DNA of 55,518 bases, counting the filler, from Circinaria calcarea (lineage: Eukaryota), in the NCBI GenBank assembly GCA_051942165.1. It is 5 parts of 5 records of this genome, joined end to end, with 100 filler letters (N's around TTAATTAATTAA, not from the genome) between each part and the next. Parts side by side here need not be neighbours in the genome. Positions count along the whole stretch, not along the records: positions 33,392 to 44,410 come from JAVECS010000727.1; 4 more parts are not named here. One strand, 5' to 3'. Position 1 is the stretch's first letter. The number at the start of each line of letters is the position of its first letter. This document shows, in pieces, positions 1-55,518 of this stretch. The notes under the pieces are model-generated. The model ran no database searches. It was given only the letters and a program-made list of their open reading frames with translations, and had not been told where the DNA came from. The translations under genes and the position numbers were made by a program.

Positions 1-753
1 TGGGTAAATACCTCTAGATAGCATCTACCTGACCTGATTGAGTCTCATTCTTCGGTAAGCCTAACTCACAATACTCAAGTCCGTGGGGCTGGCTTGACTA
101 AAGACGGTCACATTTGTATCGAACCCTCTTTCGAGTACATCGATTTCCCAAACACCCAAATACTTTCGAGATGCCCGCCTAGATTCCACTTTAGACATCC
201 AGACAGCAATAGTATGGGGATTGCTCGGAGCACTATCTCCGCCCCTCACCTTAATTCCGGCAGGATCGTCTCCGGCCGAGTCGGTAAGGTCGCTTGGTAG
301 TGCTCCGACATCAGCACATAGTCTTAGGAGGCAGTTGTTGTGCTCCAACTCGTCATCTTTGTTGATTGAGTGTAGTAGGTCTAGAAACAGCACTAGCTTC
401 ATAGTTGACAGCGATGCAGTAGCTTCGCCACTACCTTCAGGTGATGCACACTTATGATATGAACGCAATTAGACTTCAAAATTAGGCCACCAAGAGGAGT
501 TTGCGGAGGCTAAATGGGATTCAGAGGTTTGAGGTGGTTAAGAAAACACAGAAGATCTTCTGCCATAGTGGATAGGATAGGATCACAATAGTATAGTCGA
601 TCAGTATGGAACCAGATAAAAAGCGTTCTCACCAAAGCAATTACCATATCATGGCAACCCGTTCTTCTCCTTGATATATACTTTTAGTAGTCTCAACCTT
701 CACATACGGCCATAGACTCAAAAGAACGGGGCATTCCCATCGCTCTTTTCACT

Positions 754-1281
754 GCGAATTTCTACAATGCCCCCTGTTGACCCATGTAATTACACGGCTG
801 ACCGTGTTTATCCTAGTAATTGACGTCTTGCTGAAATACACCCTAACCACTACATCTACGTAACCTACCTTGCTGTCGCTGTCACTTCGTATTTCACAAT
901 TACTCCTGCAGTCGCGGTGGTGGAAGGCTAAATAAAATCCGAATTGCGCGAAGGTTTAAAATGTACAGTATTACATTAATAAAAATCGCCTTTTACAGTT
1001 ACTATTCGATAACCACTTTCACTTGTTTTGTGGCAGGTTTCATACATGAGTTCTGATATGAAATCGCGATAAAGAAACGAGGGCATACGAAAACGCGGAA
1101 ATCACAATAACAGCGAATAATGCTATACTACTTTAGAAAGTCTATGGCCAATCAAGAGGCCAAAAGGTAAGTGGCGCCACACCACTTACGGGTATAGCAA
1201 AGGGATTTCAGCCAATTACATGGATAAAACAGTTTAGCCGAGAAATTACATGGGTCAGCAGAGGGTATTTTTGAAATTCGC
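754..1281. mobile_element. Degenerate MITE-like element with ~70-90 bp imperfect terminal inverted repeats
   Basis: 754-822 GCGAATTTCTACAATGCCCCCTGTTGACCCATGTAATTACACGGCTGACCGTGTTTATCCTAGTAATTG aligns with the reverse complement of ~1213-1281 (GCGAATTTCAAAAATACCCTCTGCTGACCCATGTAATTTCTCGGCTAAACTGTTTTATCCATGTAATTG). The interior is non-coding. No clear TSD. Confidence 0.6.
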
Positions 1282-1949
1282 CGCTCTTTTTACATCTACC
1301 ATTAAGCTCCACTACGCGCCCCTACCTGTTATTTGCTGCGTCTCATATTGCAGTCATGTCGCTCACGATTGCAGAATGCGATGATATACAGCCTCGGACT
1401 TTCGCACCCGTCGGTAAAATGTTCCCTATTTAAAGGAACAATAACTTATCCTATTAAAAGCCCACGTGCATTAGTGGCATATGAATTGATAAGCGGTTCT
1501 GCAGCTCTAGATTCCAGCAGTCTACTAGGGAAAAGGCTGAGACTACAGGCGTAAAATGATGTGAGTGGTCAGCCTCGTGCTATAGGGGGCTTACAGCTGT
1601 CAGCCTTCAAACCATTAATTATTCCAAAAGGGGAAGTTGCTCTCGAGCTGTAGCTCTATTCGTCCAGTTTCATGCAGAGCGTAGCACTGGAGGTTGCGTT
1701 GCACGCGACAGATGGTTGTCCCCCACTGGATTAGCTATGCACAGCCTCGTCGCGATGGTGACCTTAATTACAACGTATAGCCTATGGTACATATCCCGCT
1801 TTTACCTCGAGTGTACTTCTTTGCGAGAGTTACGTTACGATATCTTTACAGCTTCCAACTGAGCTTCTTTCGTGAAGTCTTAGAATCTAATTGTTTTTAC
1901 ATACAAACACTAGTTAGTCTTCTAGCGAGCAGTCTAATACGGCCTTTGG

Positions 1950-4900
1950 ATGGCTGACACAAACGATCTTGAATTGAACCGCAATAAGGAATTGACCGAG
2001 GAAGCTACCGTACTGGCTACTACGAGAGACCCGGAAGGACCACCCGATTTTGTACACATGGAAGACGCTGACAACATCCACCCTAATGCTGGACATGACA
2101 AAGACAAAGCGAGTCTCTCTGAGACAGCAACGCTTGAACCCGACACGACCTTGGATGTGTCAGAGGACAGGCCAAATAGCGACATCGTTGGCCACAAGTC
2201 CACCGGTCAAGCTGTAACTGAGGATGGCGAAGCCGCTGAACCACCACTCTCAAATGAGGAACAGCCCGGCGTGAGCGCTGAGGACGCACGGAACGACGAA
2301 GATAAACAAAAGCCGCCCTCGACCCTTGAGGAGCAAGATGGAGGGGCCGAATCCGACATATCAGTAGAAGAAGAACCCTCATCACAAGAGTCAGAAGACG
2401 ACTTCAGGAATCGCCGGGAGGTTTATGACGCCGTCAGGCGTGGGGACCTAGAAATACTAAAAACAACACTAGCGAAAATTAGTGATATCAACAGGATGTG
2501 GCGCAAAGGGCAGAATCCGCTACATTTTGCGTGTCGGCAAAGCGAGCGTACTGATGTGATAAAGATTCTGCTGGCCAAAGGTGTGGATGTTAAGTCAGAA
2601 ACTAAGGATAGGTATTTAAACACTGCTTTGCACCTGGCCATGCAACACGGGGAATTATCGACAGTGAGGCTCCTATTAGAAAAAAATGCCAATATCGAAG
2701 CTACCGACTCTAATGGCGAGACACCAATTTTTGACGCCGTATATTGGGATCATCCCAAGATTGTAGAGCTACTGCTGAATAAAGGGGCCAAAGTCAATTC
2801 TCGGTCAACTGAGGGACTAATACCTCTGAGCGCTGCGATTCTACGACTAGATCATCCCGATTCGATGGTCGACTTACTCTTGGACCGATGTGCTGACGTC
2901 AACCTAGCGGACGAAGATGGATGGACGCCTTTACACTATGCGGCACTGTGGAACGAGGAAGGCGCAGTCAAAGCAATACTATCACAGAAGGTTAACCTTC
3001 AGGCCACAAATAAAGAAAAGGAGACTGCTCTACATGTTGCAGTAAGGAACAGTTCCGATGATCTCAAAATCATAAAGCACCTTGTCAACGCTGCCAAAAC
3101 TACTGCCAATCTCGAGGAGTACGTAAGCACGAAGAATGACGATATGGAGACGCCTCTACACGTTGCATACAGGTCAAATGCCCCACACGATGTCATTCAG
3201 CTTCTCCTAGAAAACCATTCAGATCCGACAATTAAAAACAGCAGAGGGAAATCGGTTATTGGTGAGGCAATCAGGGATGGAAATATTTCAATCATCAAGC
3301 TACTTCTAACGAAGTGTGATAAAGTTATTGGCGGGGAAACAGACGATACTCGAGCAGTAGCGTCCGGTTGGCTCGTGAACAAAGAGAATAGGACCAACGA
3401 ATTATATGAGGCGGTAAAGGGGTCTTCAGACCGGGAATCATTTGCTCGGGCTTTATTAGATTTGGATATAGAGTTCGACGTAGAAAAAGCGAAGGATGAA
3501 GGTCGGACGATACTCCATCATCTTGTCGAAAAGGGCAGTAAAGATCTTATTACGAGATTATTGGATATCCATGGCGCAGACACAGAGACAAAGACCAAAG
3601 AGAGTAACCTAACAGCACTTCTCCTCGCTATCAAATGCGGCCGGAAAGATACCACCGCTATCATGGAACTCTTGCTTGAAAAGGGCGCTGATATAGAGGC
3701 AAAGACGAAAGAGAGTAACCTAACAGCGCTTCTTCTCGCTATCAAATGCGGCCGGAAGGATGCCACAGCTATCATGGAACTCTTGCTTGAAAAGGGCGCT
3801 GATATAGAGGCAAAAACGCGAGAAGAAGAAACAGCGTTGCATTTGGCAGTGAATTACGCCGATCAAGCTGACCAGAATGCTCCAGAGTTTTCTGAAGAAA
3901 ACGCCAATCAAGCATCTAAGACACAGTCGGGATCAAAAGCAAAGCCCAAACCAACGAAACCTCTAGGGGAGGCGGAGCGGGTCAGGAAGGACGGCCCGAC
4001 AGACGGAGGGTTTCGTGCCGAATCCAAGCGAGATACGGACACGGCTCAAGCTGAGGAGTTAATCGAATTACTGCTGAAGTATGGCGCGGATATCGGGGCA
4101 AAAGTAAATCTCCCTTAGAACTTTATCAATAACAGTCGTGTCTAATCTCAGTGAAGAATAAGGAAGGTTATACGGCTTTAACGTTAGCCCAGGAACTCAA
4201 AACTCGAACAACCTCTAAGAAGAAATTAAATTCGAGTGCTAAAGAGAATCTTTATACTCACAAATGCGTCGATAAACTTCGTAAACCCCCGGTGATCACT
4301 CAGCTACCCCCGTCCACGAAGCCCGTCTCAGCACCACGAGATCTTTCCGGAGTCGAGAGAGAGGTTTGCGAGTCTTTTGACGCCTTCATAATGGATTTTT
4401 ATGTCCAGACGCATTCGAAGGAAGAGCAGAAAAATCGTGAGGAATCGAAGGAGAAGCCGAAAGAAATTCTCAACGATTCGAGATCAAATCAGAAAGGCGA
4501 TCTCGATGCCTCGATGGAAACTCAGAAGATAAATCCTAAGAAATCAAAAGCGAGTCAAGAAAGCCAAGATGGTGAATCGAAAGGAACTACCCACAACATG
4601 CTGCAGAGAATAAGAAGCGTATACGATTTGATCAAAGATGGTCCAGATGCTATCATGAATGAGGCAAAGGACGAAATGGTTAAAACGCTGAAATCCAACC
4701 TACAAGACCACCGACATCTTGTGAGGTGGATCCACATTCCAGCCAATAACGTAAGTGATTATCGTTGAAACCAATATCGGCTTAAAGAAAGCTAATAGTG
4801 ATCCTTAGATTGTCTGGATTAAGGCAAGTTCAAATACAATTACATGGATACGAACATCAATCTAATAATCATGGTATTGTACTACAGGATTTAGTGCAAC

Positions 4901-7761
4901 GTATCTGCTATGACGAGAGCCAGACAAAAGATTATCACAAGTGCCTTCTTAATGCCATCAGCAATAAGAGTTACGAGCATATTGGAGCAAAGCCCCATTC
5001 TCGATATATGAAGCCGTCCTTTCTGGTTGTCCCGCTCCTCTTGTCTAAAAGTGATTAAATATTCCTTACTCTAACAGCTTCCAGGTGTACGATGAGCGAC
5101 CAGAAGATTATGTCAGTTCCGCTACAGAGAATTCAAGCTTGAAGTCAAAACGTGCCAAGACAACGTCATCCAAGCAAGCTATGACTACAATATATGTACG
5201 AGCACTAGAGAGTGGATGAGACGTAAACTAGTTGCTAACTAGACTATAATAGATACCGTATCTCAATTTCGAATCTCATTCTTCTCGAAGACAGATACAA
5301 GAGGAAATTGCACCATCAGCAAACCCCCCAGACTCCTTGAACCTGACCTCGGAAGAAGATTCTGATCGTACCAAAAAATGTAGATCCTTGGTTAGACACT
5401 ACCTCAATCACTCAAGAGGCAAATTGCACATCCATCGTACTTTAGACCAATTCTACTACGACTCTATCGATGACACCACGGAGCGTGACAGAACTCAGGT
5501 GATGTATCGCTATTCTGACACATTAACCAAACCTCCCCCAGACACAATCCCTGAGCAAAATCCAGCCCAGAAAGATGCAGTGGCGCCTGCACACAACTTG
5601 GAAAGGAAAGGAGACAAAAGTGAGGCCGATCCGAGTATAGGAGTACAAGCCCCCAGAGAAGCTAAAGCATCTGAGAACTCTGAGAAGCGTTTGCCTCCTG
5701 GATACTCGGAAAACCCTGTGATATTTACAGTAGATCAACTTTGGCTATGGATTATAGATGAAAGTATGTTCGTTTTTTTCAACTGAAATGTCTCCGAGCA
5801 TTTCTCCTTTTCTTACTTTACGCGCAAATTGCTTGCTCTTGGTGACCCTGTAACTCTCCCACTCTACTAGTCTATGAAGGTCTCCTTGAGCACCAGTGAA
5901 AGTTTTTGTGGCAGTCTAACCTTTTAATAGAAACAATCATCTCTAGCTTCCCAGAGCGATGGGCCGAGGAAAAGCTCCGGGATCTTAAGGTCCTTGAAAG
6001 CATCCAGATATATCTTCGAGAGAAAGGTCGGCGCAGAGTTGGATCAGTCCAAGAAATGGCGGCGCTGATCATGAGCATGTGCCTTCGATTTGTGGATAAG
6101 TGCCAACTTAGACGCCCCAATGGCAATTTAGACGAGAGATTTTTCGAAGCTTTTGCTTCCTCAGTGAGACGAGTTGTACGGCTTGCTTCTTGAGATCCGG
6201 AATCGGTTTGTGATGCTAATATAATATAGGCTCACAGGGAGGCAGAGTTGTTCAAAACCTTTAAGAAAGGGGAGGCAGAGTCGTTCAAAACCTTTAAGAA
6301 AGGGGAGGTAGAGTCGTTCAAAACCTTTAAGCAAGGAGAGGAACAGAATAAAACGAGACCAAAGGAGGAAAAGGAGGAGATAAGGCAAGAAGGTCCATTA
6401 AAGAAGAGTCCCACGCGCGTGACAAAAAAGTTGGTTAATTTTAGTGCCGAGGTTAAAATAAAGTTAACCAACTTTTTTGTCATGCGAGTGAGTCCCAAGC
6501 GAGACAGCCCCTTGAGCTCTCCACAAGGGCTTAACATTTTGGATGAGATCGAGATGCTTGAGGAGCTCAGGGATATTCGTGACGAGCTAAATATACTACA
6601 CAAGGTCTTGCGTGACCAGAAATCCGTTGTCGACAGAGCTTTCAGCAAAACCGGGCTTAACCTAAACCAAGAGGCCCGTAGTTATTATCTGGAGAGAACA
6701 GGTCTCGCTAGCCGAATCGCAGAGGTTGCAAAAATGGAAGAAGATGCCAGAGTAACATACGAGCAGGTAAGATATACCTTTCGTGCTGGCTTGTGTCCTT
6801 TGCTGACGAGCGAAGCTTAATCACCTTTTGGACCTCAAACAAAAAGGTGCAAATATAAAGGAAGCAGCAGCAGCAGTCGAACAAGGCCGGATCGCAGCCG
6901 GGTTAGCAAGAGAGGCTGCGCATCAGAGCCGTCTCATCTTTGTCTTTACGACGGTGACAGTATTCTTCGTGTGTGCCCACCCAAAGCAGTCCGAACCTGA
7001 TCCGTTTACTGACCCTCGACTGTATCTTAATAGCTACCTTTATCTTTTCTTACGTCCTTGTTCGCATTGAACATTGACATCTTTCCCAAGATATCAGGAG
7101 CCGAGCCAGGCAATGATGAATACGAGTCCCGATGGATATTTCCCATGATATGTAAGACCTCCATCCGAGCCCGTATATATATTGGGGCTCGGAACGCTTT
7201 CTAATCATTTTCTTGCCCACTCTAGTCTTGGTCTCTCTCGGTATCATGCTCATCATCGCCATCATCGCAACGATCTATGTCAATCAAGATCAGACTCAGA
7301 CCACCTTCTATACTAAGTATATTGGACCTACCTTATGCTTATATGGACTACAGCACGTCGATACTATAAATCCGGGGCCGGGAAATAAAGGACTCATTGC
7401 AGCCACCACTGAAGCCGCCCAAGATACCCAAAAGAAGTCTCTCGCAACGGGAAAGCAGACACAGATCGATTCCGGCATCACCCACGAGGAGACGGAAGCT
7501 AAAACTAAGACTCCCAGCGCTCCCACTACCACGGTTGGTCCTCATAAGCCAAAAATTGAGCTCAATACTGTCCCAACGGAACGAAGTTCGGACAATAGAA
7601 CGCCCGGTACATCGACCAATTCAGGGTCCCATGATACTCAACCTTACAAGCCTGAACTGGGAGAGCATCCCGAAAGCAGTGCTGAAGCATTCACTTTCTG
7701 GTCTAGGTGGTTCAAACATACTCGGTCAAATCGAAGGAGAAACGGATCCGATAAGGTTTGA
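1950..7761 (+). CDS. Ankyrin-repeat protein with C-terminal fungal CorA-like/transmembrane domain (multi-exon)
   Basis: Many ANK repeats (TALHLA, TPLHYAA, GADIEAK). Spliced downstream exons give the motifs typical of this fungal family: WIHIPANN-IVWIK-DL, IPYLNFE, HRTLDQFYY..RD..QV, VDQLWLWII, ISSFPERW, EIEMLEELRDIRDELNIL and the TM segment IFVFTTVTVFF-LPLSFLTSLFAL. Intron 4104-4156 restores GADIGAK|NKEGYTAL. 3' exon boundaries are approximate. Confidence 0.8.
3591..3818 (+). repeat. Near-identical 111-bp (37-aa) tandem duplication of an ankyrin repeat
   Basis: KTKESNLTALLLAIKCGRKD(T/A)TAIMELLLEKGADIEA occurs twice with period 111 nt and few nucleotide differences. Confidence 0.9.
6239..6337 (+). 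repeat. 3 x 33-bp in-frame coding tandem repeat
   Basis: GAGG(C/T)AGAGT(T/C)GTTCAAAACCTTTAAG(A/C)AAGG(G/A) x3, encoding E(A/V)E(L/S)FKTFK(K/Q)G. Confidence 0.9.
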
Positions 7762-8592
7762 TATACTCTGAGGATGAAGGGTGCTCATGATACTCGAGGT
7801 CAAAATGAATTCCCTAACAAGTTTGGGTTCCACGAGTCTTTTGGCTTAGATTTCGGTAGGAACTAGCGGAGCGATCTTATGCTCCTAATCTTGTAAATTA
7901 TTTAATCATATCTTTTATACGGCTAATTCATACTTTTCAAAAATTATTCCTCCCCACGACGATGTGCACACAATAGTCGGAGAGCCTTAATCATACATGT
8001 AAAACCTGCCTACTTCGTAACCCTGATTATTATTCCCTTATCCTACCCATGTTAGAGCAGTAGTACCTTAGCGTTAATATAGCTAGGGGGCGGCATGATA
8101 AAATTATAATATCTAAGTTTGAGATCAGCTGATTAATGATTGATTGGGTAACCAAGTCATGCGAAGGAAGGAGCAGGAGGTTAGCTGGCTAACCAAGGCC
8201 TTTGGGCCTTAAAGCCTGCCTTGGGGCATAGATAGAATTAATCGATTCTTTTCACCTCATTAGATGCTGTGCACCTCCCGTGACAAACCATCAGCGCATA
8301 CCAGCTATTACATTTTTTCTTTAAAAAAATTCATCAGCCAGCAGATACAGATAGGCTTGATGTCCAATATTAATGAACAGCTGACTTGTGCACGGAAATA
8401 GTTTGATCTAATTCTACTTGGGTATTGCCTATACCTACAGGAGATGACGGCGTTGTAGCAGTGTGTGACCATACATCTTGGTATATTCAGGAGTTCTCAA
8501 TGTATTTTGAATCTGTAGAGTAGTGTACCTTCCTCTACTACATGAAGCTCATTCGTTGCCATTACGCCAACGCCTTACCATAATACCACCAT

Positions 8593-9672
8593 CTAATCCG
8601 CCAACCTGAATGCATGTTAGCAACTCCTCTTGTTGGGTGGGGGCCAAGTTCTTACCTGTAGCTAACTAGGGTATCAACTTTGTGATTACTGGTGCTGAAG
8701 CTCCGAAGCTGCACTTTCTCCCCATCCTTGATCTCCTTCGAATCGCTGTCGCCCCATTCAAGTGGCACGTCCGAATCTGCATCAGCGTATACTAACACGT
8801 TGAATGTACAATTGCCATCCAATTGTGGGAGGAACGTAACCGATGCGGTGATCTGGCGGAAGATGGACTGTATCTCATCTTGGATCTCCTTTTCTGTTTT
8901 TTCCACCGGAGGTTCTGCATCACTAAAACCTGTTTTTCAACACGAGCAATCCAGATATGTTTGCAGATAAGAGCGACTAACTCTGGAGCAGCGTTCTCCT
9001 TGTCTGCTGTCTTTGTTGATGCGGACTTCTTGCTAGTTTTGCTGAACAATTGCACCTACGGCCGACTGTTAGATGGTTGACACAAAAGCAGCTCGAGAAA
9101 TAGCTACATCGAACTGCCATCTTTCCATAGGTTCACCGGTCTCTTTGCTTGTGATGACGACTACTAGCTTTGATATCTTACCACCAACCATCCATTTGTT
9201 TAACTGGGACATGATCTTTCTAATGTATGCTCTGACTTGATCATCCGAAGAAACTGTAAATTCTCAATAACTGGCCTTAAAAGGGGATAGGTCAAGACGC
9301 ACCCAGCATATTAAGGCCATACTTTTTGACACTTTCGGAATCAGTAGATCTCTTTTCTACCGACGGGTTGACCTACGCCGTAAAGTCTTCAGCTGGGTAT
9401 ACGCCTCTCTGAAAGCTGCACCATCATCAACATTCTGCAGTTGTCGGTTCATTGAAACAACCTACAGAATGGTATTTATCGAATACTCAAACTGTGCTAT
9501 GTTATCTCGAATCCAGTCTAAATAGGCGTGGCTAGAAGTCTTCTTACGAACTCAGCAACAAGCTTGGATGAGCCTAAGAAGTTGTAAGAAGTTGTAGATT
9601 CATAGCTTGCATAGAATTTCCACCTTTGAGTGATAGCTTGTGCACTTTGGATTTTTCCTTTTCTATTGACAT
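8593..9672 (-). CDS. MAD2: Spindle assembly checkpoint HORMA protein Mad2 (many small exons)
   Basis: Spliced: MSIEKEKSKVHKLSLKG|SSKLVAEF|FEYSINTIL|FQRGVYPAEDFTA|VKKYGLNML...QSIFRQITASVTFLP...FNVLVYADADSDVPLEWGDSD...VQLRSFSTSNHKVDTLVSYR|LAD*. Confidence 0.95.
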
Positions 9673-9922
9673 CTCGCTTGATTCAACAGTGATAAGGTGA
9701 TCTCAGATGTTTGGTCCTTGGAAAGATGAGTGTGTCGTTGAGGTAGGTTACAAACTGTGACAATGTAATTATCCGATTTCATTTGTTTACGCATTTTGCT
9801 TTGGGGAAAAGCCGCGATAGGGCTGGCTTAGGTAAGCATCTTAGCTTTAAAGTTAATTTGGATGCATCAGGTCAATCAGAAGAGCAATTTTGCGACCATG
9901 CAAATTTTGTCATCCTGAACCT

Positions 9923-11041
9923 ATGCGACCATGGAGGTGGTCTCTATACAGGGCTCAGTATGTTCCCCGTGCGCTGAATCCGCGAGTACCGCTGCGCTTT
10001 GTGACACCCACTGCTTTCCATCAAGTCTTTAGGAGTTCCTGGTCAAGACATGCGAGTACTCTTCATAAACTTGGAAACCTAGAGAAAAGGATATCTGAGA
10101 TACCAATCGAACGCTTCCGAAACTTCTGCATTGTTGCTCATGTCGACCATGGCAAATCTACACTCAGTGACCGTCTCCTCGAGATTACTGGCACAATTGA
10201 GCCCGGGGGCAAGAAACAGGTCTTGGACAAGCTTGACGTCGAGCGAGAGCGCGGAATCACTGTCAAGGCGCAAACATGTAGTATGATATACAACTACAGA
10301 GGAGAAGATTACCTGTTACATTTGGTGGACACTCCCGGCCATGTTGATTTCCGGGCGGAAGTGTCACGTAGTTACGCAAGCTGCGGTGGCGCCATACTCT
10401 TGGTTGATGCGAGTCAAGGAATACAGGCGGAGACAGTTTCTAAGTTCTATCTCGCCTTCGCGGAAGGCCTTGAGGTTTTACCAATCATCAACAAGGTAGA
10501 CCTGCCATCCGCGGATGTGCCTCGCACAATTGAGCAGATTAAGACAACGTTTGAATTGAACACAGAGAACACTGTGCTTGTTTCTGCCAAAACTGGACAG
10601 AATGTGCAGGCTGTATTACCTGCCGTGATTGAGCAGATCCCTGCTCCGATTGGCGATCAACAAAAACCTCTTCGTCTACTTCTCATTGACTCATGGTATT
10701 CAACCTACAAAGGCGTGATCCTCCTGGTCCGAATGTTCGATGGCCAAATCAGGGCAGGGGATCAAGTTACTTCTTTTGCTACAGGACTGAAGTACCATGT
10801 TGGAGAGGTTGGAGTCATGTATCCGGATCAGACACCACAAAAACTTCTGCGAGCTGGACAACTGGGATATATTTATTTTAACCCTGGTATGAAAAGAAGC
10901 CAGGAAGCCAAAGTTGGTGATACATACACAACAGTCGGATCGGAGAAGCTAGTTGAGCCTTTACCTGGTTTTGAGGAACCGCAGTCGATGGTTTTCGTGG
11001 CCGCTTATCCCGTTGATCAGAGTGAATACGGACACCTAGAA
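9923..11041 (+). CDS. GUF1: Mitochondrial translation GTPase Guf1/LepA (EF4), 3'-truncated by contig end
   Basis: [49 protein letters not shown]. Arg-rich N-terminal presequence from ATG 9923. Confidence 0.95.
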
Positions 11042-11141
11042 NNNNNNNNNNNNNNNNNNNNNNNNNNNNNNNNNNNNNNNNNNNNTTAATTAATTAANNN
11101 NNNNNNNNNNNNNNNNNNNNNNNNNNNNNNNNNNNNNNNNN
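11042..11141. other. Artificial contig linker (N44-TTAATTAATTAA-N44)
   Basis: Identical 100-nt spacer with six-frame stops, seen four times in the window. Confidence 0.98.
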
Positions 11142-13324
11142 CCCGAATCTCCCTCACTAACCCCCCACCCCCTTCCACCTTCCCCAACTTCACCACCATT
11201 CCCGTAACCTCCCGCTGCAACACCCCGACCTGCGCCTTGAGGATCGCATTTTCTTTCCTCGCCATCTCCAACGCACCCCTCAACTCCTCCTTCTCTCGCA
11301 CCAACCGCGCCTTCTCGTCCTTATCCTGCGTGCGCTTCATCCGCTCCTCCGCCCGCGCTTCTTCTCTCTTGCGCTTCGCTTCCAGCGCCGCAACCTCCTT
11401 GGCGTGTTTTTCTTCCGCCTTGGCAATGTCACGCGCATGCTTCTCCTCGGCTTTGCGGAGCCGCTCGAGCTCCTTGGAGGTGAGGTCTTCTTTGTTTTTG
11501 GTTTCACGTTCGCGGGTTTTGACGAGCTTGGCGTCGACTTTTGCCCTGCGAGCGGCAAGTTTGGCGAGTTCGTGGTCGTGGTGGGAGAGCGGGGTGGGTT
11601 TGGAGGATGTAGATGCCGTGGTGGATTTTAGGGAGGTGGTGGGAGAGGAGAGGTGGGAGTCTGCGCTGGCAAAGGAGGCGAGGCTTGTTGTGGATGTTGC
11701 GGGAGAAGGGATTTGGGCTTCTGTCGTAGTGTTCTTGATTTGAGACTCTGGTGGAGGATTTGAAGGTGCGGTCGAAGTGAATGAGGAAGGGGTGTGGTTA
11801 GGGAGACGGTCGATAACAGCTTGCGGAGCGTAGGTTCCGATGCTGGAATACGCAACGTTCGCTAGGTTTGAGAGAATCCCACCCGATTGGCTCGATACAG
11901 AGCGTTCGGTTGGCAAAGATGCCTGCGCTGGGTTTTCTGGAGTCAAAGTATGCGAGAAATCCTCGCGATCATCAAGGCCAACAAGATGACCGTTTGTCTG
12001 ATAAGCTTCCAACCCTGTTTCGTTCTCGGTTATCGCCTTGGTAGGATCTTTAATATCGTTTATCGACTCCTCGTTCAAGACTGCTTTTGATCTCTTACAG
12101 ACCCAGTCAAGGAACTTCCCAGCGTCAGAAACAATACCTGATGGCGTTCCTCGCTCGACCATAAATCGAGGTACACTACCACCCGGGTCACTTCTTGTAA
12201 TCATAATCCACTCGACAGGGGCAAGGAGGTCCTCCACATCGTCATGTAAATCCAGACTCTCGCCTTTGGCTTCTCTACCTCTAGACTCTGCAAACGAGAT
12301 AGTCTTGCCTCGTGCCCTTCCATCGGACAAGGGAGAATCTGCTGATTTCTGCCGAGCGTGCCGAAGGACAGCTTCTGTATCGACGGACGAAGGCGTGCCA
12401 GCAACACGCCCTCTGTGCGACAGGTCTGTAGTAGATGCCGATTTCGTTGGTTTGAACGGTATTTCACGAATGAACTCGATAGACTCGTATTGACCACGTA
12501 TAAACCCCTCCCTAGGTAGACAATCTGGGTGTATACATGGCTTTGATATCACCATAAAGTGCCTAGGATGTTCGGTAAACTGAGGTAAAGTTTGCTTCAC
12601 ACCGGGTCTGGGTGAAAAGGGCGGAGAAGATGGTTTGGGCAGGGCAGATGACGATGTCAGGAGCAGAGTAACAAAGTCCCTTGGCGTTGTAGGACCTGGA
12701 AATTGGGCGGATAGATGATAAACTAATACGTCCATGAGAATGCTGTCGACTCAACATCCATCTCTTTGGAAACTCACCTTCCATAGTCCCTACACCCTCG
12801 ATTTCCTTTTTCTCAACCCTCCTCTCCCCACCGATCCCCCTGATGTTCCCTTCTCCCGGTCCACCCAATACCTTCATACTCTCAGGGAACTCTGCTTGTA
12901 GTCCATCTTTCCATGTGGAAAAATCGAGGCCTTCATGGACACTCCTCCTTGCAAACCATGCGCCCCGACCATCCTTTCCACTCATCTTATAAACCCCCAT
13001 ACCCATAGGATTTTCCTTGGCGGATAGTTTGATGGGTTTACCCCATTCCTTCTGAAATTGAGCATGCTCCGGGATTGGGGGATCGGGCCGTGCGGAAGAA
13101 GTTGAGATTTCCGAAAGACTGCTGGCTTCGGAACTCAGCGTATTGGTGCGTGATCGCGCAGGAATTGCAGATGGCTCGATTGGAGGCGGAGGAACCGAAT
13201 CAATAAGGATCTGGCATTTCGCAAACGTTTCTTGTAAATAGGTCGATAAGCCTGACTCGTCGAGTGGGACGTCCGAGAATGCGGTAGGTGAAAGGGTTTG
13301 AAGGGCTTCATGAAGTGAGGCCAT
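11142..13324 (-). CDS. DUF3074 (START-like) domain protein with C-terminal coiled coil, 3'-truncated by contig end
   Basis: WFARRSVHEG, GNIRGIGGE, YHLSAQFPGPTTPRDFV, GQYESIEFIREIP, PVEWIMITRSDPGGSVPRFMVERGTP. Intron 12723-12777. Confidence 0.85.
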
Positions 13325-14716
13325 GATGTGGCCTTACGGTTCGATAACCTTTTGTGATGGAAGAAGGGATACTTTCACAGCAGACCCATATTATCTTCTG
13401 CGGCTGTCCTGCTGTTATGATCCAGTGAGTGGAGGTGTAAATGTAGAATGGCAAATGGCAAAGCAAGGGTCAATACACGGCAGAGGGGATGTATTGAGTG
13501 TAACACCTGTGTGCATTCACTACCCTCAGATAGTTGTCATCAGCCTCCACAGTGCATCATGGAGTGGCAGAGTTACAATGCTTTGCTATGCCACGAAGAT
13601 TATGTCTCCGGTTTGCAATGCGACTCTAAAAGCTTACCTCACCGTGCTCACTTAGGAAGGGTGGAAGGCTTCGGTATATCGGAGGGACGGAGAGTAAAAG
13701 CGTCATCCCGCACCTAAGGCGACGGGCCTTTCTCAGCAAAGCCCACGTGCCATCATACCTATCCTGCTTGGATGCTACGCTCTCATCTTAGGCGGTTTGA
13801 AGAAATCAAGAGCGCAAGGCCGTTTTGGTGGGAGATGACGTTCTCTTATCGGAATTACATAGGACTGTCCATGTACTTTATTAGGTTTAATACTATCTAA
13901 AGAGCACAGCTCGGTTCCAGCATCTATTCCAACCCAATCAATGGGGAAGCTCCTCGGCACCAGTCCGAAGTATAGGAGATGAACCTATGTCCGCACACAA
14001 GCAGCCAGGCTTAAACCAGTCCGGAACTTGGTTGACCACGAGGGGGACCACAGATCCTCCTTCCAGGCTTCGCCACAGACAGAATCCAGAGTAGAGATCC
14101 ACCAAGTCCCTGATTGATTGTTCGCCGGCCACAACGCGGGAACACATTGAAGTAATCCTGTACTGCCCATGCGTCTGCGTCGCTGTCAACCATTTACGGT
14201 GAGGTACCAGCCAGCCATCGAGACTGGAATGGGTCGACAAGCAAGTCTGCAACGGCCAGAAGACTAGACTAGCCAATCCCCCTGAGCCTGCAGGCACCCG
14301 TTGAACGACGAACCCAAAACAAGATGCGTTTTTCCTTTCTCGGCCGTGAGGCCTCCCCCTTTCTCGTGTAATGCAGCAACGCGAAACCACCCAGTGATCG
14401 TATAAAGGGAAATATGACAGAGTCCTGACCGGCCGGTGCGCAATGCAGATGACACCAACAGCAACGCTCGCTAAAAGAACACAGTCCACAAAACAGTTGT
14501 TGAAGCGAAGAAAGGTATCCGGCTCAAAAGCATGTCGCGTAGATTATCGTAACGCCCGTCCAATATGCTGCAAATCGCACATCGCTTTCGGTTCCGTTTT
14601 CCTCCAAAGTGATGAAATCGTGTGCTGCGTCGACCTGAGAAAAATTTAAAGTGGCCACCCTTGTTGAAGCCTGAAGTCGGTAAAGTATCGTTATATCCCA
14701 AGTTCGTCAGCGTATC

Positions 14717-15754
14717 CTACATGGTAGTAGCGTACTGCGTAGTGTAGTCTTGGTAACGATCCCAGCCAAAGCCACCGAACCCAACACTTGTGCTGCACTG
14801 CTGCGCGAGCATACTCGGGAGGGGAAGCTGTGGTATGGGTGCGGATGTCATCGAAGCGCTGTAGTACTGAGGTGCACTATATGCTGCGGTGGTGTATGGC
14901 TGGCTATACGATGGTGCCGGCGAAGGTAGTTGAAGCTCGCCCAGACTCATGGTCGCCCACATTCCGGAGCTCGAATCCATCGACGATGTCGTACTGGGAC
15001 TAGATGGACCCATCTTCCAGGCGTCGGCTGGCATGGATTGTGGTAATGATGATTGCCACCAGCTCTCCGTACCTGTTGAGCTTGGAAGTATGGGAGCAGT
15101 CCGAACGACGTCAACGACTCTTGGTGGTGGAGGCAGCAGAGGAAGGAAAAGGCCCATGATGGCAGATTTGACTTCTTCGCCCCTCCCGCACAATAGCTCG
15201 CCAGCGCCGTCTTCTTCTAATCCTTCAAGGGCCATTGAATTGGTGCGATAAACATACTTGTTGGCAGCCTGTACAAAGTCTTCCTGCAGTTTCTTTAGCT
15301 GGACCTCCTTTTCGGACCAATTCCAAGTACTAGCTGACGTATCGACCGACCAAATGTCCTTGTGATACTCAACCAGCAGCTCTATCGTTTCGGGCGTGAG
15401 CTTGAAAGCGACCTCGTTCTGCGAGACCATGTCGACATGCACAACATAGGCTTCAATGTGAACAAGCTGGTAGTTGAAAAGAGCCTCAATCAGCGGATTC
15501 GAGTCTTTTCGTAATTCTGCATCGGGCGCTTTGGGTAGCATGATAGAACACAACGTCCATATTGCGGATGGCGAGGAAAGCGTCTCGGTCAAACACCGGT
15601 AGTGCTGCGGTACGCTGTTCAACGGCCTCTTTATTCGATTTATCCTCTTGAGCGTCGCAGTCAACCATGGATCAACCTTGGTATTGAGGACGACGTTGGG
15701 AGGCGATCGAGGCGCGAAGGCGGCGGCAGATGCCGGGAGTAAAATGGTGGGCAT
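14717..15754 (-). CDS. Conserved hypothetical Pezizomycotina protein (345 aa, single exon)
   Basis: Long clean ORF starting MPTILLPASAAAFAPRS, with a globular-looking middle (HIEAYVVHVDMVSQNEVAFKL) and a Ser/Pro-rich tail. Function unknown to me. Confidence 0.75.
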   Translation of the reverse strand: MPTILLPASAAAFAPRSPPNVVLNTKVDPWLTATLKRINRIKRPLNSVPQHYRCLTETLSSPSAIWTLCSIMLPKAPDAELRKDSNPLIEALFNYQLVHIEAYVVHVDMVSQNEVAFKLTPETIELLVEYHKDIWSVDTSASTWNWSEKEVQLKKLQEDFVQAANKYVYRTNSMALEGLEEDGAGELLCGRGEEVKSAIMGLFLPLLPPPPRVVDVVRTAPILPSSTGTESWWQSSLPQSMPADAWKMGPSSPSTTSSMDSSSGMWATMSLGELQLPSPAPSYSQPYTTAAYSAPQYYSASMTSAPIPQLPLPSMLAQQCSTSVGFGGFGWDRYQDYTTQYATTM

Positions 15755-18259
15755 TGTGAAAATTGGTGCGGGTACAGACGATTATATGCGACAGGTCATT
15801 GAGAGGATATAGTGGGTATAAAATATATGGAAGACGAGATGAGAGGGATGAATTCGGCAGTCACCAAACAAGAGAATAATGATGCAGGCCTGGATAAGTA
15901 GAGGTTAAAACGAGACGGTAGAATTAATAGTTTCCTAGGCGGGTAGAAAAGAGAAGGATGATGGTGATGGTGATGGTGTGGGTGGAGGAGGGTGCACAGA
16001 AAGGGTAACGAGGCAAATCCTTAGCAGCGGGGATGGGACTTTTCTTTATGTTCCCTCGCAGTCGGGTGGAATATGCACAGACGTGATTATGTCAGAGTCG
16101 AGGAGTCCCAGTCGGCGACTTAGTCTCCGCGAGAAAGACTTGCTACTGCCAGAACGGGGGAATGAGCCATGGGCAGTGAGTCGCCGTCTCTGCATTTCCT
16201 GCAACTCCCAGCTGGGATCTCATGCAGTGCGAGGGCGCTCAAAGGGCAAGCCTGCCGCGGACTGGCACTTGTGTCGCGCATCGAAGCTGACTTTTCCCAC
16301 TCGCCCTCGGTAAAACGCGGTCCCCGCGTACCGCAGTGCAAAATTCGTACCACTGGGCCGTATGCAGCTAGATGATCCAGGGTCGACTGTGCTCGATCAG
16401 GATCGCCATCGCCCTTCCAAAGGGTGGCGATGCTTTTGGTTCGCCATCCTGGAAGGTTCGCTGTCCCCTTTGGTGATTAAACAACACAGATAAACTTCTC
16501 CGCTACCTGACCCAGCAAAACGAGCACCGGTACCGCCAAGCGACGGAATTAGAAACAGTGCATCTCTGGGAAGACAACATCCGAATAACGTGGATTAGGT
16601 ATCCTCGAGGGCTGATCCAATGTTCCCCAAAATGTGGCGGTGCTCTCAACCTTACTTACGAGGGTACAACACGACGACTCGTAACTGCACCTTCCATAAG
16701 CCCTCTCGGATATGTGCATTCGCATAATCCATCCGGTTGTAGTAGTAGTGTATTCAGTATTGCATTGTCCCTCGTACTTGGAATGCATGAGGAATATGCG
16801 CGTCGCTGGCAGCAGGACCTAGCCCACCGGCGAAGTGATGACCATCCTCCACTTACGGGCGCGGATGAGCACGAGTTCTAAATTGTTGATACTCTCTCCC
16901 TCTTTCGTCTGCCGGTCTATTGGGAGGAAAACGCCGGCTTTGATACTGTATCGAGTTCAGATGTGCCCTAGCTTCCGCTATACTCAACTTTTCCCCTTGT
17001 CATCGGCGTGGAGAACGTGGTCAGGGCATGTATTGATGACCAGTCGATCTCTCCCGAGGTCGCGTCTAGTCGAGTCGGTCGCCAACCTCTGTGTCCCTCC
17101 TGTGCGTACATTCGCTGGCCGTGCTGGGAGTCGAAAGAGAAGCTTGCGTCGAAATCCCTGCTTCGGTTGGTGATTGGGTTGACTACTGAAGGCCAAGCTC
17201 CAAAGGATGAGTCCCGCCTATGCAGGATCATGTGATGGCCTCCTCCTGCCCTGATATTATGCAATGGTACTCCGTACGCGCCGGATCTGTCTTTTCTGTG
17301 ACGTCGCTCATCATGTTCTTCTTGTTCTATCGAAAACTCTTTAGATCTACCTTGGGTACGGAGTAGGAATGATCAAAATAGAATTTGCACATTGTCGCCG
17401 TTGGGTGAGCGGAGGCTGTGCTGAAGAGCTAATGGACGTGGCAGTGACCGAGTTGCAAATCTGACGGAGATGGCCGGTCTCTAGCGGCACCAGCCCATAT
17501 GGTATCGGGAAGACCCCGCGATTGGCATCGTTAATTCTCCATGATAGAGGACACGATAACCTTGATAACCTAATCTAGCCGCCCGAATATCTGACATATC
17601 TACCAGACTGTTGGGAAGAGACGTTCTAGAAGCTCGACTCATGTGGATCCATTGAGTTTCGGACGCGGAGTCGAAAGATCCGTTGCTGTGCAAGGCGTCC
17701 AGCCTAAGTTTCTTGCTGCAGAACGCCACGAACATCCCGAAGTCCCCGCTGTAGTATGTGCGATTCCGTTTCCAAATCGCGCAGATGCTGACCTTGCCAC
17801 CACTCTTACGACATCTACATGGGACCATACCACAGTACACATCGGAAGTCTCTTTTCCTGTTCCAGTAGGTATGCTTGGTCGAAGAACGCGGGCGGTTGT
17901 CGCTTGCTTACTAAGCAGTAAAAAACTTGAGAAGATTTCCGTTGTCCTCATCATTTCAGTCGAGGATCATGTTGAATACATCTAGTAGGTCTCCTCATGT
18001 ATATCTGAATGAAACATGGCACATTGTCAAACCATTATGAAACATCCCTGGTGCTATCCACCATCAGAGGGCACATAAGTGGAGCTACCGAAACCTCGAA
18101 AAGATGAGTCACAGAATGCAAGCTAAAGTATGGACACGAAGAAACACGAGATTCACGGTTCTACCGCGACAGCTTTGAAGGCGTGTACCACTAACTCGTG
18201 GTCCTGAAACGCGATTTAAAACGCGGTGGTGCTCTAAAGACTCAACGTTAGATAATAGA

Positions 18260-19854
18260 TCAGTATACACCCGGTAGAATCCGCCAGGGCACTTTCTTCC
18301 TGTACACCTCCCAGTCTTTGCCGTACTTCCTCATACATTTCTCTTCATCCCTCATTTCCCTATGTATCAACAAGACGGCAAAGTATAGGACATAGAAATA
18401 TGTAAATGCCATACCCCACCCCCGAGCCTCTCCTTGCACCACCTCGGTCTTTATCGGTGCTTCCCCACTGAAGCTGCCATCTGCAGGTGACTGACCATCG
18501 TTGATTGGCGCTAAAGAGCTGTGCTGAATCAAATACCCGGCGATACCGGTAGGGAGACAATACGACCATGCCATAATCCAATCCCCAAGGTAATTGATGT
18601 GCCTGGCGGTGCCCCACCATCCAGAGGTCAGCAGCTTACTTCCAGATGCTGTCTCCATGTATTGCAGGTGTGCGATTCTTGGATCGCTGGGATCTGTTCG
18701 AAAGCGATTCTTTTCGTTATTCGCGCTTCGGAAAATGTAGTAGCCAAATCCCTGGACAGCAAGGACACCTACAATTCCCAAGGCGCCGAGATGAACCGGA
18801 TACACTGCTAGATACCGCGCTTGCAGCGAATAGATGAATGGGAGCCATACAAGGTCACCAAATGCCAGCATGAATCCAAAGCCGTCGGTAGTGATATCCA
18901 TTGTAGTCAAAATCGCAGGCTCCATCCACAAAGCGTCAAAGACATATAGCGCCTGGAAGCCGGTGATCAAAAGCATGCTGTCGCTGATATGTCCATACAT
19001 CTTGTACTGATGTGCCATGAATGCAAGGTCGAGTAAAATCCAACCAAGCATACCTGGTCGGAGCTCACAAAAGGCTTTGATGTCAATAGTCCCCAAGAAT
19101 GGAAGGGTAACGCGAGGATTGAGCTCCCGTCCGATGAACCAGTCATACACGAGGTTACCGGAGTGTCCGCCAGCAGCCAGCTCACGGTGATCTGCATCCC
19201 CAGCTTTGACAGAGAAGCTTCGAGAGTAAACAAAACAAGCTAGAAAAAAAGAAATACCAAGGTTGGCAGTGATCAACTGAGTGTAATTATCCCAGATAAA
19301 CGTCCACAACGGAAAGTCGGGTCCTTGTAAAAGCGTTCCAGCAAGAGCGACAGCCATGATTACAACTGCGGAGTTGAAGGCTGCAAGAATAAGAGACCAT
19401 TTCCGTGATGCAAGGTCATGTCTCAACATACCATTGAATTTATAATCCAGCCTTCCGCCTGATCTAAGCTTCACGCCCCGGCTTTCCACGCCTGGAAGCA
19501 AAGCCTGAAGGACTAGACTCAATAAGTAATATGCGAGCACCCAACCTGTAACCTTCAAACTCCCCAAGCCCAAGATTCCCGGCCATCTAGTTTCTGCCTT
19601 CAACTTCGCCAATGAGAGAGTTGACGGATGTAGAGCTGAAGGGATAGGGCATCCGGACACATCGTTACAGAGGAAGCTACTTAAATAGCAAATCAACGGC
19701 AGACCAAAAGAGACTGCGAACGCTCCAAGTCTATAGATGCACATTAGTGAATGTAGAGTTATTTATCTTTTCTCGACCAAACCTACGGGCCTCCAAACTC
19801 ATAGCCATGAGAGGGCTCCGCTGGAAGCACCGACTTGCGCTCACTCTTGGACAT
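18260..19854 (-). CDS. ERG24: Delta14-sterol reductase (ERG4/ERG24 family)
   Basis: First exon MSKSERK...YEFGGP, then YDWFIGRELNPR, DIKAFCELRPG, MDITTDGFGFMLAFGDL, GWWGTARHINYLGDW, RDEEKCMRKYGKDW. Confidence 0.93.
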
Positions 19855-20227
19855 TACTGCTGAGATGTACCTAGGTGCTAGCTGTCAAACCAATGTATTG
19901 TAAAAATGATCTGACAGTTGCGGTTTGACCGTTGAGTTTGATCGTCGTAGAGACCCAAGACTTTCTCGGAAGCCCTAAAATTGAAGTAAGTCGATGATGC
20001 TGGGTGGCTGCATGGACAATTTAATTGTGCAGGGCCCGAGCTTTCTATACCCATGTATAATTTGTGCTTACCATAAATCCGTCATACGTTGCAGCTTATG
20101 AGTAGTAGCAGCTTCCGAGTATCTTCTCTAGAGATTCCCGCTATCTACAACCATTTTCTACATTTTCAATGAAGCAGCTTTCAATCATTTCTTCCGACTT
20201 TCTTTCTTAAAACCTTCTCCAGTAACC

Positions 20228-21644
20228 ATGCGAATCTCCAGCGCTCCAGTCCTTACAGCCATTCTCTTCACCCTCACCACACAGGCAGCAGAGTCCAAAA
20301 CCCCAAAACCCCCCAAACCCTGTACAATTACTTCGTCAGCAAGCGGATCCTTCTTTGACCTCAACGCCATTACTGTTGTACCTTTAGAAGACCGCAAAAA
20401 ATCAGATGAGGATGACAGGAAAGAAAGTTGGCATGCGAAGGGATACGATTATGGGGCAAACTTCACCTTGAACTTTTGCGCTCCTGTGATTGAAAACTTG
20501 ACAGATGTAGTAAGGGTGGATGAGAAACGGTGGGGAAATGTCAGTGCATATTACGTCAAAGGGGGAAAGACATATTCGATAGGGTAGGTAGCGCTCTGTC
20601 TAAATCTTCGATTATACTCCCATCAGATTCCGGCGAGAATGATATCTTGTATTCCGGTGGCTTCACTGACAGAGTCTTTTCTCCTTAGACAAGAATCGTC
20701 CGAACTGGTTTTTCGCGGCCGCAAGCTTGTCATGAACTACACCGAAGGGTCACCCTGTGACGACTCAACAAAACGTCGTCGCGGAATCATTGACGACGAC
20801 GATGATGATGACGATGATGACGGTGACGGTGACGATGACGGTGACGATAATCACGGTAAGAAAGGCCACAAGTCACCATCAAAAGGCTCAGGACCGTCAC
20901 GTCGGAAATCGACCATCATCTCCCTCCTTTGTGATCGAGATCCGTTGGCCAGCAAAGCGTCCATAGCTTTTGTAGGCGCAAGCCCAGATGAATGTACATA
21001 CTTTTTTGAAGTCCGATCAGCAGCAGCGTGCGGGGGAATCAGTCAAGAAACTCAATCCGTTGGGCCTGGTGGAGTATTTGGTATAATGTGAGCATACCAT
21101 GGAGATAGACGCAGGCTAGCATTCAGAACCTAAGCTAATCTACGAACAGACTCCTGATTGCCGCGGCCGTATATTTGTTTGGAGGCATCGCATACCAACG
21201 TACGGTCATGCATCAAAGAGGATGGAGGCAATTACCAAATTACAATATCTGGGCCGGCATGGCTAGCTTTGCAAAAGTGAGTGTATCCAAATGGTTTCGT
21301 TCTTTTACTGTTCGAGGGCAAAAGAAAGGACGTTTCACGGATAGCAGTTCATTTGCTTCCAAGTATTCTGTATAATAAAAAGAACTCTCGAATTTTTAAG
21401 GACCGTCGATTTTCTAGCCCTTTATCGAGCCTCTTTCCCTTCATCTCCCATGTAACTAACCTCTACTCCAACTATCAAGGATATCCTCATCATCGCCACC
21501 TCTTCCTGCGCCCGCTGCCTTCCGTCCCGGAAAGGCAACAACCAACTCCCCATGCACAGCGACAGCCGTGGCAGCGGTCGAGGTTCTCGCGCCGAAGACG
21601 AGAACCGGCTAATTGATCAGTTGGATGAAGAATGGGATGATTGA
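20228..21644 (+). CDS. MRL1: Mannose-6-phosphate receptor-like protein (type I membrane, vacuolar sorting)
   Basis: Signal peptide, WHAKGYDYGANFTLNFCAPV, FRGRKLVMNYTEGSPC, CTYFFEVRSAAAC, TM followed by YQRTVMHQRGWRQLPNY, C-terminus ENRLIDQLDEEWDD*. Confidence 0.88.
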
Positions 21645-22168
21645 TCGTGTACGGAGTTTTGAAGGGTTTGTTCTCAGGCAAGAATTGGGGGCGGGGGAAT
21701 GTAACTTCATCTCCGGGGCGTTTTCCAAACGTGGTAAAGAGTACCAACATCGGCATTTGCGAAACACGGTGATGTCAGTTCGGCCTGGTCCCAGCTGGCA
21801 CAACGGTTCCTGGATCGGGAAAGTGTTCTCCTGGTTTGCATGAGCATGTCAGGCACAAGGCTGTGAGGCAGAAATGATCCCCCGAGATCCGAAAGCTGCA
21901 TTTGCTGTGCCATGTGCTGATGAAACCCCATGTGCTGGAGATGCGTTCCTATCGGGTTCTCCCCACGCCCCGAACATACTCCTATTTGCTGTCCCGTTAA
22001 AGGCACTCGCCACTCTTTCTTAAAAGGTACCTCTACTGAAATGCACACGCAATTTCCTCCACGCCTCATTCCCACCTCCGGCCCCCCCCCCATCCCAACA
22101 ACCTTTTTCGATTTTGTTTTCACAAAATAAAAATAAAATCCTAATTCGCGCACCATCTAATCTCTCTC

Positions 22169-22268
22169 NNNNNNNNNNNNNNNNNNNNNNNNNNNNNNNN
22201 NNNNNNNNNNNNTTAATTAATTAANNNNNNNNNNNNNNNNNNNNNNNNNNNNNNNNNNNNNNNNNNNN
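22169..22268. other. Artificial contig linker
   Basis: N44-TTAATTAATTAA-N44. Confidence 0.98.
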
Positions 22269-22863
22269 GGGGGGGGGGCGTTTCCTAGATAAAAAGGTTC
22301 CTACTTGCCTCTCTCCGCAAACCGCTCTCCGACCACGTTGAATTATAAAACCCGCTCCCCTCGTACTGTTAGCGGTAGTCTTGTGGTTGACGGCAAGGCA
22401 ATCGAAATACTGCGCCTGGCACTTTGATCATCATCGCACTCTCCTGGCTACCACTTCCGCAACCGGATTCGTACGTGGGCGCAGGAGCAGTGGATGTACA
22501 GTTGCTTGCAGGACAATGTTGATGACTCTGTAGAATCTGTCAGGGTTGTTCCCTTGGTAGTCGAGTTCATTGAAAGTGAGCTGTAGCCGGGAGAGCTCTT
22601 TGACGCACTAAGCCTGCTAAGATTTAATACAACGCCTGTAGCTTCAGGGACTCGGAGAAAATCTTGTAGATGGTGACAGCGTAGACGCGATAGGGCTGTG
22701 CGCGCATCTATGCTCATCCATCTTCATCGCTAATCTGAGATTTCCGTCGGATGTACGCAATCCAAGCGCTCGACGAACCGGGTTTCAAGTTGAAATGGTC
22801 CACCTGAACCTGGATAAATAGACACGGTGGAGAGTAGATATGCCGAGACTCGACAGTAACTAG

Positions 22864-25021
22864 TTAGCTGGTCCACGCGAGCCAAATGTACCACGGTATC
22901 GCGACCACGGCAACTATCGAGAAGCCTTGCCGGATCTCATGCCATGCTCCAGGCAGTCCTTTTCGACCTCCACGCTGAGATTCCTCGTCGTGCACTGTCC
23001 TACTCTGTCGCTGATGTCGGCCATGTGTAGCTTTGTCGAGGCGTAAATCACCTCCGCCTGCTTTCTCGCTCATTGGTGTTCCATGATCACAAACAGCACT
23101 CGAGCTTCGCGGACGACTGCCACTCCATCTTATTGCCAAACTCTTCGGAGCTTGCTGTTCTGATATGTTTGCGCTTGAGCTGCTGTACAGCGACTCTTCG
23201 GAATCCATCTCATATCTCTTGGCGCTCACACTTGGTGATCTGTCAGGACGCAGGATATGACCGTTGACTTTATCCAGCTCGTTTGGACGGTGCCAAAGCT
23301 GCACCAGGGCTTGAATGACCAGTACCATAATCGTCAGTCCAAGCAAAACGCCATACCGAATGAATATTTCGAGCTGGTCGGGTAACAGACACAGATGACT
23401 GTTCAGGGTGGTAGTTCGAACTCCCCCTTTGCTTGCATCTTCCTTGCCACGAGACATGTTGATAGAGTGGCCTGATTCATCAATTGGATTCCAAAGACTT
23501 AACATCAGAAACCCAGGTTTTCTCACTCCCATAGCCCAGGATATAGACTTCACCGTTATTTCACGAACACCGCCGCCCCTCGAGGTAAAGCCCCGATGGA
23601 CAACCTCGCAGTAGTCATGGTCATCCCCAGAGAAGACAAATTCAACTTTCCCTATCTTTTCAATGAGATCGTTGGAGATGTCTGGCTGCAATACATTCTG
23701 GTATTGATAACCTGCAGCTACCTGTATAGCATTCGCGTCGTCCTTGTGGAGGAATTCCTCCGTCCCATCCGTTTTTTGCGAGGGTGGCCATCGCTCACGG
23801 AGAGGACCGCATGGAGTTCCTGGAGGTCTATAGAGGGGAACATGCGTTAGGAGGATAGTTGGTAGCTCTGCAGATGAGCTGTTGACTGAATTCAGGGCGG
23901 GCGGAATTTGCCCGTTTAGATCCAGGACAGTATGGTCTTCGCGTAGATTTTCATCCCTACCACTCATCAGGCGAAGAACACGGTCCACTGCTTTTGCTTT
24001 CTTGTCTTTAACAGACGATAGAAACTCCTCAGTATCTCCCCAAATCTCGACACCTGCCTGTTGATGACCATCATGAGCCGGACCGACTACTTGGGTATCA
24101 GTTTGACCCTTGGCACTCAGTGAGACCGTATCAATTGACACAAATGTATGATTAGCAATGACATCCACACGGTCGCCAACCCCAAAAAAGGTATGGAATC
24201 TCTGTCGAACGGGTAGACGTATGCCATTGCCCAGGCCAAGATCGTGATTGCCTGGGAGGCTTGCAATGATTTTACGATCCTTTCTAAGCCGTCTCTTCTG
24301 GGAGGGCCGCTGATTCCATCTGTCTAAGAAAATACGCCCGAACCGATCATACTCTTGCAGCCAGTATTTTTTACCGTATCCCTTCCAACGCTTATCAGGA
24401 CTGTAGTTACTTCCCGCCGCCCATTCTCTCCCTCCGTCAAATAAGTCGCCGAGGAAATAGACAGTGCTCGGATCAAGTATCGATTGTAGGTATGAGAATG
24501 ATCGTCGAAGGTAGAGATCGGTATGACGAGTCGTCAAAGTTGATAACGGCCAAGGGCGTCCGGGATAAGTGTGAGGGTCAACCAGCTGAGGGTCTGCAAT
24601 CAGAACGACATGATGTGGCGCTGCTTCGCTCGGCTGTACATATCGTTAGCAAGGGCTCCGTAATGTGCCTTTGTAGACCGTCAAGTCGACCAACCCATTG
24701 CTCCCACGTATTCCAATCGCAATGAGAGATGCTGGCCGAGAATGCTCCCCTCTCGCCCCACCACAACACGACTATCCATATAATAATCAAGCCTATATGT
24801 GTTTTGGAAGGCAGCTTCCCCGGCCAAATGCTTTGCGCGTGTGATGCGGGTTTTGTGTATTTCTGATCCTCATCCCAGTCCGATGAACTATGTTGCGGGC
24901 GTATAATACTCAATACTTTATGGGAAAGTCCTTCGTAAAGGAACTCGACAGCGCCTGGCGATTCATCACCCGTTCGAGGGAAGGGTTGCTGCGAGTTCGA
25001 AGAAGAATAGTCTGTCATCAT
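22864..25021 (-). CDS. CDC1: Cdc1/MPPE1-type calcineurin-like metallophosphoesterase (GPI remodelling)
   Basis: IADPQLVDPHTYPGRP, FLGDLFDGGREW, LPGNHDLG, LTHVPLY, FSGDDHDYC. N- and C-terminal TM helices. One intron near 24630-24695. Start codon uncertain. Confidence 0.85.
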
Positions 25022-25511
25022 AGGTCAAGGAACATGGTGAGACGCAACAGCCGCCTGCTACAGTTGCATAAGAGTAGGACTGGATAGATAGAGGCGGTCA
25101 CACATCCGCAGAGTTTCTTTTGATTGAGAAGTACATGTAGCAGCTGCCGGCGACTACGGTGAAATCGTGGTGCCCGTGCACTGCAGAGGCGACGCTGAAC
25201 CGGAGATGCCAAAGATCGGCTACAGCTTATCTAATCCCTGCTACTCCGTACCATACGACATCCCATCTGCCAGTGCCGTCATTCCCAGCGTCTCATCAAA
25301 CTTCTTTTAAACGGCCCAAAGAAAATCTTTCATCAGACCATCGACTACCATGATATACCCATACCATTATCCAAGCCAAGTGCCTGTCCTCTTCCGTCAA
25401 TAGGTCCACACGCTGCAGTCTACACTGTGGCACAACTGCTCGGTACACTCACATACCTGCCATTCACGCAAAAACAAACAGCGCGTTTTTGCCTTTGTCT
25501 CCATCATCACA

Positions 25512-27452
25512 ATGGCGTTATCAAAATCAACGCGGATCATAATATTGCTGGTGATAGACACGGCGTTCTTCCTGGTGGAACTTGTTATTGGTATGCGCGA
25601 GCATTTGGCCAAGCAGTAGACCGTGTAGCTGACTTTGAGCGTATTTAGGGTATGCTGTTAACTCTCTTGCATTGGTGGCGGATTCTTTCCATATGGTATG
25701 TAAGTCACTCTCTAGGATGAAGTCAATGCTCAATGGGTTTTGTGATAGTTAAACGATGTCCTCTCGCTTTGCGTTGGATTATGGGCGGTCAAGGTAGCCA
25801 ACCAGAAGACCAGTTCGACGTACACATATGGGGTAATGAGTCCTCAACGCCTGCTGCCAGTTGGATAATGCTAACTCTTGGACAAGTGGCAACGCGCTGA
25901 AACTTTAGGGGCTCTTCTGAATGGAGTGTTCCTCGTAGCGCTATGTCTTTCCATCTTTCTCGAAGCCATACAACGACTTGTGGAACCCCAAATTGTTACC
26001 AATCCACGGCTTGTTTTGATTGTTGGTTGCCTCGGCCTTGCGTCAAACATACTTGGCCTGTTCCTTTTTCATGAGCATGGGCATAGCCATGGGGGTGGTC
26101 ACAGTCATGGTGGAGTTGATGAAGTCTCTGCAGCGGAACGAGGTCATGGGCATGATGCAGCAAGTGAAGTTGCAAATGAACGGGGGAATATTGCGAATGT
26201 CTTACCACAGACTACTATAGGTGGATGGCCTAACTCATCTACAACTACAGCGGACTCTATGCTGCACTCTGTGTTGCACTCTGGGGCGAACGGCAAAGCT
26301 TCCGGGGAATTTTCCAAGAGTGACGAGGACGACTCAACCGCTGCAGATTCCCCCTCTCCATTATCTCAAAGAAAGTCCAACAATAGCAGCTCCAACAAGC
26401 GCCATCGACGTCACACGAGTGGATCAAGGTCAAGATTTGCAAGTGTAGATGATATTCACATTCATCCTGCAAGCTTCAGAAATGATATCATTGCAGCAAG
26501 TAGGCTAGGTGATATTGAATCGGCGCCAGGGACAGATTCAGAAGGCGAAAATGCTGTTGAAGAGGAGCCAGGTTCAAGGGAGGAGTCACCCCTGCGAGAC
26601 CACGCCAGGAATTATGGAACCACGAAGCAAGATGGCGGTGATCATCATGATGACCGTCCCAGCAAGCAACATGCCTCCTGGCATCATGGCCATAATCACA
26701 GCCAACCAAAGACCACCGAAGGTGGTGGAGGCCACTCACATGGAGACTTAAACATGCAAAGCGTCTTCCTCCATGTTATGGGAGATGCTCTTGGGAATAT
26801 CGGCGTCATTGCGTCAGCTCTGATAATCTGGCTCACGCATTATTCTTGGAGATTTTACTTCGACCCGGCCATCTCTCTCTTCATCACCGTCATTATCCTT
26901 GGGTCGGCCATCCCTCTCTGTAGAGCAGCATCAAGAATCCTTCTCCAAGCTGTACCCGTAGGCATCAGTATCGACGAGATTACCGAGGACATTAGACGGC
27001 TGCCGGGAATTCTAAGCTGCCACCACGTGCACGTTTGGCAGCTTAGCGATACAAAGCTGGTCGCGTCGCTTCACGTCAAAGTCGAATACGACTTCAAAGG
27101 CGAGGGATCAGCAAGGTATATGCAACTCGCTCACGCAATCCGGCACTGCCTCCACGAGTATGGAATCCACTCATCGACCATTCAACCCGAATTTTGCCTC
27201 GATAGCGAACATCGCCACACGCTGACAGCCGGATCGGACGGCGAGGATGCTTCTCGAAGGCAAACCGATAGTAGCGGGAGCCGCAGCGGCGGCGGCCTGA
27301 CCCCGAAGGCCATGAGCAAGTCGGGCAGCAAGGCGGCCAGTATGCGCAGCGAGGCGGACGCCTGTCTGTTGGATTGCGGGGATCGCTGCGCGAATAACAA
27401 ACAATGCTGTTCATCGGGCGCAGATGCGGATGGAAGCCATGAGCATCATTGA
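25512..27452 (+). CDS. ZRC1: Cation diffusion facilitator Zn/Co transporter (Zrc1/Cot1 type)
   Basis: MALSKSTRIIILL..FFLVELVIG|YAVNSLALVADSFHM|LNDV..TYG|WQRAETLGALLNGVFL, His-rich loops, NMQSVFLHVMGDALGN, HHVHVWQL, GIHSSTIQPEF. Confidence 0.93.
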
Positions 27453-27575
27453 TAGGGAACTTGATGATTTACGCTTGAAGAAAACGGGTGGGAGCGTGTA
27501 AGGATGACGTGGCTCGTTGAGGCCATCAGCGTGATGAGCACGTTGAATTGTTTTGAAAAGTTGCGGGTTTAGCTT

Positions 27576-27621
27576 CATGCTGTCATGCTGTCATGCTGTC
27601 ATGCTGCCATGCTGCCATGCT
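27576..27621 (+). repeat. 8-bp microsatellite (CATGCTG[T/C]) x ~6
   Basis: Directly visible downstream of the Zn transporter stop codon. Confidence 0.85.
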
Positions 27622-28756
27622 TTTTGCTGTGCTTGTACATACGAGGAGCTTCGAGGGCCCGGCCCTGTGAAAAGCACGGTCCTCGGCATTTAACGAGATT
27701 AAATGAATTTGATGTAGCTTTGTGCTGTCGTCCTTTGTACATATCTAGAGCTTCTGTTTGGAGGAAGGGGGGGGGGCCTGTGAAACAGCAAATGCCGGTG
27801 ATGTGATGGGATGGATCGAATAAGCTAGGGGTGGTAGTGAGGGAAGGAATCCGCGGTGGGTTTTTTGTGGGATTGTTAATTTTTCTTTTATTTTTTTAAA
27901 AAAGAAATTGCAAAAGCGGGAAAAGGGGGAAGGAGAAAGGGAGAGGTTATGGGTTTGGTATTGGTATTTGCTTTTTTTTTTGCCTACGGATAGAAAGTTG
28001 AGAAAAAAGATTTTGGGGAGGGGGGGGGGAATATGTAGCTTTTCTTTTAGCTAATTGCTCTTCTTGAATGGAATAAACATGGTTTGATCCTACGGTGTTA
28101 CGTTTTTTAGTGAGTCGCCCTAGCTCTCTCTCCGCTCCGCTCTGCTCTGCTCTGCAAGGGTGTGGAAAGTTTTCAAAGTCGAAGGGGGTGAGAAATTTTG
28201 ATGGGGGAGGGGGGGTTAAGTTGTTGAAAATGTAAAGGTTGTAGGCAAGTTAGACAAGTGAAGCGGGTGCTTTTTTTTTTTCTTTGGAACGATGGCGTCG
28301 TCTTGTCCCTCTGAATTGGGGGTTGGAACCGGAGGCGGAGGGAGACCGATGCTCTGGATCGTTGGGAATACGAAAGGAGCTAGTGTGTCTCGCTTGCTTC
28401 TGATGTGTGCATTTAAGGTTATTTCCGGTTTTCTTGGATAGTGGGTCTTTGGTAGCCGGCACGGCAAAGGAATCTGAACGCTGTTCAGGGTTGGGAGCTT
28501 GTTCGGGTGATCCCCCTTGTTATCCTTTCGCTTCATGTTGGACAAAGGTCCCGGAGTTCGGTTAGGTATGATGAGGAGGACTGAGGGTTGAACACAAATC
28601 CGTTTTTACCCTCGGAGCTCGATGACTTTGAGGATCTTGTGGTGGTGTTAGGGCCCGGTCATCTGAGGGCGGAATGGCTTGATTGACTCTCAGCTGCGTG
28701 TATGTGATGCCTACACAAAGCCTCTAGTTGGATTTCCCTCATGCCAAGCTATCAAC

Positions 28757-29675
28757 TTATTCGGCAGTCAGGTAGTTGTGGATGCCCTTCTGGTTTGGAT
28801 GGCCCAAGCCCAAACTCAAATCTCCTTTGGAAACGTCAATGGCTACGATGAAGGCGAACATCGCCAATGTAACCTGTGCCCTCGGCTTAGCCAAGTGATG
28901 AAAAACGGGAGAAAGTGGTACTATCGGCATACCGTGATTGCGATACCTGCCACCATGTTCATCTCCCAACCCCCCGCGTGGACTTTGCCTCTGCCCATGG
29001 CATTTTGCTGACGCCAGAATCGATATGCGCCGAGCATGGTGATGAACATGGCGGCGCCTATACAGATACAAGCTAGAGGAACCCCTAGACGATGTAATCC
29101 GCTTTGCGACGCCGTAGATTGTTCCTGCGGCAGTCGAAAGAGCTGCGCGACAAAAATCCCGAGTATGGCAAAAGCCAACGAGGTTCGGAGATATCCGAGA
29201 TGGGTACGCTCGAGGGCTGAAAGTATCGTTAGAAGAGTCAAGAAGGCGTGCAGCATTTCGAGCTAATAGGTCTTGTCCCGCCTAAAAGCTGGCCGTTTGG
29301 ATGATATGCAGGCAGAACATACATGCATACCTGGGTAATCAAGGAAATATTGCAGAACGGCGGCAAAATGGACATGAGAGACATAGTAATGAAACGTGAG
29401 TTCGAAGGGAGAAAGGCATGACAGATGGAAGGGGACTATGCACCAAAGTGATCTCTGCATTCGGTACGGGGCGTCTCGATAGTAACCTGACGGGCCCAGA
29501 ACTTCTGGACTGCATGCCCACACCCAATGATGCAATTTGATCGATACAGAGATCCACTGGCCTGCGTGTTTCCTCGCCGAGATGCAGCCAAAGTCTCCTG
29601 GTCTTGAAGCTCCGTGGCTTCCTGCCCCTCGTTGTCGAGGCGCGATTGGCCTCGGTCTTCTTGACCCAATGCCAT
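28757..29675 (-). CDS. DUF202 (YidH/Vtc1-like) small membrane protein, 3 exons
   Basis: Spliced ..ECRDHF|ALERTHLGYLRTSLAFAILGIFVAQLFRL..GAYRFWRQQNAMGRGK..|VTLAMFAFIVAID. Intron 29217-29443. Confidence 0.8.
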
Positions 29676-30488
29676 GAGTTTTTCACCCTCTACCCGCAGA
29701 TGATTGAACAAAGGTCCGACTAGCAGATTCAGCCAACGGGGACAAACCTGGACCGTCGATGCAATCTTGCAGAAGCGGCATGCGTGTCATTTTGCGGAAA
29801 CACGTTTTCCCTTGCAGTCAACTACCCTTAAGGGGTAAAAAAGAGGCCTTGACAGCGGGGGATGGCTTGGCCGCTTCAATCTAGAACGGAACGACGAGGA
29901 AAGGCCCTTTTCCCAAGATGATACGACGGCGTCATGAGGCCTCTTCACAGAACATGTCTAAACTACCTTTCCCCAAAGTGGTGTCGGTTCCCGCAGCCAT
30001 GGAGTCATCTCTAGTGCTGTCGGCGGATTTCGGGAGGTCAAGTGCGGATTGTAAAGCTATCCCACAAACCTCATTACAGGGTCCCAGTTAGGGATGTAAG
30101 GGAAGTCCTTGCGGGATGCTGGAATTTCATCATGGGTTTTTGGCTACCAAGTCTTGACGGTGCACAGTTTGCACACCGTTATTGTTTGTCATTTGTTGAG
30201 CTTGTGTCCTTCTACGATGCTACACGCAGATGGCAAACCTTGGTAGAACTATATGGAAGCTTTCAGTCGTTGAAAGCTTCAGACAGCATTAAGAGGTTCG
30301 TCATCTGCAACGGTTGTGATGCCACGTAACGGAAATGGTACAAACTTCCCGGCTGTGGACGAGGGTCCATATCAAATAGCTGGGTATATAATTCGAGTGG
30401 CGTCTCCTCCACTTCCTTCTCAGCTACTAAATCTACATTCGGAAGCAACCCAACACGAACGCCCGCGTCCAAATTGATAGGACAGAAG

Positions 30489-33251
30489 ATGTTATCTAAA
30501 AAGGGCCTTAAAGAAGATAGCAGCCGCATTGCAGCTGGCCTGTCCTTGGAGGAACAGGTATGACAGTAGAGGTACTGGTGCAGGGCGATATGCTGAAGAT
30601 GCAAGGTATCTCTGCTCGGTGGCAAAGACTTTTGGAGGACCGTCCCAATCCCTTCAAAAGGCATTCCGTCCATCAAGACCACGGACGGCCCGAACGGCGC
30701 CAGAGGACAGCGTTTCAAGGAGGGCACTCCGGTAGGTACTCTAGTCGAATGATGAACCCATATTCTAAGGAGTTTCAGGCTGCGCTTTTCCCTTGCGGCG
30801 TCTCTCTAGCTGCCACTTGGAATACCGATCTCATTTTCGAAGTTGGGCAACATCTCGCAGAGGAGACAAAGGCACGTGGTGCGGATGTTCTGCTGGGTCC
30901 AACCGTATGCATCCATCGATCTCCACTCGGGGGCCGCAATTTTGAGTCTTTTTCCGAAGACCCTTATCTGACAGGGAAACTGGCTGCATCGTACATAAAC
31001 GGACTACAGAGTCGGGAAGTTGCTGCTACCATTAAGCATTTCGTTGGCAACGAGCAAGAAACGTCACGGAGGACGATCGACTGTATCATTCGAGAGCGAC
31101 CTCTAAGAGAAATGTACCTCAAACCTTTTGAAATTGCCATCAGAGAATCATCGCCATGGGCATTGATGACTTCTTACAACCTTGTCAATGGTGTTCATGC
31201 TGATATGAATGTACACATCTTGCAGGATATTCTAAGAAATGAATGGAAATACGATGGGTGAGTAATCGAAGAACATTATGTTAGTCGATATCCTAACGAT
31301 CCGCAGAATGATCATGTCAGATTGGAATGGGGTGAACTCAATAGTAGAGTCGATCTCGGCGGGTTGTGATTTGGAGATGCCAGGACCCACACAATGGCGC
31401 GGACAACGAGCCCTCGAGGCAATCAAAGATGGACGGCTCAATCAATCAGATGTAGAGCGGTGCGCTGCCAACGTAATTCATCTCGTGAGACGAACAAGAG
31501 GTCTCAGCGGACCTCGAGAAAGCCCAGAGCGTGTGGATGACAATCCAGAACGGCAGGAACTCATCCGGCGCGCTGGTCATGAAGGTCTCACTTTACTCAA
31601 GAACGAAAACATCCTTCCATTGACAGACAGGACCAAGACGATTGCTCTCATAGGCCCCAACGCTAAGCGCGCGATTGCTGGCGGTGGCGGCAGCGCAAGT
31701 CTGAATCCTTACTACACCACCACGCCCTTTGAAGGACTCCAAGAGGTTTTTAAATCCGATATCCTGTACGCACAGGGATGCAATATAAGCAAACGGCTAC
31801 CGCTGGCATCAGAGGTGGATTGCACGACTCCTTCCGGTAGACCCGGTGTTGTGCTGGAGTATTACAAAGGTCATCACCTGGAGGGAAGGCCTGCTCATGT
31901 TCAGCATAAGAAAACTACAGACCTGCTTTTGTGGGATTCGGCACCCGAGGATATACTTTCTGAATATTCCTTCAAAGTGAAGTTCAATATCACCCCATCC
32001 AAAACGGGACTGCACACGATCGGATTCATGAGCGTGGGCCCAGGCAGGCTTTTCGTCAACCAAAAACTCTTCATCGACAACTGGGACTGGACAGCAGAGG
32101 GAGAAGCGATTTTTGCTGGGTCTAGAGACGTCGTAAAGAAGGTCCACCTTAAGAGTGGTGTGAAGGTTGACATTCGCTTGGAAAGTAATAACGAAATACG
32201 ACCAAGGTCGGAAACGCCATCTAAAGGCCCAAAGCGCGCATACGGTGGCTGCAGGATCGGCTACGAGGAAGAACAGACAGAAGATTCAGCAAATCTACTT
32301 CTTCAAGAGGCAATTGAGACTGCGAAGAAAGCTGATGTAGCGGTCGTCTGTGTTGGCCTTGATGCCGAGTGGGAGTCTGAAGGATACGACCGTCAAACTA
32401 TGGATTTACCCCGTGACGGTAACCAAGATAGACTAGTCGAGGCCATCGTCAAAGCAAACCCACGGACGGTCGTTGTCAATCAATCCGGCACACCGGTAAC
32501 TATGCCATGGGCAGACCGAGCGCCCGCAATTCTTCAGGCTTGGTATCAAGGACAAGAGGCTGGCCGAGCCCTTGCCGACGTTTTGTCAGGACACGTCTCG
32601 CCCAGCGGCAAGCTCCCCGTCACATTTCCGAGGAGCATCAAAGACACTCCGGCATATCATAACTGGCCGGGGGAAAACGACGCGGTGGTATATGGAGAAG
32701 GCCTCTTCGTCGGATACCGGCACTACGACGCCGTGGAACTCGCCCCCTTATTTCCCTTTGGCCACGGGCTCTCGTACGGGAAATTCGAGTATTCCAATCT
32801 GCATCTGAGCACCACGACCATGTCCGAGAACGAGACCATCCTCGTCTCCCTCTCCGTCAAGAACGTCGGCCCAACCGCGGCCGCCGAGATCGTCCAGGCA
32901 TACGTCCGCGATCCCGACTCGCGTTTGCCCCGTCCCGAAAAGGAACTCAAGGCCTTTGCCAAGGTCCACCTGTCGCCCGGACAGGAAAAGCGCGTCAGCC
33001 TGGCTCTCGACAAACACTCCGTCGGCTACTACGACACCTCCCTGCGCGCATGGATCGCCGAAGCAGGCACCTTCGAGCTGTTGATCGGTGCCTCCTCGGT
33101 CGATACGAGGTAACGTTTCGCCCCCCCCCCCCTTCGTCACGTCACTTTCCAACTAAACACAGTTTTCCCCAAACCCGGCTGACTCTTCTTTCCTCCTTCT
33201 AGATGCCGATCCTCGTTTGCGGTCGAGAAGTCGTTTACATGGATATTCTAG
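30489..33251 (+). CDS. Glycoside hydrolase family 3 beta-glucosidase with PA14 and Fn3-like domains (no signal peptide)
   Basis: LSLEEQ|VSLLGGKDFWRT..TTDGPNGARG, RSPLGGRNFESFSEDP, IKHFVGNEQET, nucleophile motif MSDW, WESEGYDR, AWYQGQEAG, PSGKLPVTFP, FPFGHGLSY, C-terminus FTWIF*. Confidence 0.93.
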
Positions 33252-33291
33252 ATGGATTGTCAAAACGGTGTTGTTGAGGGGAGGGGGGGGG

Positions 33292-33391
33292 NNNNNNNNN
33301 NNNNNNNNNNNNNNNNNNNNNNNNNNNNNNNNNNNTTAATTAATTAANNNNNNNNNNNNNNNNNNNNNNNNNNNNNNNNNNNNNNNNNNNN
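33292..33391. other. Artificial contig linker
   Basis: N44-TTAATTAATTAA-N44. Confidence 0.98.
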
Positions 33392-33635
33392 GGTGAAAAG
33401 CAAGGGCGGGCTGGCTGAATGAAAAATTCGCGAAATGAGGCTTGAGTATCCAAAGGCGGGGGGGGTTCATAAAAGGAGTACTTAGCGTTTAGTTAGAAGC
33501 CGTTGACCTGTTTTTCTAGCCGGGATTTCCGAGGCATTGATTTTTTTTGCTGGAGAAATTTGGGTGGAAATGTTGGAAATTAGGATTATTTTTTTTAAAT
33601 TTTTTTTTGGGAGCAAAACGACATGCGTAAACGAA

Positions 33636-33816
33636 GGGCCCACGCGGGTGACACGTTAAAACGCGACGCCCACCGTATTTACTTGCCTAAAGTATAAGCC
33701 CCAAATTTGTGAGGACCCCTTCTAACACTAGGGCTCCTCGGGCGTAAATTAGTGGGTGCGCCTACGGTCTGGGTAAATTTTGCTGTCGCATTTTTTCTGT
33801 CACCCGTGTGGGGGCC
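33636..33816. repeat. Degenerate ~180-bp foldback / inverted repeat (MITE relic?)
   Basis: CCCACGCGGGTGACA...AAAACGCGAC...GAGGACCCCT mirrors the reverse complement of AGGGCTCCTC...GTCGCATTTT...TGTCACCCGTGTGGG. Centre is at ~33725. Confidence 0.5.
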
Positions 33817-34332
33817 ATATGGTATAAGAACTTTCGCGAATAGCTAAATAGGTTGTCTTTAGAGGGGGATTTATTAGTCAATTAATAGGGCCAAATAGCA
33901 AGTGAGGTTGGTGCTAATCCTAGGTGTAGCAAGGGGACATATCAGGAAGATACCAGTTACCAGGGTAAAAAAGTGTGTGTATCCGTGCAATTTTATGCAT
34001 GGACAGGGGGAGGGTATTTTCAGCAAATTCGACATTATATATTCACATCCGCGGCTATGCATCAGTGAATAAACTTCTTTTTTGAGATGAGAGAGGGTAG
34101 TTCTAGTTTCTAGGTCACAAGACTCGGGAGGCGGGGGGAGAGGAGGGAAAAGCGAGAGCGGAGAGCTTGCAGGTTGGAATAAGAAGAGAATCTAACAGCC
34201 CTCGGTATCATTAATACCGAATTAATTCTGCCTCTGTCTCTGAAATCTGGACACCCCCGCACAAACTTGTTCTTCCCCCCCACCCCCGGCTATGAGGGTA
34301 TCAAGGAGGAGGTAGGGTAGGGTAGGTCAGTT

Positions 34333-35015
34333 TCAAATAGGCTCCTTAACACCATGGCATATGAGCCCGTCCCCGTAGAGCCCTACCTCGGCTTTGGCCA
34401 GGCAATCCAAGATACCGGTAACATCGTTTGGGCTATCCACGCAGTCGATGGAGCTCGGGATCCCCCACCAGAAATAGAACTTGTCGCCATCCTTGAACAG
34501 GTAAGTGGCATTGTCCGCCTGCCCGAGGATAGGGATCGGGTTGGTGAATTGGATTTCATAACCATAGTCATTGAGCTCTTTTGCGTCCGGGACGACATCG
34601 AGCAGATCAGGATCGTTACACCAGCCGAACGGGATCAGGCTCTCCGGCACGACTTTGTAGAATGCGCGGCCGTTGTAGTACTGGATTTGGAAGGGATCCT
34701 ATTATCAGATATAGACGTTATTTTTATGAATATATATTGTTTGAGATAAGGGTACCATGGGACTTTGGCTCGTCGAAGCGGTAGTTAAGGCTTTCCCGTG
34801 AAACGGTGTTTTCTAAGGTATGTGGTTAGATACACCTAGAAGCTGTAGCTGTGAGGGTAGTAAAAATGACTAACCCGGGTCGCGGCCATAGTCGTAGCTC
34901 GAGGGTACTGGAATAGGGTAGCTAGGACGTTTCGAAATTTAGGTATCACAGGCTTGTATGTCGACCGGAAAGCGAAGGATCGAAGATATCGACCAAGGAT
35001 GGGTGAATTCTTCAT
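34333..35015 (-). CDS. Hypothetical 187-aa protein, Arg-rich N-terminus, possible SUKH/US22-like domain
   Basis: Three in-frame exons (35015-34875, 34812-34756, 34698-34333) with GT..AG introns. Core LIPFGWCNDP..NPIPILGQADNATYLFKDGDKFYFWWG..DSPNDVTGILDCL. The fold assignment is inference. Confidence 0.65.
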
Positions 35016-35463
35016 TCAGAAATGAAGGACCAGCTTCTTATTTAAGGCAGTAGTGTAGAAAACAATGTAGAGTTGTCAGGTTATGGCCTAAGGGCCTGAG
35101 GTTACGAGGTCAAAGGAAGGGGAAGAGGGATAGCAGCGTTTCATAGCCTCGGTGCGATGATTATGTATTTAGGGTTTGCTATTTGAGCAGGCTCGGCAGA
35201 GTTTCATTCATGATACTTTGAATTGCTGGCGCCTCCAATGAATTGATCGCAAAGAATTCGACTCGATCAGATGATCTATATTCACTCTATACAATGCCTC
35301 GATATAGCCTTAGACCTAATATTTCAGTTCATAGCATCCCCCCCAAATATTCCTGTAACAATTAGAGAACTGCTTAGGGTTACAATCTCTATTTATCTAG
35401 CCTAATAACGCAGGTGCCTCTGAATCCCCATCAATCCTCCGTCTACTACCATAACCTAAGACC

Positions 35464-36578
35464 ATGGCATCATCGAGCCTTGCTGGACGCATCCTTAAAC
35501 CGGCGCACCTCCTCTTCGACATCCACCAAGGGCTATCGTTTACCAAAGCTGATGTGAGTTATACCCTGGAACCTGGGCCAAAAAATATCGCGCCGATGGT
35601 TTTCGTAACTTTACAGATACTAACATAGAGGAACAACTAGATAGCAGCTTTCTTGAAGACCACGCCCGGAATTCTAAAGGCTAACGGACTGCAAGGGGAT
35701 GAGCTCAAGTCACTACAGGATTGCGTTGGTATATTACGTACGAACATGTAAACATCCGTACCAATCCCAGCGACTATCATTGATCAAAGCTGAAGTTCCA
35801 CTAGCGAAAACGAAAAGGCAATAGTTCCGAACCTTGATAAACCACCTATGGCAAGTATCAAAGGGGTTCAAGTGCCCCTTTACTCTACTTCAGACATGCT
35901 AGCTCACATTCTTTCTACCACTGGGATTCCCGAGAAAAGGCAGGATCCGAGCGAACAAGCGACCATGGAAAACTATTATGTCCCCTACCTCGCTATGTTC
36001 CATCAGTGGAACAATATTATCTCACCAAATCCAGAGTATCAGCCATACATGGCCTCTATCCTGGTCTTTGGCACCGATGGGTTATCGCCGCCTTTGATCC
36101 TAGGGTCCTCAAACTACAGGCGAAAAGATCAAAAGATTTTGCTCATAGAGCGGGCACGAGCTGATCTGAAAAATGCAGGCCTGATTCCAAAACAACAAGG
36201 AAAGAATTACGGAAACTGCGCCGAGACGACCCAATGGCTGATCCTGAAGTAGGAATCTAAATGCTGAATGTAGCCATTTCGCCTTAAGCTCTCTGCTAAC
36301 AATATCTGCTTAGGAAACTTGGGCTTTCCAAGGCAGGAGTGAGTCGAGGAATTGCATTGGAGAAAACGAGAGAGGACTCCGGTATGATGAAGTGGGACCC
36401 CAAAAGCGTTGCACAGCGGTTGCGCCATCCCTGCCTTGACTGTGGACAACTGGCCTGCCAAGTAGGGTTCAAAGAGAAGGATCTCGAAAGTCATTTCGGA
36501 ATTGAACAAACGGCGCGAAAACTAAGTCCTGAATGGAAACCCCTGAAAAGGCAGGATATGGGGCCGTTTCAAACGTAG
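35464..36578 (+). CDS. Putative Zn-dependent nucleotide/nucleic-acid deaminase-fold protein (~301 aa)
   Basis: Four phase-consistent exons (35464-35553, 35641-35747, 35805-36248, 36314-36578). Motifs YGNCAET and LRHPCLDC match the (H/C)xE...PCxxC deaminase signature. Confidence 0.65.
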
Positions 36579-36622
36579 AGGTGGGTATTTTGAAGTAGAT
36601 TGTATTATAGCAAGGAAATGGG

Positions 36623-37956
36623 TTAGATGTTTCTCAACAGTGGCAGGCACTCTTTAAGCAGATAGTAGCGAAAATGATATCCCTTTAGGCCCTGTGGGGG
36701 ATTCTTGCGATCCAAGTCGAATGTCTTGGTGCGTAGGGTTGCTCTACGGATTGGATCAACACCCTGAAGCCCGCCAATTGTCGGTGGTCGTTTGCAGGTA
36801 ACCAACCATTTGAAAATCTTCGTGGCGATGTTTTTTGTCTTTGATCTGGTTGAGCCTATCGGCGTAAAGCTCACTGAGTTTCACCGGTAACTTCACTACC
36901 TCGTCGAGTAATTAATCCTCGTACCGGCCTTGTCTTCAAGAATGTCGAGCATGAGCCGTGTGTAGAGAATCATTCCTTGAATATATCAGTACATCAGTGG
37001 ACAGTCCATCGCGTGGTCTCCACATACCTTCGACATTTCCCTCAGGCTCTCCACAACTCGTGGCATTTGTCGGGACAGCGCTTTGGATTTTCGGAGCCGG
37101 TCTTCAATGAACAGCCGTATATCTTCTCTCGATTTGTCTATGACAGAGCTCAGCTGAAGATGGATGTAGAGAGTATCTTTAGCAAGGTCTTCGATGCTTT
37201 CCCAACTTGCAGTTTCTGGGACGTTTTTAATTCTTCGAGCCACTCTTTCAAGACTTCAGGATCGGTGCCTGTGCATTCATCGAGGGCATCAACAACCAGA
37301 AAGGCTGGCTGGACCATAGCCAGGACATCTCGTTTGGCTTCTTTAAGGCATTTAGGGGTCAGATCTTCGTCCTGAACCCTTTGGCGGACAATCTCAAAGA
37401 ACTTCGCTCTCAGATTAGAATCTGCTCGTGGGATCTGGTTGAGCAACTGATGTAAAATGGTATGATAGAACTTCCTTAGTGATCGTAGGTCTTTTGTATC
37501 TGTACTTTTGGAATCGAAGAAAAAACACATGGGAATGAGGTTCTCTTGTTCGAGATGCTCGCAAAGGTACTACTAGATTTAGTCATGAGGTCTAGGATTT
37601 TGGGTTGTCAATTACTGACGTGCGCAATGAAGCTTTTACCCGATTCGGCCCTCCCCAAAATCCAGGGCAAGTTATTCTGCAAATTCCAACGCTGAAATTG
37701 CCATTCGCGAGTAATCCATTGACATGTACCGGCGGTGAATTTGCTGTGTCGTTCGTCTCTGATAGGTTCGAAGTCACAAGGCTCAAAGGATCCGAGAAGC
37801 TCTTGGTTGCTCGGTTCTGTCAAATTCATAATCAGGTTTTATGACAGTTTCTCTAGGCGTGGGCACTTTACCCTTGCTGATAGTCATACTTATTGCGGTC
37901 GGGGCGTTGATTTGAATGGAGTTAATTGCCTGGTTGTTCATTGCCTTTCTGGCCAT
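36623..37956 (-). pseudogene. Decayed NACHT-type NLR with N-terminal candidate amyloid signalling motif; no C-terminal repeat domain
   Basis: Spliced MARKAMNNQAINSIQINAPTAI...|..ELLGSF..FTAGTCQWI..FQRW..WILGRAESGKS (Walker A) |YLCEHL..CFFFD..ILHQLL..FLVVDALDEC (Walker B). Frameshifted segments follow: DIRLFIEDRL, GMILYTRLML, LPVKLSELYADRL, ATKIFKWLVTCKRP. At least 3-4 frameshifts. Confidence 0.8.
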
Positions 37957-38331
37957 ACGAGCCGTCTCAGGACAGTACGCTTTGACCAAAGTGTTGTACT
38001 GTCCGCTCCAATCAGTACAGGGGTGCAGCGGGCACCAAGCTGGGTATCCAAAGCTTTAAATATATAAGCCCGGATCTTAGTTGGTGCACCTGACATTAAT
38101 GGGTACGCCCGGCGAGTTGTAGTATGCCCGGCGAGTTCCAAGGTATTTGTATCCCCAGGGTGTGAGATAGATATTAGCCAATAAAGGATGGCTATTTAAC
38201 TAGGGCAACCAATCAGCAGAGTTGATCCATTGGAGACCCCTCATAATACGGACTTAGTTTGACGGCTTGCATCCATTATCCACAGTGATGAACTCTCTTT
38301 GAAACTAGGGACCTCAGTTCGGGTGACGGTT

Positions 38332-38480
38332 TCACATTCTAAAGTTCTGCCTGCATAGATGACGAACGGGCTTCTCTGCCTAATATTGGTGGGCTGAACG
38401 AGTAAAAGCTATTTTTTTGACAGTGAGACCTAGTCTCACATTCTGGAGTTCTGCCTGCATGGATGACGAACAGGCTTCCC
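38332..38480 (+). repeat. 45-bp direct repeat (38332-38376 and 38436-38480)
   Basis: TCACATTCT(AA/GG)AGTTCTGCCTGCAT(A/G)GATGACGAAC(G/A)GGCTTC(T/C)C. All five differences are transitions. Confidence 0.85.
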
Positions 38481-38490
38481 ATACATTTAC

Positions 38491-38909
38491 CTGTCCGTTC
38501 TTAGGCTGGCACTAATTACTAGGCTGGCACGCTTACAGGGCATGCCGGGTAAATGTCCACGCGGAAGCTAAACGCCTTTGCGCCCGGAGAAGGCTTTTGC
38601 GCCCGGAGGCTCTTACAGAAAAATAATGTGTTACAGAGAGGGCGCTACGTCTTCAATAAGCTGCACGGTATAATCGGAACAAATATATGAATAAGTGCTA
38701 TTGAAATATTATAGCAATGCTATGAAATTATGTATGATATATATGTGCTGTGTAACATGTACAGAACAATATTCGGGGGATGGCTGAGCTGTTTTTAGGC
38801 TGTTTCGGTAAAGCCAGTTTTCACCGGGCGTAAAGAGCCTCCCGCCGCAGCCTCTGCGTGGATACTTACGTGCCAGCCTAGTTATTAGTGACAGCCTAAG
38901 AACGGACAG
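38491..38909. mobile_element. 419-bp MITE (Tc1/mariner-pogo-like), 41-bp TIRs
   Basis: TIR CTGTCCGTTCTTAGGCTG(G/T)CACTAAT(T/A)ACTAGGCTGGCACG at both ends (2 mismatches). TA flanks the right end. Confidence 0.85.
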
Positions 38910-39050
38910 TATATGTATACTGTCCCATTATCCTAAGTCATTCCGATATTCTTATTTCTGGCGGTGGTCTCACGCGACTTAGATTATATCGAACACCAAG
39001 GTAATTTGAGTATATATGAGGGAGAATTTCGTTAACACCTTGCAGTCGCC

Positions 39051-39575
39051 ATGTCCGCTCAAGCAGCCAATATCTCCAGCGAGGCTGCTTATGCGACGAA
39101 ATTGCTCGACAAAGCGGTTTCCTATATCGGAGAAGTTCGCAAGACCTACAAAAATAATCTCAACGACATCAGAAGTCTTCTCCAGAGTGTCAAATACCAA
39201 GACGCCTTACAGACGCCCACTGTTGGTCTTGCGCTTTCCACAGTCAAGGACGTTTTGGAGAGGCTGGTACAAGTTTCGAAATCCCCAAGGGATTTAAATC
39301 ATCAACTATCCAAAATAATGGACGAACTCAATCAGGCAACAGTCAATCTGAGATCTCAACTCCCAGGCGATATCTCCACTGCTTCTGATAACAATGCAAA
39401 GAGTGGAATCCAGACTAACGCTGCCATTGGAGGAAATTCTCCGGAGGGGCGCGTGGGTACTACGGCATCAAGGAATACGGCTACGAACAGTATGCAAACG
39501 AATGCCCCCGTGTATGGAAATCCCGAAGCTATCGCCGAATTCACCAATCTCTGGGCTCCGGGGAGGGGAAATTAG
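39051..39575 (+). CDS. Short HeLo-like/SesA-type helical protein with C-terminal two-repeat candidate prion-forming domain (174 aa)
   Basis: Amphipathic helical N-domain paralogous to the 40417 gene (LL..A.S.I..VRK, DAL.T..V, DV..RLV, R.L.HQL, IM..L..A). C-terminal repeats STASDNNAKSGIQTNAAIGG (39375-39434) and TTASRNTATNSMQTNAPVYG (39459-39518), then FTNLW. Confidence 0.8.
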   Translation: MSAQAANISSEAAYATKLLDKAVSYIGEVRKTYKNNLNDIRSLLQSVKYQDALQTPTVGLALSTVKDVLERLVQVSKSPRDLNHQLSKIMDELNQATVNLRSQLPGDISTASDNNAKSGIQTNAAIGGNSPEGRVGTTASRNTATNSMQTNAPVYGNPEAIAEFTNLWAPGRGN

Positions 39576-40086
39576 GAAACAACTGTACGCCAGAGTAACA
39601 CCGCCCTGACGAGGGGAGGGACATGAAGAATACTCCTTATTGTATATATTGCTGCTTGGCTTCTTCCGGAATTAATATAGCTTCCTCTAAGATGCATTGA
39701 TATTATGTAGTTGCGAAGAGATCTAAGGGTGTGTATTAATCGTCAATACTGCAAAACCCGTCCAGCTCTCTACCCCATTGGTTTGTGGATTTCGGTCCCC
39801 TACCTGCCGCGAGACTGGTTTGCATGATTGCAGTCTCCAAATACTAAATATTACACGATTTCCCGGTCTTTGACGCTGGGCGACATATCCTAGAATATAA
39901 AGAGCGTGCCGGTCTCTGATTTAATAATATTGTGTCGCTGTGCTTCTTTGAATTAAGCATGAGAGGTTACTCTCTCGCACATTTGGAAGATTATGGAAAG
40001 ATATAGAAAGCTTATATAACGCGCAGCGGGGTAAACATATTCCGGGCGCGTATTCCATCCTAAGCTTTGCCAACGAAAACTCAACG

Positions 40087-40307
40087 TCTCGGCACACCAT
40101 AACTCCGCCCCACCTAATGTCTACGCAACACCACGACTTTTTTCCACTACACCACATACAACTTCTATGCAAAATGCCGGGGAAATGTTGAGTCACCTCT
40201 CTTGTTCTTGGAATCATAAATTCAATCACGAATTTCTTATACCTGCTAAATAATTGTATCTGGTGTTGCGTAGAAATTAGGTGGGGCGGAGTTTTGGTGT
40301 GCCGAGA
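40087..40307. mobile_element. 221-bp MITE with 47-bp TIRs
   Basis: TCTCGGCACACCA(T/A)AACTCCGCCCCACCTAAT(G/T)TCTACGCAACACCA at 40087 and as reverse complement ending 40307 (2 mismatches). Confidence 0.85.
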
Positions 40308-40416
40308 ATTCTGTCAACCGCGTGACTCCGCATCCTACTTCCAAGGTTGGAAGATCCGTTCAGGGTTTATGGTCAGCTCGCGGGAATTTAATTTAATCAA
40401 GAAATTTGCTTACAGC

Positions 40417-41337
40417 ATGATCTAGTTGGGTCTCGAAATTATTGGAGCCGCTTCGGCTGCGTCAGCCCTGCTGGAAACAGCAATCAGCATTATCAAACGG
40501 GTTCGCAAGGCACATGAACAGCAGAAAAACCTTGCCAAGGTGTTAAGAAGTCATTATGATGAACTGATAAGCACCAGGAAGACTATTCAGATTGTTGAGG
40601 ACGAGGACGCCTTGCGGACGGCAGCTGTTGTTTCCGAGCTAGTCAAGCTTGAAGATGTTGCAGCAAGGCTCGTCGATTGTCTTGAAAAGATGGTTCCAGG
40701 GACCAAAGGCTCCATGCGTCAACTCGCCCATCAACTTGTGCAAGGATCAAGAGATGAAAACGCGCTCGCTGATATAATGAACAAACTTAGCCGAGCAAAT
40801 TCGAGTCTTAGCCTGCATATCCAGGTTGCTAATGTCGGCCTGATGCGAACTATCAGAGACAATTTTGTTGCAAATGCGGAAGTCGTTAATCGGATTGACC
40901 TTGTCCTTCAGCAAGTTTTCGGCGAAGGGAGAGGGCTGAAGCTAGCCGAGTTGCTCAGATACCGGTCTGCCCGAGGTATGTCTGATTGTCCGTACAGTTT
41001 GAAAAACTGACATTGAATAGATGACGGCATGGTACCTCTAAGCGATGGCGATATCGCATGGCTTACTGATGAAGTGGCTTTCCTTACTGGTGATGCAGAC
41101 ACCGCCTCTAAACCTGCAGCGAACGGTCTTACGTCGCGGATCGTTATTGATAACTCAACAGAAGAGCAAGCTTTGCAGATCAACGGGCCGATTGGGGAGA
41201 AGGGTTGGTGGGAGGTTAGTCACCTCGAGATTAGGAGAAACAAGGCCATCGGTAGGAGTATACAGGTCAATCATAGCATGTCGATGGATGCATTTGAGCG
41301 TTTATTGGCCGTTCGTGCTGCAGATTCACGAGGATAA
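40417..41337 (+). CDS. SesA/HeLo-like (MLKL-like 4-helix) effector with C-terminal two-repeat motif; in-frame TAG at codon 3 (possible pseudogene)
   Basis: ATG ATC TAG then LGLEIIGAASAASALLETAISII (hydrophobic N-terminal helix typical of HeLo-like/SesA domains). Intron 40976-41020. Repeats RIVIDNSTEEQALQINGPIG (41137-41196) and LEIRRNKAIGRSIQVNHSM (41224-41280). Confidence 0.75.
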
Positions 41338-42373
41338 ATTATAAGCGTATCAGCTTTCGAACTAGAAGCCTAGAATTGATAGGGCAGAGCTGGCGCTCTA
41401 ATTATAATAATACTAAAGAGTTGATTTTCTGTCCAATATATTAGTTATTCGAGCGTTAATCACTGATTAGTCCCAGATCTGGAGGCTTCTGTTATTAGCC
41501 TGGCAGGTTTGCAGGACTGCGAGAAATGAGATGGAATAGTAGTAGAGGGAAAGTTGTATCTGTAATCAAATAGGTCCATCACACTCACTCAAATTGAAGC
41601 GAGACTTCGGAACGTGTGCAAGATGTTACACTTGCAATTCGCGTTAATCAACTCTCTTTAGCCAGGTCAAGGAAACACCCAGGGATATCAACCTTAATGG
41701 AAGCAAGTATACTGTGCATCAAATTATTTCCTCGGGTACCCGTCCACGCCGTCGCCAAAGGCATGGTCAACACTGGCTTCTGAAGTGATGCCACGGTGGA
41801 TCGGGCCCGGCAAAACCTAGCTGTGAATGTAGAAGCCATGTCTCCAAGATTTACAACAGGTAGTACCCATGACATCAAAGTTTTGCATAGGACCTGAATA
41901 GGGGTCCATGTTGCCACGGCTCCGCGGAGCAATACACAAGTATATCCGGCATCGTGCAAGTCGCTACCACAGCTGGAAGATACTCCATTCTCTTCAAAAT
42001 AGTAAACGTAGAGACTATTCTGCCACGCGCAGGCTTACCAATGAAGTCAGGGCGCCCTTTGCAACAGCATATGCGACAGTTTGTAGAAAATATTTAAAGT
42101 GCGATTCCGGTTGCGGCGAAGACCTAAATAATCTGGCACTCCAAGCCCGCATATTTGAAGACATCATTTGCTAAATAGAGGGAATGGAAGAAGGTTTCCG
42201 GAAAGTGCAAGTCGGATCGTGATGGCAGAAACCCAGCTTCAGGAAATTAGCCACCTAAGACCTCGCGGTACACTTTCCAATTGCCAAGGAAGCAGATTCT
42301 GGCGAAGTAGCCCCTCTCGCCAGTTAGAAGCCTCAGTCGCCATACTTTTCCTAGATACTGTTATTTTTTTGCA

Positions 42374-43557
42374 TTAAGCCACATCTACCCCTTCCAATCC
42401 CGCTAGTACCTCCTCACCTACTCCACCCTTTTCTAAAATCAACCCCAATATCTTCCCTACTAGACCCCTCTTCATACCTCCCCTTGGGGGCCTCCAGACC
42501 CCTTCTTCATTTCCCTCGCGTTGACCTACCTCTTTCTCACCAGCCTGACTTCCCCCAGTTGCCGTGTTGAGAGCATCCGGGATGCCTGGCGTGGTCAGAC
42601 GGGATGGCGGATCGATGGTACGGATGGAGAGGAGTTGTAGCGAATCAGAGTTGGGTGTAGATACAGATGATGTTGTGATGGAAACAGCGAGCACGGCGTC
42701 GGCAACGGCAAGTTCTTCGCGTGTAGGATCGAAAAGGATGTTCGGTCCAATGGCCATAACGAGAAGGGTGATTGGTGGGCGGCTTTGGTAGGTTGACTTG
42801 GTAGTTGGCTTAGTATTAATGGCCTTGTTGAAGCGTGGGTAGAGTGGTATCGATGCCTCCCAGTCATCGTCAAAAAGTGGATCCTCGTCCAATTCTGACT
42901 TGAGGGCTGGAAGACGAGTGGATAGAAGGGCCAAATGGGTAGTAAGGGAAAGGAGGGGGATAGGGTATGAGAGAGGTGGCGAGAGAAGCAGAATCTTTGA
43001 ACAAAGATTAGCATTATCTCGAACAAGTCAGCTGCCATAGATACATCAATATAAAGCTTCCAGTGCCAGCGGCGGTTGATCCACAATTTATCCACCAAGT
43101 CCCCCGTCGACAGTAAAGCTTCATTCAGCATAGCTGCCAGAAACACTGGCAGTGCATCATCCTCTCTAAATCCTGGAATATCAATTGTCATCTCTACCCA
43201 GCCATTTTCCCCCGAGCCTTTTCTTCCTGGCGTGACTCCCTCCTCTTCCTCCACATCACCCATTTCTTCATCTTGCGCTCCAGTGCCAATGTGTATCTTC
43301 AAGTTATCACCGTTCAACCCACGCAAAGGAGTTTTCTCCACTTCGGCTTTTACACCTACAATGGCTTCTGTCCCGTCGGCGAAGCATATTCGTGCGCTAC
43401 CATTAGTTCCAGGTAGGATCTCTGTTTCCGCGACGAGCGGTCGAAATTGGGAAGGATGGCGGGAATCAGGCCGTATGGGTGGTGTGAAGGAGAGAGAGGA
43501 GTGGAGATAGGAGAGCTCAGCGGGTGAAAGCAGGAGCTGCGTCGTTGAAGGTGCCAT
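42374..43557 (-). CDS. RRP42: Exosome complex RNase PH-like subunit Rrp42
   Basis: LSPAELSYL..PIRPDSR..QFRPLVAETEILPGTNGSARI..EAIVGVKAEV, WKLYID|ILLLSPP, FDDDWE, NILFDPTREELAVA. Intron 42995-43044. Confidence 0.9.
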
Positions 43558-43981
43558 AGAAAGATGAACGGCAGGGAAGGATTAGCCGACAAGAGGGTGG
43601 CTTGAAAGGCTTGCACAATATATTAATCATTTTTATCCACCGCCAAAATCCAGATCTATAACCCGGTTCTTCTCTATTCTCTGCATTATTTCTTACATTT
43701 AACATAGCCTCAAGGTTCTATCAAGGTATCCCATCAGGTCTCCCCCTTTTTCACTTCTTAATCAGAGTCGGAAAAGTGGATTTTGTCAGGAAGAAGATTT
43801 TCACACTATCATCGGCTTCTTGGCTTCTTGGCTTAGGATTCAAGACAAACATTCAGATCCGTCTGGCCTTATAGGCGTTATACATTCAGACCGTGAGTAG
43901 AAGGCAGTACATATCCCTTTTTGTCATCTCCGACTTTGTGCTCGTTGTGATTCATGTTTGAACGTGCAACTTGTCCACCCT

Positions 43982-44410
43982 TTACACAGTAATCTCCGCC
44001 CTTGCCCTACCTACCTCGTCGCTCACCCTGTCCATCTGCTTTACCTGCTCGGCCGCCTTACCCGTACCGACCTCTTCCTCTCCGCCTCCATACCTCTCTT
44101 CCGCACCCGCAATGCACTGCATGTTCGCTCCGAGCTTGTTCATCGTCTCCATCCACTCCTCGTACGGATCGCTATCAAACACAATCCCGCCACCCGCTTG
44201 CAAATGCGCCACACCGTCCTTTACCAGCATAGTCCTCAAGGCAATACATGTATCCATTGCGCCCTCTTCCAGTTTCACCTCACCCTTCTCATCGAAGCTG
44301 ACACTGTCATAGCCAAAGTAGCCTACCGCGCCGGCATAAACCCCTCGCTTTTCACCCTCGAGTTCGGCGATTAATTCCATAGCACGGACCTTGGGAGCAC
44401 CGCTTACGGT
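43982..44410 (-). CDS. TRP2: Anthranilate synthase component I, C-terminal fragment (5' part beyond contig end)
   Basis: [59 protein letters not shown]. Confidence 0.92.
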
Positions 44411-44510
44411 NNNNNNNNNNNNNNNNNNNNNNNNNNNNNNNNNNNNNNNNNNNNTTAATTAATTAANNNNNNNNNNNNNNNNNNNNNNNNNNNNNNNNNN
44501 NNNNNNNNNN
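44411..44510. other. Artificial contig linker
   Basis: N44-TTAATTAATTAA-N44. Confidence 0.98.
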
Positions 44511-44929
44511 GTGGAAGGGTATGGTGGTAAGATAAACGGGTATAGGGGTAAGGAATGGTATGTTCGGAAGGTATGGGAGTAATTCGCCGTACTACGTATT
44601 TATAGTTCTACACCACGGAGTTTTAGAAGCCCCTATATTTTACTGCCATACTCTCCCTATTTGCCCGCATAATCCCCGCTATCTTACAGATTATTGCCAT
44701 TACCCCTATGTTGATTATTGGCTATGTTAGTTGTCTATTTGAAACAGTTTAACGTGCTTAAAGCAGTCAACGAAATCAATGAGTTGGATTGATTCAACGG
44801 CTAACCTACCACAGCTAAGTTTTCCTTCCTTTCTTCTGATTAATGACTTGACTAATTGTGCACTGGATGCCGCCCATGGGGGACGTGTAGCAGTCTTCAG
44901 AATGTCGCCGATACAGTTTCTGATGAAAT

Positions 44930-47435
44930 TGATGAAATGCCTATGGTCACGTTGTGCCTAAGCATTTGGAAAGGGAAATCAATGGGTTGAAGCTATCGAA
45001 TTACTATGGAACTGTGGTGGTATTTTGGATAGTCATGACCCTGCAGCTTGCCCACTTGATGCGGAGAAGCAAACATGTAAACAAAGGCTTCAACAAACCT
45101 CCGGGAATGCTCTGCATTGAATGCGCGGATGTGCAGAACTTCTGCGCGCATGCTCACCCATTCCACCACATTCCAACAGTTTCCGCCACCACAGCTATCT
45201 TCCGCCTCCACCTGGGCGTGCCTCCTGTCCTTCAAACCCTCATCTACGAAACCGTGAGGTTCCGGCTGTCGTCCGACTGCTTCCTTCACCCATCCCTCCA
45301 CCTCCGGTGCCGATACCATACCCGAGCCTTTCAAAGCCTCCTTTCACGGGCGGATGGTTGGCGCTGTGGACGAGAAGGAGGAGGAAATATAACTTGAGCT
45401 GCCCGAGATTCAAACGATGTCTCCTGTCGGAGAGCATTCCTCCTTGCGCTGAGCCTAATCAGCAGCCTCTTTTGTTTAGCTAGCTCGTTATGCTAGAAGC
45501 TAATTCAAAGCAGACACCCAGTACGAACCTCCTGCTGGATCTGGATCCCTAACAATATATGAATGAAGTTCTTTTTGTTTGGATCGTCTGAGAAGCTTGG
45601 GGTGGGACTATTTTTAGGGGGTGGCAAGCGACGCATCCAAATTCTTGCTGTCATTCCTGCTGGAGCTCTACTTCTGAGCAGACTAGAAGCTCTTGAACAT
45701 AGGCGGAGCAGTCCTCTTAACCCCCTTCTTTGAAGCCGTACTAACGGCTGCATTGAATACTCTGCTCTGGGTCGGGGCTGGCTATCCTACTCACCCCCGT
45801 CATCGACGCTGATGATATGAACATCCTAGATGACGCTAACAAATTCTCGATATTCTCCTCGTTATCAAGTGCTGACTAGTTAATGATGTGTTATGCAGGT
45901 ACGGCAGTAACTCGCCGCTTATTCCCATTTCCTTCACTAACTCATCTGTTCTACTTCATTATTGACGAATTTTAATTCATTATTACCTCCACTATTCCAC
46001 TACCTACTTCAATACCTACTTCACTATTTCTGCGTTTCATTCTCTCTACTTTTATTTTCTTATCCGCAATATTGTTTCTACCTCTGCACCTTCAGTTTTG
46101 CTCCTCAATCTAGATTACCTGCCACCTCATTTAGGTTATCTTTAGCCCTGAATCCTTCTTTGAATCAAAGTTGCCTAATCGAGCTTATCCCTTCGTTCGT
46201 CGTTTACTCATGCAAACAGAATTAAGTGCACAAAACCCAGCTATGGAAAAAGCGAATAAAGACAGCTCGACCAAGGAGCAGACGGTATTTAGATAGCCCT
46301 ATTTCGAGAAATTAACTAATCAAGCCCTGCAGATAAAGAAGATATCCAGTCTTACTCAGCGTAAAATCGACCTCGAGGCGAACGGTGTGGATCCTTTAGT
46401 ACCATGCCTACATTGTCTAGACCTAAAGTACTATGGTACACATCGTGTTGACTGGGCTTGCAAAGTCTTCCCTGAGGATTTCAAATCTAGATCGATCAGA
46501 TGTTTATCCTGCACGAGGAAAAATAGAGGGCCATGCAGAAAGGTTAGTTGATATGTCGATTGCTATGATATTGTTAACAGAAATTAAGGTCCCAGAACCT
46601 CTTGTCCCTGCCGCGCAAGATCTACGCGGGTGTATTATGAAATATCAGGAACAAGAAAATGGACCGGACCGTGGATCCCTCCTCCAACAGCTACGTGCTA
46701 GCAAGGCGAAATTCGACATCGCTCTTGAGAAATATAATACGGATAATCGAGTAACCCTAAATGAGGAGGCTATGGTGAGTACATCAAGCGTTAGTATTTT
46801 GATTAAAATACTTTACTAATTATTTAGAATCCCTCTGCCAACCACCCGGAGATAGCAGTGCCGACTGCCACCCAAACACCGTCCCCAGCGACTGTTACCC
46901 AAGCCCCGTCCCCAGAGCAGGAATTACATGGTATGTGTTTAGATCTTTTGAAAGATCATGGAGATCAGGAACTACAAATCACGTTGTTAAAGGCAGAGAA
47001 CAAGTCTCTAAGGGAAGAGGTTGAGGCTCTGAAGAAAAACTCCCGTTAAGGGGCCCTATTGGAAGTCGTAGGGCTTATTGGATCACCTGTTACCTTCGGG
47101 TATGCGTGGTGTAAGGGTGCTAGGACAGGCTAGACTTGTATCAGGGATAGAGTCACACCGCAGTGCACGATTACCGGAACATAATATTGGTCTATTGTTA
47201 TGTTGGAATGTGGTGGAATGTGAGCATGCGCGCGGAAGTTCTGCACACCCGCGCATTCAATACAAAACATTCCCGGAGGTTCATTGAAGCCTTTATTTAC
47301 ATGTTTGCTGCTCCGCATCAAGTGGGCAAGCTGCAGGGTCATGACTATCATAATTGCATAGTAATTCGATAGCTTCAACCCATTGATTTCCCTTTCCAAA
47401 TGCTTAGGCACAACATGACCATAGGCATTTCATCA
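44930..47435. mobile_element. ~2.5-kb segment bounded by ~240-bp inverted repeats (non-autonomous long-TIR element or inverted duplication)
   Basis: 44930-45178 is the reverse complement of 47201-47435 at high identity, with a short indel. The ORF track shows the same peptide (MPKHLEREINGLKLSNYY...) on opposite strands. Confidence 0.7.
46210..47049 (+). CDS. Hypothetical ~230-aa protein with atypical Cys6 (Zn-cluster-like) motif and C-terminal coiled coil
   Basis: Four in-frame exons (46210-46284, 46333-46542, 46589-46774, 46828-47049). PCLHC-x13-C-x12-CLSC-x7-C. Ends LLKAENKSLREEVEALKK. Confidence 0.7.
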
Positions 47436-47953
47436 GATTCTGTTTTCTATTTCCTTCCTTGAAATGGACTTTACGAAGCTAGTGGAACAAGCAATCTGCT
47501 CTCTTTTCCCATCCAGCTGTACTATTTAGAACGGAATGACTCGGGACGGTATACATGACAGTATAAGTTTATATTGTGCGCTTTTATCATGCAAAGCAGG
47601 CCGATACGCCTACAGGGCAGGCTGGCAAGGGTCTGGAAGCTTTGTGCCGGGAGGTAATTGCGCCCGAGAGAAACGGAAGCATTACAGGCAGGCATTACGT
47701 CTTCAAGAGCAAATGCACAATATGGCTGCGAAACGTGTATGTGTAATCTATCGGAAATATTATGCGTGTAGGGAAGAGTAGTTCGCCTGTTTTCAAGGCA
47801 CTTGGGCCGCAATGCGCATAAGCGGTGTAAAAATCAAAAATAAATCGAAAAAGCAATCACAAATGTACATAGTCACGTAGAAATCCACATAGTTCATAAA
47901 ATAATTATTGATTTACCTATTCTATATCCCCTGTATATATATTGACGCTCAGA

Positions 47954-50900
47954 ATGAACGTTTCCACCTCCTTTTTACCCTCCCAGGCCTCGGCCGACCC
48001 CCGTTCCACCCCATGGGTACACCCCCGGCATCTCGAAGACTTCCAAGAAACTCTAAAAAGCATTCCGGCACCCCATCTACTCCCTCCGGAGTCCGGCGAA
48101 CAACACCACGCCAAGGACGAAGCGGAACAAGGTCTTCGAGACTTCAATTTAGCCAGGGTATGTCCTAGTCTCCGGCGGCGGACAGCCAAACGTCTTCTTC
48201 GTAATGCGGTGTCGTGGTCATTGAAAAACCCACGAAAGACTGGAGGAAGTTAGCAGAGGCAGACAGAAAGAGGAGACACTACTGTCCGTCAAACCGGTTG
48301 TAAGTATTCAATCACAGTTCGTAAATGGGTGGGGCGGAGCACTTGGACCCTGAAAGTCACCCACGATAAACATAACCCACCCACCCTGCCCAGACCCGTT
48401 CCTAGATCCTATGTACAAGCACAGGAGACCTGGTTTTGCCGAAGAAAAGGCTATGGCGACCACTCACCGGGCGGCGGGGGTGTCGTATGCGAAGTCTTCC
48501 GCCATACTGAGGGAGAGCGGACTCGGTATGGACATTCTATAACCTCATTAGCAAGCCGAATAAGAAAGGACAGACGAAAATGGAGCAAGCAAAGGAGTTA
48601 CAAGCTCGATTGGAAGCCTCAGGCCTCATGTCATGCCGCTGATCAAGACCATATGGAGTGACGACGGCAGCAGAGAACTCGGTCGAGTTATGGAACAAAT
48701 CTTTTTTATTTCATCCATTCAAATAACCCTTAGCCAGACGATTTGTTTGTAGGTTTATGATACAAACGGATGCCACATTCAATACTAACCGCCTCCGCTT
48801 GCTTCTTTCCACATGCGTCGGTATTAGCAATACTGGCATGACCTTTCCGGTTGCTTTTTGCTACATATCCTCGGAATCGTCGGAGGCATTCACCCACATC
48901 TTCCATTGTATGGATGTCCTAGTATGGCACGATAAGGTCGTCCCGGGGTCACGTGTGGTGGTATCCGATCAAGCCAAGGGCTTAATCGCCAGCTTGGCGA
49001 AGCGTAAAACTGCCAGACGGTTAGCGGAAGTCAATGCAACGAAAGCGGGATTAGGAAAGGAACAAGTAGCAGCGGTAGGCGATGCTGCTGCCGCGCAATT
49101 GGACGATCTGGAAGCAGTCATAGCGGTTACGGAATTAGAGGAAAAGGAGGGGGTTCATCCGCGGAATAAACCCGAAGGGGAGGAGGCGGAGGAGGCGGAG
49201 GACGACGAGGACATCGAGGACATCGAGGACATCGATGCTGGATGGTTAGAAGACGATATTATCCTGCAATTCTGTCAGTGGCATATTGCGGAAGGTATAA
49301 TAGCTCACTTTACCAAATCTACTTACAGACAGGAGGCACGGATCGAAATCAAAAGCCTTATATGGCGTTGGATTCAATCCCCTACCCAGAAAGAGCTTCG
49401 ACAGAACTGAGGATTCTCCTCGACGGTCTCAGACCGACAGAACAGCGGTATCTTTTAGCGAATTATACCCTAAAAGAACGTCAGTTTGTCACTGCATACT
49501 TGAAGACTTACCCTAATCTTGGGTGCTTTAGCACGCAAAGAAACGAGTCAATGCATGCCTCCTTAGATGTTGCAGGCAATCTTCATGACGGCCAGGAACT
49601 AGTGGATGCGTGTATAAAGTTAGCAAAGACTTGCGACGTTTTAGAAAAGAGATTACTTACAATAGAGAATAAGTCTCGAATTGGAGCTTCCAGGGAGCTC
49701 GACCGCGAAGCCTTCGCGGCTATGCACCTCTGGGTGATCCAGTATGCCCTGACAATCATGTGAAAGGAATGGGAACAGGCGAAGAAGTGGGTAGAGGAAG
49801 GGGGTATAGGGCCGGAAGAGCCAGGCTGCAATAGAAATTGCAGCCTGCCAATCCAATTCGCACTTCCTTGTCGGCATTGGATGTTCAAATGCTGTGTAGA
49901 AGGGACTCCTTTACCCTTATCTCTTGTCCACCCTCGCTGGCTGCTCGACAGGCCCCCTACGGATGAAGGGTGGGTAATGTCTTGGAGGCCAGAGGCTCCA
50001 GACATTGCCCGAGAAACACGTCAGCGAGAGGAAGCATTCGACGAAGGAAGAGGAGACATCTTCCGAGACCAGGGCAGGAATTTGGTCACCAGACAGGCAT
50101 TGAAGATAATAGAGGAGCAGGAAGAACTCACCGGGCCAGAAAGGGAACGCTTTGCTGCAGACATAAGCAGGACAACTGATAGAGTAGTCAGCTATTATCA
50201 GTAGAAAGAAAAGAAGAAGGAAAACTTACCTGTAGGGCTTCTAGAAGTGCTCCCAAATAGGAAAGATCAGCTCGTTCAGAGCAGGATGAAACGAGCTTTG
50301 ACTGGGCGGGAAATGACGGACAAAAGAGAGCAAGACAGGCTTGCTCAATTGACAGCGAAAGAGCAAAAGGAGGTACAGGAAGTTCGGGTGGCGGCACTCG
50401 AGGAAGAGCAGCGAGCAAAAGAGCAAGAAGCTGCTGATATCAACGCAAGAAGGGTGGAAGAAGACGAGGACAGCGTCAACATCCGCCACACCTAGGGCAG
50501 AGAGCAGTTCTTTTTCTCGAGTCTCAGTATGCTTCCGATCAGGTCAAGTCAGATACGACGACCCAGCCCAAGCATTTCTCTTTCGCCATTTCGGACTCTT
50601 CCCCCCGAAACTATCGAATCCATCAACCTTATTACCCCGGCCTTGACTTCCTTTGTCCCAGTCGAGGATTATCCAAGTTATCCTTCCTCTTCTTCCTCCT
50701 CTTCTTCCTCCTCTTCTTCCTCCTCTTCTTCCTCCATCGAGGAGCTCGATCCACCACATCTTCCACCTGCTAGGAGTAGCGGTAGGGTGGCGAAGCCATC
50801 CAGAAAGGAAAACTCGCAGCCGTGGCGGCAAATGCTGGCGGGGAGAAGAGACAGGTCGCGGCGGCGGCGAAGGATGTCAGGAAGAAGGAGCGTGCTTCCG

Positions 50901-51073
50901 GTAAGCATCAGAGGGAAGAAATAAAGAGGTCGAGACACGAGGCGAAGGAGGAGAAAACCAGGCGGAAGCGGCGAGCAGAAAAACACGCCCGCGAGTCGCA
51001 ATTAGATGTTGACGCGTTGATGGAAGAAATATTCGATTCAGACGATGAATTTCTACTGTGGAAGACTTATTAG
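47954..51073 (+). mobile_element. Mutator/MULE transposase pseudogene
   Basis: QTDATFNTNRLRLLL..GISNTGMTFPVAFC..SES, VVVSDQAKGL, LQFCQWH, NLGCFSTQRNESMH, SWIM-like C..C..PIQFALPCRHW..VHPRWLL. In-frame stops (e.g. 49408-49410, 49761-49763) and frameshifts. Confidence 0.88.
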
Positions 51074-51241
51074 CAGGAGAATCGCAAAGGGGACAGGGGT
51101 TATCATAGAGCATAGATTGCGCCATAAGTAGAATTAAGTCAATTCTATATGATATATGCATAATTCTAATTATTAATAATTTCACTACCGGGTAAACTAC
51201 TCTTAAAAAACCAGACGACTTCCCCCCAAGTGCCTTGGCCT

Positions 51242-52248
51242 GTTTTCGCAGAAGCCTCTCGGCGCAAGGGGGCTTCTAAAACTCAACGGTATAGAATTTT
51301 GAATACCGGGCTACTGCAAGCCACCAAATTCTAAATAACGCCACCAATATTCCAATAGTAAGACGCGTTCTTTCCTCATTGACCTCGCCGCTGTCCAATT
51401 GCCTTTACTATCGCCGTCGAAACCCTCCGCGCCAAACGTTTCATACATATTCTAGAATGTCTACTATACTTGATCCTATTCCAAAGGATATCGGGGCTAT
51501 ACGCCGCCGCCTCTTCCAGCTCGAAGATGGCGCGATTACACTGTCAATTACGGACTGAAACACCTACTTCCCGTGGGTCGACAATTTCTGGATACGAAAT
51601 AAGCCTCCGCCGAAGCAGGCCAGTGCTGACGGCACTCGGACGGCCTACTACTGATGTCGTTTCCACTCCACGAAGGACCATGTGCCTGCGCGGAGTGGAA
51701 CTAGCCAGCGGAACCGCAGCAGTCGCGATGCAATGGGCTGCGGCATGAAGCTTAAGGCTGTCTTCCATGACGAGGACTATGTTGAAGTCCTCCGCCATGG
51801 TGAGTGCCTAGAGCACGTGCATACGGTGGCGGAACAGAAGAAAGAGGAAGAGGAAGGGAGGACTAGGTGGAATACGGAGGTAGGGTGGAAGACTACAATA
51901 ATTGAGAGGAAATAAAAGGTTAGGGGGGGAGGAGAGCAGAGGAAAAAGAATAGAAATAGTAACGGGCTATTATATATAACTTAGTATAGCTTCAATGTAA
52001 ATCTTCAAATCCTATACAATCTCTACTATAAATGTGATACACATAAAATTCTGCCTCAATTTTTCTAATTAATTTTTTCTAAGGACGTGATTTTCCTAAT
52101 TATATACTAGGCTGTTGGTGGCTTGCAGTAGGCTGGCATTAAAAATTCCATATCGCTGAGTTTAGAAACCCCCGCAAAAGCGTTCGGCCCCTGCGTAAAC
52201 CTTTACCCAAAGGTACCCTGTAAGAGTGCCAGCCAAATAGTAAGTGCC
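51242..52248. mobile_element. ~1-kb non-autonomous TIR element
   Basis: 51268-51327 GGGGGCTTCTAAAACTCAACGGTATAGAATTTTGAATACCGGGCTACTGCAAGCCACCAA pairs with the reverse complement of 52115-52173. Weaker pairing extends outward. 52216-52248 resembles the subterminal sequence of the 38491 MITE. Confidence 0.65.
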
Positions 52249-52313
52249 TGCTGCCTTTCAGATAGTATAAACTTCACCTGGCAGGGTATACCAGAGATAA
52301 ACTTCTACTGTCA

Positions 52314-52640
52314 ATGTATACTAGAGAGGTTTCGCAACGGAATTCCTTAGCATGCACGGGGGTATATACGACTACCCTCGGGTTTCCGTGCAAGCATCTG
52401 CTTCAGCATTACCGCTTTCAGCATGAGGTTTTAAGCACGGCAGATTTCCACCCCCATTGGCATCTTTACGAGACGAACCGAACGTTATTAAACCCCCTAT
52501 TAACCCCCTATTGCGTGTGGAGCCTCCGCGGTTGAAGCTTAGACGTCAGCACCCGGCAAGAAAACGCACAGCGCTGAAGAATTCGACCCAGAGAGGTCTG
52601 TCCAGTTTCGAGCGCGTGGAGGCTGAATTCGATCTAGGAA
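52314..52640 (+). mobile_element. C-terminal remnant of a second MULE transposase
   Basis: CTGVYTTTLGFPCKHLL..LSTADFHPHWHL (SWIM-type), then frameshifted ..NSTQRGLSSFERVE. Confidence 0.7.
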
Positions 52641-53793
52641 TTATACTAAATCCTTTTTCCGCTAATGTTCCTACTACCCTTGTCAACTTCTTTCAGGGTC
52701 CAAGGTGTAGGGCATTGGCAGCGCAGAAATGGGCGGGAAACCCGCAAGCCGAACGAGGCAGCAATGGTCGCGAAAGACCTCGAAATTGTAGTCCTAAGGG
52801 CTTTGGTAGTTATTGTCCCTCCGCCGACATCAGAACCAGCTGAAGGACGTGATGTATCAAACTTCCAAAGGCCTCTGGATGTTCCGCCGGAGTTCGACCT
52901 AATTTCGGAGCTTGATGCCGCCGTCATCGAGAACATAGAGGAAAACCGCAGGTTTGTGGCATTAGTGGAAAGCCAGCGAGGAAGTCCGCCAACCACAGGC
53001 TGCCAGATTGAAGGTGGTGAGGGCGGGTTTGGTGGAGCTGGAAAGGTACGGAGCGACGGCGAAAGAATTGGATCCTATAAGAATCTAGCAAAATCCTGGA
53101 ACAGCGGAAATCATGGCATTGAAGCTTAGGTATAGAATAGAAGAGCATCAAACCGATGCATTCTATGACCTTCTTCAAACCGAAGCCTTCTATTGACAGA
53201 GGGCACGGCAGAAAGCTTCTATGAACCTAGATGACGGGTTCGAGGACCCTATCATCCTGAAGACATGACAAGTGAAGCTGACGGTAATGTACTTGTCAAT
53301 TATCTTTCTTCATACAAAGGCCAGACTCTTCCGGCTGGCATAGAACACACCCATCACGGTACCTATGAGACCCTTGATATGCAATCAAAATATTGCAATG
53401 CGGCAAGGGACTCCCATGGTGCATTCTAACCGGCGGAGCCTGCCCTCACCAGAGGTGGTGCAGCATTTGTGCCGATGAGAGTCTCGCGTTCACTTTCCCT
53501 TCAAGTCCCTAGAACATATTTACCGAGTTGTCATCGCTTCGACTTTCGCATCTCATGTCAAGTTCTACCGTGAATGAAGGTCTCGGTTCGGAAGCTCTCA
53601 CCAAAGAACAAGAGTGAGATTGATAATCTCCGGGAGGCAGCTAAGGCCGAAGCCCTGTTCCCTAAAGTTTACTATACAACACCACACAATTTCTCAATTC
53701 TCTTCTCTTCTCATCCTTCATTCTTCTACTCTCCTAGCTAGTGATCCTTGCCGAGAGCCAAAAGCCCACGTTTCAACGTCTGCCCTTGGTTGT

Positions 53794-54763
53794 ATGCTCG
53801 CGCCAGAAATGAAGCATGCGACCAGCTTAAACAATGCCTACGAATATTCTGAAGGGAGCACTGTGGCAAATACGCAGTCAGATCCTGCACATACGGCAAG
53901 TAACCTATCGATCCATGCGACACACGATTCTGATCGGATGATAACCCCGACCGCATCTTCAAAATCCGTAGTTGATACCCAAGAACAATTCAATACGGCT
54001 GAAGCTAGATCCAAGGTGCACATGCCGGCACTGGACCAGGACAATATAAAGCCCCTGTCGAGTGGAAATGGTTTAGTTGATAATGAATTCGCTAGCTCTC
54101 GGCTAGACAAAATCAAGGTTGATGGGGAGGTAAATGGATCTGCGACACAGCTGCGTACCCAGAAGAGCACCGTGGAGACCATCGATGAACTCTCGTTGCC
54201 TGTATCGACAATTATTGATCTTCCACCAAGATGAGAGGCCCGAGGCGGTGCTTAAAGCAAGGAAGAAAAATAAGCGAAGTAAGACTACTGGAGATATTCG
54301 GGACATCAAGCCGTCCCTAGTTAATGATGGACCACCGACAGTTGCAGCTTCAAAGGATACAAACCAACCCAACCTTTCTGAAGTGTACGAAGCGGCAAAG
54401 AAGGCTCAAAGTCTTGTCGTAGAAGTCAAATCTGTAAAGAGAAGGCTTCAGGTGACCGAAGACACCATAGCTAGAAACAAGGCCGACTATTTTTCAAAGC
54501 CTATAGACCACGCCTCGCCCGCAAACGTCCTCTCCGACGCCAAAGACACCGCCAACAACATCCAGCTCCTTCCTCGGATATCGTCGCCTGAAGCCACTCC
54601 GGTATCTATCCAAGCCCTTCTGGCACCATTCCAGACACAACGGAAACACGGAGAAAAAGGGCCTAACTTGCATAATCCATCGAATAGCGGCAAAATAGGC
54701 TATCGAGTTGGTCTGAGCAAGAAACAAAGAATCGAGCCGCTGCTACGGGGTGTGAGGAAATAG
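53794..54763 (+). CDS. Possible hypothetical low-complexity protein (two overlapping ORFs; frameshift or unresolved intron)
   Basis: Two ~200-aa same-strand ORFs (53614-54234, 54134-54763) with protein-like disordered composition. No recognisable domain. Confidence 0.35.
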
Positions 54764-55518
54764 GGTGGGGTTTGCGTGCTTGGTTGTGTGTGGGGTTAGG
54801 CGGGAAAGTGGTATGCAATATTTCTTGGGAGTTTTCCCCACTCGGAAGCTTGCTTGTAGGCTATGTTGATGCTGGGTCGTGGAATTTTAATGGAAATGGC
54901 AATGGGGATGGGCTTCTAGATGGCGCTTACCGGGGGTTTGCAATCTGGTGGAATGAACGAAAGGATATACCCCATTTGCATTTTCCGTTGCTTTGTTACC
55001 TATTTAGCTATCTTGGCTATTTGCTATGAAGGCGAGGGTCGATAGATACGCTTTTTGCTAGTGTCTAGTGGTAGCTTGAGATCTCAGTCCCATGTATTCT
55101 CGCTTCCCTTAAACTCCCTCCCCCATTCTCTCTCTTCTTCTCTCTCTCTTCCTCTCTCTCTCTCTCGTTTCTACCTTTCCTCCCAAAAGGACCAAAGGTC
55201 TTGTCCACTTTTGCTTCTTGAAGCCCGTCTGCAACCCACTCCCCCTCCCCTTCTTGGTATAGCTCCCCTCTTGGTATAAAATAACATCGTACCGTACCCG
55301 TACCCGTAAAGCTTAAAAGGAAGGTATTCACCACCTTACCTACCTACTAGTACCTACCTACAGTACCTACCTACCTACCCTCGAGGGATCCGGACACAAA
55401 TGACTCTCCGGCCACCTTAGACCATGTATAGATATTCTTACCCTACCCCTATCCTATCCCTGGTTTCTAGTCTCCGGTTTCTAATCTCTAATCTCTGATC
55501 TCTAATCTCTATACTTCC

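Follow-up and report, generated by a model that had tools for sequence, protein, structure and literature searches.

The window, i.e., the whole stretch of DNA analysed here (55,518 nucleotides from Circinaria calcarea), consists of five contigs joined by N spacers. On contig C727 (window 33392-44410) it carries a deaminase-like gene of four predicted exons, transcribed head-to-head with a small partner gene on the opposite strand. The features of the locus, in window coordinates, are the following.

34035..36625: two-gene unit of 2.6 kb, 83% identical to C1187:869-3459, with unalignable flanks
34333..34698 (-): main exon of the partner, 121 codons and a stop; acidic product (pI 4.05), candidate immunity protein
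34699..34758 (-): ATG micro-exon of the partner (34758-34756) and its 57-nt intron, giving 122 aa, like P0028, the database model of the paralogue
34759..35463: spacer of 705 bp between the two start codons, presumed to act as a shared bidirectional promoter
35464..35553 (+): deaminase exon 1, aa 1-30
35641..35747 (+): deaminase exon 2, aa 31-65, with the least certain splice site as its donor
35805..36248 (+): deaminase exon 3, aa 66-213, with the family-conserved N-terminal part, predicted strands 1-2, helical insert, and GNCAE (secondary structure assigned by eye)
36211..36225 (+): GNCAE, residues 202-206; C204 is the first predicted Zn ligand and E206 the predicted catalytic Glu
36249..36313 (+): deaminase intron 3, phase 2, its position kept in distant homologues
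36314..36578 (+): deaminase exon 4, aa 214-301, with predicted strand 3, insert, PCLDC helix, and basic tail
36429..36443 (+): PCLDC, residues 253-257, with predicted Zn ligands C254 and C257

When spliced, the four deaminase exons amount to 906 nt that encode 301 aa and a stop, with no internal stops, and GNCAE and PCLDC, which are encoded on separate exons, are brought into one protein. The three introns (87, 57, and 65 nt) are all of the GT-AG type, with a CTAAC branch site in introns 1 and 3 and only TTGAT in intron 2. For introns 1 and 2, 141 splice combinations leave the frame open; three of them pass a consensus filter, differing only at intron 2, and the 301-aa variant agrees, junction for junction, with the gene model that the database gives for the C1187 paralogue. 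The four-exon gene proposed in the original prediction has thus been upheld. In fact, the closest database protein, P0001 (307 aa, labelled as a protein of the lichen fungus Circinaria calcarea), is encoded exon for exon on C1187 in the same genome (G000), and 260 of the 301 residues of the window protein (86%) are identical to it. The C727 and C1187 copies are recent, since their noncoding divergence is just 9-22%; in the spacer it is 14% over 34891-35463. Comparison of both copies shows purifying selection on the deaminase frame, significant in exons 2 (dN/dS = 0.10, p 0.046) and 3 (0.24, p 4e-5), with the same, non-significant trend in exons 1 (0.37, p 0.21) and 4 (0.46, p 0.06). Intron 3, on its part, must be old, because 9 of the 14 other homologues listed terminate exactly 8 residues past CAE, at the position of this intron. 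No dual coding has been found in the window deaminase, the other frames of exon 3 containing 9 and 3 stops. Pfam scans of the 301-aa protein found no secretion or delivery module, and no signal peptide is evident on P0001 by a crude hydropathy check. The motifs alone are weak evidence (2 GxCAE and 11 PCxxC matches occur in the six frames of the whole window), and it is their conservation that counts.

Family searches yielded 11 representatives and then 10 profile matches. The named homologues are ascomycetes (Lambiella, Cyphellophora, Trichocladium, and Gaeumannomyces), mostly 20-35% identical, and the family is patchy and fast-evolving, with pseudogenes. Conservation of the two motifs had been set beforehand as a test, and it was found: 29 of the 30 aligned rows (partly redundant) retain CAE, the one without it being an exon-4 fragment, GxCAE is present in 27 of the 30, and a CxxC-type motif occurs in all 16 rows with CAE and sufficient reach, 13 of them with an exact PCxxC. 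The spacing from CAE to CxxC is 33-64 aa in the family and 49 in the window protein, and this stretch aligns to YwqJ. The clade has been studied by HHalign comparison of 16 full family rows with sets fetched from actinobacterial genomes, namely 19 PF14431 (YwqJ) sequences selected for diversity, DddA-like rows (9 of 11 loci), XOO_2897 (10 of 20), PF00383 (18 of 18), and BURPS668 (1), together with three OTT_1508-like members of G000; MafB19, Pput2613, and DYW lay outside this comparison. The family matched the YwqJ profile at 93.5% (E 2.3e-7), a value reached by 0 of 30 column shuffles, compared with 4.2% for PF00383, 0.6% for DddA-like, 0.4% for XOO_2897, 0.9% for OTT_1508 (3 sequences), and 0.5% for BURPS668 (1 sequence). 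Therefore, both the toxin-clade signature and the dissimilarity to the housekeeping Tad/Cdd/Fcy enzymes that had been claimed for this gene are supported. All 15 three-sequence subsamples of YwqJ (range 13-92%) outscored the OTT_1508, BURPS668, and other deaminase groups; an earlier YwqJ set of 10 mostly near-identical sequences had given just 14%. An assignment to the OTT_1508-like clade (PF14441) was rejected on this score and on the absence of HxE and of GxxK before CxxC.

By sequence, the fungal protein is best described as YwqJ-like rather than as a formal PF14431 member. This is because the profile match is restricted to 74 columns (helix 2 through helix 3), P0001 is not among the 6 of 16 fungal members that exceed 1,600 shuffles with a YwqJ HMM, and the insert, although present in the fungal family, lacks the conserved His column. 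This His is found in 19 of 19 bacterial YwqJ rows and is listed for the YwqJ insert in the available part of Iyer et al. (PMC3239186, Table 1). No PF14431 match at E up to 10 was obtained for P0001 and its homologues, nor in G000, and the Atlas lead for the deaminase, PF14431 at 0.83, is weak (11% of members). Neither deaminase nor partner has matches over threshold in Pfam, NCBIfam, PHROGs, or PDB sequences, and the sub-threshold library matches are only to deaminase models (PF00383, E 0.1; SNAD4, 0.04; cytidine deaminase, 0.004). Pattern scans found no deaminase relatives among 66 viral-contig candidates, 196 prokaryote-genome candidates, plasmids, or 151 genomes of one actinobacterial order.

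The frame of the partner gene is also under purifying selection with respect to the C1187 paralogue (dN/dS = 0.31, p 2.5e-4); in an alternative model, an additional upstream exon starting at ATG 34889 would lengthen the product to 145 aa. The pI of the deaminase is 9.15, as opposed to the 4.05 of the partner. For the latter, the Atlas pointed to SMI1_KNR4/SUKH_6 clusters at 0.91, both feature sharing and recognition being low. By eye, the partner resembles the C-terminal half of SUKH-3, which the available part of PMC3239186 gives as the usual immunity neighbour of YwqJ, and which was also present beside YwqJ deaminases in the fetched actinobacterial loci. The HHalign match to SUKH-3 (1.7%, E 0.028) is not significant, but lies above 15 of 15 shuffles, and true SUKH families compared with each other in the same test reach just 0.1-5% (rows: SUKH-3, 9 of 11, with 18 in the SUKH test; SUKH-4, 8 of 10; SMI1, 22 of 30). 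Sporadic fungal SUKH-4 proteins fused to F-box domains have been reported (Zhang et al., 2011, PMC3113570, in the text available). A partner-profile match in 1 of 101 actinobacterial-order genomes (E 0.29) corresponded to an AMP-binding enzyme and was discarded.

Deaminase and partner have relocated together as a 2.6-kb unit between unrelated flanks. This block is the single blastn match between C727 and C1187, and it is flanked by a NACHT-type fragment at C727 and by a kinase gene (by motifs) at C1187. No terminal inverted repeats bound the unit, no RIP signature was found in the contig, and there is no RIP-like CpA bias between the copies. G000, a fragmented assembly, contains at least four family deaminase loci and at least seven partner loci. 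A divergent partner lies beside four of the four deaminases (C727, C1187, C3921, and C3924, the partner of the last one being reached by joining C3924 to C5113 through a 141-bp identical overlap). These loci represent only two independent lineages, C3921 and C3924 forming a second one with ~35% protein identity to the first and only 50-60 bp of alignable DNA. The deaminases of this second lineage are pseudogenes, with frameshifts, a lost PCxxC cysteine, and in one case also an in-frame stop; the partners beside them are open as far as the contig ends. Three of the seven partner copies have no deaminase match beside them and can be likened to orphan immunity genes; the neighbour they face is a HET-domain gene in one case and a short-chain dehydrogenase in two, so that partners may do other jobs as well. 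Chance adjacency would be ~2e-4 per locus (7 partner copies in 31.5 Mb), and the pairing holds in both old lineages. No partner match was found beside the OTT_1508 deaminases on 3 of 3 G000 contigs.

Other observations have been made around these copies. The C1187 unit is bordered on each side by a short direct repeat (L005:852-868 and 3439-3455) whose 8-bp core is identical; spotted post hoc and not seen at the window copy, it might be a target duplication or microhomology. In the window, a ~170-bp MITE-like repeat with 15-bp inverted ends (33639-33812) lies 220 bp left of the unit, and 10 other G000 places appear among the matches listed for it. The orphan partner of C371 (L013, 5279-5620, -) is head-to-head with a 665-codon HET-domain ORF (6678-8672, +; PF06985), an arrangement hinting that partners could guard other cell-death effectors. 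The contigs on which the partner is divergent to the short-chain dehydrogenase (L012, C2142; and L173, C1448) are near-duplicates, and the C1448 partner seems 5'-damaged. The OTT_1508-like deaminases of G000 are three (L278-L280, on C1885, C927, and C1373), one of the matches containing a stop.

With respect to the surroundings, the proposed "defence island" has not been confirmed: the window is a join of five contigs, a MULE transposase and an ankyrin gene sit on contigs other than C727, and on the 11 kb of C727 only a NACHT-type fragment adjoins the deaminase, the remaining genes being housekeeping or without assignment. The MULE transposase domain is at window 48727-49410 (+). The NACHT-type (NPHP3_N) fragment, in several frames, occupies 36986-37838 (-), 400 bp downstream of the deaminase and convergent with it. 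Two small helical-looking ORFs (39036-39575 and 40426-41337, both +) gave no Pfam matches and have in common a C-terminal "NAPVYG/INGPIG" type repeat; we take them to resemble the N-terminal domains of fungal NLR-like proteins. A 681-bp sequence from a Streptomyces assembly (L020) is 80% identical to the fungal LepA/Guf1-like GTPase of the window, whose other bacterial matches are ~45-50% identical; by this identity, L020 is likely to be a fungal contamination of that assembly.

A different form of linkage appears in metagenomes. A scan on the deaminase alone retained four loci (L016-L019) from 110 pattern matches, with unspliced deaminase frames and a GC content of 34-39%, of the arbuscular-mycorrhizal type. 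Their deaminases are clearly homologous to the lichen family (HHalign 98%, E 1.6e-13) and 38-74% identical to one another, i.e., they are related and not clones. In the four loci, a long same-strand ORF in the -1 frame runs across the entire deaminase and terminates beyond its stop, in a partner-like domain of ~150 aa. This frame contains no stops over 204-259 deaminase codons, the third frame containing 16-30; three synonymous-codon models predict 7-22, and zero was reached in 1 of 60,000 simulations. Nuclear genes of eukaryotes seldom show a dual-coding overlap of ~200 codons, and gene models are confused by it, 2 of the 41 database partner proteins being chimeras that include pieces of the deaminase frame. 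Of the 41 proteins with the C-terminal domain, 21 include part of the overlapped frame, often just its last 20-50 positions. Named members of this C-terminal domain family come from Rhizophagus, Funneliformis, and Glomus (16 of 45 matches, obtained from a mixed alignment and therefore no evidence for kinship of the two partner groups), and P0034, from Funneliformis, is almost identical to L019 in sequence. Lichen and Glomeromycota-type partners have in common a Tyr-Gly, three predicted strands with aromatic-x-Trp, and a closing helix. Their HHalign match is weak (16%, E 0.0017) and above 40 of 40 shuffles, and in HMM tests run both ways, every shuffle was exceeded by 5 of 15 one way and by 0 of 9 the other way; the Glomeromycota-type domain is probably related to the lichen partner. 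As for the choice of frame, the 5' ends were read by eye: L017 seems to retain a 5' intron (L017:30-130), the removal of which would join the upstream exon to the partner frame, and the first ATG leads into the deaminase frame in L016 and L019 and into neither frame in L018. Alternative acceptors or small indels may act as frame selectors at these loci.

Our preferred explanation, to which we give a reasonable though by no means overwhelming probability, is that the unit encodes a deaminase toxin and its cognate immunity protein, in a selfish or non-self-killing cassette. It draws on the two genes with their motifs, on the affinity to the YwqJ-like clade, on the selection acting on each frame, and on the recurrent linkage of the pair, its relocation as a unit, and the decay of deaminase copies, the divergent partner being the main evidence. 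Tight linkage recurs in all four G000 loci and in all four metagenome loci, where the partner is weakly related. A poison-antidote cassette would be expected to leave such traces: units that relocate jointly, dead toxins whose partners are still open, partners without a toxin, and an overlap that recombination cannot separate. Any obligate partner would fit the linkage and the presumed shared promoter. The small protein could thus assist an editing or mutator enzyme, as its cofactor or as the subunit that targets it, rather than inhibit the deaminase, the more so as the partner's matches to SUKH are below significance. This is improbable, however, in view of the partners that stay open by dead deaminases, the three orphans, the strong opposite charge of the two proteins, and a closest clade made up of toxins with immunity neighbours (PMC3239186, Table 1, as available). 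Somewhat harder to sustain is the original prediction of a free-standing mutator or editor, i.e., a stand-alone defence deaminase with a merely hitch-hiking neighbour. The partner gene, overlooked in that prediction, argues against it, as do the low probability of chance adjacency combined with pairing in both old lineages, the purifying selection on the partner frame, and the lack of RIP-like CpA bias. Such roles have nonetheless been proposed for fungal OTT_1508 and mushroom YwqJ deaminases (PMC3239186, available text), a NACHT fragment adjoins the deaminase, and the pairing counts cover G000 and the metagenome loci, the Sordariomycete and Chaetothyriales homologues lying outside them. A Zn-binding protein of other fold, or an inactive deaminase-like domain, would agree with the lack of library matches over threshold and with a profile match that leans on short motifs; we consider it quite improbable, since the order and spacing of GxCAE, strand, and PCxxC fit YwqJ, the Glu is kept in all aligned rows but one, and the sub-threshold matches are exclusively to deaminase models. 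Finally, CxE plus PCxxC is also the pattern of cytidine deaminases, but a metabolic nucleoside or nucleobase deaminase is very improbable given the poor PF00383 score and a patchy, fast-evolving family with pseudogenes and low identities.

For the fold, activity, and substrate of the toxin, its binding and inhibition by the partner, and the biological role of a toxin-immunity pair, we infer the following scheme. Gene 1 would produce a cytoplasmic or nuclear Zn-dependent YwqJ-like deaminase in which C204, C254, and C257 bind Zn and E206 is catalytic; like Bacillus YwqJ, the enzyme would most likely turn C into U in single-stranded DNA, and it would kill or mutate cells. Gene 2, divergent from the shared spacer, would produce a small acidic protein that binds and blocks the basic deaminase. 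Nuclei, spores, or fused hyphae that receive deaminase without a matching partner would be damaged. Lacking a delivery domain and any evident signal peptide, the toxin would have to find its target within the cytoplasm of the producer, namely in sibling spores of the same ascus, in the nuclei of a heterokaryon, or in a hypha that is fusing. Provided that the toxin-immunity pair is real, its role might be that of a selfish spore-killer or of an addiction cassette; the killing of non-self once hyphae have fused has a slightly lower probability, and restraint of an antiviral or anti-transposon mutator is less likely still. The scenario in full is doubtful as a whole: a mobile fungal poison-antidote cassette, derived from a bacterial YwqJ-SUKH pair and either paired since before the ascomycete/Glomeromycota split or transferred, would kill antidote-less spores, nuclei, or fused hyphae by DNA deamination, both genes being locked together by a bidirectional promoter in the lichen and by an antidote frame over the whole toxin gene in arbuscular mycorrhizal fungi. 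Full-text searches of open-licence literature listed no description of a fungal deaminase-immunity pair or of the dual-frame overlap, which is limited evidence of novelty, and the supplement of PMC3239186 may list members of the family. With a linked candidate inhibitor, the idea of a conflict deaminase can be put directly to the test in yeast by means of two short cDNAs. If the unit is a poison-antidote pair, the few fungal drive and incompatibility systems known would be joined by a DNA-mutating killer, which could also explain nuclear competition in the multinucleate arbuscular mycorrhizal fungi, where the partner family has expanded. Base-editor developers, too, would take an interest in a compact deaminase of eukaryotic origin that comes with its own off-switch.

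Spok, Spk-1, and tdk1 are fungal poison-antidote drivers, and we know of no sequence relation between the deaminase cassette and these systems or wtf4. The wtf4 gene likewise combines tightly linked poison and antidote, is multi-copy, and has frequent pseudogenes, according to the available text of PMC5478261; it uses overlapping transcripts, whereas the overlap of the metagenome loci uses two different reading frames. Another example is that of the yeast killer plasmid toxins (K. lactis gamma-toxin and PaT), also eukaryotic nucleic-acid-attacking toxins against related strains; those are described as secreted tRNases on linear plasmids (PMC3482391, in part), and the fungal deaminase is chromosomal and apparently non-secreted. 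Also comparable are the YwqJ-like proteins of basidiomycetes and the fungal OTT_1508-like deaminases, likewise toxin-derived, the latter also with an N-terminal extra domain. In the available part of Iyer et al. (2011, PMC3239186) they were predicted as single genes for non-self conflict, with roles in non-self defence proposed, and no immunity partner is described there. In actinobacterial YwqJ plus SUKH-3 loci, there is likewise a GxCxE ... PCxxC with helical insert and a downstream immunity gene whose C-terminal half is like the fungal partner by eye; the fungal insert differs in having no His, and the fungal partner is shorter and its SUKH-3 match not significant. The YwqJ of B. subtilis is a ssDNA cytidine deaminase that requires its catalytic Glu and is neutralised by YwqK, other YwqJ-family members having shown no DNA activity in earlier screens (bioRxiv 10.64898/2026.09.29.755374, as far as available). 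This T7SSb LXG toxin-immunity pair likewise places a YwqJ-like Zn deaminase with catalytic Glu beside a small partner. Compared with it, the fungal protein lacks LXG, RHS, and any further delivery domain, shows no evident signal peptide, carries an extra ~120-aa N-terminal region, and has predicted C-C-C instead of H-C-C ligands, and the fungal genes are spliced and head-to-head. In layout and evolution, the fungal unit resembles a bacterial toxin-immunity pair, and would work like one.

Follow-up and report, generated by a model that had tools for sequence, protein, structure and literature searches.

It is established for NWD2/HET-S that the N-terminal r0 motif of the NLR templates the repeats of the effector, with release of the effector's helical bundle. 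HET-s and HET-S themselves are described, in the sections of PMC3531502 drawn on here, as alleles differing at 13 residues. According to the sections of PMC4518210 used throughout, the motif classes HRAM1-5 are characterized by two imperfect C-terminal repeats of ~21 residues in a HeLo-related protein of <310 aa, separated by a loop of 6-18 residues, with an invariant glycine at position 19, hydrophobic residues at positions 5, 8, 10, 16 and 18, and R/K at position 15; positions 8 and 18 of the 21-position frame are a co-varying pair, and charge complementarity between r1 and r2 in register is a hallmark of these motifs. In the PP and sigma clusters, as presented in the part of PMC5485727 cited here, the second partner is a lipase and one motif is found in all three proteins. 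Here, we describe a locus of the fungus Circinaria calcarea at which the remnant of an NLR lies beside two genes for helical proteins with C-terminal repeats, and compare it with these systems.

The window, that is the whole stretch of DNA analysed, comprises 55,518 nucleotides (filler included) from an assembly of 31.5 Mb in 5,512 contigs. The locus occupies positions 33392-44410, corresponding to contig C727, which is bounded by N linkers and constitutes the whole of the usable neighbourhood; the other four parts of the window are unrelated fungal contigs. The NLR remnant (minus strand, start at 37956) is followed, in divergent orientation, by a short gene and then a long gene, both on the plus strand, with one MITE-like element in each of the two gaps. 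The inner part of the first element is matched at about 30 other places in the genome, and the second has ten further near-full copies with 84-95% identity. Neither a lipase partner nor a PP/sigma Pfam match was found among the cluster ORFs scanned. The features, in window positions, are:

36630..37956 (-), broken NACHT-type NLR, exons 37872-37956 (carrying r0), 37620-37816 and from 37569
37897..37956 (-), r0 seed motif of the NLR with short spacing (N8 to Q16 = 7 residues)
38491..38909 (.), MITE-like element lying between the NLR and the short gene, terminal inverted repeats of 41 nt
39051..39575 (+), short effector-like gene, 174 aa, intact ORF
39369..39428 (+), repeat r1 of the short protein, residues 107-126
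39453..39512 (+), repeat r2 of the short protein, residues 135-154
40087..40307 (.), MITE-like element lying between the short and the long gene, terminal inverted repeats of 47 nt
40369..41337 (+), long effector gene, putatively HeLo-like/SesA-related, 289 aa, exons 40369-40371, 40426-40975 and 41021-41337
41131..41193 (+), repeat r1 of the long protein
41218..41280 (+), repeat r2 of the long protein

The NLR is recognizable by two NACHT pieces that match Pfam NPHP3_N (E 5.3e-6 and 1.8e-15). Read with two introns, which were inferred from GT/AG and branch sites, its frame reaches a first stop after 233 codons, the downstream NACHT and winged-helix remnants fall in other frames, and no sensor repeats (ANK, WD or TPR) were seen up to the convergent gene; it does not have the intact NACHT domain followed by sensor repeats of a functional fungal NLR. 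As assembled, the gene is frameshifted and, judging from its reading frames, dead. The decay of the NLR went unmentioned in an earlier note on this DNA.

The short ORF that this earlier note placed at 39051 holds as read (39051-39575, 174 aa). It is predicted to encode a compact helical bundle (about residues 1-104) with a polar, charged first helix, followed by two short-spacing repeats and a short C-terminal helix. A possible 5' intron (39001-39045, read by eye) lies ahead of the ATG; because the in-frame stretch upstream, which opens after a stop at 38934, lacks an ATG, and because homologues start at a similar place, the polar N-terminus is probably real. Its 18 homologues, from Trichoderma, Monosporascus, Chaetomium, Gaeumannomyces, Corynascus and metagenomes, are 34-48% identical to it, and in this genome each of two queries gave 1 match for the gene. 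This compact family is without annotation: it has no Pfam or Atlas assignment, and the Atlas search gave no usable match for the short protein. The best 19-residue Kyte-Doolittle window of the first helix scores 0.39, close to the family median of 0.45 (19 rows), so that the hydrophobic N-terminal helix of HeLo-like and SesA proteins is not present in the short protein of this locus, although some members have a fairly hydrophobic first helix (up to 1.5) and overlap with the long-family range of 0.37-2.07. A model of the short type matches MLKL 4btf at rank 5 (Z 9.8, rmsd 2.6, 96 aligned), tied with designed bundles.

For the long gene, a start at the ATG at 40417, as first read, was rejected, since an in-frame TAG stands at codon 3. 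The gene starts at 40369 with an ATG micro-exon (40369-40371), and with predicted splicing of introns 40372-40425 (54 nt) and 40976-41020 (45 nt) it is stop-free. Four related loci have introns at these two positions as well, though the ATG is missing from one of them, and the dN/dS of exon 2 against these four is 0.16-0.33. The protein, identical at 210 of 289 positions to a 289-aa protein of Zopfia rhizophila, is predicted to comprise a four-helix bundle, a helical extension and two long-spacing repeats; the first helix is hydrophobic, with a Kyte-Doolittle value of 1.78 over 19 residues. Its family is large: a mixed profile gave 755 representatives with E of 0.001 or less, not all of which carry the motif and the best 150 of which were examined; named members come from four ascomycete classes (Dothideo-, Sordario-, Eurotio- and Leotiomycetes). 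Within this genome, matches to the long gene are this locus and one SesA-type all-in-one NLR only. Both window proteins fall below the Pfam cut-offs for PF17111 and PF17107, the long one reaching SesA at E 0.056 (14 bits, cut-off 26.3), and with an E-value limit of 0.1 nine of 56 long-family members match PF17111 (lowest E 3.1e-4) and nine match PF17107 (lowest E 4.8e-5). Atlas neighbours of the long protein bear PF17111 (HeLo-like, now PigL_N), and a model of the 73% identical Zopfia protein has four helices. In a fold comparison of this model, MLKL 6ux8 is found at rank 3 (Z 11.8, rmsd 2.8, 129 aligned), but unrelated bundles tie with it and Foldseek returned nothing at E 0.001. Taken together, these weak signals from profiles and models hint that the long protein is HeLo-like/SesA-related.

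The two genes were at first regarded as tandem paralogues, and they are indeed homologous: BLASTP gives 29% identity over 128 columns (E 3e-6), and a profile-profile alignment (probability 97.6, E 3.2e-12) spans the N-domain, both repeats and the terminal helix. The relationship is only remote, however, since 19 short and 57 long rows form separate clades (SH-aLRT 99, quick tree, 142 columns). A recent tandem duplication is rejected on the strength of this tree, and, the two families being separate clades, the short gene did not arise by recent disarming of a copy of the long one. Repeats of the two window proteins are identical at 4-6 of 21 positions. Several of the structural contrasts drawn in the earlier note were borne out. 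The internal deletions in the short helical domain appear in the BLASTP alignment as gaps of about 13 and 18 residues, to which the profile-profile alignment adds about 85 fewer residues between bundle and repeats. Likewise, the polar first helix of the short family and the hydrophobic one of the long family differ in median Eisenberg hydrophobicity (0.10, 16 rows, versus 0.40, 48 rows) and in charges (4 versus 2 in the same rows).

As also proposed, the r0 motif and both short repeats are of equal spacing, N-x-A-x2-S-x-Q-x-N (N at 37935 in r0, and at 39390 and 39474 in short r1 and r2), and both long repeats are one residue longer, N-x-[TA]-x3-[AS]-x-Q-x-N (N at 41152 and 41239). The 11-kb contig contains three short-pattern and two long-pattern matches, against shuffled means of 0.003 and 0.023, a significance that is overstated because the patterns were taken from the observation itself; genome-wide, the short-spacing pattern has 7 matches, two of them at this locus, versus 9 for the control. 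Both repeats are short-spaced in all 18 full short-type proteins. Among 162 proteins, 85 of 111 Q-x-N matches have the long spacing and 6 the short one, five of the latter being short-family. Full-length long-family rows (n=75) carry two strict repeats in 35 cases, one in 7 and none in 33; most other rows of this family keep the spacing with M/L/I/V at position 16, and divergent relatives have tails of the ordinary HRAM pattern (both by eye).

Placed in the HRAM frame, the long repeats have a hydrophobic residue at position 5, N8, small residues at 10 and 14, Q16, N18, and G or H/Y at 19, whereas the short repeats and the window r0 have one residue fewer in arch 2 and A19; position 5 is Ala in the short repeats, and position 15 is mostly hydrophobic in long and short repeats taken together. 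N8, Q16 and N18 are fixed by the pattern used to select the repeats. The repeat layout of HRAM1-5 is present, with a period of 29 in 33 of 40 long and of 28 in 17 of 18 short proteins. Opposite charges of r1 and r2 in register outnumber like charges by 41:6 in 40 long and 25:0 in 18 short proteins, the sequences being related and not independent, and this pairing peaks at shift 0, being lower at all six shifts of 1-3 residues either way. A single matching r0 in an adjacent NLR, as known for HRAMs, is found at the window for the short gene and at 5 of 11 long-gene loci. The invariant glycine is not kept (G19 in 26/40 long r1, 3/40 long r2 and 0/36 short repeats), nor do long or short repeats show hydrophobic residues at 5, 8, 10, 16 and 18 with R/K at 15. 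Since G19, R/K15 and the hydrophobic 8/16/18 pattern all fail, we do not file the motif in HRAM1-5. As positions 8 and 18 co-vary in HRAMs, N8 and N18 may plausibly form a compensated polar core, and the repeats suggest a motif that works like an HRAM and belongs to a HET-s-related class. This agrees with the general frame put forward earlier, an NLR-templated amyloid switch acting on HeLo-like helical effectors.

Long genes are repeatedly found beside NLRs of matching spacing. Of 11 metagenome long-gene loci, five have a divergent NLR start with a long-spacing r0 (L005, where it is degenerate, and L006-L009), at a distance of about 0.5 kb in L006, L008 and L009; L005/L006 and L008/L009 are near-copies, so that the five represent three independent arrangements. 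At one other locus the gene upstream is a second member of the long family, at another there are different genes, and four loci are too short; L011 carries two long-family genes in tandem. Three of the five paired effector copies have decayed, with 1, 6 and 7 stops in exon 2 of L005, L006 and L007, and L008/L009 is the only intact pair, as far as the contig reaches. Among named species, the long-family proteins RDW63467 and OBS23232 have neighbouring accession numbers to the short-N-terminus NLRs RDW63468 and OBS23234, respectively. The short gene occurs at none of the 11 metagenome loci, which are mostly short contigs, and each NLR seen has the spacing of its head-to-head neighbour. No short gene was found beside a short-spacing NLR elsewhere (0/191 metagenome and 0/44 viral candidates); as no second short-gene locus was obtained, a short channel is drawn from the window locus alone. 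Short-family accessions gave no match among the rows listed of the 2022 survey PMC9815663, in which these genera do not occur. The 20 long-family clusters looked up belong to species other than the short-family ones.

Given these pairings, we consider it somewhat better than an even bet that the locus comprises two separate receptor-effector channels of one HRAM-like motif type at one cell-death locus. In the proposed model, an activated NLR would cluster its N-terminal r0, which would template the two C-terminal effector repeats into an amyloid beta-solenoid; the templated repeats would then release the helical bundle to exert a presumed toxic action at the membrane. The channels might be insulated from each other by the second beta-arch, which is three residues long in the long family but has two in the short family, and by position 19 (G versus A). 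The short protein would be the former cognate head-to-head partner of the window NLR, now broken, and the long protein a pore-former that is normally paired with a long-spacing NLR, which has either disappeared from this genome or lies at another place in it. If there are two channels, the short protein is, by a similarly slight balance of probability, an effector in its own right that acts via an amphipathic rather than a hydrophobic first helix. The model draws on the long genes beside long-spacing NLRs, the spacing fixed per family, the separate clades, the charge pairing of r1 and r2 in register, and the short spacing and A19-P20 that the window r0 has in common with short r2 (both end in Q-I-N-A-P; 9/21 identical, compared with 6-7/21 to the long repeats). 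It also accords with the co-existence of HRAM classes without cross-seeding in one genome, as reported for HELLF and HET-s in the part of 10.1101/2020.07.06.188508 cited here, and with the statement in PMC4518210 that r0 is usually of the same class as the adjacent effector. The earlier note had offered, as its alternative, that the two proteins are specificity variants answering to different NLRs, and this is what fits best.

Other observations weigh against two channels, among them the single short-gene locus, the decay of three of the five paired long genes, and the scores of long-spacing r0 motifs on short r2 given below. The window r0 shows no preference for the short family in profile scores (7.9 on short r2; 12.1 on long r2, a free gap being allowed), and that two independent channels should be adjacent by chance needs explaining. 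In addition, a gap of two residues in r1, with r2 and r0 of full length, is tolerated in published HRAM1 pairs, so a one-residue difference need not insulate. Finally, the genome, assembled in 5,512 contigs, yielded no NLR with a long-spacing r0: nine matches of a pattern search comprised the long r1 and eight places without NLR context, a motif-like match on contig C591 is likewise without NLR context, and a search with the L006 r0 region gave no match; of 37 NACHT matches in the genome 15 were fetched, including one similar NLR cut at its contig end.

This last result would also suit the headline of the earlier note, a HET-s/HET-S-like relay in which the NLR seeds the short protein as a non-toxic amplifier or adaptor, whose fibril then seeds the long pore-former across the mismatch. 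The gene order NLR-short-long on one contig fits such a relay, and so does a first helix that is polar throughout the short family and, in the window, far less hydrophobic than that of the long protein. Short r2 moreover resembles long-spacing r0 seeds: it is identical to the L006 r0 at 10 of 21 positions, and the r0 motifs of L006 and L008 score 32.7 and 14.4 on short r2 (free gap) as against 19.8 and 5.7 on long r1; in two of three cases a long-spacing seed, given one free gap, thus reaches a better score on short r2 than it does on the long repeats. Yet 5 of 11 long genes pair directly with a long-spacing NLR and a short gene was found at none of these 11 loci, mostly short contigs, the two families are old and separate, the hydrophobicity ranges of their first helices overlap, and, the window NLR being dead, no relay can start from it today. 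The relay is weakened accordingly and we regard it as unlikely; the adaptor role retains this small share of probability in view of the polar helix 1 that characterizes the short family and of the likeness of short r2 to long-type seeds. That the short family represents conserved non-toxic amyloid adaptors, with a disarmed HeLo-like bundle and an r0-like repeat pair, is a conjecture that we hold to be improbable to the same degree. If true, such an adaptor would be templated by NLRs with one arch length and would hand the fold on, amplified, to pore-formers with the other, as an ASC-like middle tier in fungal NLR signalling and a natural breach of a cross-seeding barrier.

Quite unlikely, in our view, is a single NLR with two parallel effectors, both templated directly by r0 with the arch-length difference tolerated. 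Three-gene clusters with two effectors are known (in the part of PMC5485727 cited here), and the gapped r1 of HRAM1 with its full r0, the score of the window r0 on long r2 and the tandem long-family genes of L011 are all compatible with it; in contrast, the near-invariance of spacing within each family, and its equality in every NLR pair seen, suggests that spacing matters.

We give still less credence to a decoy or allorecognition function, very improbable on present evidence, in which the short protein, freed from its dead NLR, would block long-type fibrils by capping or poisoning them, or act as a prion that kills fusion partners with a matching toxic effector. The polar first helix, the r0-like r2 and a short gene left intact though its NLR has decayed are in line with this, and exaptation of a non-toxic prion has been proposed for HET-s in the sections of PMC3531502 drawn on; however, the short protein belongs to an old, conserved family and is not a null allele of recent origin, and those sections note that evidence for such a system outside Podospora is lacking. 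Least probable is that the repeats are a small folded beta domain with no amyloid switch and only an incidental likeness to r0: the repeats match no Pfam amyloid-motif family, PDB sequence searches returned helical designs and weak matches but not the HET-s or HELLF prion domains, the tails have pLDDT under 50 in AlphaFold models, and G19 and the hydrophobic 8/16/18 pattern are not kept, but a motif present once at NLR N-termini and twice at effector C-termini of adjacent genes, with charge pairing of r1 and r2 in register and ordinary HRAM tails in divergent relatives, argues otherwise.

The HRAM-related class with two arch lengths, on which the favoured two-channel reading is built, is apparently unlisted. 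Literature and supplement motif-string searches of partial coverage found neither the motif nor such an adaptor, and neither is described in the portions consulted of 10.1101/2020.01.06.895854, PMC12258605, PMC12881547 and 10.1101/2024.11.07.622273. The GDQN motif, in the part of PMC12261475 cited, is different, and the printed patterns available for GDQN, PP, sigma and PUASM do not match by eye. In the portion used of the 2022 survey PMC9815663, the two short-N-terminus NLRs beside long-family accessions are marked 'noasm'; such neighbours were found for two of five long-family stems tested and for none of five further stems among the matches listed. An HRAM-related class has thus been marked as having no motif on two NLRs, yet its effectors span four ascomycete classes. 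Should the short protein prove non-toxic and yet seed the long one, it would represent a dedicated amyloid adaptor in fungi, of which our searches found no description.

Compared with HET-s/HET-S, the locus likewise combines one protein with a hydrophobic first helix and one with a first helix seemingly unfit for membrane insertion, both with two-repeat tails; instead of near-identical alleles with one prion domain, however, we find two genes side by side that are about 29% identical, belong to separate old clades and have repeats of unequal length. The PP (PNT1/HELLP/SBP) and sigma (Het-eN/SesA/SesB) clusters resemble it in that one NLR lies beside two motif-bearing partners, but here both partners are helical bundles with double repeats, only one of them has the spacing of the NLR, and a combination of NLR, HELL/SesA and SesB-type lipase sharing one motif is not what we find. 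With regard to HeLo-like, SesA and MLKL proteins, the fold scores of the long type tie with unrelated bundles, and the short family differs in having neither the hydrophobic first helix nor the helical extension. In NWD2/HET-S and FNT1/HELLF, too, an NLR that bears a single N-terminal motif lies next to the gene of a helical effector of <310 aa with two C-terminal repeats. As in HRAM1-5, the loop (here of 8 residues) and the charge complementarity in register are present, and Q16 is found as in HRAM5; the portion used of the published table (PMC4518210) holds an N8 subgroup, and one of its r0 motifs shares eight consecutive residues with that of L006, while six diagnostic 4-mers of the motif described here are absent from its 155 rows. 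In contrast to HRAM1-5, the repeats described here have N at both 8 and 18, a hydrophobic residue in place of R/K at 15, and A, H or Y in place of G19 in three of four repeat types, and a variant shorter by one residue is fixed in the whole short family; two natural variants one beta-arch residue apart would allow a clean test of whether backbone length, in addition to side chains, sets the specificity of amyloid seeding.

The intergenic gaps of the cluster formed by the broken NACHT-type NLR, the short gene and the long gene hold two MITE-like elements that are unlike each other, at 38491-38909 and 40087-40307. The inner part of the first is common and its terminal repeats are found only at this locus, while the second has ten near-full copies elsewhere. 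Two further features flank or adjoin the NLR remnant:

35464-36578, + strand: apparently spliced gene, in convergent orientation to the NLR remnant
38329-38374 and 38433-38478: direct repeat of 46 nt adjoining the first MITE, in the promoter region of the NLR, copies 89% identical

The convergent gene occupies the place expected for the sensor repeats of the NLR, and a Pfam scan gave no match for either of its exon pieces, which measure 152 and 92 aa. Two ORFs lie on other contigs of the window:

1950-4118, + strand: 722-aa ankyrin-repeat ORF, on a separate contig unlinked to the NLR/short/long locus
54134-54763, + strand: 209-aa ORF with a faint SesA match in the Pfam scan (E 0.11), on a separate contig

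The ankyrin-repeat ORF is perhaps the C-terminus of an NLR. Near the 209-aa ORF there is a piece of a MULE transposase (48757-49410).

In the short family, the alignment (A6) reveals a conserved, often hydrophobic C-terminal helix after r2, the second repeat, with Kyte-Doolittle values of up to 1.9 and of 0.0 in the window protein. This helix could be a cap for the solenoid or an alternative membrane anchor.

Long-family genes occur at metagenome loci, in one case (L011) in tandem, and a related domain occurs as part of an NLR elsewhere in the C. calcarea genome (L003, on G000:C1286):

L011 287-469 and 1189-1734: tandem pair of long-family genes, with repeats of long spacing in the upstream gene and the downstream gene truncated by the contig end
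L003 1492-1935, - strand: all-in-one NLR, with an N-terminal helical domain followed by an NB-ARC-like region

The helical domain of the L003 NLR and the long effector are related, with an E value of 4.5e-7. P0092 (651 aa), a protein in which TPR repeats are fused to a long-family domain bearing a repeat motif, may be a gene-calling fusion or an all-in-one form. The NLR-effector pairs of three metagenome loci (L005, L006 and L007) carry several premature stops, and decay is therefore common in these clusters. Finally, a NACHT-ankyrin NLR at a contig end of the C. calcarea genome (L037, on G000:C2052) shares 71% identity over 35 residues with the long-spacing NLR of metagenome locus L008; its N-terminus is cut off, and it is therefore a candidate for partnering the long effector in trans.
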